The position numbers and the translations under genes were made by a program. Below, piece by piece: positions 1 to 64,000 of a DNA stretch of 64,000 bases; position 1 is the stretch's first letter; each line of letters opens with the position of its first letter. The notes under the pieces were generated by a model. That model was given only the letters and a program-made list of their open reading frames with translations. It did not search any database and was not told the origin of the DNA. The stretch is taken from contig JAADVB010000021.1 of NCBI GenBank assembly GCA_023334545.1, positions 61,423 through 125,422 on the forward strand. The letters are read 5' to 3'. This stretch comes from Salisapilia sapeloensis CBS 127946. Taxonomy: Eukaryota; Protista; Oomycota.

Positions 1-764
1 TGCTCGAAAGAGCCAAACGCGAGAAAGTGCGGCAAGCAAAGCGGCATCAAGCAGCAGGAAAGATTCAGTCGGTTGCTAGAGGTTACCTAGGAAGAGTCCG
101 CGTCAAACAGACCCAGCAGCGTATCGAACGAGAGCGCAACGCCCGTACTAAAGAGATGGAAGAGCAATTAGCGACAGCTGAAGCCAAGCTTAAGGAGGCC
201 TTGTCGGAACAGGAGACTGCTGCTGCGGAAGAAGCTGCAGACAACTGGGTCGAGTACTGGGACGAAAGCGCCCAAACATCGTACTTTTACAATATTAAAA
301 CGCAAGAAGCAACGTGGACGCGACCTACATGCTGGGGACCTGCGGACACGACAATGGACACTTCTGCTAGTGCGAATGCGACGGAATACGCCTATCAGAC
401 AGTTCCCGTCATGTCCATGCCAAGCCTGCAGTACTATACAAGCTACTTCCAGCCGCAGCCGATGATCCTCCCCTCGTTCATGATGCCGCAAGCATACGCT
501 GACAACTTTGGTTACTACGACCCGATGGGCCAGTACCATTACTACAACGAAGCCCAAGCGTTCAATAGCAGCTACTACCTGCCTACGATGACAAACCCAG
601 CAGCAGACGCCTACACGGATCAAAGCCTGTCGTACGAGACGACAGAAGGGAGTGAGATTCCTGTCGATGCAGCGACGGACCAGCCGTGGCAGCAGTACTA
701 TGACGAGCACACTGGCGCAGCCTACTACTACAATCGCGAGACTGGTGAAAACTACTGGGCCTAG
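1..764 (+). CDS. 3' part of an IQ-motif + WW-domain protein (5' end outside window)
   Basis: IQ-like AAGKIQSVARGYLGRVR; two WW domains NWVEYWDESAQTSYFYNIKTQEATWTRP and PWQQYYDEHTGAAYYYNRETGENYW; frame open from the window start, TAG ending at 764. Confidence 0.8.
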   Translation, partial: LERAKREKVRQAKRHQAAGKIQSVARGYLGRVRVKQTQQRIERERNARTKEMEEQLATAEAKLKEALSEQETAAAEEAADNWVEYWDESAQTSYFYNIKTQEATWTRPTCWGPADTTMDTSASANATEYAYQTVPVMSMPSLQYYTSYFQPQPMILPSFMMPQAYADNFGYYDPMGQYHYYNEAQAFNSSYYLPTMTNPAADAYTDQSLSYETTEGSEIPVDAATDQPWQQYYDEHTGAAYYYNRETGENYWA

Positions 765-831
765 AATTGCGAATCAAAGCCACACTTTATATATTAGCTT
801 TCTGCCTCGAGCTCTTGCTTTCTCTGCATAT

Positions 832-3126
832 TCATAAACTATCGTCCGACAGATCAAAATTCGACTGATCCAACGACTGCTGATTCGGCTCGATACTGCT
901 GTAGGACTGGTCAAGATTCAGCATACGCGCGACGGGCTCCGTGTGCATCGGCGAAGAGTCTTTCGTCGTCGACAGAAGCGATTCTTGAAATGCCTTCGTG
1001 ATCATCTCTCCCGCTAGTGCATCCTCGGCATCGTACGCTAGTGCCTACTCGCCATGACAAAGATCAGCATCTTACTATGAATGCAAAGAAGAAAGAGACG
1101 TACCGAATGGTAGCAATCGATGGCTTGGTCCAGATTACCCTGCAGATGGTATGTGAATCCCAACGCAGAGTGTGCTGACGCCTACAGTGCACAGCACATA
1201 AGACGATTGCAACAACTAAATCTAAGTAAAAAAGCGTCCGTACGTTGGTGGGGGCATAGTATAGCGCTCGCGTAAAGGACCGTATCGCCTGATCAAACTT
1301 CCTACAGCAACAAAATAAGACCACAAGTCACCAAGTAAAGCAGATTCAGCGCACCGTAGCTTGCGATACGAGACGCCGAGGTTGAAAAGTGTCGGTTCCC
1401 ACGCCACCATCAAATTCTACATCCATCCAAGTGCATTAGACGCATCATCTACGACGTACAAGCCAGCGAAAGGTACCGTTGGCAAATGACTACAAAGTTC
1501 CAAAGCCTTGTTGAACGAAGCAACCGCCTGGATGTAGTTGCTACAGGCAAAGTAGACGCTCCCGAGCTCATTATAGATGAGCGGATCAGTCGGACACAGC
1601 TCCTTTGCTTTATTCAAACAGTCCTGAGCTTCAAGAAGCGAGTCTGTGCGTCGATGCTCCATGCCCAAGTACAAATGGACGAGATGATTCGCCGGGAAGA
1701 GCTTCGCAGCTATTCGGTAGCACCCCACTGCCTGGTCGCTATCCTTTTGTGCTGCAAATGCGTTGCCGAATCCAACCCACGCAGGCGCATAAGAAGCGTC
1801 CATCGTAGTCGCTTTATAAAAATAGTGCTGCGCCTCGTCCATCTTGTCGGCCAGCAGGTAGTAACACCCGACGCTGTACCACGTACTACCCTCCTTCGGG
1901 TACGTATCCACCTACACAGCGTCATTAGACCAAGCCACTTATACTAGGCAGGAGGAACGTACCAACTCATGTGCATAGTGATACAGATTCTGCTTTTGTT
2001 TGAGCACAAACATGCTGCCGACGTAGACAGTTATGATGTGAGGGTTGTACGGATCCTGCCGTCGCACTCGTTCACATACTTCCAGACTCTGATCGAACTG
2101 CTGCTGACAGTACAAGGTCTCTGCTTTCGCCACCGCCTAGTCAAACGAGATAAGAGCTGCATCTATGAGATAGCTGTACTGACAACGTACCAAGTCGAGG
2201 TTCTGCTGCAGACCGAGCTTATCGTCGATACTAGAGAACTTGTCGTCAACAGAGACATTCGCATCGTACTTGCCAATGTAGGATGCGTACAAGTCCTTGA
2301 GCATGCCTGTTTCATCTTTGGCAAAGTGGAGCGACCGCATTAACTGCTTCTCATCTACTGCCGTTAAGACCTGCTTTTCCACGAGACGAAAGAAAGCTTC
2401 CGAGCACCGGACATCACATCTAATCGATGCTTTCCAGTACGTCGTCGCTTTCTCCAGATGACCAGCAGCTTCATACGCGTCGGCGATCACAAGCGCTAAG
2501 GACGCAACGACATTGACTTCACTGTCCTGTACCTGATCAAACTGCTTGCTCATCTCTTCCACGCCGTCCTCCGTACTCGGCAAGAGAGATCCGACGTATT
2601 CTAAATACTCTTCATGGTCGTCCGTCGCCAGCATACACTGACCGAGCAGTAGGAACGCATCAAGCGCCGTCTTGTCCAGCGTCGTCCTCGTCTGTAAGCT
2701 TAGCAATGGAGACTTTTGTAGTAACGCAATGGCTCGCTTGTATTGCTTCTCCCAGTAGCAGCACTCGATGAACAGCAGCTCATCCTGTGCCGACTGCGGC
2801 GCGAGCGATGCCAATTTATCTGCGTAGAAGAGTGCAGAGCCAAAGTGGCGTTTACGTAGACACGAGTGTGTGAGCTGACGAAGAGAGTGGATGGGGCGGA
2901 CAGAGCCACTGGGCGAAGCGCTCCTCCTAGGCGCTGCCACCATGGGCTTGGTGGTGACGAGGTCCGAGGACGGCACAACATTCGAGTGGTCTCGGTTCTC
3001 TCTATTGGCAAGCGGCGGTATATCCTCACGGCGCTTAATACGTTTGCCGACCATTATTCGATCTTCCTGGACAATTCTCCGGCGCTTATGGCTCGCCTCC
3101 GTCTCCACTGGCGCGTCTCTTACCAT
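832..3126 (-). CDS. CDC16: Anaphase-promoting complex subunit 6 (CDC16), TPR protein, multi-exon
   Basis: Successive minus-strand ORFs give STWYSVGCYYLL, AQHYFYKATTMDASYAPAWVGFGNAFA, DPLIYNELG and WEPTLFNLG, typical of APC6; joined by short GT-AG introns; last exon ends SDDSL-TGA at 832-834; start ATG uncertain. Confidence 0.88.
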
Positions 3127-3403
3127 AGTATTCTCTCGGAACGTTGGCCCTTCCACAAAAACGATCCGTTACACGCTCACAGGCGTTTCTCTCGTCGTCC
3201 CAAATAAGGTCTCAAGGAAGACGAAGAGCTAGCAAGCACTCGAAGCACTCGGCCAAGGAGTCGACTCCCGATGTTGTCCGATTTACAATCCAGACCCACA
3301 AGCTTACAATTCTGCACATGATCAGAGTGGTATTTTATGACTTTTCGACACAAGAGACGTGTCTCCCGCACATCAGCACATCATAAGTCGCGAAGAAGAA
3401 AAG

Positions 3404-4025
3404 ATGAAGGTCGAGTCGTTACCAGATCTCGTTGCTGCCGTCGAAGACGTGCTACGAAAGCAACCAGAGCTACCTCTCAAAAGCAAGACTGAGCTACGCC
3501 AACTTTTAGAGTATTTAGCATGTATGAAACTAGCCTACTGCCTTGGTACTCATTGCTGCCTGCAGAGCCTACTCGGGCGACTTGGAAGAACTCGCGTCGT
3601 TTGCTCACTTTGACTATTCACGCAACTATACTCGCAACTTGATCTCGACGGATAATGAGACCTACGCACTCATGCTCTTGTGCTGGAACCGCGGAAAATA
3701 CAGCCCCATCCATGACCATCCGTGCAATGGCTGCTGGGTCAAGCACATCCAAGGCCGTGTCAATGAGGTGCGTTACGTCCGGTCGGAAGATGGAAAGCTG
3801 GCGGAAGCAGCCAATGACGTCATCACGTCCGGCGTCTCGTACATGGACGACTCGCTCGGTCTGCACAAGATTGGCAACCCGGATGCCGATATGGATGCCA
3901 TCACACTCCACCTGTACTCGCCTCCGTACGAAAAGTGCCGCATCTGGCTTGACCCAGAAGACGCCGACAAGAGCTCTGTTGCTGTCTCGAACTACTACTC
4001 GGAGTTTGGTGAGATTACCGGATAA
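3404..4025 (+). CDS. CDO1: Cysteine dioxygenase type I (one intron at ~3522-3575)
   Basis: Cupin motifs SPIHDHPCNGCWVK, LHKIGN and TLHLYSPPY; Fe-binding His triad and Cys/Tyr cross-link residues present. Confidence 0.92.
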
Positions 4026-4512
4026 CCGAAATGCACATCCCACGTCTGTTTTCTCCTTGTCCTCGTTTCCTTATCTGCCATCATATGCAAGTTTAGCTTG
4101 CTATAATATATACTTGGCTGCACTACGATACAATTAAGCTGTTTCTCCTGCAACTGAATGCAGCATGAAGAGATAGGTGCTCATATAAGAAAAAATCGTC
4201 CTTCTGCGGTTGTATGTCTGATGACATCCGACAATTCTAGCTCCTTGTCTTTTATCCTCAAAAGATGACGTGTAGATTCTATTCCTACGACTTGATACTG
4301 TGTCATACCTATAGCAATCTATAATTTGATGAATACGTTCATCTCTTCTTTTTTCTTCCAGCATTTAAACTCATGAGAAAGCGTCGTACATGTCCATTTG
4401 ACAGCAAGATGCAATACCTACGAAAGTAAATCTGTAGGATTTATTTGATGTTTTCATACCTATCTGAAAGGAACTAACATGTGCGCTACAGATCGACGGC
4501 ACGAAAAATAGT

Positions 4513-5351
4513 CTAAATGAAGCCAAAGTAACTGAGGAGTACGACGCCAAGCCAGAGGTAGGTGAACGGGATGCCCATGAACCAAAGCACAGCGCAGATG
4601 AGCAGTGTGCTTCCTCCAAAGCGAGATGCAGGCGCCTGCTCCACGTTCTCATCTCTTCCACGTCCTCCGTTCGGTCTAGTATTACAGAAAGATAAGAATG
4701 TTTGTCACGCGATACGAGCTCAAGACAAGACGTACTGTGGCTGCTGGAACGGATTCCCATTTCGGCGTCGCATGTGAGGAGGTGGTCCGCCGAAGGAAGT
4801 AAAGGTCATGCCCGGGCCGAACTGTCTGACGCGAATGCCACCGGGTCCTCCTCGCATACCATCCTGGAAAAAGACCGAGAACGGATCTTCTCCTCCAAAG
4901 AAGGCTCTGAAAAGCTCCTCGGCATCTTGCTGCTGGAAGCCGTGCATGTTCGCACCAGCCCCAGCGTTTCCGCTCGGACCGCCAGTAACAGCGTCCTTGC
5001 CGAAGCGATCATAATGACTTCGCTTGCTCTCATCCGACAGCACAGCGTACGCCTACAGAGTAATAACTAGCTTCTCAGTACTTGTATATGGTACACAAGG
5101 TATAATAAAGAGTTATACCTCTCCAATTTCCTTAAACTTCTTCTCCGCCGCTTCCTTATCGTCCGGATTCTTGTCTAGAAGGTGTCGTCGAGGAAGGAAT
5201 GAGAATCTAATCGGCAAAACACTCACTTGGAAATACTCTACGTACCTGGATGATGGCGTACAGCTAGCTTCCGATACGCCTTCTTAATCTCGTCACCAGT
5301 CGCCGTCTCACTCACCTGCAGCACCTCATAATACGTCGTGTCGACTGCCAT
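4513..5351 (-). CDS. J-domain (DnaJ/Hsp40) protein with G/F-rich region and C-terminal membrane anchor, multi-exon
   Basis: [35 protein letters not shown] then D across an intron (HPD); [14 protein letters not shown]; F-G-rich linker; last exon [34 protein letters not shown]. Confidence 0.88.
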
Positions 5352-5578
5352 CGTCCCGCTCGGCGACGAGTGTCTCGAGTTGTGTCCAGTGGCAATACGT
5401 GTTTTATTCGTGGCATCTTGTAAACGTCCGCTGACATAAAAACGCGTCTTCTCATAAACTGCCACCGCGCTTTCCGCCGCACAACCACAAAACAGCACTG
5501 ATCGAACCGCCGGGAGCGCATACAAATATGATGGTAGGCTCCTTCCAATGCTACCGATGCACACATACCTAAACGTCT

Positions 5579-5965
5579 ATGCAGTCCATGTTGATGAAAG
5601 GAGCGCGTACGACTACGCAGGTGGCCCGCAAGGGTGCCCGTCAGATGTCCTCTGCTACGGAAGAAGAGGCCAAGTGTACGTTTCATCTCGCTTTTCAAAT
5701 ACAAATACAAAGATCTTACGTATGCAATATGAAAACAGCTCAGATGGAGCGATGGACCATGATCTCTAAGGGCATGATGGGTCTCGTCGGTGCCTTCACG
5801 GTCTTCCAGATTTTCGCGCACGGACACGAACACCATGAGCCTGCCCCCGAGTACACGTACCTCAAGCTTCGCAACAAGCCGTTCCCGTGGGAAGTCTCGG
5901 ACTGCGACCTGTTGGACTTTGAGTGCAAGAGGAAGGTCCGTGAGGCCAAGGAGGCGATGGAATAA
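5579..5965 (+). CDS. COX6A: Cytochrome c oxidase subunit 6A-like, mitochondrial (intron 5676-5738)
   Basis: Mitochondrial presequence-like N-terminus, single TM helix, His-rich HEHHE and YLKLRNKPFPW motif typical of COX VIa. Confidence 0.8.
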   Translation: MQSMLMKGARTTTQVARKGARQMSSATEEEAKCTFHLAFQIQIQRSYVCNMKTAQMERWTMISKGMMGLVGAFTVFQIFAHGHEHHEPAPEYTYLKLRNKPFPWEVSDCDLLDFECKRKVREAKEAME

Positions 5966-6927
5966 GCAGACTTTTTTCTTGACAATCAAGTCCACTCGGA
6001 GTCTTGCCTTTAAAGCAACAGGATGAAATTGAACAAGACTCATGTTTCTCTTGATATAAAAGTAATTCTGGGTACTGGTACGATTGGCATCGACGCAGGT
6101 ATGGGCTCTTACAAGGTACTTGTAGTCGTGCTGAATGTCATTCGCAAGAGTTGCTTCTATGGTCGTTTGATGCTCAAAAGCGCATGTGTATGCCGTATGA
6201 AGAGGCTATTCTTGTCCATACCGACTGCCATGCTTACCTTGTACGTCGTAGATGCGATTCCGCTGATCTCTGTGCGTTATCTGAATCTTTGTAGCTAGAG
6301 TATAGCTGTTCGTTTGCCAAGCTAGACTGGCAATTAGCTCACACTCTTCTCCTGCCGAATAGCTCCGCCAGGACAAGATGTATGCGCAACTCCAAGACCA
6401 CCGTCTGGACGGATCCTGCACAAATTCGCATGGGCTGAAAGGAATTGCGCAATGACGCCCGATGTATCCGGTGTCATAAACATAGAACAGACTAGAACTG
6501 AGCCAAAGGCTGCTTGGACTCGTACGTGTTCCGATTGCACCGGACCAACAGACACTGCAGTATTCAAGCAGAGCTTGCAAAAAAACCGTACAAAATAAAA
6601 ATAAAAGTTCATTCGAATCAGATAACTCTTCACTCCACTCGTCCTACCTCCATGCATTATATCTTCAAAACGCTCGCACTAGTTCTATCCATCCATATCA
6701 ATACACAAATCCTGTCCATCACTACCATAGCTATAGCAATATCAGCGTCCAAACATCGTCCGAAACCGTAGTATCAGATCCAATCGACATCTAGTTCTTG
6801 TGGGCGGTACACCTTGTCATACTCTTGTTGCTAGGGTTACAAGTCCAGCCGGTGAAATTGCGCAAACCATCCTACTAAATCCACATCTACTCATCACTAT
6901 TCTCCTATCCAAACCCCTCTCTCATGA

Positions 6928-8589
<1,662 letters not shown>

Positions 8590-8684
8590 GCTCGATTAGG
8601 TTGACTCTAGCATAAGAAGCTACGAATACATAGGTCTGTTTCCAAAATCCTTGTGCTTGTCGTAGAGAAAAGTCTATTGATGTT

Positions 8685-10971
8685 TTATTCGGTCTTGGAA
8701 GCACTCTTCTTACTGCTCGATCGACGCAAAGTCGATCCCTTGCTTGCTCCTTCCTCTTCATTCGAACCGCCGAGAGACTCGGACAGCTCCGGCTGGATCT
8801 GACCCGTCACTTCCAGAATGTCTTTGCACTGGTCGATCCACTCCACGAGCTGCTTGAGCGAAATACGACCGTCGTTATCTTCATCCAACTGGGCAATCAG
8901 CCACTCGACGTCCTCTCGCTCATGCCGCTTTCGGAAGATCGTCAGTACCGCGTCTCGGAGCTCTTCCGCCGACAGTACACCGTCGCTGTCTCGATCCAAG
9001 ACGTTGAGCCTGTCGCCAACGTCCTTGTCGACCTTGTCCAGATCCACTTCCAACTTGCTCAGCATCTGCTCCAGACGCTGCATCATCCGACTCGCCGTCT
9101 TGCTCTCCCGTCGCGCCATCTTGGCACCGATGCGTCCCGCCGCGAGCTGCTCTTCCACATCCATCTCTGTCTTGCTCTTCAGAAGCTGATCTAACGCCGC
9201 TCGTTCTCGACTCACGATACTCTTCGACGCAAGGGACTCGAGCGTACTCAGCTCTTCCAACGTCACGATGTTCTCAATTGACTTGGACTCCTCCGTCTTC
9301 TCCTCCACTGATGTAATCTCCGGCGCGTCCTCTGCACTTCCATCCATCGCGACGCTCGTGACCTCTTCCTCTGCCTGTGCATCCTCCCCGTCCTCCTTCT
9401 TCTTTCCTTCCTCTCGGAACTTTTCTTCATCTGCAATCATCTCGTTCTGGTATCGAATGTTCTCAAGACGACGCTCACGCAGCTCCCGACTCTCCTCCTT
9501 GCTACTAGGTGCCGACAGCGCCACTTCAGTCACGAGCTCTTCATCTAGACTAGACATACTCGTCGCGAGCATCTCCTCCACGCTCTCCGTCGACGCAGTG
9601 ATGTTAAACGCGCGAGACATCAAGAGTAGAGATGCAGGAACGTTTTTGTTGATGCTCAAGTCCAGCCACTGGCGCATCTGACGCAAGTACCCGGCCTTGG
9701 TCAGCCCCGTCGCGCGCATGCCTCGCTCCATGCACGCCTGTCGGAGCTCTTCCTTGTTCAGATCCTCCAGACCTTCCCAGATAATGTCCTGGTCATCGTT
9801 CTTGAGCTGTCGAACGCGATTCCGGAGCTGGAAACGAAGGATGCTGTCGTTACCGTACGGCTGGATGCCCATGAACCTACACAAACCCACGAGCTGCGGA
9901 CGAGAGATGTTATCGAGCATCAACTCGTCGTTAAAGAGCTTGGCGATCTTTAACGTCTCGTCGGCCGATAATACTTCGCCCTTCTGCGCACGCTCAACGA
10001 AGCTCACGACTTCCTTGGCCGTCGCGCGACGCTCTTCCGGGACACTGTCACTGTCCCGCGTGTCCTGCATCACCTCCTTCACCGTCTCCTGCATGAACTC
10101 GGCGAGAGACACTCGGAGCTGCAGCTGACGCTTCATGTCTTCCTCTCTCTGGTACGCGTCCTTAAAAGTACTCGGGAGCATGTTCGGGAAGAGCTTGAGG
10201 GCTACTGGCAACAGAGCTTCCATGAAAGGAACGATCAGGAAGAAGGAGAACGGGATCAGACGCAAGAGATCCACGACCGTCCGACGCAGCTGCTTGCGTT
10301 CTCGACGAGAGATCACGTGGCCTTGCAAGAGACGTCGGACGATACGACTGCACGTCGTCACGTCAGCCCACAAAAGCTTGGATCCGAGCCAGTAGTGACG
10401 CGCCTCCTTCTTGATCATCTCCTTTTGCTTGATCAGCCACGCCTTCACCCGCGGTGGGTCCGTCACGATGAGAGACAAGGCATGTGCGACGGTCCGAACG
10501 CCGTTCATAGCCATCTCAGGCGTTCGTTTCGCAAAGCCTAGCGCGCGTTCTGACAACCGAGGGATGTCATTCTCCAAGTCATCGACTCGAATCAACCTTC
10601 GCTCGCCTCCTTTCTCCAATGCCGACTCGAGCTTCTTCTCCTATCATCTTGTGAGATGAGAATGATACAAGATCATCTAGTATAAAACCTACTTGAGCTT
10701 TGATCTTAGTACGTCGACGTCGAGCTGCCTGGATCTTCTTCTTTGCAGCTGCAGCGTCAGCCTGTGCCAACGGCGTGTTCTTAGCATTGCTCGTCGCAAA
10801 GTGCCGAGCAAAGGCGAGTGTCGTGGACGGGTACTCTTTCGCCAAAGGCATTAATGCTGGCGTCGATGACCTATCCTGTGAAGACGTCGGCGGTTGCAAC
10901 GCAGACAGCGCATAGTGCTGCCTCGGCTGCATGGCCGGTCGGAGGACTCGTCTCACGCCGATACGAAGCAT
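8685..10971 (-). CDS. LETM1: LETM1/MDM38-like mitochondrial inner-membrane protein with C-terminal EF-hands (intron ~10640-10690)
   Basis: HYWLGSKLLWADV, RRERKQLRRTVVDLLRLIPFSFFLIVPFMEALLPVALKLFPNMLPSTF, EELRQACMERGM; EF-hands DRDSDGVLSAEEL and DEDNDGRISLKQL; presequence-like exon 1. Confidence 0.93.
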
Positions 10972-11044
10972 GCGTGTTAAGTAGACGGAATATGTGGTTG
11001 TGACCCTCGAGCCTCCATCGCATACTTTATCCTAGTCAGTAGGA

Positions 11045-13708
11045 ATGACCGTCCGAATGGAGTACAAATGGAGACGAGACCTCCAGTGGCCTGCTGTGCG
11101 AGGGCAGCGAGTACTAGACGCTGCTCTAGATCCTCCACATGACTATGGATTGGAGACATGTACCACGACACCTGGGCATGTCGCGATTGTCCTGCGATTA
11201 AAAAATGACAAGCAAAGATCGACTGCTGGTACTGCTCAAGATACGCCTCGCGTCGTCTTCGTACTGGACGCTGTGCCGCCTTCGAAACCAGTTGCGAATG
11301 AGCCTCTATCAGGGGGATTCGCTGGACTGCGTACGACAGGCCAAACGGCCGTCGACGAGCTACGTATCGTCCAGGAGCTCTTCGCGACATCCAAAATAGG
11401 CAAAGAAGGTGTTGTTATCGCCAAGAGCCCGCTGCTATGCGCTCGCTTCGACTGTCCGATCGTCTCTCTTCGTTTCATCCAGTCGTCTCCTTCCTCCAAC
11501 TCTAACACGAAAACTTCGTCATCGTCGCTGCGATGCCTCGTTGCCCGTCAAGACGGTTTGGCATACATCTGGGAGTGGAGTAGCGACTTGTATCAGTGGA
11601 CGTACCTGAACAAGCTCAGCTTCCTCTCGAATCCAAACCTCCGATGGACACGACCAGTGGAAATGTTCACCACGACGACCGATAGACCTTTTGCAGGAGA
11701 CGCACTGGAGCTCTCGTGGTGGTCTCGAGAGTCACGTGCCGAGCCAAAGCTGTGCTTCCGTCAAGTCCATTTCGATCAGGATCCTACTACGTTCCGGACT
11801 GAAATCTCCGTCGGAGCTGCTTTCTCCACGGACGTAACCAACGTCAAGCACTTGGAAAGCAGTTCCATCGGACTTTGGATCGTCTCGGCCTCATCTGGCA
11901 TTCACTTTCGTGGTGCTGGTTCGCTTCGTATCATATCGCTACCATGGAAACATGTGCTAGAGACTCCAAAGTACGACCCATCTCTCTTCTTTTGCGCTCA
12001 TAACGTGACGGGAGAGCTTCTTATTATTTCTCCTGCCACAGGTCACGTAACTATCGTGCAGCTGAAGCGTGCAGAGAGACTCTTGCAAGCCGAGTCTTTG
12101 CTTTCGTTAAAGGAATGGCAGCGTAAAACCTCTGGCTCCATCCTGTCTGTGAAAGCTCATCGCCACATGCTCCTCGTCTTGTACGCCACGAGACTGGGCG
12201 TTTATAGTCTCGCCACTGGTGATCGACTGACTTGCCTCGACCTGCCTTCTTCTTCTCCAGAGACACCCTGGAGTCTATTGACCACAACCGGTTGTGCCAG
12301 TACTGCCGCCGTCTTCTCTCCGACGACATTCAGCTTCCTCCAGACTCCTCCTGCGAAAGACTTAGCCAAACACCATGAACAAAAGCTACAGAACACCTCT
12401 GCTGCGTTCAGCGTCATCCACTCCTACGGTCCGTCAGGCAAGTTTGAAACCTCCAAGTACGCTCTCCAAGGCATGCAAGAGAGCAATGGGAATGTCCCGG
12501 AGCCTATCCAGCAAGTAGCTACAGAGTCTATTGTCAGTCCTGCTCTCTTCCTCTCATCCGATTCTTCCGCTGCGTCTCAGTGGCAACTGGCTGATGACAT
12601 GTCTAGACTGGTGCTGTATATCTACCGTATCGCTCATGACATTCTCGTCACGGGAAGAATCGGGTCTAGTTTAGATAAAGGGAGTGCCAAGACCACCACT
12701 GGCGTTCAACACTTGACACCAGCAAACCTCGAGACGCTGCATCGTCTTGCCGATTGGATCTACCTCAGTCGACAGCAGCAAGCTCAGCTCAATACAAAGA
12801 ATTATGTGGAGAGCTTGGAGGCAGGCAACGACCGCAACGTTGAGCTGTCTTTTAGTCCGGTCGAAGCGGATTTTAAAGGAGACTTGCGTCTGCGTAACAT
12901 ATCCAGTCTCGATTTTTCCTCTGGCGTCTTATCTCCAGAGCATGCAGATCGTTGGCTGGCGCAATTGGAGATGGCGCTACTTGGCGACAGCACTTTCAAG
13001 CACAGCCACAAGGCTAATGGCATCCATGCGCCGAGTCCTCTGCTCTTTCATGATGAAAGAGTCTTGGCAGATTTCCACGGCACAGTCTCTTCCTTCTCGA
13101 AACAAATGTACATGGAGAGTCTGAGTCGTCTATACCTGCTAAAAGAACCAGAGCACCTTGTCCAGTTCGTACAGCACATGGCTTCTCGTAGTCCTCGTCT
13201 CTTTAACCTTTTGAAAAAAGCTCCGCTTACCCGTTCGTACTCCGAACGAGCGCTCTTGCTACTACCACCTCCATCTAAACTTGCAGAAGCTCCTGATGGA
13301 AAGAATGTCAATCAGCTACTAGCTTATGCTGATTTGCTCTGCAATTGTGGCTTCTTCCTCGAAGCTAGTCATGAGCTCTTGCGTTGGGATCTATATGAGC
13401 AATGTCGTGATAGATTTCTACTCGACAAGGATGCAAATGCATTCCGACGAGCGAAAACGGAGCGAAAGGAAGAGGTACAAGGCACCGTGTACATTGAACT
13501 GCTAAAGTACTGTCTCCTCCATCGAGACGAAATGGCGCTACAGGAACTCCTGCCACGACGCCCTTCGCAAGTGACGCCACTCCAGGTTGTCCAGACGCTA
13601 CGAACTTGCCTCAATCAAATGGAAAAGAAATCTCAAGCCGAACCCAACAAAGTATCTGTGCGAACAGTTCGTAGCGCACTGCTGACGATGCTCAAGGCTT
13701 CAAGCTAA
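11045..13708 (+). CDS. 887 aa intronless protein, beta-propeller-like N-half plus helical C-half; possibly HPS6/BLOC-2 subunit-like
   Basis: Long single ORF from ATG; C-terminal RRPSQVTPLQVVQTLR and VSVRTVRSALLTML recall the HPS6 C-terminus from memory; family assignment is tentative, the CDS itself is well supported. Confidence 0.7.
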   Translation: MTVRMEYKWRRDLQWPAVRGQRVLDAALDPPHDYGLETCTTTPGHVAIVLRLKNDKQRSTAGTAQDTPRVVFVLDAVPPSKPVANEPLSGGFAGLRTTGQTAVDELRIVQELFATSKIGKEGVVIAKSPLLCARFDCPIVSLRFIQSSPSSNSNTKTSSSSLRCLVARQDGLAYIWEWSSDLYQWTYLNKLSFLSNPNLRWTRPVEMFTTTTDRPFAGDALELSWWSRESRAEPKLCFRQVHFDQDPTTFRTEISVGAAFSTDVTNVKHLESSSIGLWIVSASSGIHFRGAGSLRIISLPWKHVLETPKYDPSLFFCAHNVTGELLIISPATGHVTIVQLKRAERLLQAESLLSLKEWQRKTSGSILSVKAHRHMLLVLYATRLGVYSLATGDRLTCLDLPSSSPETPWSLLTTTGCASTAAVFSPTTFSFLQTPPAKDLAKHHEQKLQNTSAAFSVIHSYGPSGKFETSKYALQGMQESNGNVPEPIQQVATESIVSPALFLSSDSSAASQWQLADDMSRLVLYIYRIAHDILVTGRIGSSLDKGSAKTTTGVQHLTPANLETLHRLADWIYLSRQQQAQLNTKNYVESLEAGNDRNVELSFSPVEADFKGDLRLRNISSLDFSSGVLSPEHADRWLAQLEMALLGDSTFKHSHKANGIHAPSPLLFHDERVLADFHGTVSSFSKQMYMESLSRLYLLKEPEHLVQFVQHMASRSPRLFNLLKKAPLTRSYSERALLLLPPPSKLAEAPDGKNVNQLLAYADLLCNCGFFLEASHELLRWDLYEQCRDRFLLDKDANAFRRAKTERKEEVQGTVYIELLKYCLLHRDEMALQELLPRRPSQVTPLQVVQTLRTCLNQMEKKSQAEPNKVSVRTVRSALLTMLKASS

Positions 13709-13755
13709 ACGTGAATTGCGTAAATGAAAAAGAATTGACTTTTTGATTTGATTTG

Positions 13756-16700
13756 TTAGCTTGTAAACTGCCACAGGACGAATGCCACACCTCTTTCAAT
13801 CCACTTGGACTTGTCCACATCACTATTTCCAGCATGCACACCGATGGTGCAGAGTAGCTCATTACGCTTACTCGTGGCGTACATCGGAAGCTGATAGTAC
13901 TCTTGCATGTCGCTTTTTAAAGCCCAACGAAGGTAGATCGGAGGCAAAGCAGTTCGGACTTGATCAGACGGCATGATGCCACCTTCCGTCCACTCCACTC
14001 CTTCAACCAACAACCCACTCACACCAAACGCCCCAGTTTCATCATGAGACTCACGTTCAGCCACAAGCGCCAGTTCATCCAGCGGACAGTCAATCGTAGC
14101 TGCCGCAAGCTGTCGAGTGGCAGTAAGTAGAGCCTCAGGAGAGAAGAACCCTCCAAGCCAGATCCCATCAGCCGACGACAGAATATAGTCCGGTGTGTCC
14201 AAAGTAGCAAGAGCACGAAACTGCGTCAGTCGTTTAGCAAAGTCAGCAAACCACTCCGTTAGCGTAAGCGTCGAGGCACCACGGAACCACGCTTGCCAGT
14301 CTGTCGGCACTTGCTCTTGGAAGAGCGGCACCATGACCGATCGAATCTCGTTGGTCGGCTTCGCTTCACCAGCACATACGCTTCGCACCTTTTCGAGCAA
14401 CGTTCGAACAGTCGATAAACACTGCTTGCCTGTACTTGCTTCCCGCAGGAGGCATCGTGAGATCGGGTCTCGAATCGCTCTCGATGTCGAGTCGGAGTCT
14501 GGTAGATGTGTCGGCAGCATATCCAGCCACGTACCTACTCGTGCCTCTAACGCCACCACCCACTTTGGACGATTTGCATTCGTCGACTGCACTTGGTCAG
14601 AAGGCAAGACAACCGACATGCTTTCTTCCGAGGCGTCTGCTCCTTCACTACCGTACAGATCCTGCATACAGTGCAAGTTCTTCAACGTATGCTCTCCGTC
14701 CTTGACAAGGATCATCGTTTCAGCTGATCGAGGCAGTCCGAGCCACGTCGGAGGGTTGGCCATAGACAGACGCTGTATACTCTCGATAAACTGGTCCTTA
14801 GACCGTCCTTCCGGCACCAAGACCTTGTCGTCTTCATCATCCACAAGCGCATACGTGGTATCGTAGCTCTGGGACGTAAAGACCTTATCAAGTAGCACAA
14901 CGAGCAACTTCTGATCAAAGTCATTATCAATACGACCTCCGTAGACACTTTCGCTCAGCGTCGTTCGGAGGGCATACCACGGGATCGAGTCGGGCGGCAA
15001 GTGCGCTCGATCTCCTGCGACCGAGTCCATCCACCTGTCGATAACGTCGCAAGCGCATCTAAAGTCGCTCTGACTGAACTCGTAGCCTTTCGACCAGCCG
15101 ACAGGAACGTACCTCAGTCGTTCCAGCACAAGCGCATGGAACCACGAGAGTAGGAAATACAGTCTCGATCGTTCCGCCGGTGCTTTTTCCATCCGACTAG
15201 AACTCACGCCATCCAGCGATCGCAAGAGATTCATCTTGACACCAGTCGGAGGCTCTACCACTACTCTGTCGCACACCCGGAGTAGATTGACAGGTAGTTT
15301 CGGATGAATTTCACTCGTCAGGAAGAGTCTAAAGCCACTATGTGTGCTCTCACGTGCGTTAAACAGTTTTTTCTCTAACGACACGAGCCACTCTGGGCAC
15401 AAATGGACATTCCGAAGCAACAGCCACGTTCCATACTTTTGTGCTGTTTGCAGGTGCTTTTCCGCCGCTTCAAAACCCTCGGCAGATCCCATCGAGACCG
15501 ACTGATACTTCTTCTGCATCGTCTCCGCGAGAGCATCGACCTCCGATCCAGCGGCGAATCCAGGCTTGGAGCACAAGAGCACTGCTCGAGAAGGATGCAA
15601 CGAGTTCTGGGCGACGTGTCTCAAGTCCACGTCTCCTCTCCATGGGAAGTTGCTTCCGAAGACTGCGTCCACAAACGTCTCGGCAGCATACACAAGACGA
15701 TCAGGTCGAGTATATCGAATGAGGATCAGTCGACGGAAAGCAGCACGTCGAGGACTCTCTTCTTTGACGTAGGCATCGTCCCATCCGCTTGGTACATGTC
15801 TCTCTGCCTGAGGATGCTGCATGAACGTCACCCATTCGTCTGCATGCGTTTGAATATGCTCCACCAAGTGCTTAAAGGATGATAGCTGCAGCAGCTTTAG
15901 CATCCGATCGACATCCAGAGTATTCAGAGGCGAGAGGAGAGTCATCATCTCTTCCCTTAACGCTGATGCTTCGGACGATAGGAACGTCGGCATCGTGCTC
16001 AGCAATATATCCACCTCTTCATCCGACGGAGCGTCAATGTTCTTGGTACTCGCACCATCCGTCGCGTCTTTGCTCTCCATGTCAAACTCCAGATAGACTT
16101 GAGCGAGTCGCATCGCAAACATGAGCTTATCTTCTTCCAGCAGCCCTGGACTCACCAGCGTGCTTACTTGGGAGAAGAGCTTGTTGGCTAGACTAGTCAG
16201 GCGTTGTCCTCCTGTAGCCGCATCTTTCTTGCAAGACGATAGAACGCTCGACAAGAGACTTAGAAAAACACTTAGCGAGTAGTGATACAGATAATGGACG
16301 GACGATAGGTTGTCCAGTGTAAAGAATAGTCGAGCGCATGCGAACGCCAGAGGTCGATAGCGCATCGTGGCGTTATTCACCTGCGCCATAGTAGACTCCG
16401 TTTCGCGCGACTGCTCGGCAATATTCGCTGCTTCCGACTGCGTCTTCTCCAGCGCGTTGATGACCGAGTCGTCATCTAAAATGTTTCCTCGAACGTCATT
16501 AATTTGCTGCAGGACCGAGTCCTCCAGCTCTCTCAGCTTGGCCTGATATTCTCCCTGCAGTTTCAACAGATTCCTTCGCTTCTCCTCCACTTCTGGCTCC
16601 TCACTCTTCAGCAACATACTCAGCGCCTGTCCCTGGAGAGAGCTCGGTGTGACTGTAAAGTTGACGAACGTGACGCGACTGCTAATGTCCGGAGGGAACC

Positions 16701-19700
16701 GAGTGGACGGGTCTCTCGTGATCAAGAAGAGTCTAAAGTCAGGAGAGTAGTCGATCTCTTCTCCTCCGATGCGAATGAGCACTCTCCTCCCGGTCTTGTA
16801 CAGCTCTCGATTCAGCACTGGGTTCAACACCGGGTCAATGCGCTCGACGTCATGCACCAACAAGGCTGTTCCAAAGCGAATGGCGCTCGCCAGCACTTTC
16901 ATGAACGACTTGTCTAGGAAGGAAGTTTCTGTGATCTTGCCTTTAGACGTCATGGCGTAATGCCGCAGGATGAACGTCCGAGCTTGACTAGACGGATCGA
17001 TGATCAACGGGAACCTATTGAAACGTTCGAGGATAATAGCGTTCTCATAGCACAAGTCGTCTGCAGGGAGCTCACTCGCCTGCCACTCCAGCTGCTGATT
17101 CGGACGAGACAAGTAGTCGACAAAGCTGAGCTGCGCCTCGGTCTTGATCCCCATGCTAGATAAAATATCCTGCCAATCCTGACTGAGGATCTTGCGCTGT
17201 TGGAAGTCGAGGAAACCGACGTACGTGAGGAAGGCAGCACTGAGCAACGTGTTCCCCACCAACGTTTCCATCTGCGCTTCGAACGACGTCGAGCTATTCT
17301 CCCAACGCTCACTCTCTTGCAGTAAGCTATCTAAGAGCGCCTCCGACCGCTCGACCTTGGTCTTCACTTGACTCATATCGCTCTTAATCCGCTCACTCTC
17401 ACTCACGAGCGCAGCGTACTCGGTCTTGTACTTTGCGATCCGCTGCTCGAGTTCGTTAATCGTCGCATCTGCGTCCATCACATCTCTTCGTAAACCAGCA
17501 GACTTGTCCTCGAGCTGCTGGACTTCATCTCGCAACGGCTGAATCTTGTGCAGAATCTGCGTGTAGCTCAGCTGAGACGTAATCCACTTGTACAATGGAC
17601 CACACGCCTTGGACGCGCGATTCACCTTCTCATACTCAAACTCGTCTGTCTTATCAACGTAATTCACCTGCACCGTCTGCCGTTGTCTCGGCGTCAGTTT
17701 CTCCGAGTCAAAGTTCACGACTTGCGAGATAAAGTCGTCTCGTCGGATAAACTTGCGCAGGTCTCCCCATTCGAGACTCTTCTCCCCAAGCATCACAGCC
17801 ACCGCCTCGAGCGTCATGCGCACGGCGGCAGGAGGTCGAGCCAACGCTCGGAGCTCGTCCAGCTGCGCCTTCCGGATCGAATTCACAGACGCCTGAGCCT
17901 CGATCAGTGCCGGCTCAGCCTGCGCCAAGTCCGCCTCGACCGTTTCCTTTCTAGAACTGATTTCAGCGTCCTGCTGCTCCAACGCAGTGCGTAGATCCGC
18001 CGTTTCCCTCTGCTTTTCCTCTGCCTGGTTCTGCTCTTTGACCATCCGCTGGAGCGTCTCATTCGCTTCCTTGTCCTTCTGCGTCAAGTGTTTCTCCTTG
18101 ACACTCAGCTGCGCCTGCAGTTCCGCCACTTGCTTCCTCGTGTCCTTGAGCTTATCCACTCCGACGTTGAGATGAAGCTGCTGGTCTTCTAACTGCGACT
18201 TCTTTTCGCTAAACAACTTGATAAAGTGTCTGATGAACTCGAGATAGTCTCGAGGAGAAATGTGGTTGTACTGAAGATGACGCTGCTGCAGACGTTGCAT
18301 GTGATGCAGGACCATGTGATGCATCTGGACAATTGTCGACACCAGAGCGTCTCGGAATGAAGGCTCGGAAGACGTCGTCACTCGCGTCTGTTCAATCAAG
18401 TCACTCGCTTCCTCCTTCAAAGAGAAGTTTTTACTCGCATCTGCCACATCCAATGGTCTCGTGAACTCATACGCGACCTGCGCGAGTGCATGGTCATCCC
18501 ACGTCCCAAACCAGTCGACGACACATCGATTGAACAAGGCGGGAGACGTATTCGTTCGACTGCGAAAGTCTCCCGTCGCAGGGTTCATCGTGAACACAAC
18601 GTGCAAGTTCCGTTGCACCTGTCTCGTAAAGTACTTGAACAGCTCATCTTCCGTGTTCTCCACCATGACACCATCTCGCTGAACACTTTCTCGACAAGCA
18701 TGCATCAACGACACGTACTCATCGTCTTCAAACAGTCCCGGGACTTCTCCAGACGCCAAGAGAGCGTTCATACGCTCCAAGAAAGCAGAGTCAAGAACAT
18801 TGGACTCGTCAAAGATGAAGCAAATCTTCTCTCCGTCGCATCCGCATCGCTTGAGGACCACACGCAAGTCTTCGTCAAAGTTCTCGAGCGTATAGGACGA
18901 CGTGAGTTTGATCTGGAAGACAGACATGCCGTTGATCCAACTGACGAAGCGAGAGAGCACAGTCTTTCCAGCCCCACTCTCGCCCACAAGCAGCAAGTGA
19001 CCCAGCGGCTGCCGCAGCACTCGATCGATACGAAGAACGTGATCCAAGACAGAGTCAAAGACCACCAACTGGACGTCCATCTCTTCCTCATTAAACGTCC
19101 TCAATCGCGCTTCAATATGCTTCCGAAGCTCAGAAGGCGACACTTGCGCATACGTCTTGGACAGCCACGTACTAAAGAGCACTGGGTTGTTTCCATTCAA
19201 GTCGATCGTATCTAACTCCGACATCACTTGCGGGAACTCATTCGCCAGAATCTCCTTGGACGTTTCAAAGCACCACGTCTGCTCTTCCTCTCGCACCAGT
19301 CTGTCCATGAACAACCGTAGTGACTCATGCAGCATAAGCTTGATCAATGTTTCCACGTCAATCTCGAACTCGAGAGGCTGAATAGCTTCATACAACGCTC
19401 GCACCCACCTCGACAGTTCTCTCGGACTGTAGATATAATGAGGCTGGACATCTGCCGTGAACTTCTTCTGGTTCCGGTCGTAGATGTCGACCATGGCGTC
19501 CGTCAGAGGCTGACTATAAGACTTGAGGGACGGAGCAAGCTTCAGAAGCGCGTGGTTGAACGTCCCGTAGATCTGCTTTAACGAAGTGTACGACGGGAAG
19601 TCCACGAGCATTACGGGTGCATGACGGAGGAGACGATGCGAGAGAGGGTGGCGTCCAGGGTCTGTCGGAGGATTACACGCACCAACGAACTGGATGTGAT

Positions 19701-22700
19701 CCAGCTCGACCCAGACGTTCTTCTTGCCATGCCAAAAGCCTCGGTGCTCGATCATCTGTCGAAGGAATGAGATCACTCGCTGTGTACCATACGCATCTGG
19801 CTCTGGCAAGTTGATTTCATCGCAAAAGACCACGAGCCACTTGTCTAGGACCTTGGGCGTCAGTGTATACCCATTCCGAGTGCGTTTATATTCGCAGTAC
19901 TGAGCGAACGTCTTGAGGATCAAGTCCACGGACGTTCCAGAAGAGAAATTAAGACTCGCAAACTCAAATTCCGGTAAAGAGCTCAGTGTCGACGTCAGCG
20001 TCATCGTCTTACCACTACCTGGTGGTCCACACAAGATCAACGGACGGTGTTGCGAAAGCCAGCCGCGAAGTACCTCGACATGCCGCATCGTGTCGACGGT
20101 CGTGACGACGATATCAGTCGCTAGAATCTGCTGCGGCTCCAGTTCCATCTGAGGCACCGAGAGCTGCCACAGACGCCACTCGCCACTTTCCACGACCACT
20201 TCATAGTCCAGGAGAGTAGCTCCGTCAGAGAACTCTGGGAAGGAGACACGACTCTCCATCGTCCGCACCACTGTCTCGGACAATTTCTCCCTATTCTCCT
20301 GATTCATAGACCCTCCGAGACCCCACACAAGCGAGAATGCAAGCCACTTGGGCACAAACGTTGCGATTTGGTCCGTTGTAAGCGGCAGATATGCATGTCC
20401 GTCGTTATACTCATGTATCTTGGCTAGACCTTGACGTACGAGTGCAAACGTCGAGTTCAACAACCTCAAGCGAGTGACGTCCATGACATGCTCCAACGTC
20501 GTGGCTTCTTCCAGACACAGCTCGACAAGAGATGGAGCATCGTCACCACGGTAGATCGTCTTCTCGAGGATATCTAGATAAGTCGACAACGTTGCACGTG
20601 TCGTCTCGGACTCAAACTGCTGAGACGATAACGGTGTACTGGAAGCATCAAGACCAATGGTATCAAAAAAGTGCGCCACGTAGTCACAGACACGAACCGT
20701 TTCGTCCGTGAACCAGACCATGCCACATCTACTGACTGTCGCCAAGGTAGCATGCTTGAGCGTCTCGGTCTCCATGATGATCCAGACGTTCGACGGAAGC
20801 GCTAGACGCTCTCCAGAAGGCAGTGTAAGCAGTCGATTATCATCGAGCACAGAGTTAAGGTTCTCCGCCCACTCTGGATCCACATCGCCATCAAACACAA
20901 TCCACTGGAGACGATCCTTTTCACCTCGAACATTGTTCAGAATCTGTCGTAGCGTCTGCGTAAAGATACCATCCGTCCACTCCAACGTCGCACTATCGAG
21001 AGAACCATACAAGCTTTCTTTCGACACAGCCTTCGGGTCAATCACATGTGCATCCGCCTTCCTCCCATCCACTTCCTCCAACGCTTCTAAAAGTACTCTC
21101 CAAGCGCTCGTTTTGCCCGTCCCAGAGGACCCGACGAGCATGACGCCATGTCGCAGCTGCATGACGCGATACAACTGCATAGCTTTCTCCACCCACGTCT
21201 CGTGCGACACGAACTTGTGCTTGGCAGCGACCTCGATGACCTTTTCATACAGCTTCGGCTCTCTCGTCTTCATCGCGGACGCATGTGGGAAGACTCCATG
21301 CAACAGCGCTTCAAAGATCGGACTATCCTGCGCCACGAGTTTCGGAAGAATCGTGTCTCGAATCGACTCGATAAGCGCCTCCGTCTCGAGCTCCTCCACC
21401 TCCATTTCTTCATCCTGAAGACGCATCTTTCGCTTAAGCTGTCCGGCACTCACCAAGACGCTCTTCAACGCTCTCAATCCAAAGTCATAGTGAGGCTCCT
21501 TGGACAATTGATCCGAGCTCAGACTAAAGAGCAGCACCACCTTCGGAGCAATCGCTTCTGCCGACACGATGCCTTGAGAGAAGAGCATCACCCTCGCAAT
21601 AAGCTCTCGATCCGGCGCCACCATCGCAATGCTGCGGAAGAGTTGCTTGAGATTATCCGGCAGATTGGATCGACCAGCGTACCCTGGGTTCATCGTCACA
21701 AAGATCCCGACGTCCTGATGCAGCTGGACAGTCTTCCCCAACAACTCAATGGACGAACTGCTCTTCTTACTTCCCGAAAGGACGCTCTTCTGACCTGCAA
21801 TCCCGTGCTGGATCGTAAGGATCTGCTGCGAGACGGCAGATAGCACTCGTTCCTCCAGCCGATTAAACTCGTCAAAGCAGCCCCACGCACCTACTTGACA
21901 CAAACCGACAAAGATGCGACCCATCGCCTGGAAGTCAAAGTGTTCGTCGCAGTTGAACACGAGGACGAAGCGACCTAACTGCGCCCCAAGCGCTTTTACA
22001 GACTCCGTCTTCCCTGTCCCGGCCGGACCGAACGGACTGCCGCCAAGACCCAGGTCCAGCGCCTGTGTCAGCGTCAGGTAACAGCGTTCAATCAGCGGCG
22101 TTTGCACCAGTCGCTCTCCGACGCCGAGGTACTCGAATCCGTAGGTAAAGTCTGCATTCGAGACGCTAACCACCAGCCTCTGAAGTGGATCCTTTGCATT
22201 CGGATTAAAGTAATGCCGCATGTGATACAGCCAGTTAAAGTGCTGAACACTATCCACTTGCTTCTCAATCAGCTGACGCGTGACGTTCGTCTGGTGGACA
22301 ATCTCCGTGATCAAGTGCTCATACTTCTTCCGGACATTCACGTCTGCATCGGAAATCACACAGTCGCTTAGCAGTCGTAACGACTCGGCTAAAGAAGTTT
22401 CGACGTCACTCATATGACTATCAGAAGACTTACACGCCTTCTCCACCTGCCTACACCAAGTGATCTGGATGACGAGCACCACCACTTGAGCAGGGAAGGC
22501 AGCCACCCATTCCAAGAACTTTTTTCCTTCGCCAACCTCCGGCAGTTTCTTCAGAGCTGTACCGACGAGATCTGATAGAGTGCGTCGCATCTGAGACTCG
22601 ACCTGTCCAAGCCAGTCATGGATCTTGGAAGCGTCTTCCACTTTGATCTCTTGGTTAAACATAACGACTTCTCCTTCCCTCGACACCATCCCACTTACCG

Positions 22701-25700
22701 TCCTTCCATCCTTAAGCTCTAGAGAAGCAATCCCAGCAAACATCTTGGACAAGTGACGTTGGATCTGCGTCGGCTCTTTGCTATTGCCGATAATCTCCAG
22801 CAGATCTTCATCTCCGACAAAGTAGAAGCGAGGAAACTTATTACGCTGACGCTCCAAGTACTCTCCAAGCGCTCTCTGGATGTTATTCATCATCTCCTGC
22901 TGTCTCTCGAGCGAGTACAGGAGATTCGGGATATTGGCAACATCTAGAATCATCGGCTTCTGCGCCACACGCTTCATGGTCGTCGTGAACTCATTGTCGA
23001 TATTCTGGAAACGAGCGTACTCCTTCGGTAGCTGCTGCTTAATATCCGCTGCACCAAAGAAGATGCCTTCTAAATACACCCACCGTCTCTGGACATCGAT
23101 CCACAGATCCAAGATCGACCGAATTCGCGTGAGCTTATCCTCCCATCCGCTCGCCACTTCGCTAAAGACGCGATAATATGGCGACTGCTTCATGTTCACC
23201 AAGCTATTCAAGTGTTCTTCGAGCTTGGCAAACATATCGTCCCACCCGCGAATCACTCGACATCGATTCTGATACACACCGAGATCTAGCTCAAACGACG
23301 TCCAAAAGTCCGATACTTGCCGCAAGAACTCATCCAGTGCCATTTCACCATGTGCACCTCGAATCACTTCTCGAAGCTCCGACGTTGCACTCAACTTCTT
23401 CTGCGCCTCCCAAAACGTCCCGAGTGTCATGTCACCTAGAGACGTCGAGATACGAAGCAATTGTAGAATGCGTTTCCAATGACGATCTTTAATCGCGTCC
23501 GAACGTAGATCCGATAGCAACGCATGCGCAGACTGTCGAGCTTGGATGGCACTCACGTACTGGTCGAACGCTTCGTACTGCTGTACGCGACTCGGGAATC
23601 GACGCAGCTCCTCCAGCATAGACTCTAGCTCCTTACGGACCTTCCGCGGCTGCACAGCCGACCACGGCGTGTCGTGCACATCCTCCATCTGCGTCCACAC
23701 GTTCGCAATGCACTGCCACATCTCTTCTAGTCCATGCAACTCCTCCGTCACGCGGAGTATCGCTCCACTCGGTCCTCTCCTGTCGTCGAATCCAAAGCTA
23801 TCTGCAGAAGTATCCGTGACACTCATCGCCTCCAACGCCGCTCTCAACCTCTCGTCGTCCTGTTGCAACTGCTTGAACCGAGTGTCGTACACTGTAAGCA
23901 GATCCAGCGCCTCTTTAGGCTCATGACTCCCTTGCAACGGCTTGGCAGCGTCCCATTCGCCCACTGCCTTGTTCACCTTCTTCTCCAGCATTGCCTTTTC
24001 ATCCAGCACCTTGGCCTGCAGCTGCGGCAGCTGTCCTTCCATCGCAGCGCTCTTCCGGTCGAGCAACTGGGTGAACGCCTCCCACTCGCCCTCGACGTTC
24101 GCCAACGACGGCCAGTCCGACGGGAATCGGAATCGCTGCTTCTTTAGCAGTCGCTCTCCTTCTCCAAAAGCTCCCACTTGGTTCCCGTACGTCTCCCGCA
24201 CACTGCTCATCTCTTTAATCAGGGTAATAGCAGCCACGACCTGAGAGGTAGCTGCTTCTAGCCCATGTTGCTCCAGCAACGTCCGTTTGGAAGATAAAGC
24301 GTCGTAAAAGTCGTTCATCTGGTCTTGCAGAAGCTCTCCATAGTGCGCTAGGAACTCATTATGCCAGACATCGTACTTGACGTTCACTTGTGCCTGCACT
24401 TGCTGGTAGTCCACGATGATCGGACCGAAGCGTTTGGACGTATGGACCGCGTCTAAGCCACTTCGTTCGCTCTTGATCTCCAAGAGGATCTGCTGCCACT
24501 TGCTTAGGTCGTCACCGACGCTGCTGACGGCAGTCGAGGCGTCCATATCCCACAACGCCTGGTACTGCAGCCACGTCGAAGCGTACTTGTCGACATCATG
24601 AATCACTTGGTTCACTGCCGCATAAGCTTGTTGAATGAGATCTGGAGACACGGAAGACAGCACCTCTCGGAACGTCAGCTCCTGTCGCATCGCTAGTCTA
24701 GATACTCCTTTCGACGATCCGGTGCGATACACATTCTCATACGATGACGCCTGGATCTTGGGCAAGTCACAGACCGAGTTGATCAACTGCTGCAGCTCTG
24801 CGATCCAGACCGTCCGTGCTTCACTCACAGCAGGCGCGAGGTACAGCGTCTGGTTGCGCAAGAGGATCTGATGCGTCTGGAGCTCAATCCCGAGCGTCTC
24901 GAGTGCAGATTCTCTCGCCTCCACGTCCATCATGTCAAAGCAAGCAGTCCATGTCGACAGTCCAGTCTCTAGCTTCTTCACGAGTGTTTGGGAGATGATC
25001 TTGTTGATGTTCATGGCAAAGACGCCCAGATTGGAGTAGTTTGCTAGACTCAGCGCGTCCATGTGGCTCTGGATCTGCGTCAACAGAGGCTGGATGTCCC
25101 CACCATCAAAGTGATCTAGCGCCTTGAGCTTATCCAACAGCCCTTCAATCTCACTCGACGTACCTAGTAGCTCCTGTACCTTATCATGGAGCTTCTCCAC
25201 TTTCAAAGCCAGATCTGACACGTAGTCCTTCAACCCATCCGCATGCCAACGTATCTCATTGCCCTTTGCAAACGTCTTTCCGATCGTATTTCGAACGTCT
25301 CGGACGAACGGAGCTGCAAGTGGCTCGAACACAGGCTGAATGCGACTCACGGCAGCTCGATACGTCTTTAAACTAGCATCTAGAGACATGGCGAACGGGT
25401 ACTTGGACTTGGCATCCTCGGCAATCATCTTGACACTAAACGGCACGCGATAGCCCAACCACTCGAGGTTGCGTACTTCCTTAAAGAGCGTCACGATCTG
25501 ATCGTTGAATGCCACGACGATCTTCTTCCGCCGCTTCCCACGTCCATTCTCTTCCGTCACGATATTCAAAACAATGTTCTTGATGTCAAAGATCGGCATC
25601 GACGCGAGGTCACGCACCCACTCATCAAACACTTGCTGTGGATTCAACTTCTCTAGAAACGCTTCCGTCGTCGCTTTCAGTGCCTTGCCTTCCGCATGCT

Positions 25701-27744
25701 CTTCCCAACTAGGACCCAAGACACTTTCCACTCGAGACAACAGAGCCATGAGCTTGCGCTCGATTTGCTTGGCCCACATGACTGCACCTGCCACTGGTGG
25801 AATGTCACGTAGTTTACTCACGTTCGAAGCTTCCGACAACGCGTACTGCTTCCGGAATTTTGCTTGGAGCTTGCCGACATCTTCCTTGACGCTTTCGAGA
25901 AGACGCATCTGGAACTGCTGGACGGCACTGCGGATGCGAGGACGGAAGAAGAGTGGGTTGTACTTGGCAAAGACACGGAACATGTCTTCGGCATTCATCG
26001 CTGCACTTAGACGAGTCGTTAGACTCCGGATGATACGACCTTCGACACGATCGATGCACATGTCGTACGACTTGAGAAGATTCCTCCAGCTACTGGTACC
26101 AGACGACGATACGTCTAACGGGTCGAAAGCATTCAACTGCGCATATGCAGCATTCACTTCCGCTAGCGCATCTCCATTCCCGTCACTTGCACCCGTGCTA
26201 AGGCTCTGAGATCCTAGCACACGCTCAATCACCTGCCGCAGCTTTTCATGCTGCGAACGGAACTCGTGCAACTCTGAGACACGATCTTCAATCGCACTGT
26301 GCTCCATCTGCAGCTCTGAAAGCAGCGGAGGTTTATCTGCTGCCATCGCTCCACGACGTTTTGCCAGCTCTTTCACTAGATCGTATAACGCGCCTAGCTG
26401 TCGATGCCACGTCGAGAACAAGTCTTGGCACTCACCCACGACCATATCAAAGTCACCAAAGGGTAGCTGGAGTAAGTCCTGTGCACGAAGGAGACTCGTT
26501 AGCTGGTGCGCGACGTCGCTCGAGAGGATCTCCACGAGATGCAAGAGGCGAGACAGCTTGTACTCCTCCGCGACACGGATCTTCTTCAAGTGACCGAACA
26601 CGAAAGACACGCCGTCCGTCAGCTGCGGAACGTCAGAAGCAGACAAAATCGCTTGGACTGGAAAGTCTTTCATCAATGCCATGACACTCGACACGCGCTG
26701 CATGGCTGGACGAAGGCCGTGGTCTGCATCGAACGTAACAGTCGCAAGATATCTCTTGGCTCGTTTCAAAAGCGTCAGCGTGATCTCGACTTCCGTCGAC
26801 GTCAACTTTTCTTGTGCATCCGAAAGCGCTCGATTCAGATCCCACCAGAAATTCACTTCCTGCATCACACTCCCAGGTAAAGGTTCATGCACTAATTTCG
26901 TCACTTTCTGAATCTCTCGAATCCACTTATTCACGCCGGACTGGATCTCGTTTAAGAAAGTAATGTCCTCCACTCGACTTTCGAGACCTAGAGCTTCCAT
27001 ATCGACGAGCACGCCCTTGTCTCGAACAAGAGTCGCTGCTTCCTCAATCACTGGATGGAACGTCAGCTGGACGGCAGGGATCTCCACGTTTTGTTGATAC
27101 TGGAGCAATGCTAGCTCCAGCTCCTTGATGCGACGTCGGATGGCTGGTAGACCCCTCGACCCTTCCTCCCGAGTCGAATGCTCTTGCTCCGATTCGTGGA
27201 TCCGAGCGTACTCCTGGACGAGTGGTCCAAAGGACTCGTGCACGTAGTTGTACATGGCCGACAGAACCTGTCCGCGATCATCGACATCCTCCTCGTCCTC
27301 CGCTTCACTCGTACTAGTGCTAGAGATATGTTCCGACTCGCTCGCTTTCTTCCATAGCCCCAACGTCATGACCTGGAGCTGATGGCCGAGCGGCGCATCT
27401 GTCGTCAGCGCCGACTGCTTTTGCTTGATAAAGCACACGACGTCGTGTCCCCACTTGGACCCGCCGGTGTACGTAACGCCTACATTAACACGTACTTTAA
27501 ACGGACTAGCTCCGTCTTTGGTGACGAAGCAGTGCACTTGTAGCACTCGATGATTCGCATCTGAAATGAACTGCTCGAGGACGGAGGAAGCGTCGCTTTC
27601 CGCCAGTTGCTGCTCGAACAACGGTCGGTCGCTAGACGCAGGTTCGCCTAGTAAAGGCAGACATGTATTCACCAAGTGTGTGGAAAAGCTATCGAGCGGA
27701 ACGTTGCTCTCCGCGTCGGATGGCCCCGACGTCGGATCCGCCAT
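13756..27744 (-). CDS. DYNC1H1: Cytoplasmic dynein 1 heavy chain, single ~14 kb exon
   Basis: Four P-loops GPAGTGKT, GSSGTGKT, GPPGSGKT, GESGAGKT; DEFNRL, MNPGYAGRSNLPDNLK, HYDFGLRALKSVL; stalk coiled coil; dynein-1 tail DIPPVAGAVMWAKQIERKL; likely start MADPTSG at 27744. Confidence 0.97.
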   Translation of the reverse strand: MADPTSGPSDAESNVPLDSFSTHLVNTCLPLLGEPASSDRPLFEQQLAESDASSVLEQFISDANHRVLQVHCFVTKDGASPFKVRVNVGVTYTGGSKWGHDVVCFIKQKQSALTTDAPLGHQLQVMTLGLWKKASESEHISSTSTSEAEDEEDVDDRGQVLSAMYNYVHESFGPLVQEYARIHESEQEHSTREEGSRGLPAIRRRIKELELALLQYQQNVEIPAVQLTFHPVIEEAATLVRDKGVLVDMEALGLESRVEDITFLNEIQSGVNKWIREIQKVTKLVHEPLPGSVMQEVNFWWDLNRALSDAQEKLTSTEVEITLTLLKRAKRYLATVTFDADHGLRPAMQRVSSVMALMKDFPVQAILSASDVPQLTDGVSFVFGHLKKIRVAEEYKLSRLLHLVEILSSDVAHQLTSLLRAQDLLQLPFGDFDMVVGECQDLFSTWHRQLGALYDLVKELAKRRGAMAADKPPLLSELQMEHSAIEDRVSELHEFRSQHEKLRQVIERVLGSQSLSTGASDGNGDALAEVNAAYAQLNAFDPLDVSSSGTSSWRNLLKSYDMCIDRVEGRIIRSLTTRLSAAMNAEDMFRVFAKYNPLFFRPRIRSAVQQFQMRLLESVKEDVGKLQAKFRKQYALSEASNVSKLRDIPPVAGAVMWAKQIERKLMALLSRVESVLGPSWEEHAEGKALKATTEAFLEKLNPQQVFDEWVRDLASMPIFDIKNIVLNIVTEENGRGKRRKKIVVAFNDQIVTLFKEVRNLEWLGYRVPFSVKMIAEDAKSKYPFAMSLDASLKTYRAAVSRIQPVFEPLAAPFVRDVRNTIGKTFAKGNEIRWHADGLKDYVSDLALKVEKLHDKVQELLGTSSEIEGLLDKLKALDHFDGGDIQPLLTQIQSHMDALSLANYSNLGVFAMNINKIISQTLVKKLETGLSTWTACFDMMDVEARESALETLGIELQTHQILLRNQTLYLAPAVSEARTVWIAELQQLINSVCDLPKIQASSYENVYRTGSSKGVSRLAMRQELTFREVLSSVSPDLIQQAYAAVNQVIHDVDKYASTWLQYQALWDMDASTAVSSVGDDLSKWQQILLEIKSERSGLDAVHTSKRFGPIIVDYQQVQAQVNVKYDVWHNEFLAHYGELLQDQMNDFYDALSSKRTLLEQHGLEAATSQVVAAITLIKEMSSVRETYGNQVGAFGEGERLLKKQRFRFPSDWPSLANVEGEWEAFTQLLDRKSAAMEGQLPQLQAKVLDEKAMLEKKVNKAVGEWDAAKPLQGSHEPKEALDLLTVYDTRFKQLQQDDERLRAALEAMSVTDTSADSFGFDDRRGPSGAILRVTEELHGLEEMWQCIANVWTQMEDVHDTPWSAVQPRKVRKELESMLEELRRFPSRVQQYEAFDQYVSAIQARQSAHALLSDLRSDAIKDRHWKRILQLLRISTSLGDMTLGTFWEAQKKLSATSELREVIRGAHGEMALDEFLRQVSDFWTSFELDLGVYQNRCRVIRGWDDMFAKLEEHLNSLVNMKQSPYYRVFSEVASGWEDKLTRIRSILDLWIDVQRRWVYLEGIFFGAADIKQQLPKEYARFQNIDNEFTTTMKRVAQKPMILDVANIPNLLYSLERQQEMMNNIQRALGEYLERQRNKFPRFYFVGDEDLLEIIGNSKEPTQIQRHLSKMFAGIASLELKDGRTVSGMVSREGEVVMFNQEIKVEDASKIHDWLGQVESQMRRTLSDLVGTALKKLPEVGEGKKFLEWVAAFPAQVVVLVIQITWCRQVEKACKSSDSHMSDVETSLAESLRLLSDCVISDADVNVRKKYEHLITEIVHQTNVTRQLIEKQVDSVQHFNWLYHMRHYFNPNAKDPLQRLVVSVSNADFTYGFEYLGVGERLVQTPLIERCYLTLTQALDLGLGGSPFGPAGTGKTESVKALGAQLGRFVLVFNCDEHFDFQAMGRIFVGLCQVGAWGCFDEFNRLEERVLSAVSQQILTIQHGIAGQKSVLSGSKKSSSSIELLGKTVQLHQDVGIFVTMNPGYAGRSNLPDNLKQLFRSIAMVAPDRELIARVMLFSQGIVSAEAIAPKVVLLFSLSSDQLSKEPHYDFGLRALKSVLVSAGQLKRKMRLQDEEMEVEELETEALIESIRDTILPKLVAQDSPIFEALLHGVFPHASAMKTREPKLYEKVIEVAAKHKFVSHETWVEKAMQLYRVMQLRHGVMLVGSSGTGKTSAWRVLLEALEEVDGRKADAHVIDPKAVSKESLYGSLDSATLEWTDGIFTQTLRQILNNVRGEKDRLQWIVFDGDVDPEWAENLNSVLDDNRLLTLPSGERLALPSNVWIIMETETLKHATLATVSRCGMVWFTDETVRVCDYVAHFFDTIGLDASSTPLSSQQFESETTRATLSTYLDILEKTIYRGDDAPSLVELCLEEATTLEHVMDVTRLRLLNSTFALVRQGLAKIHEYNDGHAYLPLTTDQIATFVPKWLAFSLVWGLGGSMNQENREKLSETVVRTMESRVSFPEFSDGATLLDYEVVVESGEWRLWQLSVPQMELEPQQILATDIVVTTVDTMRHVEVLRGWLSQHRPLILCGPPGSGKTMTLTSTLSSLPEFEFASLNFSSGTSVDLILKTFAQYCEYKRTRNGYTLTPKVLDKWLVVFCDEINLPEPDAYGTQRVISFLRQMIEHRGFWHGKKNVWVELDHIQFVGACNPPTDPGRHPLSHRLLRHAPVMLVDFPSYTSLKQIYGTFNHALLKLAPSLKSYSQPLTDAMVDIYDRNQKKFTADVQPHYIYSPRELSRWVRALYEAIQPLEFEIDVETLIKLMLHESLRLFMDRLVREEEQTWCFETSKEILANEFPQVMSELDTIDLNGNNPVLFSTWLSKTYAQVSPSELRKHIEARLRTFNEEEMDVQLVVFDSVLDHVLRIDRVLRQPLGHLLLVGESGAGKTVLSRFVSWINGMSVFQIKLTSSYTLENFDEDLRVVLKRCGCDGEKICFIFDESNVLDSAFLERMNALLASGEVPGLFEDDEYVSLMHACRESVQRDGVMVENTEDELFKYFTRQVQRNLHVVFTMNPATGDFRSRTNTSPALFNRCVVDWFGTWDDHALAQVAYEFTRPLDVADASKNFSLKEEASDLIEQTRVTTSSEPSFRDALVSTIVQMHHMVLHHMQRLQQRHLQYNHISPRDYLEFIRHFIKLFSEKKSQLEDQQLHLNVGVDKLKDTRKQVAELQAQLSVKEKHLTQKDKEANETLQRMVKEQNQAEEKQRETADLRTALEQQDAEISSRKETVEADLAQAEPALIEAQASVNSIRKAQLDELRALARPPAAVRMTLEAVAVMLGEKSLEWGDLRKFIRRDDFISQVVNFDSEKLTPRQRQTVQVNYVDKTDEFEYEKVNRASKACGPLYKWITSQLSYTQILHKIQPLRDEVQQLEDKSAGLRRDVMDADATINELEQRIAKYKTEYAALVSESERIKSDMSQVKTKVERSEALLDSLLQESERWENSSTSFEAQMETLVGNTLLSAAFLTYVGFLDFQQRKILSQDWQDILSSMGIKTEAQLSFVDYLSRPNQQLEWQASELPADDLCYENAIILERFNRFPLIIDPSSQARTFILRHYAMTSKGKITETSFLDKSFMKVLASAIRFGTALLVHDVERIDPVLNPVLNRELYKTGRRVLIRIGGEEIDYSPDFRLFLITRDPSTRFPPDISSRVTFVNFTVTPSSLQGQALSMLLKSEEPEVEEKRRNLLKLQGEYQAKLRELEDSVLQQINDVRGNILDDDSVINALEKTQSEAANIAEQSRETESTMAQVNNATMRYRPLAFACARLFFTLDNLSSVHYLYHYSLSVFLSLLSSVLSSCKKDAATGGQRLTSLANKLFSQVSTLVSPGLLEEDKLMFAMRLAQVYLEFDMESKDATDGASTKNIDAPSDEEVDILLSTMPTFLSSEASALREEMMTLLSPLNTLDVDRMLKLLQLSSFKHLVEHIQTHADEWVTFMQHPQAERHVPSGWDDAYVKEESPRRAAFRRLILIRYTRPDRLVYAAETFVDAVFGSNFPWRGDVDLRHVAQNSLHPSRAVLLCSKPGFAAGSEVDALAETMQKKYQSVSMGSAEGFEAAEKHLQTAQKYGTWLLLRNVHLCPEWLVSLEKKLFNARESTHSGFRLFLTSEIHPKLPVNLLRVCDRVVVEPPTGVKMNLLRSLDGVSSSRMEKAPAERSRLYFLLSWFHALVLERLRYVPVGWSKGYEFSQSDFRCACDVIDRWMDSVAGDRAHLPPDSIPWYALRTTLSESVYGGRIDNDFDQKLLVVLLDKVFTSQSYDTTYALVDDEDDKVLVPEGRSKDQFIESIQRLSMANPPTWLGLPRSAETMILVKDGEHTLKNLHCMQDLYGSEGADASEESMSVVLPSDQVQSTNANRPKWVVALEARVGTWLDMLPTHLPDSDSTSRAIRDPISRCLLREASTGKQCLSTVRTLLEKVRSVCAGEAKPTNEIRSVMVPLFQEQVPTDWQAWFRGASTLTLTEWFADFAKRLTQFRALATLDTPDYILSSADGIWLGGFFSPEALLTATRQLAAATIDCPLDELALVAERESHDETGAFGVSGLLVEGVEWTEGGIMPSDQVRTALPPIYLRWALKSDMQEYYQLPMYATSKRNELLCTIGVHAGNSDVDKSKWIERGVAFVLWQFTS

Positions 27745-27958
27745 CCTCGTTGTCGTAAAATCGTCCAAGATCGATCCTTTCTCCACATACTGCCACCTAT
27801 CCTTCATGACGTCTACCTCGTCGTGCTGGACCTGTACATACGAGTAGCAAGGTAGATGGAACTTTGTACAAGCTAGACATTGACATATATTAAGCACCGA
27901 TCGGCTGCTTGCGTGTTTTCTCCTCTTAAACTTTGTTTCTTTTGTCTTGTGTATTACC

Positions 27959-28431
27959 CTACTGTAAAGGTTTCTTCTTCGTCTGCTTCGTGACGAGCGA
28001 CTTGTGGATGTACGGAATGACACCTCCGCCAGCAATCGTGGCTTTGATCAACATGTCGAGCTCTTCGTCGCCACGAATCGCCAATTGCAAGTGACGTGGC
28101 GTAATTCGCTTCACTTTCAAATCCTTCGATGCGTTCCCAGCTAGCTCCAGCACTTCTGCAGTCAAGTACTCCATGATAGCGGCAGTGTACACGGCGGCCG
28201 TCGCACCCACACGCTGTTGGTTCGACACACGCTTTTTCAAGAAACGATGAATACGTCCGACGGGGAACTTTAAACAGCATTCATAAGTCACTGCTCGTCT
28301 CCTACCCTACGAATAGCAAAAGACTATCATACCTGTAGTCCAGCACGGTGGGAACGTGATTGCGGTGCTTTCTTGGACGTGACACCCTTGCCACCTTTAC
28401 CGCCCTTGCCGCCTTTGCCTGCTCCGATCAT
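27959..28431 (-). CDS. H2AZ: Histone H2A variant H2A.Z (one intron ~28270-28333)
   Basis: [16 protein letters not shown]...SRSHRAGLQ|[11 protein letters not shown]...[70 protein letters not shown], with H2A.Z-diagnostic residues. Confidence 0.96.
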
Positions 28432-28659
28432 GCTGCTCTGTATACACGAATCGAAAGCCCTTCATCAGTTCATCACTCTGTACTATCTATCAAAACAATC
28501 GACCGACCATGGTTCACGTAACGAGTGTAGGAAAGCGCGTCGCTTTACAAACTCTTTTCTGCGTTCTCCGCGCCAAAACTCAAACTGACCGTCGACAAGC
28601 ATACAAAAACCAAGTGCCACATACAATAGCCAAGTCCATTTTTGAATGCCTCGTACCAA

Positions 28660-29951
28660 ATGGGGGAACTCGAGGAGGCGCGCCATGGCTTCTTCACGGC
28701 CGCTCAGCACGGACGATCGGACGTCATCAAGACACTTGCAGAGCATGCTATCGGCCGGATAGACTGGAGCGATCTCATCGATCCAGATTCCGGAAATACA
28801 CCAATACACGTGGCGATCCAGCATGGGCAAGTGGATGCCGTACGAGCGCTACTGGCGGCAGGCTTCCCTCCCGACCTAGGTAGTGCTACATCAGCGTATG
28901 CAATGGCAGTCGAGAGTGGTGCAAAGGACCTAGTATTCGTGTTCCATCAATTTATCATCCAGAAGATCGCTGAGAATCACGTCGATGGCGTCCAGCAGCT
29001 CTTGCGATCCGGCATCGACGTTCGAATGACAGATACCATAGCTCAGAACACTTTGCTACACTGGGCAGTATCCTGCGACTCGTATCATGTGCTCAAATTC
29101 CTCCTATCGCTCCCACCTGTCCAGCAAGACAAGCTATTCGATCGTCGAAATGCCGATGGCTTCACGCCGCTGCATTTAGCCAGTCGCGCGAATCAGTTCC
29201 AGAGCGTACAGCTATTGCTCGAGCATAGCGCTGATCCTAGTATCGTATGCGATCGAGGCAATGGTAAAGGTCGAGTCGCAGCAGAGCTGACGACGTCGAA
29301 TGACGTGATGCGGTTGCTGCAGCTAACACCCGAGGCCTCCACAAACGTCGTGAAGAGACAAGGCGGAGGAGATAGTGGTAGGCAGATCGCCAAGTATGTG
29401 TTGCAGTTGGAAGAAAAGGACATTTTAATCGACCAGCTAAAGCACGCGATCGAAGAGCTCGTGACCGAGTCGGAGGAACGAAAGAAATTTGGCGAAGAGA
29501 ATCGCGTGCTCGAGTACGTCCGGTCTCTCCGACACGTACGTTAACCCAGGGTCGTCCATCGATTCCATACTAACAAGTCGAGTAGGAGAAAGCCAAGCTC
29601 GAGCAGCAACTGGCGGACGCGGAAGAGTACATTCAAACGCAAGAGATGCAGCTTGAACAGCTCAAGACGCAGATCCGAGAGCTATCTACTAACAAGGTAC
29701 TTGCATCTACCCAATCTATAAAATCCACATCTAAAGTATACATCTAGCAAGAGCATCCTAGCAAGAAGGAATCGACTGATGATTCAGCACACGTATCCCA
29801 TGCAACAAATCAGACGCCGGACGTGGAAGAAGAAAGTAGTCGAGTAGCTAGTCCAGTTCCATCCGCCCTGAGCCAGTTCTGGCGAGATCTATGGATGCTC
29901 GACACGTTAGATGCGTTGGATCTAGCTGAAGAAGAGGAAGCAGTCGTCTAA
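28660..29951 (+). CDS. Ankyrin-repeat protein with C-terminal coiled coil (introns ~29535-29583 and ~29697-29746)
   Basis: SGNTPIHVAIQHG, QNTLLHWAVSCD, GFTPLHLASRAN; coiled coil LQLEEKDILIDQLK; 3' exons read to EEEEAVV-TAA. Confidence 0.85.
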
Positions 29952-30372
29952 TCTTCTCTCATACTCAAGCATCCTCGTTGCTCCATCCAGTCGTACCTTG
30001 AAGAGTCGTTTGGATAAGAACATGTGCGTTTGACTTTGTTTTTGTATGGTGCGTTTCTCGCCCACCTCGCGACAAAGAAAGACAGCAGCAGACGCGAGCT
30101 ACTTTGTGACCCGCACCCTCCTTCCCCCCGGTGCGTTTCATTTGGCAGATTCCGTCGTCCATGAACAAACTACTTATTCCACCCTCCATGTATTCCTTCC
30201 AAACAGACTCCCAACCACATCCGTCAGCATCGACCGTCGCGCGAAGGCACGCGAGACGCCACCACCAACGACTGCGACACAAAGACTCCCTCGCACCTGT
30301 CTTTTCACTCGCGCATTCACTTGCTGCACCAAATAGCAACACGCATCCTCACAAGAGCTACACGCGACCAAC

Positions 30373-31345
30373 AATGCCGAGACAGAAATCCACCAAACGC
30401 ATTGACCCGGAAGCCGCCGTGGAAGCGTATGAAACCACGCGCAAAGTCTTTAAGCCCAACGGCAGCCCCATTATCAGTCCGAGGACAGCCAAGTCCAGTG
30501 TCGAGGAGCCCATCGGACCATCGCCACCACCGACCTCCGCGTCCGAAGACCAAGTCAAGACGCAGACACAGGACACAGAAAGAGATGAACGACGTCGACT
30601 GGAGCAGGAACGTAAAATCTCTCGACCGACAGGAGCTCAAGTCTGGGTCCAGCGTCTTTTAGCCACACACCACAAGAACCTCCAGTCGCTCGGACTCGAC
30701 CCGGTCGAATTCCCAAACACACATTTGTCGCTCAAACAGCTCGAGCAGCTCATTGGCCCCGTCATCTCCATGACGAGTCTCATGAAGGTCGAGCACTTTG
30801 GTATCCACGTCCCGACGCCGGACGTCGCTCGGACGATGAACGACGTCCACTATTGGAAACTATGGGAGTCGGATACGATCGACATTGGCATCTTCTTCAT
30901 GCCGCCCAACTCGGTTATTCCGCTGCACAACCATCCGAACATGAGCGTCGTCACGAGAATCCTGTACGGCAGTGCGCGCGTCCGGTCCTACGACCTCGTT
31001 CCTCACGCCGAGCTCGAAGACGTCCGGAGTGACAGCAGCACGGAGGACGAAGAGATGGACACGAAGCGAGACGTCAAGTGGGCTAAGGTCAGTCGTCACG
31101 GCGAGTTCGTCGGCGACTCGACCATGTGGCTGGACCCGCGCCGGTTCAACCTTCATCAGATCGAAGCGAGTGCCGAGAACGGGTGCGCGCTACTGGACAT
31201 CATGGTGCCTCCATACGACAATGCGAACCGAGACTGCCATCACTTCCAAGTCGTGGAAGAGCGAGAGCTCCCGGGGAAGAACGATCGACTGGTCAAGCTG
31301 CTCGAGTCCATCAAGCCAGACAATCACAACGAGCCGTCTCATTGA
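30373..31345 (+). CDS. ADO: Cysteamine dioxygenase / plant cysteine oxidase (ADO/PCO) family thiol dioxygenase
   Basis: IGIFFMPPNSVIPLHNHPNMSVVTRILYGSARVRSYD, NLHQIEA and CALLDIMVPPYD match PCO/ADO motifs; start taken at MPRQKST. Confidence 0.88.
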
Positions 31346-31524
31346 ACTGGATGAAAAAGGAGTGCATCGTGTAAAGTTTCCAAGGATGCCAAGCGTCGGC
31401 ACCGACCAAGAGGCAAGTCTAAGAGCTCGGGAGAGACTGCACGTCGGATCTGTATTGTAATGCATGTCGTCTACTAACAGGAGCAAATTTCAAAGACAAA
31501 TTCGTTGAGATGGTGTTGATACTA

Positions 31525-34500
31525 TTAAGACGTTGCTTTTAAAACACTCTTGATCGAGTACTTGAACGTGTCGAACTGGATACGAAGACGCGTCGGAGCA
31601 TCCAAGAGCGTCAGAAGCTCCATCTGCAACGGCGCACGGACAAAACCTACCAACTTCCTAGCACAATATAAACTCGACCCTTGGCCACCGAAGTCCTGTC
31701 GATACCACTCGCACACACGAGGCAGTGTGATCAAGTGCTTGCTGGCATCTAGCTCGATCGCTCCCTCGAGACTCTTCTGCACCACAGCATTCAGCTGCTC
31801 ATGCACTCGAGTCGGATCAAAGACGACAACGTCTTCCACGCCATCTTGATTCATCAAGAGCGCAAAGCTCAGTCGAAAGTCTGGATGGCCGAGACCGAAT
31901 CGACTCGACAGGCCGTTCTCTGGTAACTTGGACAGATGCGGCAGTTGCGCCGGTGGCATCCTCGCTCGTAGAATTGCATGCTCTATCTCGGCGAGCGACA
32001 ACGTCAGCTGCCGACCGTCTCCACATCCGACGGCATAGCACATGTGTTGCAGGAAGAAACCCCACTGCCTTTTACTTCTAGGGAAGCCATGGGAGATCAT
32101 GGCATGCACCAGGACGACGTGATATAAGTTGAGATAGAAAGCAATCTTGTCTTCATGACTAGCTGTTTGGTGGAACGCATCCAAGTCCATCGATCGGAGA
32201 CCACTGGCTTCATTTAAAAAGTCCAATATGTCCAGCACGGAGATCTGGTCGGCCGTATGGATGTGCAGACCTCGCCGAAGTGCTCGTTCCACTTGCTCTG
32301 TGGGAGATACCTTGAGTGCAGGAGGAAAGAGCGATCGAGAGTTGAGTACGACACGACGTGCTGGGCGTACACAAGGACTCGCCGTGTAGCATACGACCAT
32401 CTCTTCCGTCATGCATCGGTCTAGATTCTCTTGCGGACGACAGTGTTGAGACAAGACTCGCATCCACGTCGATCGTGCCTTGTCCGTCCCTAGACAAAGC
32501 ACAATCTCCTCTCCAAACGTACTCACTTGCAGTGCATACGAAAAGCCTTGCTCATGAGTCTGACTATACGGCATCTCTATCTCCTGGACACCGATCACTC
32601 GATCCACAGACACTCGCTTCGTCGCGTCCGTCGAGTACGTTCGATAGAAGAGCAGCTCTTGTGGTGTCACGAACAGCACTTCCTGTCGTAAGATCTCTTC
32701 TGTATGGAAACGATAGACGACGCCTTCAAAGCTCACGCCGAGGTCCTGTCGGTCTCTCTGGCTCATATTCACGCCAAGCCTCGACGGCGTACACGTCGCG
32801 TTCGTACTATCCGCAGGCTGGAGACGCTGTCGAGACGTCAAGAGTTCATACAAAGCTGCTTTCAACGCCACGACTTGCTCGCGGCTCGTGTCGGCCATCG
32901 CGTCTATACTACACATGCATCGATGGACCACCTGCGCTTCTTCCGAGATCGTGCTGTAGCTCCCAGAACGGGACTGGCAGTGGAAGCGCATGTTCTCCAC
33001 ATCCTCTCTAGCTGCGCCTCGCATCCACGACTTGGAGGCATGGAAAAGCTGACGCATATCGTACGCACTGACTGCTGCGAGCCACCCTCCTTCCTCTGAC
33101 CTGATATTAAAAACGTAATGGACCCGACGCAGACCGGAGGATAGTTGGATCTCCTCCAGCCAAAACGCGAGAGAGACGCGTAACGCATCAAAGTGTCTCG
33201 CACATGCATGTGCATCTAGACCAGAGTAGCTCTCGAGTGCGTTCGGTCCGTCGAGAGAACTCCCGTCGCTCACGTTCGTACTAAGCGGATAATTACTATC
33301 GACAGCAGTGGAAGACGCAGAGCCGAGAGCACTGTCGTCGCTCTCCGTTCGATCTCGACGACTCGTCATCGAGTTCCTCCTCGAACCCAATGGCGTCGTG
33401 TCGGGGGAGGCTGGAGGCTGGTGCTTGACTTCAAACGAGAATAAGTACTCTTTCTCTTTCTGCAAGTGTCTGTCCTCCATCGTGGCGTCGGAAGCCAAGT
33501 CGTAGGCTACGAGACGCAGCGGAAGGTTGTCGAAGAGATCCGAGAGACTCAAGTCTCCGATGCCTGGTAGATTCGCTGTCTTCCACTTGGCTAAGTCGGC
33601 GTACATGGTGTGGAAGTCGAACGAGTAAGTCGGACCGACGACGAAGCGTTCTTGACCGACAGGCGTTTCGTGTCTCTTTCGTCGAGCATTATCCGTCTCT
33701 CCGAACGACCGGGTGCCGAGAGACGGAGGTTCCACTCCCTCTGGCGTCATGACGAACTGGTCCACTGACTGGTAGAGAGGGAAAACGATACCTGGGCGCT
33801 GCGTATCTGCCGCATCTCCAAAGCTCAGGATAGCGCGACCCACGAGCTTGTTCACGATACGCATGACGAGATGAGCTATGCTACGAGTAAATATGCCTGG
33901 CGAGATGCGAGAGGGGAGCTCGCCACCGAGGAAGACGGTGCCTTTAGGAGACCGCTTGAACTTCCCCTGCACCTGTATCCAAAAGCAGCGCTGCCGATTC
34001 TCGAATAGATGTGCCCAAGTCGAATCCTTGGAGCTGGTGCGAGTGAAGATAAAGACGTGACCAGCGAAGAGGTCGTTTTCAAACGGAATCGGCAGATGAG
34101 AGTTCACCTGCATGAGTCGGCAGGTAGCAGTGCTGCTTAAATCCCGAACGAGCATCTGGTCGAGGCCGTACTCGCTTAGGAGATCCCCTTGGGATAACAG
34201 AGGCCCGACGTCCTCCAATAGACCGCTCGTCAAGACACTCTCGGTCGACACTTGGGAGCTCAAAGTGTCTTCCTGATGCGACGACTCGGACGCCGTGGCA
34301 TCGTCCTCTTGCTGTGTACATTTGATGTCGTCGGTATCAAACAAGCAAGAGGTTGGGAGGTAGGAGTTTACATGTAGCGAGGTCGTGAAGCGACGCCAGA
34401 GACGCTCGCCATGCTCGGCCGTGGCGACCACCAGCACCGCGACGACTAGTCCATAGAGTCCGAAGAGGTAGTGAGTGGCGACGCTGAGTGACGACAAGAC

Positions 34501-34548
34501 CGCGATGTCTTGCACGAGTGGCCCGACAGGCACCTCGTGGTCTTTCAT
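31525..34548 (-). CDS. Multidomain protein: N-terminal TM segment + DUF1769-like + PH/GRAM-like + DUF547, intronless
   Basis: IPFENDLFAGHVFIFTR...FWIQVQGKFK...GGEL (DUF1769-like); QEVLFVTPQELLFYR...LQVSTFGEEIVLCL (PH-like); KIAFYLNLYHVVLVHAMI, LSLAEIEHAILR, PDFRLSFAL, LPRVCEWYRQDFG (DUF547). Confidence 0.8.
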   Translation of the reverse strand: MKDHEVPVGPLVQDIAVLSSLSVATHYLFGLYGLVVAVLVVATAEHGERLWRRFTTSLHVNSYLPTSCLFDTDDIKCTQQEDDATASESSHQEDTLSSQVSTESVLTSGLLEDVGPLLSQGDLLSEYGLDQMLVRDLSSTATCRLMQVNSHLPIPFENDLFAGHVFIFTRTSSKDSTWAHLFENRQRCFWIQVQGKFKRSPKGTVFLGGELPSRISPGIFTRSIAHLVMRIVNKLVGRAILSFGDAADTQRPGIVFPLYQSVDQFVMTPEGVEPPSLGTRSFGETDNARRKRHETPVGQERFVVGPTYSFDFHTMYADLAKWKTANLPGIGDLSLSDLFDNLPLRLVAYDLASDATMEDRHLQKEKEYLFSFEVKHQPPASPDTTPLGSRRNSMTSRRDRTESDDSALGSASSTAVDSNYPLSTNVSDGSSLDGPNALESYSGLDAHACARHFDALRVSLAFWLEEIQLSSGLRRVHYVFNIRSEEGGWLAAVSAYDMRQLFHASKSWMRGAAREDVENMRFHCQSRSGSYSTISEEAQVVHRCMCSIDAMADTSREQVVALKAALYELLTSRQRLQPADSTNATCTPSRLGVNMSQRDRQDLGVSFEGVVYRFHTEEILRQEVLFVTPQELLFYRTYSTDATKRVSVDRVIGVQEIEMPYSQTHEQGFSYALQVSTFGEEIVLCLGTDKARSTWMRVLSQHCRPQENLDRCMTEEMVVCYTASPCVRPARRVVLNSRSLFPPALKVSPTEQVERALRRGLHIHTADQISVLDILDFLNEASGLRSMDLDAFHQTASHEDKIAFYLNLYHVVLVHAMISHGFPRSKRQWGFFLQHMCYAVGCGDGRQLTLSLAEIEHAILRARMPPAQLPHLSKLPENGLSSRFGLGHPDFRLSFALLMNQDGVEDVVVFDPTRVHEQLNAVVQKSLEGAIELDASKHLITLPRVCEWYRQDFGGQGSSLYCARKLVGFVRAPLQMELLTLLDAPTRLRIQFDTFKYSIKSVLKATS

Positions 34549-35335
34549 CGTGTACTGATCGAGTCACGAGACCAGCTCGAGAGATGTCTGCCCAAGATTG
34601 GCTTCAAGCCTATACCGTCCTGCAGCAGTTTAGACGGAGGCTAAAGCTACGAGTGCATTTCCACCAATCGGAGGAGGAGAGGAGGTACTTCAACCGCGAG
34701 ACACGTCATTTGGATCGGCTCGAGGGAGATCATGAACAAGACGGACTAGACGATGGTAGAGACTAGGAGGCTCTTCAAGCTTATAATTTAAGGCATGGAG
34801 TGCGGAGAATGGCAGTGAGTGAGCATGGGATCAGTCTTGGTGCTTTGACACTTGCAATGCATGAAACATACTCTTCTATCCGGTCGGTCTCTTTTCTAAG
34901 CTGAAGAAAGCAAGGTCACCCTATCAACCCAAACCAGTCTTCAGTTCACTTGCTTTGCAGACAAGAGTCAAAGAAGCTGTCGAGACGATAGCCAAGACTG
35001 CATCTTTTTATGATAAAACCACTCGATCGACAACGGCGGAATCGTACCATCGGATATGGAAAATTTCACACCTCTTCAGAGGCGAATCAGATCGCCTTCT
35101 TGCTTGTCCAGAGAGTATCGTATCTCTACCTTGCCAAACGCCTTCTCCGCCAAGTTTCCATCTTCCACAGCGCAAATTAGCGCTCCTCGTTTCGTCTCAG
35201 CTTTGGCCGTCTATCACTCGAGCTACGAATGCATCGGCCGATGGAATTGGTGGAAAAGCTTGTATAAGTACCAATCACAAGAGCGTACTTGTCCTCCATT
35301 AAAATATCACACGCACTTGATCAATTAATACCAAC

Positions 35336-37324
35336 ATGCTCGTGGCGTCCGAAGACGGACGGAAGCGCGGTCATGCGCCGTCATCACCGCTCAAGACCAA
35401 AATCAAGACTCTTGCGCCACAAAGGAACAGCCAGAGACACCAGCCCACCTCGAAGTCATCATCAGAGCGAAATAAACAGGCGAATGGAGCATCGACGAAG
35501 GACGTGCTGGTGCCTGTGAATCGACCGACGCAGGCCAAGAGCACAATGACCCAGTCAAAGGAAATTTTTAAGACCAGTACGTCTATTCCTCATCGTTCTG
35601 TATCGAATACCTAGAAGCTAACGAGAACGATAGAGGACAATAGCAAGTCACAGCAGCGCAAATTGGCACGAGATCGAGACCGGCGAGAGAAACAGGTCAA
35701 GAACGATACACTCAGTGTCATGTGCGCAGATAATAGTCGCGAGCCAAAGTGTCGGACTGGCAAGAGCAAATGGTCTACGATCGACCGGCCTCGACCTTTG
35801 TCCTCCATTCCCTCTCCGAAAGGCTCGAAAGAGTCCAAGTCATCCAGTCTCTCCGATCGGTACGTCTCCTGCATCTCTACTCTCTCACTGCAACCTTATT
35901 CATAAAACTCTTTCTAGACTCCACTCTGAAATCGTACAGTACGCCAAACAGACCAAGGAACGAGTGGAGGCCATGACAGTCGACATTGAGCTCTCCATCG
36001 ACAGCGTCCGGTCCTGCGTCCTAGGTCTCTGGCCAGAGTCTCGAGTGGAAACCTACGGGTCCTACTCTACCGGCATCTGGCTCCCCTCCAGTGACGTCGA
36101 CCTCGTTATCCTCGTACGTACCATCTATCCTCCATCTCCATCCTCCTCCTAACAGCATTCGCACTACAGGGAGTTGTCGACACAGATAGCACGAAACAGA
36201 CCGTCAAGGGATTACGTAAGCTTGCCAAGGAACTGGAGGAAAAGTCCTGGGTCGAGTCCCTCGTCGTGCTCGACCGAGCCTCCATCCCGGTCCTCAAGCT
36301 CGTGAGTGCCGAGACAGGTGTGCCCATCGACATCACATTCGAGTCTTCATCCACGCACAGTGGACTCATGGCGAGAGACTTGGTCAAGCGCCACGTCGCC
36401 GAACTACCAGAGCTCTATCCTTTAGCGATCGTCTTCAAACAGCTTCTGCGTGAACGAGAGCTGAACGATGCCTACACTGGCGGTCTCAGCTCCTACTCTG
36501 CGGTCCTCATGCTCGTCCACTTCTCTCTCCTACGTCGCCACGGACCAGAGTGCTTTGAAGCAGCGGCCTTGTACGCTTCCGGAGCAGACGCACCTCCGCC
36601 TGCGACACTAGCAAAGCGTAGGAAGGAGCGACTGGACCATGAGAAAGAGGCCAAGAGCTCGGAGAAGAAAGAAAGCGAGTCGGCAGAGACAAAGGAAGTC
36701 AAGCCGCTGGTCGAGGAAAAGAAAGCGCAGACGTACAGCTATGCAGACGTTGCGTCCGGTATCCCACGCGTACCGGAGGAGAAAGCAGAGAGTAAGCCTG
36801 TGAGCTACGCTGCGGCAGTGGCTGCAGCCAAGAAAGCGCAGATGAAGAACGCGACGGTCACCAAGGCTTCATCGCCCTTGAAGCGACCTTCCTCCACCAA
36901 CGGAGAGCATCACTCGGACGTTGGTAGCGTCACCAGCAGTGCCGACACGGAGGACATTTCGTCCTGCAGCGACGGCGCGGCTTCCTCTGCCGACGTGGAA
37001 GACGAGATGGTCAACCTCGGAGAACTCGTGCTCGCTGTGCTTGAGTTCTTTGGCACAGTCTTTGACTACCGCTGCAACGGACTAAGTGTGCGTGACGGAG
37101 GGTATATCTACCGTCTGGCGAGTCCAGACGCGACCAAGCCGACGCTTGTGATCGAAGACCCGATCAACCCAGACAGGAACGTGGCCGCCAGCAGCTTTGC
37201 GTTCGCCAAAGTCGTGACGGTGTTTGAAGACGCGTACTTTGCGCTGCAGTACTTTCGCGCATCCAAGTTCACACCAACGGCACTGGGCTGTCTACTCAAG
37301 ACACAGGACCTAGGGAAACGGTAA
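35336..37324 (+). CDS. TRF4: Non-canonical poly(A) polymerase TRF4/PAPD5-like (TRAMP), multi-exon, 5' end uncertain
   Basis: VETYGSYSTGIWLPSSDVDLVI (GS and DxD), PVLKLV...VPIDITF, TGGLSSYSAVLM, PAP-associated LVIEDPINPDRNVAASSF. Confidence 0.88.
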
Positions 37325-37473
37325 CGATCTTGTCAGCGGACCTGATGGAGGTTTCGCAGGCTCGGTGCGTTCAGTGGGTTTCCATATCGCCTGTACAAAG
37401 CTTAGGTCTGTTTTCCCTGTAGCCTAAAGAAGAAATGAATCAAAGCTGGATTGAAACAAAATTAATCTCGTAT

Positions 37474-39674
37474 CTATTCCTCCTCCTCGTCCATATCGAG
37501 AGACTCATACCCGTCGGCATCGTCCGACACAGCGTCACTCTCGTCTTCCTCATCCACGTTGAGCTCCTGCATCAACGTCTGTACTCTCGATACAGCAGCA
37601 GCAGACGAGCTAAGCGAATACGAACTGTGGCGCTTCGTCGCAACCACCAAAAAGTCCTGGTCTTCCGTCTGAATCGGGTGCATGTCGTCCAGCACAACTA
37701 TAAAGCTACCGTCTTGCATCTCGTTCACCTTGGCTTTCGTCGACTCCGACACATTCTTAAGCCACTTTTCCTTGACACTCAGCAGCTCTGCGAATTCATC
37801 CATGGACAGCTGCAGCACTCGTTCAGACAAGAGCGGAAGCAAGAGATGCGCTCCGTCATCCGTAATGTCGTATGCGTCTGCCTTCGGGTGGAAGGCCATC
37901 ACGCCTGCACGATGAATGTTGAGAGGCGTGGTGAAGGAGGACGAGGCAAAGGCACTGACGTCAGGCGACACCACATGCACCTCCCGATCGCGATTCAACG
38001 CTCGGTGTTCCATAAAGTGGTACTTCTCCATCCCTTCCGGCAGCCCAAAGAAGGACTGGAGGTGCGTCAGAGTCTTGTCGCTTAAGACAGTGTAGCTGCC
38101 TAACGCCTTCTTAGCTGCCTTGGTCGGTTTCTTCGCGTACGGATTCACTGGACCTTCCTCTACTGCCTCCTCCACGACTGCCTTCTTCCGAAGAAGCGCG
38201 AGGAAGAGTCCATTGGTGTCATTCTGATGAGGAAGAAGTCGAACGCATTTATCCAGCTTCATCCACTTCTTCTCGGCGGCAGAAGGAGCCCACATGGACG
38301 GCCGCATGCGTTTCTTCTGTTCATCAGATGCAGACTTCCAGTTCTTGACGACCTTCAAGTCGTTGTCCAAAACATCCCATGAAGAGCGTCCCTTTTGTAC
38401 GTTTAAATCCGATAGGAAGGACGTGGTATCGACCAATTCATAGCTGTCCTTACTACTCCGCAAGAGCTCAGCGACCACTGCCTCATTCTCCACCTGATTA
38501 AAGGACCGAGTGACATACAGAAGACTGCCTCCGACCTTTACCATTCGCATACCCTTCTTCACCAAAGAGATCTGGGTCGAGTGGTATTGCCACGCTCGCG
38601 ATGGCGTCCACGTCCGCCACTTTTCCGGATTCTTTCGAGCAAACCCGTCGCCAGAGCAAGGAGCGCAGCAGACGACACGGTCGAATTGCTGACTTTCACC
38701 AGCCTCTGGGAAGGTTAAAGGAGCATGGGCTGTCACCATGAGCTCCGTCGACGCTGGTGCTGTTCTCGATAGGTTCCGGACAGAGTTGGTCGCCGTCGCT
38801 GCGTCCTTTTCATTCACAACAAGCCTCCCAGTGCCCAGGATGGAAGTGATACTCCCGTCCTTCTGACCCGTGAGACGTTCCAATAGCAAAGGAGCTCGGT
38901 GTTCTCCGCCACCACACAGGTCCAACACACTCTGACCGGGACTCAAGTCCAGACAATGTGCTATGATAGTCGACGCTGGTTCCTGTCGCATCAGCGTACC
39001 CAGCTGAGCCTGCGTGTGGAAGTAAGTGTTGAGCTCCCGTAGCATCTCGCTCTTGCGAAAGCTCTTGACATCCAGCGAAAGTTTCCACAGCCGCTTCGTC
39101 CCATCATACGCCACTGGCCCAAACGACACTTGGTGCTCTTCGCCAGAAGCGTGGGGAACCACTACGCCGTTCAAGTCAAAGTCCATTTCCAGCGTACCGG
39201 CGACGACGTCACTCAGGCTCAAGTAATTGCCTGTGCATTATGCGATTCTCAACTAAGTATACCGACAAATGAACGATTAAAGCATAAAGAAGACGCACCA
39301 TTGATCCGGACGTAGACTGGCATTGGCTTCTTGAGTCCTTCAAGGAAGGCGTGCCATTCATCCTGCGGCAACTGGAGCAGTTGCTTGTAGTACTTTTCAA
39401 ACGCTTCGTTCTCACGGTCAAATTTGCGCCACACAATCTTCTCTGCACGCTTCTTGGTGGACTTTGCAGCCTGCGTCTTGGCATTGTCGTGGTCATTCGC
39501 GTCCTCATTCACCTCGACGGTTCCTGCCGTCTCGAGAGACGCAAGTGGGATGGGTCCACCGGACGCTGGTCCATCTTCGTCACTGCTTCCATCACTGTGA
39601 TACGCTAACTTGGCTTTCTTATTGGCCTTGGCTGGAGCTGCCTGTCGCTTCCGTCGTCCATTCTTGGCCGCCAT
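37474..39674 (-). CDS. NSUN2: NSUN2/Trm4-family RNA m5C methyltransferase homologue with degenerate catalytic motifs (intron ~39231-39305)
   Basis: FEKYYKQLLQLPQDEWHAFLEGLKKPMPVYVRING, LMRQEPAS, FDRVVCCAPCSGDG, GGSLLYVTRSFNQVENEAVV, RLLPHQNDTNGLFLALLRK. Confidence 0.85.
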
Positions 39675-39851
39675 CGTAGTGCCCGAGGTCGTTGGCAGGC
39701 AAGGAGGTGTGTATGTTCCACCAGACATATATTATTCCTTATGAACAGATCCTGCACAGTCGTGGACACCAGACGAGACCAAGTCGAGTAGCCAAAGGTG
39801 CTTTTATCTACCTACCTTTTTCCTCTGTACATCCTACACTAGACCTACTAG

Positions 39852-42800
39852 CTAGCGCTTCTCGAGTAACGACCGTAAAGGCACAGGCATCGACTTGCGG
39901 AGGAACTGTAGAGTGTGCAGGTCGTCCGCGTGCATGTCGCTCGTCGTGGCTGTCAAGAGCTCCTTCATGAACGTCGTGTTCGATTGCTCCACCTACAGAC
40001 ACGCATATCGTTAGACGAGTACTTCCAGACACTCTTCTCCTAGATCTTACCGTTTCAAGGATGCTCCTGTCGATGGCTGGAATCGGAGACTCCTTGCTCT
40101 TGTACTCTGCCGCCGCCTCGCTCGACAGACTGGCCGCCGACATGGACAGCGCCATAGCCTGTGCCAGCAACATGGCCTCTTCATCGTCTCCTTCACTACT
40201 GGATGGAGGCGTGATGATCATGTCCTGAGGTCCATCCCCTTGGTCCTGGTTGCTCTCGGGTGCCTCGTAGCTGAGTTTCTTGTACAGGAGCAAGTAGGCA
40301 GAGTCCGAGACCGAGTTGGCCATCGTCTTGTTCAGTTCGTCCCAACTGGACCGCTCGACCCTCGTGTCATTGAACTTGATCCAAGGAGCCAGAGGAGCGT
40401 CCTTCAAGTGCAGCTGCTGCGTGCTTTCGTCGCTCTCTCGACAGAAGCTGTAGTAGTGACCAGAGTTAGCTGTCATGCCGCTGTGGACGAGCACTCCGTA
40501 GAGTCCGTACTGCCGCTTCCGCATCTCCTTCTTGGTCGCCTCCTCCTCCTGGTTTCTCGCGTCGTACAGCACTGCTTCGTCCTCTTCTCGGACCTCGGGG
40601 AGGGTCAGGAGAGGTGGGAACTGGACGTCGTGCAGGTTCTTACGCGTCTGCTGCTGCGTCCAGTCGTAGTACATACGCTTGAGCGTCAAAATGAGGTGCT
40701 GCGGAGGTTTCACCACAACCGAGTGGGCACGAGACTCAGTCTTTTTCTCACAGGTGCTGCAGGAGATGGCATTGTCACCGCCGAGCGTCCGTGTAGCTGC
40801 GAATCTCGACAGCATCGAGTCCAGGTCGTGTCGCCACATGCGTTCCGACGCGACGAGACTTCCGTCCTTCCACTCCGTCCCGTAGTCCTTCTTGAACGCG
40901 ACTCGAACGTACGAGTCCTTATAGAGCGTCCATGGTCCACCGACAGTATTATTGGAGGCGGTGGTAGCTGTGGCAGGTCCAGTGGTAGCAAGAGCTGGTT
41001 CATAGCCGCTCCACCAGCCCTTGAGCTCATCCAAGGCCCCTTGCGTCGTTAGCTCGAAGGGGTATCTGGCAGACACAGATCCCGCGACGCTGACATCATC
41101 CGAGCTCCAGAACCCAATCATAGTCTTCCCGACCGAAGTAGTCGTGTGGTAAACAACTCCTCTAACACTCCCAGGCATGGCGCCATGGACGACCGGTCCG
41201 AACCTGCCTTCAAACGATCGAGCCTCCTGGACTGTATCGACCACGGCCAGAGACAACACCTTTGGCAAGTTGGAAGCAGCAGACGTGAGCTCATACTGTC
41301 CATTCGCATCGTTCTCCATCGGCCGAACGACATCCGACAGCTGACCTTTGAGGAAGCACAAAAAGATCGACGTGCTGCCTGCGCCTTGGTTTAGGTTCGC
41401 ATCCATCCCTAGCGGCGTCTGCTGGATCTTGGTGAAGCCCGTTGGAACAGGATCTGGCGTAGGTCCAGACGTCCACATCAAGGCCAGGTCCATCAGGCAC
41501 TTTGCCTTGGACGTAGCACTCGTCGTCGCCGAGTCTCGTCGGAAGCAGATGAACATCGGAATGCCATTCGACCCGTCGTTCACGTTGGCAGACGCTCCAC
41601 ACGGCGTCTCTCGGATGCAAATGTAGTGGTCTGGTACAGCGTCGATCTCTCCATAGATGACACACACGTCACTCACGTACCCTCCTTCTGGCGCTTCAGA
41701 CGACCGACGCAGACCCAGGTACATGGGATGTGGAGCTGGTGTGTCGGCGACCAGACTGCCGGAGCGTCCGGAGCAAGTCTTGTGCAACACCTCCACTCCC
41801 TCCGGCACAGCCTCGTCTCCTCTTAACACCACCAAGTCCGAGATTGGCCACTTGCTGTCGACGCTCTTGCTCTTCTGCACTCCCTGGATATTCATGCTCT
41901 TGCCCTTGCCGTCTCCTACGAAGCCACTGAGGACGTACCCAGTGCTCTGGCCAGACCACCGAAGCTCAATGTCAAAGAGCTGCGCGTGCTTCACGCCGGA
42001 GCTCTTCCAGTACCCAGACACTTGGTAGCTATCCGGCTGGCAAGCTCCTTCCGACGCCATCGACTGACTCCAGGAGCTTGCTGCCTTGGTTGCAAGAGCA
42101 GTGATCTGTCCTCCGCCGTCGAAACGACCGTCCACACGCAGCGTCTGCCCCATGGGTTCCGACACGGACGTGACTTTAAGAGCCCGACGCGATCGGTCTG
42201 TGTCGTCTCCTGCCATCCAGTTGGCCCTGAGCGCCGTCGCATCCACCTTGTCGGCACTCGCCTGAGGATACAGATCGATGACCTCATAGTCCTGGTACTT
42301 TGGCACTTGTCTCGGCGCTCGGAAGACGTCGATGGTCGAAATGGGGTTCCCGTGGCCTCTTTGGACCATCAGTTGGGACGGAACGCTCGTTTTATCCTCC
42401 GTGTCCTGCACGTCAGACACGGAAGACGCAGGACTGCCGATCGACTTCCACCCTCGCTCCTCATACTCATGTACCTGCGCACCCTCCACCAGCTTGAGAT
42501 CCGTCAGGCAAGGCTCCTTTCCGCCGACCTTGAGGGCCAAGTACTGCTTCGCAGCGTCCTCGTGACTCAGATTGAGCAAATGGTCCACCATGCGGTACCC
42601 AGGGATGCCTCCATTTACAATCTGAAGGTCTGTCAGAGGCGTGTCTCGTCGGTAGCAAAGATAGACCTTGGCGCCGTCTCCTTGGTTCAAGTCAATGTCA
42701 ATGTGCTTGAAGCCGTCCGGGATGGACTCGCTGTTGTATGTGATCCGAAGGTCAGTGATGGCCGAGCCGTTCGGATCGCGCTTGTAGAAGAGGTACACCT

Positions 42801-45800
42801 GCTTCTTGGTAGCAGACACGCCGCCGAGGTTCAAGTCCACCTCCACTCGTTCAAACCCTACGGCCGTTGGTTTCGGGTCGGCCGCAGGGGCCACCTTGAT
42901 CATCAAGTCCGTGATCGGTCTCTCGTCGCCAGTCGTCTCGCCTGCGTCGTTCTCCGGACTGCGCTTGATGCACAAGTAGACGTAGGACGCGCCGTTGCGC
43001 TCCTTATTCAGGTCATAGTTGAGTCGTTCAAAGCCTGGTGGGGCGCCAATGCCAGAGCCAGCGCCTCCCACCGCTTCGATGCCTGTGATGGGCGTGTACT
43101 TGAGGTCGATCATGTTGAGCAAGAGTTCCCAAAAGTACTCTCGGTTGACACTCTTCTTCCCACACTCCTTGCACGCCAAGATGGTCGCCTGCTGACCTCC
43201 AAAGACATCCGCGATCTTGTCTCTCGTCTCTTGGTTCTGCGCCAGCTGCTGCGACAGGGCGTCCATGAGGAAGTGGGCAAAGTCCGACGTGTCCTGCTGC
43301 CGACCGGCTTGGAAGAGGCTCGGGAGACATCTCTGAAGGGCGTGGGAGTCGATCTTTGGGCGTTGGGAAGCAATGAGACGAGAGAAGAGTTCCTGGACAC
43401 ACTGGAGGACGTGCTTGCCGCTCTCGTCCGGCATGAAGCTGTCTGCCTTCTGCGATAAAACGAGTCTCCGAAAGGCTTGCGTCATAAAGAGCGTCTGGAG
43501 GAAAGAGTTCTGGTAGCACACATTGATCAGGTTCTGCTCCATGTTGATCAGACCAGAGTAGAACGGAGACAGAGGGCGAGGCGCTGGCTTGCTCAGGTCG
43601 CCAGGAGCTATGCCACGGAAGTCGTGCGACACTGGGGACGCCACGCACCTCCACTCGCCCGATCCGTCGCCTCGGAACCATTTGCCGTCGAAGCGAGAGA
43701 CGCTCCGGTCCCACTGGAAGAGGAAGGCATGCTTCTGCGCCTGATTCGCCTTCTGGAACGTCCCTTCCAGCTTCCACGCGCCAGAGTCATTCAGACGAGC
43801 AAGACCACTTAGGATGCCGCTGCCTTCCACGTAGACGCCATCAATGTACTCGCCCATGAAGCTACTGCCTAGTGTAAACTGGAGTTTGCCTCCCGTTGTA
43901 CTCCACTCTCCGTCCTGCAATCTCTGGACCATGTCAAGAGAGCAGGAAGACTGCGCCACCGTGTGCTTGTACTCTTGCAAAAACTGGAGGTTATTCACAG
44001 CCTCGTCATTGCCAGTCGCCTGGTTGTCTTCAGTCGTCACATCAATCGCCGTCGCTTCCGATCGACCATCCTGCGCCACTGGCGTCGGCGTACTAGCTGT
44101 CATGGACACATCAGGCGCAGTGGCGACTGGAAGCGCTTCTGCCGGTCGTTCGCTCGAACACATAAAGCACTTGGCGTCCGACGCGTTGTTCTCCATCGTA
44201 CACGCCGGACAGGTCCAGCTAGTCGAAGGAGTGGCTTGCACGACGCTCTGCTCTGCTGCTTGAGACAGCGTCGACAGTCCCGATGTCTGGCTCTGTTGGA
44301 GAGCAGCAGCAGAGGCAGAGGCTGGTCGAGGCGTGTCACAGACCGTGCATTTAGTCGCCTCAGGTGAATTCAGCATGGTACAGGCAGAGCAGGACCATTC
44401 GGACGGAATGGGGACGTTTGCTGAGGTAGACGCACTTGGACTGTCCACAGGCACGAGGGCAGTGCAGGTAGAGGGGTCTTTACTAGCGGCGGAGACAGAA
44501 GTCGTGGGAAAGGAGGGAGGTGGGGTGCCACAGACAGAGCAGAAGGACGCAGACTTGGCGTTTACGACCGTGCACTTGCCGCAGCACCAGTACGAGATGG
44601 GGATCGGCTGGTCCACGGCTGGGTGGTCTACTGCAGAGATGCTCGTAGAGCACCGGCACCACCCTCCCTGCACCTGACAAGCACACGAGGTAGTGACGAT
44701 CCCCATGCCCACGAGCTCATGTCCTTGGTGGCAGACAGCAGCACAGACGCGACAGAGCATGGCTCCATGAACTAGGTTACATGTCTGACAGCCATACGCT
44801 TCTTGGGCAAAGGCACTTCCGTCGCTCGTAGACTTGGAGCACGCCACTTGCCTCGCCTGACTGTCGTCTTTAGTCTGCTCTCCTTCCGTCTCGGACGGTC
44901 GAGAGAAGCCGTAGAGAGCAGCGATGACAGAGTCCCTCGTAGCAGGTACAGTCTCGTTGGCGATGAAGCTCAGTTTGTGGACAGACATCTCTTGCGTCGG
45001 TTTAAAGATGACTCCGAAGCGAGAGCCCTGACCTGTTTGCAGTCGTAGAGCCGTCTCCAGATCCAAGCCACTCACGAACGCAGCAGCATGGTTCCCTACC
45101 TGCAGCTCGATCGTGTGCGTCTCGATATTGTATCGAAGGTAAACTTCTAGCGCAGAGGTCGAGTGCATGTCCAGTGGCGCGAGGGACGGAGCAGAGCAGA
45201 CGAGGTAGGTCCGACGGTCGGCCATTAAGTAGAGCCCCACATCCGCTCGGAAGACACCATCAGCACCCACCTTGTACTCCATCCTTACAAAGAGCGCTCG
45301 TCCATCACACTTCGCCTCGCCTCTACCACTAGTTGTCAACGCCAGGGCCTCTCGGATGAGAGGAGACGCCTGCCAGTATGACGCGTTGCTAAAGGCGAAT
45401 ACGAACGACCCTTGTGTCGACAGACTTACTTCTAGAGACGTCTGGAAGCCTCTTTCGGTCGTCACAGGTTCCTTGGCCCACACTGCACCACCGAAAGGAC
45501 TCGAGTGGATTGACAGACGCTTGTTGCGTACAGACACCAGCCCACTCATCACAAAGGTGTTTCCGATGGAGCTAGTGAAGACGTCTCGGACAGGAAGGTC
45601 TGTTATCGACAAGCCGTAATCGAATCGACTCTTCTTGGTCATCCCTCTCGCACCATACACTTCCAACGGACACGCGTGGTTTTCGTTCCGAGACGAGTCC
45701 ACAAGCATATTGTGTCGCTCCCCCACTAGACAAAAGTATCCGACTAAGTCCTTCTCGTCCCCACACAAGGCCTGTCGGATGCAAGGGCCTTGGAAGGTGG

Positions 45801-47682
45801 AGCCAGCAAGCGTCGAAAACGCTCGAAGGTCGACGATAGCGCCTCGAAAGACATTCTCAGCAGTAGGCTCATCGCCTATGCCCAGCGTTCCTCCGATGAC
45901 AAACGCAGTCACGCTGCTCCTGTTGATAGGTCGAGTCTCCGTCTGCGGCGTACGTGCTGTGCTTACAGTCGTCTCTTCAGTAGAGCTCATGGACGTGTCG
46001 ACATCCGCCGCATCCACCTGCACCGAGAGTGAGATAGAGGAGCTTCCGAGACGCAATGTCACGTGCGTAAACTTGTTCTCCGGAACCTTTTCTCTGTCAT
46101 ACACCAGCGTGTACGTATCATGGAGAACACTGCAGCGAATATACTTATCACTCGTAAGCCCAACCTCGAGCTCGTCTCCGTTCGACACGATCGTCTGGTA
46201 CGTCCCAGTCTCCATCGGACAGATCCACACTTGCAGGACGACGTCCGACGTAGACGACAGGAGACTCACTGGTTTTTCCAGCACCAGCACATTCGCTCCG
46301 ACTCCTCTGGGCGAGTAAGCTGCATGCTTCATCCCGTCCATCTCTTTAACACTCTCCAAGGCAGACGCGAGCTGCAAATTTGACTCATTCGTCTGCCTCC
46401 GAGCCAGCCACACGCCCTGCTGGTCTCCTCGAGACCACCGGATGCGCATGAACGAGTGCGTATCGTCCATTACGGCAGAGAAAGGTGCCGGGTTATTCCC
46501 CTTGGTCGGGTCCGTCGTCATCGTCGTGGGCATGGCAGGCGCAGGGGCTGCCGTCCCGCACGTGGCACACTTAGTAGCAGTCGGCTCGTTGTTCATGGTA
46601 CAAGCGCGACAGACCCACGCAACTGCAGGAGCGCTCGCACTAGGTGCCGGCTGCGGTCCGATCATCGGGGCAGAAGAGGCTGGAGAAGCTGAAGCGTCGT
46701 ACAGTCTGCTCCAATGGCCCTCTGCGACCCACGGAACGTCGAGCGCCTGATCCGGTTTTGCCAGCACCTGCTGCATCTCCGGCAGCGCTTGGAAGATATA
46801 CCCATTGAGCTGCCTCTTCGAGTACGTGTCCTCCATGGTAGCTGTAAGCTCATACGCGAGGCAGTTGAGACGCTTCTTGAGCAGGACAGAGCCAGCGTTC
46901 TGCTGTCCAGACTGCCCTGCCACTGCCGCCGCGGCGTGGTGCTCACTGGAAAACTCGTCCGTCACCCACTTGCCTTCCACCGACGGCAGGACAGAAGCAT
47001 CGCTTTCGGGAGAAAGCACCCATGCCATCTCCCGCAGCACTTGCTCGGCAGCATCCGCCGTCGGTCGACTCCAGTCACTACCGAATGCACTCATCAGGCC
47101 CTCCTCCAGCTCCTCCGCTTCACTCGTGTACCCTCGATGGATGTGCATGAGCGCAAAGCAGGCGAGGATAAATACCTCTCGCAAGACCTGGTGTTGGGCG
47201 ACAGACCTAGCGTGCGATTCTTTCAAGCTCGAAGCCATCTCCTTGAGCTGAGGCACGGCCTTGGTGTACAGGCTAGAAGAGTGCTGGTAGCCTAGTAGGA
47301 TCTCGGTGTAGAATCGCATAGCGAGCTCTTCGTTCTCGTCTCCAGGCCGTAGCTTCTCGTAGACAGGTTCCAAGAGCTCCTCGGACGCTCTCGCCAGCGT
47401 CTCCCACTTTTTTGCTTTCTTGAGCGCGTGGAAGATGGATCGTACGAGTCGGAAGACGCCAGTGCAGTCGAAACGTTGGTCCGTCAGCAGCGTACGCTGG
47501 AGACGTACGATCTTCATGGCATCCACATTCGTCGTGGCGATGAGGAGCGCCACATCCTGGATCTCGTGCACATCCATCCCATCCCACCTTTGTCTCTCTA
47601 GATTGGAAAAGTCTGTGCTGTCCCCATGTCCGCCTAGAGCGGCCGTGACGAGCGTCCGGAGCGCATCGGAAGGACTCGCCAT
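39852..47682 (-). CDS. Giant USP (peptidase C19) deubiquitinase with 4 RanBP2/NZF zinc fingers, lectin/LamG-like region, UBR-type zinc finger, MABP-repeat insertion and UIM (intron 39993-40050)
   Basis: Cys box GLINMEQNLINVCYQNSFLQTLF; QQDTSDFAHFLMD; His box YGVLVHSGMTANSGHYYSFCR; WIKFNDTRV, SAYLLLYKK; spliced C-terminus ends SLLEKR-TAG at 39852-39854. Confidence 0.92.
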
Positions 47683-47756
47683 GTCGATTTGGAATTTATG
47701 TGGAATTACTAATCTGCAAACGAAAGACCAAGGAGCTTGAAGAGGTGCCAACCAAT

Positions 47757-48641
47757 TTATTTCGTCTCGTGGTGCGACGCAGCGAGCTCCATCATGGCCG
47801 TACTGTCCAGGATGTTGCTCGCAGGAGAGCCCATTGCACTTAGAATCGCAGACTTGGCGACTACCTCCACCGGCACGGCCGAGTGGAGCTCTTCGCCGAC
47901 GAATGGTAACTTGGAGACGACGGTCGAGACGGGATTGTTGCCTCGAGCGAGGAGCGACATGGGGGTCCCGATGAAATGCAGAGGGATGCTCATCGTGTTC
48001 AAGCGACGCCAGCCGTAAATGAAGCCAGGCCGGACAGCCACGCCAGTCTCTGGGAAACTATTTGAGAGAGTGAGATGTCGTGCTTGGACAACGTACTAGC
48101 CAAAGGATACTTTTTAAAGACGGACTGCTCGGCACGATCCTTGCCATTGTAGTAGCCGTACATGGGCGCCCAGGACGGCATCCGATAGTTCCCAACGCCA
48201 GAATTTGACACAAAGACGAATCGCTCGACGCCACTTTCCTTTGCAGCTTCCACCGCAGCGATGGTAGCGTCTCCACACACTTGCTGCATGAATTCATTGC
48301 TGCCAAACGCTCCGACCGTGGATACTTTGCATTCTTATCAGTATCTACACCTACTCTATGAATACGAGAAACGTACCTACTGCCGTTGTGCCTTCCAGCG
48401 CTTCTTTCAGCACTTCTGGATTGAACACATCGCCCTTGTGCCAGTCCACACGGTTGATCCAGTCGATGTCGTTCCAATTCGGCTTGCCAGATCGGTTCAG
48501 ACTGCGCATACGGATACCTTTGTGGACACCGTATTGGAGCACGTTGCTTCCAACGTATCCACCGCCACCAATCACCAGTATCTGGTGCTTACTCTTCTCG
48601 TAGGCTGTCGTAAACGACCTCCTCGCCACATTCATCGCCAT
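47757..48641 (-). CDS. Atypical SDR/NAD(P)-binding Rossmann protein, COQ11/NDUFA9-like, mitochondrial, multi-exon
   Basis: ILVIGGGGYVGSNV, VDWHKGDVFNP, TVGAFGSNEFMQQVCGDATIAAVEAAKESGVERFVFVS, YYNGKDRAEQ, VRPGFIYG, PVEVVAKSAI. Confidence 0.8.
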
Positions 48642-48696
48642 TGCGTTCTGTCGAATTTCGATAGCTCCAAAGGATCTCCAAGAGGCGGAAACAACT

Positions 48697-50170
48697 TCAA
48701 CTTGGAATCGATCGAGCTGCGGCATTTTGACGAACTGCTTTCACGATTTCCTCCACACTACGTCGATGAACGTGTCGGTGGCGCATGCGATTTGCTACCT
48801 CTTCTGAATTGGCTGTATCCGAGGCCAATTGCGTTTGCTCTAGCTGATTTAACCGGAGTATGAGGTATGCCCCAGTGGATCTGGAAAGCAAACCGACACG
48901 ATTGCAGTCGACGCATGAATGGAAAGTGCAATTCCTATCCATTCCGAGGTAATAGTTCTCCATTTCCTCCTCTATTGTGCCAATTGACTTGACAAGCGGA
49001 ACCTGAATCTCTTCTGATGTCGAGCTTGCAGGTAGTCGATGATCTGCATGTCCTTTCAACGTGATACGACCCCACTTGTCTATCGAATATACTTGCAATC
49101 GAAGCCTTGGGCGCTCCATACACTTCACATTGTCCAGAATGTAGTTAAATGTCATAAGGAAACCGAAAGCGACTTCATAGCTTCCGTACGATCGACTCTG
49201 TGATACGTGCGTAGTTGACTTAACGGGGGGTTTCACCTCAATGCCCGATACGGGAATGAGCTCTACATCCACCCATACCTTTGACCTGTTTTGTATACTA
49301 ACGAGGCGGACTACTTCGACTGCTAATGTCGTGACGATACGATCTCCATGCTCAATCGTTTTCTTCGTCTTTGAGCTCCCACGAGCAATGTCTGCAAGTT
49401 TCTTCCTCCACTCACCCTTCTCTCCTTTAGCTTTTACCTTCATAGGTAGAAGACTAGTCTTTAGCTCCTCCACTGCCACCTCATAGGTTCCTTCCGGGCC
49501 ACCCTCTTGGTATGCATCCGACTGTATGCGATGGAAACAAAGTGTCTGATGCCCTTCATTATCAAAAGGTGACAGTTCTGGACTGATCCGTAGCAATCCG
49601 CTTTCAGGCCAGTAGCGCAGAGAAACAAGCAAGACAATATGTCCCTGGATTTTGGCCATGATGTGCATTTCACGCACCTTTGTCTCTCGACGTCCTCTTT
49701 GCCATACTGTCATCATATTCAACTGCTTTGTCGTTGGTTGCTCTACAGGCAGTGAAGGCGGATGACTACTCTCCATCCAACTGACATGACTACGATCTTC
49801 CTGTTCCTCCGAGAATAGAAGACGCCGCTACGGTAGAAACTTTGATGTCGGTACCGACTAAAGAAATCACTGCGTATGGAAACTTACTGGAGGAAGCAGG
49901 GGGTTTTCATCATCCGTGTACGAAAAGAGCTCAACGTCGGAGGTTCCGCTGGTGTCCACCTTTTGTTGCCATTGGAACGCCTGTTGCCAACAAGTACCAA
50001 CCGAGCCGTGTTTTGTTTCTTGTGGCTTTTGCTGAAGATGAGAGCCAGCCTATTACTCAAGTAAAGACAAGTCCAAACGTGATTTAATAAAGCTCTACCT
50101 TGACGAGCGTCACTCGTAGCTTTAGACTGTCGATAGGGCCTGCTGGGTGATAGTAGGCCGTAGGAGGCAT
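48697..50170 (-). CDS. MKS1: MKS1-like B9-domain ciliary transition-zone protein, multi-exon
   Basis: N-terminal YYHPAGPIDSLKLRVTLVK, LFSYTDD, MHIMA, LLRISP, RLQVYSIDKWGR...GHADHRLP, EEMENYYLG follow the MKS1 motif order. Confidence 0.7.
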
Positions 50171-50380
50171 TTGTCTACTTGGAGTGGCACTCTAAAGAGT
50201 CATGCCGACCCTTAGGCCTCCACCTTCCCATTTCCAATCCGCGTGATACAAAAGAAAGACCAGTAGATGAAAGCAATAAAAGCAGAGTTGGAGTAATTAT
50301 ACTACGCAATAGCCTACTCGAGAAGCAAAGCATGAGGAAATAGGAAAAAGCTAGACAAGTGTCGGTCAAGACTAGATGTG

Positions 50381-51407
50381 TCACTGGTCCGACACGGCCT
50401 TAGGGACGACACTCAGGAAGAAGTTCATGCTGACGCCAAGCAAAAGCCCGATCTTTTGTTTCCGAGGAACGGACCGATCCAAGAGCTACGTAGGTTCATT
50501 AGAGTCTGTCTAGAAAGATACAAAGCATCTACGAGTACCATGAGCAGCATAAAGACGCCGAGTAAAAGACCCATGAGAAAGCCCCAGAGGAACTCGGTGC
50601 CGGTGCCTTCGTTGTCGGCCGACAGGATCGAGTTGTTCACGCCTGTCATGTCGAGCTGTCTATCCAGATTCACTCGAGACGAAGGTTGTACGTTCAGTGC
50701 TGAAACTCAGAATTAGACCACGTCCTTCCTCCTTTTGATCCCATAGACGTACCGAATTCGGACTGAGGACCCTGTGACTCCATCCACTCTTCCTCGAGAC
50801 GGTAGATTCGATCTTCACTTGACTCGCCAGGCACGTGCTCTGCCTGGCTGATAAAGGCAGACAACTGCGGGTAAAAGTACAGACGCAGCGCCTGCACTTC
50901 CTCTCTCGATAGGCGATCTCGTAGTCGGTCGAACCCACGACGCTGGTTACCTCCTTCGGACCCTTCGTCACTCCTCTCCTGACTGCCTGGACTACCGTGA
51001 GGACTCGCAGGTGACTCGCTGTTCATCTAGGTAGCAATCTAAGCAGATGTCGCTGGGTTCAGCATACGCCAACATACCTGATTGACCATGGACTTTGGCG
51101 GTGCAGAGCTCATGGCGCAGTGTAGGAAGTCGTCCGTCTTGATCTTACACTCTTCCAGCGTGGCTCGGTCGTCCGAAAGCATTTTTCCCTAGACAAGCGT
51201 CAGTTCCCATCTGATCCGGCGCGAAATGTAAGAGGGATCTACGCGATGAATGAGACGAAGGAACTTGTTCTCGGCATCCGCCTTGTGCTTAATCTCTTCC
51301 TTGAGCTCTCCGATCGTGGCCGACGGGAGCATGTCGACCGTGATCGGTTTCTCGCTCAGCGTCTTGATCTTGAGCTGCAGCTTCTCCTCCTCCGACTCAT
51401 CCGGCAT
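50381..51407 (-). CDS. Ubiquitin-like domain + DSC3/DUF2407_C-type membrane protein, multi-exon
   Basis: UBL LQLKIKTLSEK...TIGELK...LRLIHR; RRGFDRLRDRLSREEV, YRLEEEWM, GTGTEFLWGFLMGLLLGVFMLL, KQKIGLLLGVSMNFFL. Confidence 0.78.
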
Positions 51408-51631
51408 CGTGATACCGACACTTCCTTCGTCCAGCTACGCATAGTTACTAAGACTAGACCCTGTGTACCTATCAAGTATAAAAATTACGAGCGGTTTGCT
51501 CTCACTCGTCGCAGCATCCTCCGACTCCATCATCCCGGTCGACGGTATTTCTGGCGTTCCACTCCGACAGCTGCACGCGTCTCACTATATTACTCCACCT
51601 ACTCAACTTCAAAAATCGACACGAGACCGGA

Positions 51632-52482
51632 ATGGCAGACGACGGTACCTCCTCCACTCTCTCGCTCTCTCTAGCTGCGCCTACTGACATCTCCTCTGCT
51701 CTCTAGACACCATCTTCAGGAAGAGACTCCTCACGAGGTCCAGTGCCCTCGGGAAAACTGGCATCAAGAAGTTCGCAGAGGGACTATTGGCACTCGTAGA
51801 TGACAAGGCAGCCACGGATCCAACCGCTCGGTACCATGCCTCTATTCCTATTGATAGACACCTCCGAGTAAACGCTACTCTAATAGAAAAATTGAGCTGG
51901 ATGCTGTCTTGTGGGAGCTAGAACAGCTAGAGTTCGATGCCAGCAGGACGAGTGTGCTGCGCCACACATGCCACAAGGAGCTCGACAACTACACCGCCCT
52001 CCACGCCGACATTGGTATACTCCGTTCAGCACGTACTCTGTCTATCAATACTAATTCCAGCAGACAAGTCTGTAGAAAGCGTGAGTAAAGAGATCGAAGA
52101 GCTCAAGCAGACGCTGCGTCAGGAAAAGGTCATGCGCGCCTACAAGGAAGAGTACGAGTCTATCGCAAGAGTCGTCAACAGGTTACCTTCGAGAAAAGAG
52201 ATGGCAGAGGAGATGGCAGCGGAAGAACGGAAGATGGAGGAAGCCAGGAGCCGACAGGACCTCGTCGACAGGCAGATGGAGCAGAGGCAGAAGCAGGCAG
52301 CTTTGCTCATGCGGACGATCGAAAACCTCAAGGCCACTTTAGACGAGGACGACATCCTGCAGGAACAGGAGGAGCAGAGTGCAGAAGAAGAAGAGGCTCA
52401 GGACGAGGACATGGAGAAAGAGACGCCTGCGCCTCCTCCGCCGTCTAGAAGCTCCATGTCCATGTCGATGCTGCTAACCTAA
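51632..52482 (+). CDS. THOC7: THO complex subunit 7 (THOC7/Mft1), multi-exon
   Basis: IFRKRLLTR near the N-terminus; EIEELKQTLRQEKVMRAYKEEYESIARVVNRLPSRKE; coiled coil and acidic tail. Confidence 0.8.
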
Positions 52483-52520
52483 AGACTGGAGATTACTGAA
52501 TAGCTCTTGTATTGGATACG

Positions 52521-53870
52521 TTACGTCTGCTCTTCTGCTACTTTGCTAATATCTTCATACTCGACCTTGTCCAGTGTCTCTCCCCTATGCCATTCATGAG
52601 CTACGTATAATAGTATGTACAGACAGACGGTCCTACCTTCGATGGCCAGACTCGATCCGCACGCGAGCGTTAAAGTCGTCGACGTTGATGGACAGAAGAG
52701 TGGCGGTGCTCCCTCGACCTACCCCGTTGACGATCTTCACTAATCGACCCTGTTGTGGGATGACCGTCTCTAGGTCGTCCTGGTCCACTTCCAGCATGTC
52801 GCCAGAGTCGTTCAGCTTGACTGTCGCTGCGAACTTGTTTTTCACCTTGACGATCGCCCCCTTCTTCTTGTAGTAGGCTCCTCCGCCGACGGTTTTGTTC
52901 ATGACCTTAACGACGATCCCGCTGGTTACCCAGTTCTCTTGTCGCTTCTCCTCCTCTCGTTTCCTCTTTCGCTCCTTCAGTCGTTCCTCCTCTTCCATAA
53001 TCGTATCCACTGCGCTTCGTTTCGTACTACTTCCGATGTCACGACGCTCATCAGTGAAATTGGCTGTTCTAGAGAAGACACTGGCTGCATCTGCCGGAGT
53101 CTCCGCGGCACTCGACTTCTTCTTGCTCTTTGGAGCTAGAGACAGCGTAATCTTTCCGTCCACTGGCTCCACCTTTGGCTTCTTCACAGGTCGCTCCTCT
53201 TGTCCGTCTACTTCCTTGGCTCTTGCCTCCTTGAGCTGTCGTTGGAGGAACTTGCGGTTGCGCTCTTCATGATCCAAATCGGACTTGCGCTTTTCTTCCA
53301 GCTCCTTCTGCCGAGCGATGGTCTTTGGATCTCGGTCAATGTACTGGATGAACCAGCCCTTCTCCGTCTCATCCACGACGCACTTGCCCATTCGGCCGAG
53401 GTACTGGACAAAGGACGTGAGTGTCGTCCACTGCGTCGCGTTCATATGCACATGAGACTTGTCGGCGATGTACTCATTGTACACGACCGTCGCCTTCATC
53501 CGCTTCGTCCCGTGCCGCCTCCGAAGGTTGTCCAAGAAAGCTGCTTCGAACTAGAATATGTCATCAACTCCATCCAGACACAAAAAGTAGACACAGCAGT
53601 ACCATCTCACTATAGCCTCCGATGAACTTGTCTGGGTTGTCTGCCACGACCATCATCTGCCGCTGGTGGCTCTCCGACTGCGTATGGCACTTGAATCCGT
53701 TCTCGTCTCGACACTGCTTCTGACAGACCTGGCAAAACCACCGGAGCTTCTGCAGCCCTTTTGCCTGCATTTCGTCCATCAGAGACTTGAGTTTCTTCTA
53801 CATAGTACAAAAGGAATACCTTCATGCGGTTGCTGATGGCTTTAGGCGATAGAAAATCATGCTTGCCCAT
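52521..53870 (-). CDS. KIN17: KIN17 DNA/RNA-binding protein, multi-exon
   Basis: MGKHDFLSPKAISNRMK, KGLQKLRWFCQVCQKQCRDENGFKCHTQSESHQRQM, HMNATQWTTLTSFVQYLG, DETEKGWFIQYID, DQDDLETVIP, last exon VEYEDISK. Confidence 0.95.
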
Positions 53871-53978
53871 GCTTCCTTCCGATCAATGAGGTCGTGTCCT
53901 GTCTTCGTGTCCGCTGTCTCGATATATTTAGGAGACTCTGTCCCTGGTCGAGTAAACTGGCACTACGACAGCATCACG

Positions 53979-55463
53979 ATGGAGACACAGGACGCTCGGC
54001 GGCCGATGCACGTCCTGCATCGAGTGCTGGACACGATACTCCGAGAGACCTACGGACACGAATGGAGTGTTCAGCTTCTGGCTACTGGATCCATCGGTCT
54101 GCTTATTGGCTGTGGACTTTACTTTCTATCTCCTCTGCTCGAAGACGAACTGCATCTCTACGAGCGATACCTGCCTTGGATCGATGCTCTCGACTGGACG
54201 CAATACAACTCGTTCGTAGTAGACCATCTTGTCGTCTTCTCGGCCATCTCACTCCCCACCTTTTGGCTATTGGCGTTTAACGTCGCGTACTCGAGAACAG
54301 ATACGCACGTCGACACGTCGCTGCTTATTCTTCGCCTCGCCAGCTGCCTCGTGGTCTCTTTCTCCGTCACGGTCATCCTGACAGACTTTTTGTCTCGACG
54401 AGTCATGCTCGCCATTATCTCTCTCTTCTACGGCGGCATGGGACTCATGTACGCCTGGACCGTTCCGGTCTGGCGATGGTACATGAACCACTCTAACTCG
54501 GATGGCTTGATCACCTTCCTCCCTGCTTCTGCCAGAGAACTATTGATGGAAACCAGCCTACTGGAGTGGCTTTCTGGCCCTCAGTACTTTGAAAAGTTCC
54601 AGCAGATCGTGCCCTTCCTTTTGCCACTCTCTCGGTCCGAACAGGTCCAGCTGCTAGAGAAGATGCCATCCGAGACCCAAGCCATGATGACAAAGCCTGG
54701 TCTCGTGACGCTTCTGCCGGCTCCCGTACAGAATGTGCTGCTGCCATCGTCACCGCCCAAACCGTTGGCGCTGGAGATGGAGACTGCAAAGGAAGTGGAG
54801 ACGGATACCACGTCTTCATCGTCCGAGGAGCAGCTAGAGCGAACGTCGTCCGGTTTTGACTTCCACCGGGTGGAAACAAAGAGGCAGCAGGACTTGATCG
54901 CCCAAAGCAGAGAAAGGGTTCTGACCGATATCGTGTCCAAGCGACTGTGGACGTACGCTTGGTTTTTATACTTATGTTTGTAAACGGACTAACACGTCAT
55001 GTGTGCAGTGGATGCAGACAGCTAGTGCAATTCCCATCGTCTTCGAATTTAGACCGAACGGCAGCCTTCTCCAGTGCTCTACTTGCGCTGCAGGTACACA
55101 CTCCATGTTTGATAGCAGGAGACTTCTTGGAACTAAAGCTTTGAATTGTAGCTCTACTCATCCCGATCTAGTCGTCAGGCGTTGGCATCTACTCTCCGCT
55201 TCATCAGCGTCTCGACGCTGGGATCGATAGCAACTGCAGCGCTAGTGCTTCGTATTTGCCAGTGGCTAGTCCGAACGAACCATGCCCCATTCCAGCGGTA
55301 TGTTCATCAACTGCTTCTGCGCAGTCGTTCTAGGAACGAGTCTCTTACGCACTCGTCCGACGAAAAAGACCACAGAGACACTGGAATTAGCACTGGCAAG
55401 TCCGTCACTGCAGTCTCGGCCGTCGTCGCGGTGGCTTATGTCATTCGAAAGATGCGCTCGTAG
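53979..55463 (+). CDS. Uncharacterised multi-pass membrane protein (intron after ~54953)
   Basis: Long ORF with several hydrophobic helices (LLIGCGLYFL; LVVFSAISLPTFWLLAF; LVVSFSVTVILTDFL; LAIISLFYGGMGLMYAW) plus a downstream exon to 55463; no family recognised. Confidence 0.65.
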
Positions 55464-56399
55464 ATTTTAGTTTTGGTTGACGTTGACACAATTGTAGTAG
55501 CAAACGATTACATAAGCCATTGGAAGCACAAAAAATCAAAGGAATTGGTTGTTTCATTCGTTTATCTTTATCATAAGAAAGTAAGCTGCATTCGTTCACA
55601 ATTGCAACGCAGCTCACCAAATAGCAATCGAACTCTATGATTATACGACAATGCCACTCTCACTAATGGCTGAGCCTTCATGAACATAGAAAAGCTTTAC
55701 TTCAAGGACATTTAGGACATAAGTACTTATTGACAAACAGATTTCATGTATGTCTACGTTTGGGGCCCTCTTGAAAGGAACCTCCCACCTAGGGCGGAGA
55801 TATGAACATAGAAAAATCCGCTATTTTGGATACCGTGTTGATTTAGTAGCTACAAGATAGAGCATCCCTACGACTTGCACGATTTATCTGTAGCATCCTG
55901 CAACAAGAGGATCACGTGCATTCAGTCGAGGACTTCGGCCTATAATGCTGAGTTGGCTGAACAGTGAAGTTCAGGCATGAGTCGTAGTAACTGCTTCGTT
56001 CCATTCGTAAATCGTGTTGATCTGGTTGTTCTGCTGTTGACATACGAACGCCGGGAGGATGGCTCAATCTGCACGCCAGAATTCGTCCTGAATGACTTAA
56101 TGAATAGTGAGGTGCACTCAGGTCGAGTTACTATTCCTAAAGTCCGTCATAAACACTACTGAATGTGTTTGCCTATCTTCCCTGCTGTGTCGAAAAGCGG
56201 TTTCTGCGTGTCTTAAAGTAAGATCAAGCGCCAGTCTGTGGCCAGTTGATTTTAGCCACTATCCAATATCGGCCGTTATAAAGCTGGAAAGGATTACAGC
56301 ATGAGATTTTACAGAAATATCTTGCTGGAAATTGGCTCACGAGTAGCTTGAGCGTTGAAAAGTGACATTTGAGTTAGACGACGTACAGATTGGCAGTGG

Positions 56400-59300
56400 T
56401 GGGTTTGTATACTAGTAAAATATTGCAGTTGGAGTCCATCAAAAATCTGGCTACTATTCTATTGAAACTTAAGCAGCTTTAGTGTTTACGGTAAACACCA
56501 AAGACCGTCGGCTGATCTTATAATTCTCAAATTAAAGACGATAAAATCATTCTACGTTGTTGAAGACTAATGGTTAACTTGGTGTGCGGCTTACAAGATC
56601 ACATAATAATAGACATTACTCGGCAAACTCCAGCATAATTGAATACCTTGAAAATAGATTAGCTACTACGAAAAATTTTTAAATAATGCGACTAACAACG
56701 GCAAAAACATATTCTAAAACAAAAATATCATGGCTACAAATAGCAAACTGTGTAGAAAAGATAAGAAAATCCGTAGCTAATAACAAACAAACGCATTGCG
56801 TAGTGATTTTCTTTAAGCAACAAAGAAAATTTCATTTGAAAAAAATAATTTTGTCTTCTTAAAAACGATTGAAGCTGGCTTTAAAAAATGAAATATTAAT
56901 GCAAAAACAAAACTAAAACACTTTAAAAGCAATATTTGATGGCGTTATGCTATTTATAACGTCTCGTTTGTAAAACAGGTTTATGCATAAAACAAAACAA
57001 AATAGTCAATTTACAAACGCATTGTACAGTAGACATTACGTAAAGCGTTCATTACTATTGCTTGTAAAAATACAAACTGTTGTATACTTTTAGTTGCGTT
57101 AAGCAAAGTATCATTTAATGAAAATATACTCGTCACTTTTCAAAAAAAAGCTAAGCATCAAAATATAAAACTATGTAGTTCCCATTGAAGATCTGCTTTC
57201 AGATAGACAAATAGCATATCTATATGTTTTTAAACAAAACAATTTGAACACACAAATACTTGTTAGTCACGTACCACTCCATGATGATCTATAAAACAAA
57301 TGTACAAAATAATATGTTGTCGGAAACATCAAAGTTTATATCGCGCATCAGCTTTCATAACACTTTTATTATCTATTAAAAAAACATAAACAATTTAATA
57401 ATACCTACAGACTGTTTTCTATCAAAGTATTTGATAAAACTACTTTTTGTTTAATGATACTTACTATTTACAAATCAACAACTTCAGCATTATTTGTCAT
57501 TTAATTTGTTTAACATAAAGCAATTAATTTATTACAGCAAAAAAAATTACTAGCAGTTCAATGCTGAAACAACTTAGAGCCTTATACAACAAAACATTAA
57601 TAGTATTTAGAAAAATAAAAACGTGAATAAACAAAAAATGTTCTATTAAATCCTAAAATTTTACAAAAAATCGAATATAGAGCTAGGTAAAATAGTGCTT
57701 GTTTTACAGTGTTCTGTGTATAACAAAACAAATATATTGAATCGTCGTTAAAGCGCATTAAAATAGTAATATAATGCTACATATGTACATGTTTTTTTTA
57801 TTTATAAGTAGCAAATAGTTTTCATAATACGCTGCCTTAAGTTATTATTTAGTGCATTATATAAAAAACTAATGACTTTTATTTTTTGTTTCAAAAGCAT
57901 TTGATATCTATTTAAAAACATTATATTATTTCGACATTGTAACTTGGTGTCATTTACGCCACGTATCATGTAAAACCATGTAGTATGCAAATAAAACAAA
58001 CATGTTAAAAATATAATGCTTTTCGCAAACAAAATGTCTGTTATCAATATAAGAAGCAATACAAAACATTACATCTTATACATAAGCTACAAGTAAGCAA
58101 GTTTAAATTATTTACAAATTTGCTAGACGATATTTAATCTTGCATGCCATATATTTAGCGTTTTTTACGCTTTATTAACTCGTATGCTTCTATAAAATAG
58201 TTAGTTAAATTTGCAGCAATGCCCGTTGTTATATTTTTTTGTTAAATCTGGTTTTGCTAAATCATTAAAGCAAGATTTATTTTATGCATGTTTTATAAAC
58301 TTATAGAATATAATTTGCAATTTTACGAAGTAAAATTTTTTTCAGTATATAGTCTTATAGAGTTTAATTGTAGTATTTCCTTTTTTAATTATTTGTTCAA
58401 TTTTATTTGTTTTAAAAAATTTTATTCTATCAAGTCTTTTGTATTTTCTGCAGCATTATTTTTATTTTCTGTGTGCCTATAAGCATTTATAACATTTAAA
58501 AAGTATTGATTTTGTTCTTGTAAACTTTACAAAAATATTTGTTGAAAACGTTATACAAGTTACAGTTTTATATTATAGTCTGCATTTTTTAAGAATGCTT
58601 TAACCATGAGGTTTTTCATGTTCGATGCTCTTTTATTTAATTATTTTCCTTTAAGTTGTTTATGATATGTTGACTTGTATTTATGTTGCAATTATAAAAA
58701 CAAAAATCTTTTGTAAAATTCGTTTCAAAATAAACTGACTAAACTTCTTTGCAAAAGTTTTATATGGTTTGTAAATGTTAAGTTCTACACATGTAAACAA
58801 CAACATTTATTTTAAACCTTTTATAGTACATAATCGCAAAAAAAGTACATGCAATTAATCTATATTAAATAATTTTTTACAGTTTTGTAAGAAAATTGAC
58901 TGCATATTTTTTATCAGTATTTTATATCAAAATTTTATTATCTTGTTGATGTTTTCTTTATGCTATAGAGTACGCTTCATGATTGTTTAGAGATCATAAA
59001 ACCTTTAAAATTTGCTTTATACAACATAAGAAAGTTGAGTTTCAATAAAATTTTATTTTGATTTGTTTTTTTAACATTCTGATTTTATACAATTAGCACA
59101 TGAAAATCATATAAATTTTGTGTATTTGTATGTTTAAAAGACGTATTTAGAAAATTAATTTTTATATTTTAGAATTTTTGACCGTCTAAATATGATTAAG
59201 TCAAACACATTGTAATTTAAGATTTTTAAATTTATTCTTAAATAGACAGAACATTTTAGTACTTACAGTGATAACCAGAAATCTACGCGAAGTCCTTTTA

Positions 59301-59420
59301 TTGTAGTAAAAAATTGAGGTTTCTTAGCATTCGTAACGTAAAAAATTTAAGTGCTATACTTTATAAACATATGTTCTTGTTGGTAACTTTTTCTGTTGAA
59401 GTACTATGGCGAGCTTTGTA
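56400..59420. other. Gene-free AT-rich (~21-26% GC) degenerate island, probable hypermutated relic
   Basis: Hand counts of 78, 73 and 64 G+C per 300 nt in three samples; no ORF of 100 aa or more; strong CC/GG and GA depletion. Confidence 0.75.
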
Positions 59421-59666
59421 TATTTAATAAAGGAGCGCTGTTGCTATTGGCATTAGAAGTGATCTCTTCATGAATTTGTCCAAAAGATAGGATCCTAAAT
59501 TTTTAGTGTAGTAATTATCATATAAATATAGATCTAAGGGATGTGCAGTGACCAAATTCACTACGTTGTGTCTTCCTTGTCCACGATAGGTACCTTTTGA
59601 GTAGACCACATAAGAAAAAGTATGTGTGCATAGAGCTGGGAAACAATCGCGTGTTGGCCTTTTTAT

Positions 59667-60389
59667 TTAAGCATTTAGTGTGCGTTCATAGCTGGCCATT
59701 TGCTGAGCTGCTTCGGAGATGCTTACTTCGACCTTAATGACACCGCGGCGTTCTAGAGCTTCCAATGTAAAAGCTTCGACGAGTCGGTTGCTCTAGACAC
59801 ACATACGTTTTGTCAGCTAGTTGATGTGGTGCAGTAAGCTAACAATGTTACAAAGTAAACGGCGAGGTTTTCGGCAGACGAGTGCGTGATAGGTAATAGC
59901 GAGCAATCTGATTTTGGGAAGCTATGTGACGCGAGTTCAGTTTCTGGAGCTAGCGTATATGCATACATGTCACGCTGTGAGAGTCCTACCTGAAAGAAGC
60001 TTTGTCTTCAGTCTCGATACGCACGTTGTCATCGTTGATACTGATCTGTGCATCAGACAAGTTTGTTACAGAATGGTACAGTAGTAAGAAGTTCGATGTA
60101 TGAGAACCTCAAGTGCTTGGCTCTTCATGGGAACGAGGAAGGACTCGTTCATTTCTCGACAGATCGATTTCGAAATGCGCTTGATTTCACCAAAATCGAC
60201 GACATATCCGTCGTGGCCAACTCTCCCTGTAAGCGTAACACCCACGCGGTAGTTGTGGCCATGCAGTTTCTCTCGGAATCCTTTGTACGCGATGAAATGG
60301 GCTGCATTAAACTTCATATAGTCCTTCGATACGTGTACTTTAAACACTTCGCCGTCTTTAGATCCTATCGTAGCTGTAGTCGAGGCCAT
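59667..60389 (-). CDS. 6-pyruvoyl-tetrahydropterin synthase family, PTPS-III type (Glu active site), multi-exon
   Basis: MKFNAAHFI, FREKLHGHNYRVGV (ExxHGH), VVDFGEIK; downstream exons FPKSDCSLLPITHSSAENLAVY and VEVSISEAAQQMASYE, then TAA at 59667-59669. Confidence 0.88.
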
Positions 60390-60568
60390 TTCAGTTGTGA
60401 ATTAGATGTCCTATGATCTTGAGTTTATATGCCGGTGAGTTATATTCTGATATTGATGGCTCTGTGGTCCCAGAAGAGCATTTACTGATCGGAATGAGTG
60501 TGCTGACAGGATTCGTTGGTTTTAGTACCAATTGTGTGTTCAGTGGCAGTTTGTGAAAACATCAATTG

Positions 60569-61573
60569 ATGACCAAAGTCGCTAATCTCTTGCTCGTCGG
60601 CCTTGTGTGCGTCTCGAGCGTCTTCATGGCGACATCTACAGGCGATGGAACCTCTATAAACACTATTAAAGTTGTTGTAGAAGTTCAGAATGCGCCTATT
60701 CGATCCAGTGTTCTGCGTATTCCCAAGCCATCGAGTCTTCAGGAGCTAGATGTAGCATTGGAAGAGCACTTGCGTCAACAATTGCAGCAACCAGCAGTTA
60801 TACAGGACCTAGAGATATTCCGGTCGCTCGAGGGCCGATTCACACAACTACATTCGGCGGAAGAAGTGACTGGACGTACCCGATTGAATGTGATCCTTGA
60901 AGAAAAGGAACAGGATGAGCATCTCGCTCTACCAGCTCGACTGTTCGACACCAGTACTGGTGAGTTTCATATTGGAAGTCACAGAATTTTTCTAGGAGAA
61001 ATTGGAAACTCCGGCCAGGGCACTGGACTGACGACGTGGGACGGTGCTGCTGTCCTGGCCAAGTACTTGGAGAAGCATGTGGACGTCACTGGGTCAAGAA
61101 TCGTGGAGCTTGGTGCTGGAACGGGTTTAGCTGGACTCTCAGCTGCCTTGTTAGGCGCTTCTGAAGTCGTATTGACAGATTTAGCGTACACGCTTCCAAA
61201 TCTTTCCAAGAATGCGAGGAGGACGATGGAGGAAGCCTGTGGCGTGGACTCCAAAGTGCTCATCCAAGAGCTGGACTGGTTCAATCCTCCTGAAGACATA
61301 GGAGACATCGACTTTGTCCTGGCTGCAGATGTCGTGTGGGTAGAGGAGCTCATTCCGCCGCTCGTCCAAACCATGTACATGCTGCTGAAGCACTCCAAAG
61401 CTACTGCTCGTATCCTGATGTCGCACCAACACCGCAGTAAAGTATCGGATGGTGTCTTGTACGATCAACTTCAGAAATATGGTATGTCAAGGAGGCTATT
61501 TCCATCCGAGCTGCTGGATCCAAGCTTCCGTAGTGACAAGATCGACGTATTTGAAATTCAACTGGAACATTAG
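60569..61573 (+). CDS. METTL21/family-16 protein-lysine methyltransferase with signal-peptide-like N-terminus, intronless
   Basis: GTGLTTWDGAAVLAKYL, RIVELGAGTGLAGL, VVLTD, ELDW, FVLAADVVW. Confidence 0.87.
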   Translation: MTKVANLLLVGLVCVSSVFMATSTGDGTSINTIKVVVEVQNAPIRSSVLRIPKPSSLQELDVALEEHLRQQLQQPAVIQDLEIFRSLEGRFTQLHSAEEVTGRTRLNVILEEKEQDEHLALPARLFDTSTGEFHIGSHRIFLGEIGNSGQGTGLTTWDGAAVLAKYLEKHVDVTGSRIVELGAGTGLAGLSAALLGASEVVLTDLAYTLPNLSKNARRTMEEACGVDSKVLIQELDWFNPPEDIGDIDFVLAADVVWVEELIPPLVQTMYMLLKHSKATARILMSHQHRSKVSDGVLYDQLQKYGMSRRLFPSELLDPSFRSDKIDVFEIQLEH

Positions 61574-61843
61574 AAGCAAATCTGCTTACGTTTCTGTATC
61601 ATTAAGATATCAATCCGTATGAGTCTTTCCAGCAAAGAACTCTCACTTTCACTTAAACTAGAAGGTGTCATGGTTAAAGGAAAGGTTTAGAAGAGAATGA
61701 GATGACAGAAGAGATATTGCTTTGCTGATAGCAAGTACTCTAGCACAAGATTCACGAAACCTAGCAGATCTTCATTGGAAACAGAAATTTTTTAATTCAG
61801 TTTTATTTTTCATTCTTGCGCCGTCAAACTCATGTCAAGCTTT

Positions 61844-64000
61844 TCATGCTGCACATGCGTCTGCAATGTTCTGAGTACGACATCGAGCTCTGAAAGTAGA
61901 TTCCGTTTTCTGCAAGTCACTCTACATGAAGATCCACTTAACTATCTCGACGTATCCCATGCAGGAGGCAAGCATCACGACTGAGCATTCTTTATCTTCC
62001 CACGCTCCTGACAAACGATCTTCACGCACTCGAAGCGTCATGCTATCGTTTATGCTGAAGCCTTCGTCTAAAATTGTTGTCGCCAATTCAACAGATTGTC
62101 CTTTGTCTCCTTCACTGATGTACACAGCATTGTGGATGCGCCCGGAAAAGCGTCTTGGTAACCTCGCATAGTTCTACGAACGAAGGCTTTGTAGTAACCG
62201 CAGTTGATCCCAAGCTCTTTTGATTGGTCGGTCTGTCTTGGGCATTTCTTTCTCTTATCTGTTTTTGCTGGTTTAGAATCATCTTGACAGCAGTCCACAT
62301 GCTCGGTCGGTTCGTTCTTATGCTGCTTTTCATGCCATTTTACTTTATATTTCCTGTGTTTGACTGACGAATAAAAGCATTCCCATTAGACATAGAAGTT
62401 TCAATATCGTCGTATGTAGTTGATTCCTCGCCATTTTGTGTAGTTAGCGTGTTTTTTGCTTTTTTCATTTCCATCATAAAGTCATCAGGAGAGATAAAGC
62501 CGTTTTCCGGCACACGCTTCACCCCTTCCTTGATTACAATTCCTCCAACGAGGGCGAGAGACGCACAAATAAGGGAGATCGCCAGCCGAATATTATCTTT
62601 CGCGAGTTTTCGCTTCTTCTTCTCTCTTAAAGCTGTCACGAGAGCGTCAAAGTTGTTCTGAAGTAATTTTAGCCCTCTCTCGGTGCCTACTAAGCGCTCC
62701 TCAAACTTTTGAAGAGTATTTCTCATGCGTCGTGCCCACGCAGCACTTCCTGCATTGGAAGTTGATGCTTCCACAATATAGTTGTTTTTTTGTCTTTTAG
62801 AGATAATACCTCACTCTCTTTATTCCGACATCATGTCAATGAACAGCTCCCGATCAATATCAAACTAGACCAAGTATCGATGTATCGCCACGTCTAAGCC
62901 TTCTTGTACCAGTGACTTTATGTCTTTCGACTGTAAGTGCTCTATCGCGAAAGTCAAGATGAGAACGGTATCGATAACCGAGGTGGAAAAGAACAGCGTC
63001 GACTCGATCAGCTTTGACTGCTCTGGTACAGATACACCTGTAAGACCAACTAGCTTCTGAGCACACTTCGCGTACTAGCGCTTCATGATCTCCATGATCT
63101 TATCTCGAGATTTATCCTTCAGCACTTCACTTTCTGCTGCTTTCGACACCAACTGGTTGGCGTTGAAACTTTTGTACGGATCTAGCTCATAGCAGATCAT
63201 GCGTTCCAGAGCAGCCAAGTGTTGGAAGACTATGGGACGCTGCATCAACGTCGACCCATCCAAAAATTGTGCTCTTTTTATCCATTCTTTTTTTCTTGTC
63301 GATCCAATTGAAAACCATATCTCTCTTTGCAGCATTCTCTGTTGTAAATGCAAATTATAGCATCTCAAGCCTGTAATCGTCCAGAACGGAGGACGATTTG
63401 CATATCCAATCCGACTTTGTTAAAGCCTCCTTTACATCTTTGACGTCTTCATGCCTCAATTTCATATCCTCCACTGAGCTTCGAACGATCGATTGACGTA
63501 AGAAGCCTTGCACAATTTCGTGGTCGCTACTTTTAATCGCTTTCGTGAAGCCTGTGAACGGATCCAAAAGTTTATTTGGCTCGAAGCCAGATACGCCTGC
63601 GCATTCATCTTTCGACCCTCTTATAGGATGATCATACACTGTGTAAGGATCCGCGCCTTGCTTTAAAAGCGCATTAGATAATAGCTGAAAATGGTTGTTA
63701 ATTGCATTACGCAATAGCGTTTGACCAGCATCATTCTGAGGGTTGATGGAAGAGCCATGGGCTAGTAGGTACAACGCAGTTTTATTCACTAGAATCGCCA
63801 TACGGACCTTTAGTCGCGTAAATAAGTCGTTAATAATTGTGCTCATTAGAGATATGGAGATTCACTCCATTTTCCACGAGCAGCTTTACTGATTCCAACA
63901 ACCCTCCGCTAGCAGCCAAGTCCAAAGCTGTTTGGTGATTTTCGTTCACTACGGTAGCATCGGCATCGTTGTCAAGGAGAAGCTGAATAATGCCTATCGC
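61844..64000 (-). pseudogene. Disrupted ankyrin-repeat gene (5' end outside window)
   Basis: Ankyrin fragments IIQLLLDNDADATVVNENHQTALDLAA, VLESVKLLVENGVNL, LLAHGSSINPQNDAGQTLL, SVVMLASCMGYVEIVKW; frameshifts near 63905, ~63800 and ~63370; in-frame stops at 63075, 62865, 62820, 62174 and 61922. Confidence 0.78.

What the first reader, a model, noticed from the sequence alone, without database searches (positions are those of the whole stretch)
38490..38950. NSUN2/Trm4 homologue with the catalytic cysteine replaced: probable pseudoenzyme
Motif VI YSTCS (nucleophile Cys, C321 in human NSUN2) reads YVTRS, with a CGG codon at 38506-38508, two changes from a Cys codon and so unlikely to be a sequencing error. 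Motif I DMCAAPGSKT reads DLCGGGEHRA, and motif IV DVPC reads CAPC (Asp lost, release Cys kept). The 680+ aa frame is otherwise intact with conserved NSUN2 flanks, which implies selection for a non-catalytic role such as tRNA-binding scaffold or partner of an active paralogue (inference).
Basis: partly seen in the sequence, partly recalled or inferred. Interest (0 to 1): 0.7.

Follow-up and report, generated by a model that had tools for sequence, protein, structure and literature searches.

The report
Conserved dead NSUN2 paralogue of oomycetes
This oomycete gene encodes a copy of the tRNA cytosine-methylating enzyme NSUN2 that has lost its catalytic cysteine and its tRNA-end pocket. All sampled oomycetes keep it under strong selection next to intact copies, so it is a real, undescribed pseudoenzyme with an unknown non-catalytic job.

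Summary
The gene lies on the minus strand in two exons (CDS 39674-39298 and 39229-37474, 710 aa). Spliced transcript contigs confirm the 68-nt intron.

- Motif VI is Y-V-T-R-S, with Arg367 (CGG, 38508-38506) in place of the nucleophile Cys (human C321).
- Motif I is DLCGGGEHRA.
- Motif IV is CCAPC.

The change is ancient and fixed, not an error or decay. 47 of 48 database orthologues carry T-R-[S/A], and all named ones are oomycetes (Phytophthora to Saprolegnia). 97 of 97 active NSUN2-type proteins keep Cys.

The Arg codon varies synonymously (CGG/CGA). dN/dS between two Phytophthora species is 0.066, as low as for the active paralogues (0.072 and 0.119).

The same genome has two intact NSUN2-type genes. 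Other oomycetes have up to three.

The PUA pocket that holds tRNA ends in human NSUN2 is also dismantled (R602 to E/D, W680 to V/T/M). A canonical tRNA-binding scaffold is therefore unlikely.

Best reading: a remodelled, non-catalytic, probably RNA-binding pseudoenzyme. A heterodimer test with the canonical paralogue gave no verdict. I found no paper describing this family.

The parts
39298..39674 (-). Exon 1 coding part (Met1 to first base of Gly126 codon): basic/acidic N-terminal extension with the P-I-P-L-A-S-L motif (39554-39534) and the NSUN2-type N-terminal helix (F-D-R-E-N-x-A-F-E-x-Y-Y)
   Evidence: Transcript contig X4 record 4 starts at 39699, so the upstream ATG at 39728 lies outside the transcript. 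Orthologue alignment.
39230..39297 (-). Intron, 68 nt, GT..AG on the minus strand
   Evidence: Skipped in contigs of X2 and X4; a near-identical splice is seen in X6 and X7.
37474..39229 (-). Exon 2 coding part including the stop (37474-37476): RsmB/F-type methyltransferase domain, pre-PUA and PUA-like domain, acidic tail
   Evidence: Pfam PF01189 1.6e-19, with PF25376/PF25378 weak. Human NSUN2 7e-48. AF2 model pLDDT 88.3, pTM 0.89. Foldseek top hits RsmF/YebU over about 520 columns.
38893..38922 (-). Motif I, D229-L-C-G-G-G-E-H-R-A238 (canonical D-M-C-A-A-P-G-S-K-T)
   Evidence: G232, G234, R237 and A238 are invariant in the clade, while A, P, K and T are invariant in active proteins.
38809..38811 (-). 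Motif II acidic residue, Glu266 (Asp215 in human NSUN2)
   Evidence: Glu in 31 of 31 clade members, Asp in 97 of 98 active proteins.
38644..38670 (-). Motif IV, C313-C-A-P-C317-S-G-D-G: Asp268 equivalent lost (Cys314), release Cys271 equivalent kept (Cys317)
   Evidence: position 314 is C/S/T/Y in the clade and D in 98 of 98 active proteins. Cys317 is kept in 31 of 31.
38503..38517 (-). Motif VI, Y364-V-T-R367-S368; the Arg codon CGG at 38508-38506 replaces the nucleophile Cys
   Evidence: Organism B reads CGA (38506 C>T, synonymous).
37867..37869 (-). Asp580, the equivalent of human Arg602 (contacts tRNA 5' nucleotide U1)
   Evidence: R in 81 of 81 active proteins; E/D/S/K/V in the clade. Contact taken from preprint 10.64898/2026.03.16.712100.
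37627..37641 (-). PUA strand A656-T-K-R-H660, the equivalent of human G679-W680-R-G-K683 (3' CCA pocket). The Trp is lost. A656 (36 of 37), Arg659 and His660 are invariant or nearly so in the clade.
   Evidence: W in 79 of 81 active proteins; V/T/M/I/N in the clade.
37477..37521 (-). Acidic C-terminal tail with the conserved D-G-Y-[DE]-S-hydrophobic-acid-hydrophobic-acid motif; predicted disordered
   Evidence: Alignments. pLDDT below 50 for ORF residues 565-582.
37433..39699 (-). Extent of the transcript as one discrete spliced contig (2199 nt)
   Evidence: run X4 record 4.

Best explanation
This is an expressed nuclear gene of an oomycete. It encodes a 710-aa paralogue of the tRNA m5C methyltransferase NSUN2/Trm4 that can no longer make m5C. 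It has no motif VI Cys to attack C6 (Arg367 instead). It has no motif IV Asp to hold and protonate the cytosine (Cys314). Its SAM-loop is rewritten (A-A-P-G-S-K-T to G-G-G-E-H-R-A). The fold is intact. The changes sit in the two substrate pockets, namely the catalytic pocket and the PUA pocket for the tRNA 5'/3' ends. The new residues are themselves invariant across oomycetes, so the pockets were remodelled and then frozen rather than left to decay. The gene arose before the Saprolegniales/Peronosporales split. It has since evolved under purifying selection as strong as that on the active paralogues that coexist with it. Shown: the loss of catalytic residues, the conservation, the expression and the presence of active paralogues. 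Inferred: that it has no m5C activity. My most likely mechanism, at about 50% and inferred, is a non-catalytic RNA-binding protein. It would use the retained basic groove of the methyltransferase domain (K185, R237, R277, R281, R324/K325) on an RNA engaged differently from the way NSUN2 holds tRNA. It is probably nuclear, given the Lys/Arg-rich N-terminus.
For: Homology and fold: Pfam PF01189; human NSUN2 is the best solved relative, 7e-48; AF2 pLDDT 88.3 with Foldseek hits to RsmF/YebU, NOP2, aTrm4 and NSUN6. Catalytic losses. Published mechanism and mutagenesis say the motif VI Cys is the nucleophile and is essential, and the motif IV Asp protonates N3 (PMC6409601; preprint). Conservation: 47 of 48 orthologues have T-R-[S/A], and the clade is monophyletic with 100% support on a stem of about 1.1 substitutions per site. 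The profile search finds clade members only from oomycetes, then a gap from 678 to 370 bits. Selection: dN/dS is 0.066 overall and 0.059 in the methyltransferase core, against 0.072 and 0.119 for active paralogues in the same species pair. pN/pS is 0.19 between organisms A and B. The Arg codon is CGG or CGA. Expression: spliced contigs in two studies. Active paralogues in the same genome: contig C656 (canonical) and contig C1355 (CCHC zinc knuckle), both with D-M-C-A-[AS]-P-G-S-K, C-D-x-P-C and Y-S-T-C. Orthology: conserved neighbourhood with the giant USP gene in Phytophthora. Remodelling rather than decay: sites conserved in both groups but with different residues cluster in motifs I, II and VI and in the PUA strand. 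Retained RNA contacts (K138, R230, R278/K279) and lost ones (K219, N280, R602, W680): with contacts.
Against: No biochemical data exist. SAM binding cannot be excluded, because the motif II acid is kept as Glu in every member and the new loop is Gly-rich like motif I of other class I methyltransferases. The motif IV Cys is kept in every member, and its role in a dead enzyme is unexplained. RNA binding is inferred only from retained basic residues. The origin of the clade is unresolved: the AU test does not reject a sister relation to the oomycete canonical NSUN2 (p 0.21) and is borderline for the A/B paralogues (p 0.047).
Confidence: 0.8

Rival explanations
1. It is still an enzyme. Either it uses the retained motif IV Cys317 as nucleophile, as DNMT-type m5C methyltransferases do, or it transfers a methyl group to an N or O atom without covalent catalysis, or it binds SAM/SAH as a sensor.
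For: Cys317 is invariant. Glu266 is kept at the SAM-ribose position and the loop is Gly-rich. The pocket residues are frozen, not drifting. DNMT enzymes do use the motif IV Cys (PMC6409601).
Against: DNMT-type chemistry needs a motif VI Glu to protonate N3, and a base for elimination. Here motif VI has Arg, and the motif IV Asp that protonates N3 in NSUN enzymes is also gone. Four invariant positions of the SAM loop (A185, P187, K190, T191) are all replaced. No N-methyltransferase-type (D/N)PP(Y/F) motif is seen.
Confidence: 0.08
2. It is a non-catalytic subunit that pairs with one of the active NSUN2 paralogues and steers or activates it. This would resemble METTL14 with METTL3, Trm6 with Trm61 or DNMT3L with DNMT3A (analogies from general knowledge).
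For: Oomycetes that have the dead copy also have active NSUN2-type genes. Dead paralogues of methyltransferases often act this way. Purified human NSUN2 shows some dimers.
Against: NSUN2 works on tRNA as a 1:1 monomer. No evidence of contact was obtained here (see Tried and rejected). The dead copy's own substrate pockets are remodelled and conserved, which a mere scaffold would not need.
Confidence: 0.1
3. It is an artefact or a decaying pseudogene: a sequencing or assembly error at the Cys codon, or a recently inactivated copy.
For: None beyond the missing Cys.
Against: Independent transcript contigs read Arg, and a relative reads a synonymous Arg codon. 47 of 48 orthologues across the oomycetes have Arg. 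The frame is intact at 710 aa. dN/dS is 0.066.
Confidence: 0.01

Closest known systems
Human NSUN2 / yeast Trm4 (tRNA cytosine-C5 methyltransferase)
   Same: Best solved relative (7e-48). It shares the architecture: N-terminal helix, RsmB/F methyltransferase domain, pre-PUA and PUA-like domain. Kept residues include motif IV P-C-S-G-D-G-x-x-R-K, motif VI Y-x-T and N-P-x-E-N-E-A-V, and the K138 and R230 equivalents.
   Different: C321 to Arg, D268 to Cys, and motif I rewritten. K219, N280, R602 and W680 equivalents are lost. It has an added acidic/basic N-terminal extension and an acidic C-terminal tail.
Arabidopsis TRM4A (NSUN2 paralogue lacking motif I)
   Same: An NSUN2 duplicate that coexists with an active copy (TRM4B) and is thought to be inactive. 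The trm4a mutant keeps all tRNA m5C (PMC4535395).
   Different: TRM4A has a deletion of motif I in one plant lineage. The oomycete protein keeps every motif in place but has substituted the key residues. It is conserved across a whole class of organisms with dN/dS 0.066, and it has also remodelled its PUA pocket. The two are independent events (plant NSUN2s form their own clade).
Bacterial RsmF/YebU (16S rRNA m5C methyltransferase with PUA-like C-terminal domain)
   Same: Top structural matches of the model, aligned over about 490-520 columns (E 1e-18 to 2e-20).
   Different: Only 16-19% identity. RsmF/YebU are active enzymes with both Cys.
Dead-paralogue partners of nucleic-acid methyltransferases (METTL14, Trm6, DNMT3L); from general knowledge, not tested here
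   Same: Enzyme-derived and catalytically dead, yet conserved.
   Different: Those act in obligate complexes with the active paralogue. No such complex is shown here.

Membership tests
NOL1/NOP2/Sun (RsmB/F) RNA m5C methyltransferase superfamily | RsmB/F-type Rossmann methyltransferase domain | tested here: met
   PF01189 at 70.8 bits, above the cut-off of 27. AF2 model with Foldseek hits to RsmF, YebU, NOP2, aTrm4, NSUN6 and NSUN5.
NOL1/NOP2/Sun (RsmB/F) RNA m5C methyltransferase superfamily | Motif VI Thr-Cys, with the Cys as nucleophile | tested here: not met
   T366-R367 here, and Arg in 47 of 48 orthologues. Cys in 97 of 97 active proteins.
NOL1/NOP2/Sun (RsmB/F) RNA m5C methyltransferase superfamily | Motif IV Asp-x-Pro-Cys (Asp orients and protonates cytosine; Cys releases the product) | tested here: not met
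   C314-A-P-C317: the Asp is lost (C/S/T/Y in the clade) and the Cys is kept.
NOL1/NOP2/Sun (RsmB/F) RNA m5C methyltransferase superfamily | Motif I SAM loop D-x-C-A-[AS]-P-G-x-K-T | tested here: not met
   D-L-C-G-G-G-E-H-R-A; four invariant positions are replaced.
NOL1/NOP2/Sun (RsmB/F) RNA m5C methyltransferase superfamily | SAM binding and m5C formation | not testable with these tools
   Needs protein biochemistry.
NSUN2/Trm4 subfamily | Closest relatives are NSUN2/Trm4 rather than NOP2, NSUN4, NSUN5 or NSUN6 | tested here: met
   NSUN2 at 7e-48, against NSUN6 at 5e-8 and NOP2 at 2e-4. The clade branches among eukaryotic NSUN2-type proteins.
NSUN2/Trm4 subfamily | Pre-PUA and PUA domains after the methyltransferase domain | tested here: inconclusive
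   PF25376 at 21.1 bits and PF25378 at 13.9 bits, both below cut-off. However, the model is confident there, and RsmF aligns through its C-terminal domain.
NSUN2/Trm4 subfamily | PUA pocket for tRNA termini (human R602, W680) | tested here: not met
   R in 81 of 81 and W in 79 of 81 active proteins. Here D580 and T657, with no aromatic residue in 37 clade members.
Pseudoenzyme (operational definition) | Clear homologue of an enzyme family that lacks residues essential for its chemistry | tested here: met
Pseudoenzyme (operational definition) | Maintained by purifying selection and expressed | tested here: met
   dN/dS 0.066, pN/pS 0.19, spliced transcripts.
Pseudoenzyme (operational definition) | Demonstrated lack of catalytic activity | not testable with these tools
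   Inferred from mutagenesis of Nop2, NSUN2 and Trm4 cited in PMC6409601.

The most novel reading that the evidence does not exclude
The former active site has become a ligand-reading pocket. The invariant new residues (Arg367, Arg237, Glu/Asp235, His236, Glu266) together with the retained base-flipping loop (P-C-S-G-D-G-x-x-R-K) would let the protein capture a flipped-out, possibly modified, base of an RNA, or bind SAM/SAH. That would turn an m5C writer into a reader or a metabolic sensor specific to oomycetes.
Probability: 0.15. Interest if true: 0.8.

Novelty: new variant of a known kind. Interest (0 to 1): 0.48.

Why it matters
Pseudoenzymes derived from nucleic-acid methyltransferases are often key regulators (METTL14, DNMT3L). 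No conserved dead member of the NSUN2/Trm4 branch appears in the papers I could search. The nearest precedent is the lineage-restricted Arabidopsis TRM4A.

This one is fixed across the oomycetes, a group that includes major crop and fish pathogens. It is as constrained as the active enzymes and is absent from plant and animal hosts as far as the searches show. It is therefore a clean entry point into oomycete-specific RNA biology.

Database names such as "tRNA (cytosine-5-)-methyltransferase NSUN2-like" probably overstate its function.

Tried and rejected
1. Co-fold of the dead protein (ORF residues 1-560) with the canonical paralogue's methyltransferase exon. The score was 0.00, the tool's verdict was "no answer", and the tool did not use my alignments. 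This is evidence neither for nor against binding.

2. The "careful" ML tree with the mixture model did not finish in 450 s. The AU test under the mixture model made no progress. I used quick trees and an AU test under LG+G4 on 27 rows instead. The origin of the clade stays unresolved.

3. The Foldseek PDB library did not contain the 2026 NSUN2 entries, so the best structural hits are RsmF/YebU. The NSUN2 relation rests on sequence.

4. Literature searches for an oomycete NSUN2 pseudoenzyme, and for the P. infestans accessions (D0MWM7, XP_002907476, EEY64040), found nothing relevant.

5. Sequencing error and pseudogene readings were rejected.

6. I considered a metal site formed by C231, C313, C314, C317 and H236. 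I rejected it because position 314 (C/S/T/Y) and position 236 (H/Q/N/S) vary within the clade.

7. I considered a link to the convergent Cid1/Trf4-type gene next door. The neighbour is not conserved in Phytophthora, where a Macro-domain gene sits instead.

8. I did not run the exhaustive representative-protein search. The word-index profile search already gave a sharp gap, but the claim "restricted to oomycetes" is limited by that.

9. Following the operators' note, all database searches and folds used the exon-2 ORF by reference, and exon 1 was scanned apart. The joined 710-aa model was built only inside scripts from the window file. It served for numbering, for classing substitutions and as one row of the trees.

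Full report
**What is in the sequence.**
The finding lies inside a minus-strand gene. The six-frame list gives a 582-aa ORF at 37474-39222 and an upstream ORF that ends in a GT..AG intron. Contigs of public runs laid on 37400-39800 skip 39230-39297 in two runs of organism A (100% identical to the window). Two runs of organism B, about 96% identical, skip almost the same interval. Genomic DNA keeps the intron, so these contigs come from spliced RNA and the gene is expressed.

One contig of 2199 nt spans 39699 to 37433 and nothing more. This places the start codon at 39674, not at the upstream ATG at 39728. The model is 710 aa.

**The motifs.**
Pfam assigns the RsmB/F methyltransferase domain (PF01189, 70.8 bits), with weak NSUN2 pre-PUA and PUA matches. 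The best solved relative is human NSUN2 (7e-48), far ahead of NSUN6, NOP2 and bacterial RsmB/F. In that alignment:
- Human D182-MCAAPGSKT reads D229-LCGGGEHRA.
- C267-DVPC271 reads C313-CAPC317.
- T320-C321 reads T366-R367.

The Arg codon is CGG at 38508-38506.

**Not an error and not decay.**
Organism B differs at 38506 (C>T on the plus strand). That turns CGG into CGA, which is still Arg. P. infestans uses CGA and P. nicotianae uses CGG.

The word-index search with the ORF and a second search with a profile of the clade returned 48 clade members. Named members come from Phytophthora, Peronospora, Bremia, Plasmopara, Peronosclerospora, Nothophytophthora, Pythium, Globisporangium, Lagenidium, Aphanomyces, Saprolegnia, Achlya and Thraustotheca. 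The rest are unnamed metagenome or run assemblies.

47 of the 48 read T-R-[S/A]. The exception is a divergent alternative gene model. After the clade, the profile score drops from 678 to 370 bits, and everything below carries the canonical motifs.

Column counts are shown below.

| Human NSUN2 residue | Dead clade | Active NSUN2-type proteins |
|---|---|---|
| C321 | Arg in 31 of 31 | Cys in 97 of 97 |
| K190 | Arg in 31 of 31 | Lys in 97 |
| D215 | Glu in 31 of 31 | Asp in 97 |
| D268 | C/S/T/Y | Asp in 98 of 98 |
| C271 | kept in all | kept in all |

**Selection.**
The Phytophthora orthologue is intronless and sits beside the same giant USP gene as in the window, so orthology is secure. Nei-Gojobori estimates for P. 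infestans against P. nicotianae are shown below.

| Gene or region | dN/dS |
|---|---|
| Dead paralogue, whole gene (dS 0.77) | 0.066 |
| Dead paralogue, methyltransferase core | 0.059 |
| Active paralogue A (zinc knuckle) | 0.072 |
| Active paralogue B | 0.119 |

Between organisms A and B, the 40 listed differences in codons 364-690 split 24 synonymous to 16 non-synonymous. That gives pN/pS 0.19. The dead copy is as constrained as the live ones.

**Active paralogues.**
The window's own assembly (22.4 Mb) holds two intact NSUN2-type genes.
- The gene on contig C656 is the orthologue of the canonical Phytophthora NSUN2 (99% support).
- The gene on contig C1355 carries a CCHC zinc knuckle.

Both have the full motifs I, IV and VI. 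Other oomycetes have up to three active types (canonical, A and B) plus the dead one.

**Where it came from.**
The dead clade is monophyletic (100%) on a long stem of about 1.1 substitutions per site. It splits into Saprolegniales and Peronosporales/Pythiales, so it predates that divergence. Its position among eukaryotic NSUN2s is unresolved. An AU test does not reject a sister relation to the oomycete canonical NSUN2 (p 0.21). The test is borderline for a union with the A/B paralogues (p 0.047). Long-branch effects are likely.

**What else changed.**
I used the contacts listed in the 2026 cryo-EM preprint on human NSUN2 with tRNA and compared them across the alignment.

Kept:
- the K138 equivalent (U54 contact)
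- R230
- R278/K279
- the whole P-C-S-G-D-G loop

Lost:
- K219 (hinge clamp; K in 88 of 98 active proteins)
- N280

Most telling is the PUA pocket for the tRNA ends:
- R602 is invariant in 81 active proteins. In the clade it is E/D in 27 of 37 members and S, K or V in the rest.
- W680 is present in 79 of 81 active proteins. Here it is V/T/M/I/N, and never aromatic.

The sites that are conserved in both groups but with different residues are L230, G232, G234, R237, A238, E266, A275, R277, R367, N462, D463 and R659. These fall in the catalytic pocket and the PUA strand.

The structure model is confident (pLDDT 88.3, pTM 0.89) and matches RsmF/YebU over both domains. The protein is a well-folded NSUN2 shell whose two substrate pockets were rebuilt and then frozen.

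**Mechanism.**
By the accepted two-cysteine mechanism, the motif VI Cys attacks C6, the motif IV Asp protonates N3, and the motif IV Cys releases the product. Mutating the motif VI Cys abolishes function (PMC6409601; preprint). With Arg and Cys at the first two positions, m5C synthesis is not expected. This is an inference, not a measurement.

I put about 80% on a non-catalytic protein. Within that:
- About half goes to an RNA binder that uses the retained basic groove but not the canonical tRNA-end grip.
- About 10% goes to a partner of an active paralogue.
- The rest goes to other scaffolding roles.

SAM or SAH binding remains possible, because Glu266 is kept and the loop is Gly-rich. An alternative chemistry gets about 8%. 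The co-fold with the canonical paralogue returned no verdict and counts for nothing.

**Comparison with known cases.**
The nearest described case is Arabidopsis TRM4A, an NSUN2 duplicate with motif I deleted and no effect on tRNA m5C when knocked out (PMC4535395). That is a separate, plant-specific event.

I found no paper on an oomycete NSUN2 pseudoenzyme, nor on the P. infestans accession. Databases name these proteins as tRNA or rRNA methyltransferases, which is probably wrong as to activity.

**Verdict.**
The suggested tRNA-scaffold role is weakened by the loss of the tRNA-end pocket. This is a new variant of a known kind: a clade-wide, strongly constrained, dead NSUN2 paralogue. It is of moderate interest.

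**Limits.**
- No biochemistry was done.
- Distribution outside oomycetes was tested only with word-indexed searches.
- The trees are quick searches.
- Database searches used the exons by reference. The joined model was used only inside scripts.

Noticed in passing
window 35715-37324 (+): A Cid1/Trf4-type non-canonical poly(A) polymerase gene converges on the 3' end of the dead NSUN2 gene. It comprises two ORFs, 35715-36152 and 36266-37324, with Pfam MTPAP-like/NTP_transf_2 and PAP_assoc hits, probably split by a short intron. The neighbour is not conserved in Phytophthora, where a Macro-domain gene sits there.
   Followed up: partly
G000 contig C1355 (L011 928-2277, minus strand): This active NSUN2-type paralogue carries a CCHC zinc knuckle (PF13696) after the methyltransferase domain. 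The same architecture is seen in Phytophthora, Pythium, Saprolegnia, Aphanomyces and Albugo orthologues.
   Followed up: partly
related proteins P0090-P0220: Oomycetes carry up to four NSUN2-type genes: canonical, zinc-knuckle A, B and dead. The window's 22.4-Mb assembly shows canonical, A and dead, but no B-type copy. No Albugo member of the dead clade appeared in the searches.
   Followed up: partly
window 39808-47751 (-) and L017/L018: The 2647-aa USP-type gene next to the dead NSUN2 gene is also its neighbour in P. infestans and P. nicotianae, in divergent orientation there. This is conserved microsynteny across distant oomycetes.
   Followed up: partly
window 37434-39800, run X2 record 2: One 10,116-nt transcript-derived contig runs from the dead NSUN2 gene on into the upstream USP gene, and only 133 nt separate the USP stop from the NSUN2-like ATG. 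In run X4 the two genes give separate contigs, ending at 39699 and starting at 39707. Overlapping or read-through transcription is possible but not shown.
   Followed up: no
window 37477-37521 and 39534-39554 (-): Two short motifs specific to the dead clade lie in predicted disordered ends: an N-terminal I-P-L-x-S-L-E and a C-terminal D-G-Y-[DE]-S-hydrophobic-acid-hydrophobic-acid inside an acidic tail. Both are conserved from Saprolegniales to Peronosporales and are candidate docking motifs.
   Followed up: no
window 56001-60000: GC content drops to 0.29-0.31 in an otherwise 0.49-0.58 window. Another report of this scan has already treated this.
   Followed up: no
protein P0038 (P. infestans, 689 aa): A second database gene model of the P. 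infestans dead paralogue is only 43% identical to the query and lacks the motif VI match. It is probably a mis-predicted model rather than a variant.
   Followed up: no

What the first reader, a model, noticed from the sequence alone, without database searches (positions are those of the whole stretch)
56400..59420. AT island with a both-strand YC-to-YT hypermutation signature, neither fungal RIP nor CpG decay
Hand counts in three 300-nt samples. 56881-57180: 41 C with 0 CC, 9 TC, 12 GC, 20 AC; 37 G with 2 GG, 4 GA, 12 GC, 19 GT (about 15 GA expected from the A content). 57481-57780: 38 C with 2 CC; 35 G with 1 GG, 7 GA. 58321-58620: 29 C with 3 CC; 35 G with 1 GG, 6 GA. Cytosines after a pyrimidine, and their complements GG/GA, are depleted, while CpG (8 in the first sample), CpA and GpC are kept or enriched. 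AT-rich spacer DNA elsewhere in the window (e.g. 4021-4080) has plenty of CC. Established: ascomycete RIP depletes CpA/TpG, 5mC decay usually depletes CpG, and TC/CC preference is the APOBEC3-type deaminase context. Inference: a repeat-targeted C-to-T mutator (non-CG methyltransferase plus deamination, or an AID/APOBEC-like deaminase) erased a ~3 kb element. I know of no such system described for this lineage.
Basis: partly seen in the sequence, partly recalled or inferred. Interest (0 to 1): 0.88.

Follow-up and report, generated by a model that had tools for sequence, protein, structure and literature searches.

The report
AT-rich island, likely a small centromere
A unique, gene-free 3-kb AT-rich stretch in a compact oomycete chromosome really does lack cytosines that follow a pyrimidine, but it looks more like a small centromere or fixed replication origin shaped by a local C-to-T bias than like a repeat erased by a genome-defence mutator.

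Summary
Over the core (56700-59300, 24% GC) the strand-pooled odds ratios are CC/GG 0.45, TC/GA 0.69, GpC 2.09 and CpG 1.09, all far outside shuffles except CpG. Other non-coding DNA in the window lacks the pattern, and so do synonymous sites of its genes.

A one-parameter model reproduces the di- and trinucleotide profile: C-to-T on both strands, three times faster after a pyrimidine. Classical RIP and CpG decay are excluded.

The inference of a repeat-targeted mutator that erased an element is not supported:
- The island is single-copy at 80% likeness or more in the organism's 23-Mb contig set.
- It has no repeats, no Pfam relic, no tRNA and no Rfam match.
- Its edges are graded.
- The bias is strongest at the centre (57751-58250), where the AT skew changes sign (58100).

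It fills a 4.2-kb gene-free gap between two convergent genes in an otherwise packed region. My best reading (0.5) is a short AT-rich regional centromere, possibly with a fixed origin, shaped in place by a local bias.

The scan had already noted similar AT islands on other pieces of this genome, some with the same TC/CC depletion and some near Copia relics. Those notes are unchecked.

The parts
55464..59666 (.). Gene-free gap of 4.2 kb between two convergent gene ends. It is by far the longest non-ORF stretch in the window.
   Evidence: The + strand membrane-protein gene stops at 55461-55463. The - strand PTPS gene stops at 59667-59669. Other non-ORF segments are at most 772 nt, against 5048 nt here.
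56700..59300 (.). AT-rich core at 24% GC (19-29% in 200-nt windows), unique sequence, carrying the YC-depleted, GpC-enriched signature.
   Evidence: Composition. No Rfam match, no tRNA, only chance-level repeats, no Pfam hit. Single-copy at 80% or more in the contig set.
56250..56700 (.). Left slope. GC falls from about 43% to 27% and the signature appears gradually.
   Evidence: YC/RC index 0.73 then 0.60. For 56400-56900: GC dinucleotide 1.69, TC/GA 0.83.
59300..59666 (.). Right slope. GC rises from about 27% to 45%.
   Evidence: For 59200-59690: TC/GA 0.84, GC dinucleotide 1.25.
57751..58250 (.). Centre of symmetry, where the YC depletion is strongest and the AT skew changes sign.
   Evidence: YC/RC index 0.27, with 27 YC against 98 RC; Fisher p 0.009 against the other four 500-nt core windows. 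Cumulative A-T reaches its maximum at 58100.
56700..58100 (.). Left arm. The + strand is A-rich and slightly C-rich.
   Evidence: AT skew +0.107 (z 3.3), GC skew -0.091 (z -1.6) (profile).
58100..59300 (.). Right arm. The + strand is T-rich.
   Evidence: AT skew -0.131 (z -4.1), GC skew +0.021 (not significant). The two arms share no homology in direct or inverted orientation.
57045..57660 (.). Weak patch of 3-nt periodicity in G/C. It may be a faint coding relic or chance.
   Evidence: Period-3 power 7-8 with constant phase; p 0.008-0.034 after scanning all windows. The open pieces there have no Pfam hit.
53859..55463 (+). Left flanking gene, a multi-pass membrane protein without a Pfam family, with its 3' end facing the island.
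59667..60389 (-). Right flanking gene, 6-pyruvoyl-tetrahydropterin synthase. It is intact, has several exons, and its 3' end faces the island.
   Evidence: Pfam PTPS E 1.9e-14. 81% identity to Phytophthora pseudosyringae PTPS. Exons mapped by tblastx.

Best explanation
The island is the AT-rich core of a 4.2-kb gene-free gap in a compact nuclear chromosome of a peronosporalean-type oomycete. I read it as a short, unique, AT-rich regional centromere of the diatom, Plasmodium or Cyanidioschyzon kind, possibly coupled to a constitutively used replication origin as in Candida and Yarrowia.

Shown here: the composition is what a both-strand C-to-T (G-to-A) decay would leave if it ran about three times faster when the C follows a pyrimidine. 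The bias is confined to the island, grades in over about 500 nt on each side, and peaks at the centre where the AT skew changes sign.

Inferred: the decay happened in place over a long time. The cause could be that this DNA is unconstrained and non-recombining, or that kinetochore- or origin-bound or single-stranded DNA is more exposed to deamination or less accessible to repair of dipyrimidine lesions. Either way it produced the low-GC DNA itself.

Not shown: centromere function, which enzyme or lesion is responsible, and the direction of the substitutions.
For: - Setting: one 22-25% GC island in a 64-kb window that averages 51% GC and is gene-dense and intron-poor.
- The gap lies between convergent 3' ends and is about 7 times longer than any other non-ORF stretch in the window.
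- The sequence is unique. There are no repeats, RNA genes or protein relics, and it is single-copy and contiguous with both flanks in an independent contig set.
- The AT skew switches sign mid-island (z +3.3 and -4.1, switch at 58100). The YC/RC index reaches its minimum at the same place (0.27, p 0.009).
- The signature is absent from other non-coding DNA and from 4-fold degenerate sites of the window's genes. There, G3 before a purine is 0.631 against 0.656 before a pyrimidine (p 0.13), and C3 after a pyrimidine is not lower.
- A threefold YC decay model fits the di- and trinucleotide profiles and the GC-containing 4-mers.
- Literature: diatom centromeres are low-GC, unique and occur once per chromosome, and Plasmodium and C. 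merolae have 2-4 kb AT-rich centromeres (10.1101/096016). Candida and Yarrowia centromeres show a skew switch read as a constitutive origin, and in Yarrowia this is an AT skew with a local GC drop (PMC2924309).
- Unchecked leads from the scan: comparable 2.3-3.6 kb islands on other pieces of this genome, several with a mid-island skew flip.
Against: - No functional data exist: no CENP-A, Hi-C or replication data.
- I could not count islands per chromosome.
- Known oomycete centromeres (Phytophthora sojae and the Pythium-type T2T genomes) are 200 kb or more and rich in Copia-like elements (PMC7082073, PMC11139960). No such element is detectable in this window.
- The GC skew is weak.
- GC is lowest on the right arm, not at the centre.
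- Synteny with relatives is not conserved, so positional conservation could not be tested.
- Composition alone cannot tell decay from a GC-normal ancestor apart from a long-standing equilibrium or from selection on sequence.
Confidence: 0.5

Rival explanations
1. An inserted or duplicated element (a transposon or a gene) was recognised and erased by a dedicated C-to-T hypermutation system, either RIP-like or an AID/APOBEC-like deaminase with YC preference. The island would then be its fossil, possibly a centromeric Copia-like element.
For: - The YC decay model fits quantitatively from a genome-like ancestor.
- The signature is restricted to the island and absent from genes and spacers.
- There is a weak period-3 patch at 57045-57660.
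- Unchecked scan notes report the same TC/CC-depleted, GpC-spared pattern on other AT islands of this genome, some called Copia relics.
- Oomycete centromeres elsewhere are Copia-rich (PMC7082073).
Against: - No other contig matches at 80% or more. Copies that undergo C-to-T at the same sites should stay alike.
- No RT, integrase or gag hit, or any other Pfam hit, in 36 open pieces.
- Most of the island has less codon periodicity than simulated mutated coding DNA (median 0.4 against 1.8, p 0.011).
- The preference is only about 3-fold, and 35% of the surviving C still follow a pyrimidine.
- The edges are graded and the intensity is centre-symmetric and coincides with a skew switch. The arms are not homologous.
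Confidence: 0.2
2. A fixed bidirectional replication origin, or another non-centromeric structural AT island such as a divergently transcribed non-coding locus. Strand-asymmetric exposure of single-stranded DNA would produce both the skew and the decay.
For: The + strand changes from A-rich to T-rich at 58100, the polarity expected around an origin or a divergent promoter (PMC2924309). The bias peaks at that point.
Against: A 64-kb window holds only one such island, whereas origins should be many times more frequent than chromosomes. The GC skew is not significant. YC depletion is present on both strands of both arms rather than on one strand per arm.
Confidence: 0.15
3. The composition is selected rather than mutational. 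The element would need A/T tracts interrupted by C or by GpC (for example TTTGTT/AACAAA and WGCW) for protein binding or DNA shape, and homopurine steps containing G would be avoided.
For: AACAAA-type 6-mers are about twice as frequent as under both the decay model and a first-order Markov null (z about 4). ATTA and AATT are depleted (z about -3).
Against: The GC-containing 4-mers are explained by dinucleotide-level decay alone. There is no 10-11 nt periodicity of AA/TT, no conserved repeat or motif array, and the signature fades smoothly with GC content on the slopes.
Confidence: 0.1
4. A foreign or organellar insertion (mitochondrial DNA copy, horizontal transfer or assembly chimera) that has this composition natively.
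For: The GC content of about 22-25% is in the range I recall for oomycete mitochondrial DNA (my own knowledge, not tested).
Against: No ORF over 88 codons, no Pfam hit, no tRNA and no rRNA or Rfam match. An independent 101-kb contig runs through both junctions with no differences. The edges are graded, not sharp.
Confidence: 0.03

Closest known systems
Short AT-rich regional centromeres of diatoms (Phaeodactylum tricornutum), Plasmodium and Cyanidioschyzon merolae
   Same: A 2-4 kb low-GC, non-repetitive, gene-free stretch in an otherwise GC-normal, compact chromosome, with no conserved motif (10.1101/096016). Diatoms are also stramenopiles.
   Different: No CENP-A or episome-maintenance evidence here. 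A YC-specific depletion with GpC enrichment is not mentioned in the diatom paper I read (the word 'dinucleotide' does not occur in it).
Centromere-linked constitutive origins with skew switch in Candida albicans, C. lusitaniae and Yarrowia lipolytica
   Same: A strand-composition switch at the middle of a unique intergenic centromere. In Yarrowia it is an AT skew with a local GC drop and little GC skew (PMC2924309), as here.
   Different: A different kingdom; replication timing and ORC binding are unknown here; the context-specific C decay is not part of that description.
Phytophthora sojae centromeres (CoLT Copia-like transposon clusters)
   Same: The same broad lineage, since the window's proteins are 78-82% (KARI) and 81% (PTPS) identical to peronosporalean orthologues. 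Unchecked scan notes place Copia relics beside some other AT islands of this genome.
   Different: Those centromeres are 200 kb or more, repeat-rich and heterochromatic (PMC7082073). This locus is 3-4 kb, unique and without a detectable transposon.
Fungal repeat-induced point mutation (RIP) and basidiomycete RIP-like TCG hypermutation
   Same: An AT-rich island in a GC-normal genome that can be modelled as C-to-T on both strands.
   Different: CpA/TpG is enriched, not depleted, and the composite RIP index is about -0.06. TCG (0.70) is no more depleted than TCA (0.76) or TCT (0.73). There is no duplicated partner. The organism is not a fungus.
APOBEC3-type deamination and UV dipyrimidine (SBS7-like) C-to-T signatures
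   Same: The mutated C is the one that follows a pyrimidine, with no 3' effect (best fit 5' factor 3, 3' factor 1). TC and CC are depleted about equally relative to the genome background, which from my own knowledge resembles the UV pattern more than a single-motif APOBEC.
   Different: The preference is only about 3-fold. No polarised substitutions, tandem CC-to-TT changes or strand-coordinated clusters could be examined. No enzyme or exposure is known for this organism.

Membership tests
Ascomycete RIP | Depletion of CpA/TpG with excess TpA (substrate index at most 1.03, composite index above 0) | tested here: not met
   CA/TG odds ratio 1.25 and TA 0.85. From the counts, (CpA+TpG)/(ApC+GpT) = 298/272 = 1.10 and TpA/ApT = 636/612 = 1.04, giving a composite index of about -0.06.
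Ascomycete RIP | The target is duplicated DNA, so partner copies exist | tested here: not met
   Only the source-identical contig was laid at 80% likeness or more out of 20,473 contigs totalling 23 Mb. There are no internal duplications.
Ascomycete RIP | A RID/DIM-2-type C5-methyltransferase in the genome | not testable with these tools
5-methylcytosine CpG decay | CpG depletion with TpG/CpA excess | tested here: not met
   CpG odds ratio 1.09 (z 0.7) in the core.
AID/APOBEC-like deaminase footprint | Loss of C in a fixed 5' context (TC and/or CC) on both strands | tested here: met
   TC/GA 0.69, CC/GG 0.45, best-fitting 5'-pyrimidine factor about 3. The preference is weak compared with what I recall for APOBEC3 enzymes.
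AID/APOBEC-like deaminase footprint | Polarised C-to-T substitutions against an ancestor or a sister copy, in strand-coordinated runs | not testable with these tools
   No homologous copy was found and relatives are not syntenic. Strand-resolved depletion is inconclusive.
Short AT-rich regional centromere (diatom type) | A low-GC stretch of a few kb, unique, non-repetitive and gene-free | tested here: met
Short AT-rich regional centromere (diatom type) | Exactly one per chromosome | not testable with these tools
   There is one in this 64-kb window. Other pieces are known only from unchecked first-stage notes.
Short AT-rich regional centromere (diatom type) | Occupied by the centromeric histone CENP-A, or supports episome maintenance | not testable with these tools
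   No ChIP or functional data are reachable. Only one DNA contig set holds the sequence.
Centromere-linked constitutive origin (Candida/Yarrowia type) | Sign switch of strand skews at the centre | tested here: inconclusive
   The AT skew switch is clear (+0.107 and -0.131, z 3.3 and -4.1, at 58100). The GC skew is not significant (-0.091 and +0.021).
Oomycete CoLT-type centromere | A cluster of Copia-like transposons over 100 kb or more | tested here: not met
   No reverse transcriptase, integrase or gag hit in the gap or in the window ORFs I scanned. Flanking genes lie within 1.3 kb of the core.
Organellar DNA insertion | Recognisable organellar genes, tRNAs or rRNAs | tested here: not met

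The most novel reading that the evidence does not exclude
An oomycete carries a cytosine-to-thymine mutator with 5'-pyrimidine preference that is directed at particular chromosomal sites. It would be either a dedicated deaminase-type genome defence acting on centromere-associated retroelements, or a kinetochore- or origin-linked process. Either way it builds the roughly 3-kb low-GC cores that serve as diatom-like mini-centromeres. No RIP-like system is described outside fungi in the literature I could search, and known oomycete centromeres are 200 kb or more.
Probability: 0.17. Interest if true: 0.85.

Novelty: new variant of a known kind. Interest (0 to 1): 0.6.

Why it matters
If these islands are centromeres, a peronosporalean-type oomycete has 3-kb, transposon-free, diatom-like centromeres instead of the 200-350 kb Copia-rich ones described for Phytophthora. 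That would change the picture of centromere evolution in stramenopiles. It would also offer small DNA pieces to test as maintenance sequences for episomes in a group that is hard to engineer.

The context-specific, centre-peaked C-to-T footprint gives a concrete handle on how low-GC centromere DNA arises: local mutation pressure, loss of GC-biased conversion, or a targeted mutator. If a dedicated mutator is behind it, it would be the first RIP-like system in oomycetes.

Tried and rejected
1. Synteny with relatives, to see whether an AT island sits at the same place. The lysine methyltransferase lies next to eIF2A and SHMT in two Logan assemblies, with no island. PTPS in Phytophthora pseudosyringae has other neighbours and an upstream LINE. 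This was uninformative.
2. Looking up the window's own proteins in the assembly index to reach other contigs of this genome. They are not on record, so other islands could not be fetched or aligned.
3. Transposon or gene relic. Five ORFs and 36 open pieces had no Pfam hit. No Copia protein was available as a query, so a direct tblastn test was not possible.
4. RNA genes, tRNAs and organellar origin: nothing found.
5. Dyad symmetry or an ancient inverted repeat between the arms: alignment scores equal the null.
6. Nucleosome-like 10-11 nt periodicity: none.
7. A 3'-pyrimidine (either-side dipyrimidine) term in the decay model made the fit worse.
8. A genome-wide YC bias at synonymous sites: not seen.
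9. Literature on RIP-like processes or small AT-rich centromeres in oomycetes: nothing found.
10. The neighbouring ankyrin-like region 61500-64000 does not carry the island's signature (TC/GA 1.22).
Full report
**What the window is.** It is nuclear DNA of an oomycete. A ketol-acid reductoisomerase is 78-82% identical to those of Pythium, Lagenidium, Globisporangium, Phytophthora and Albugo, and 70-72% identical to Saprolegniales. A PTPS is 81% identical to that of Phytophthora pseudosyringae. A lysine methyltransferase is only 45-53% identical to any relative. The organism is therefore peronosporalean-type but not close to a sequenced genus. The window averages 51% GC (43-59% per kb away from the island), and is gene-dense with ORFs of up to 4,759 codons. 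One public contig set of 23 Mb in 20,473 contigs holds the island.

Over the core 56700-59300 (24% GC), with both strands pooled, the odds ratios are:
- CC/GG 0.45
- TC/GA 0.69
- GpC 2.09
- CA/TG 1.25
- AC/GT 1.14
- CpG 1.09

Against shuffles the z-scores are -5.3 (CC/GG), -6.4 (TC/GA) and +7.5 (GpC). Both halves show the pattern on both strands.

The pattern is not a general property of non-coding or AT-richer DNA here. Pooled non-ORF DNA elsewhere has TC/GA 1.19, GpC 1.07 and CC 0.77, and patches under 45% GC have 1.22, 0.90 and 0.82. An index comparing C after pyrimidine with C after purine has a median of 0.98 over the window and drops to 0.27-0.61 only in the island.

Four-fold degenerate sites of the window's genes do not show it either. 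G before a purine is 0.631 against 0.656 before a pyrimidine (p 0.13), and C after a pyrimidine is not reduced. CC/GG is low genome-wide (about 0.73), so part of that depletion is background.

**What kind of process fits.** I simulated C-to-T on both strands, starting from random 2.6-kb pieces of the window and stopping at 24% GC.
- Without context the fit is poor (rmsd 0.401).
- With a threefold higher rate for C after a pyrimidine it is good (rmsd 0.108). Predicted CC is 0.42, GA 0.63, GC 2.01, CG 1.08 and AA 1.19.
- On the 16 NCN contexts the best model again has a 5' factor of 3 and no 3' factor (log2 rmsd 0.32 against 0.83).
- The enriched GC-containing 4-mers follow from this model.

137 of 392 remaining cytosines in 56400-59420 still follow a pyrimidine.

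Classical RIP is excluded: CA/TG is enriched and, from the counts, the composite index is about -0.06. CpG decay is excluded too (CpG 1.09). TC and CC are depleted about equally relative to background. From my own knowledge, that and the absence of a 3' effect resemble the UV dipyrimidine pattern at least as much as an APOBEC motif. Composition alone cannot show the direction of change.

**What the island is not.**
- It has no tRNA, no Rfam match at E up to 1 and no repeat above chance.
- The two arms share no homology in either orientation.
- There is no Pfam hit in five ORFs or in 36 stop-to-stop pieces of 40 codons or more across the whole gap.
- Laying the organism's contigs at 80% likeness or more gave a single 101-kb contig that is identical and spans both flanks, and nothing else. 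The island is thus not an assembly chimera and has no recognisable second copy.
- Codon periodicity is strong in the flanking genes (power 5-17) and is noise over most of the island (median 0.4). Coding DNA put through the decay model keeps a median of 1.8 (Mann-Whitney p 0.011).
- One patch, 57045-57660, has a weak periodic signal (p 0.008-0.034 after scanning). It could be a faint relic or chance.

**Anatomy.**
- The island fills a gap between convergent genes. The membrane-protein gene ends at 55463 and the PTPS gene ends at 59667. The gap is 4.2 kb, while no other non-ORF stretch exceeds 772 nt.
- GC falls and rises over about 500 nt on each side rather than stepwise, and the signature strengthens in step with it.
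- The + strand is A-rich on the left arm (AT skew +0.107, z 3.3) and T-rich on the right (-0.131, z -4.1). The switch is at 58100. The GC skew is weak.
- The YC/RC index is V-shaped with its minimum of 0.27 at 57751-58250, the same place as the skew switch (Fisher p 0.009).

A centre-symmetric gradient that coincides with a strand switch fits a process anchored to the locus. It is not what an inserted element hit uniformly by a repeat-directed mutator should show.

**Interpretation.** A unique, gene-free, low-GC stretch of a few kb matches the short regional centromeres of diatoms, Plasmodium and C. merolae (10.1101/096016). The skew switch matches the constitutive-origin signature at Candida and Yarrowia centromeres, where Yarrowia shows an AT skew with a local GC drop (PMC2924309).

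Known oomycete centromeres are very different: 200 kb or more and Copia-rich (PMC7082073, PMC11139960). I found no transposon in this window.

First-stage notes of this scan, which I could not check, report similar 2.3-3.6 kb AT islands on other pieces of the same genome. Several have a mid-island skew flip, some have the same TC/CC depletion with GpC spared, and some lie on or beside Copia relics. These notes keep a hybrid reading alive, in which centromere-associated retroelement remains were mutated to low GC. My own tests give no support for it at this locus.

**Verdict.**
- Best reading (0.5): a short AT-rich regional centromere, possibly with a fixed origin, whose composition was produced in place by a locally confined C-to-T bias after pyrimidines.
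- Rivals: an element erased by a dedicated hypermutation system (0.2); a non-centromeric origin or divergently transcribed AT island (0.15); selection on sequence features (0.1); a foreign or organellar insert (0.03).
- The decisive data are the island count per chromosome, CENP-A or Hi-C mapping, island-to-island and island-to-Copia alignments, and substitutions polarised against sister strains. None of these were reachable with the tools.

Noticed in passing
window 61574-64000 (- strand): An ankyrin-repeat reading frame continues across several frame changes and stops. GC is only 43% and codon periodicity is weak except at 62800-63100. It may be a decaying pseudogene or a gene with several short introns. 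It does not carry the island's dinucleotide signature (TC/GA 1.22, GpC 1.23).
   Followed up: partly
window 59700-64000 versus 1-55000: Everything to the right of the island, genes included, is at 43-47% GC against 50-59% on the left. The low-GC zone is therefore broader and asymmetric around the core.
   Followed up: no
window 60569-61573; L001 10001-11167; L002 10001-10999: The lysine methyltransferase gene sits next to eIF2A and SHMT genes in two related assemblies, but next to PTPS and the island here. This suggests a rearrangement breakpoint close to the island.
   Followed up: partly
window 56700-59300: The G/C indicator has a sharp spectral peak at a period of about 2.8 nt (power 13.3 against about 10 expected for the maximum of white noise). 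AACAAA-type 6-mers are twice as frequent as under a first-order Markov null. Neither is explained.
   Followed up: partly
window, all long ORFs: At 4-fold degenerate sites, C is much rarer when the next codon starts with a pyrimidine (0.467 against 0.618, p 2e-17). This 3'-context effect probably underlies the genome-wide CC/GG shortage and differs from the island's 5'-context effect.
   Followed up: no
L003 1-10000 (Phytophthora pseudosyringae): The 10 kb upstream of PTPS has no called gene but holds a LINE-type reverse transcriptase and endonuclease.
   Followed up: partly
window 1-2250 and 5251-5750: There are mild dips of the YC/RC index (0.69-0.74) in ordinary coding DNA (WW-domain and TPR/APC genes) at normal GC. 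They are probably an effect of amino-acid composition.
   Followed up: partly
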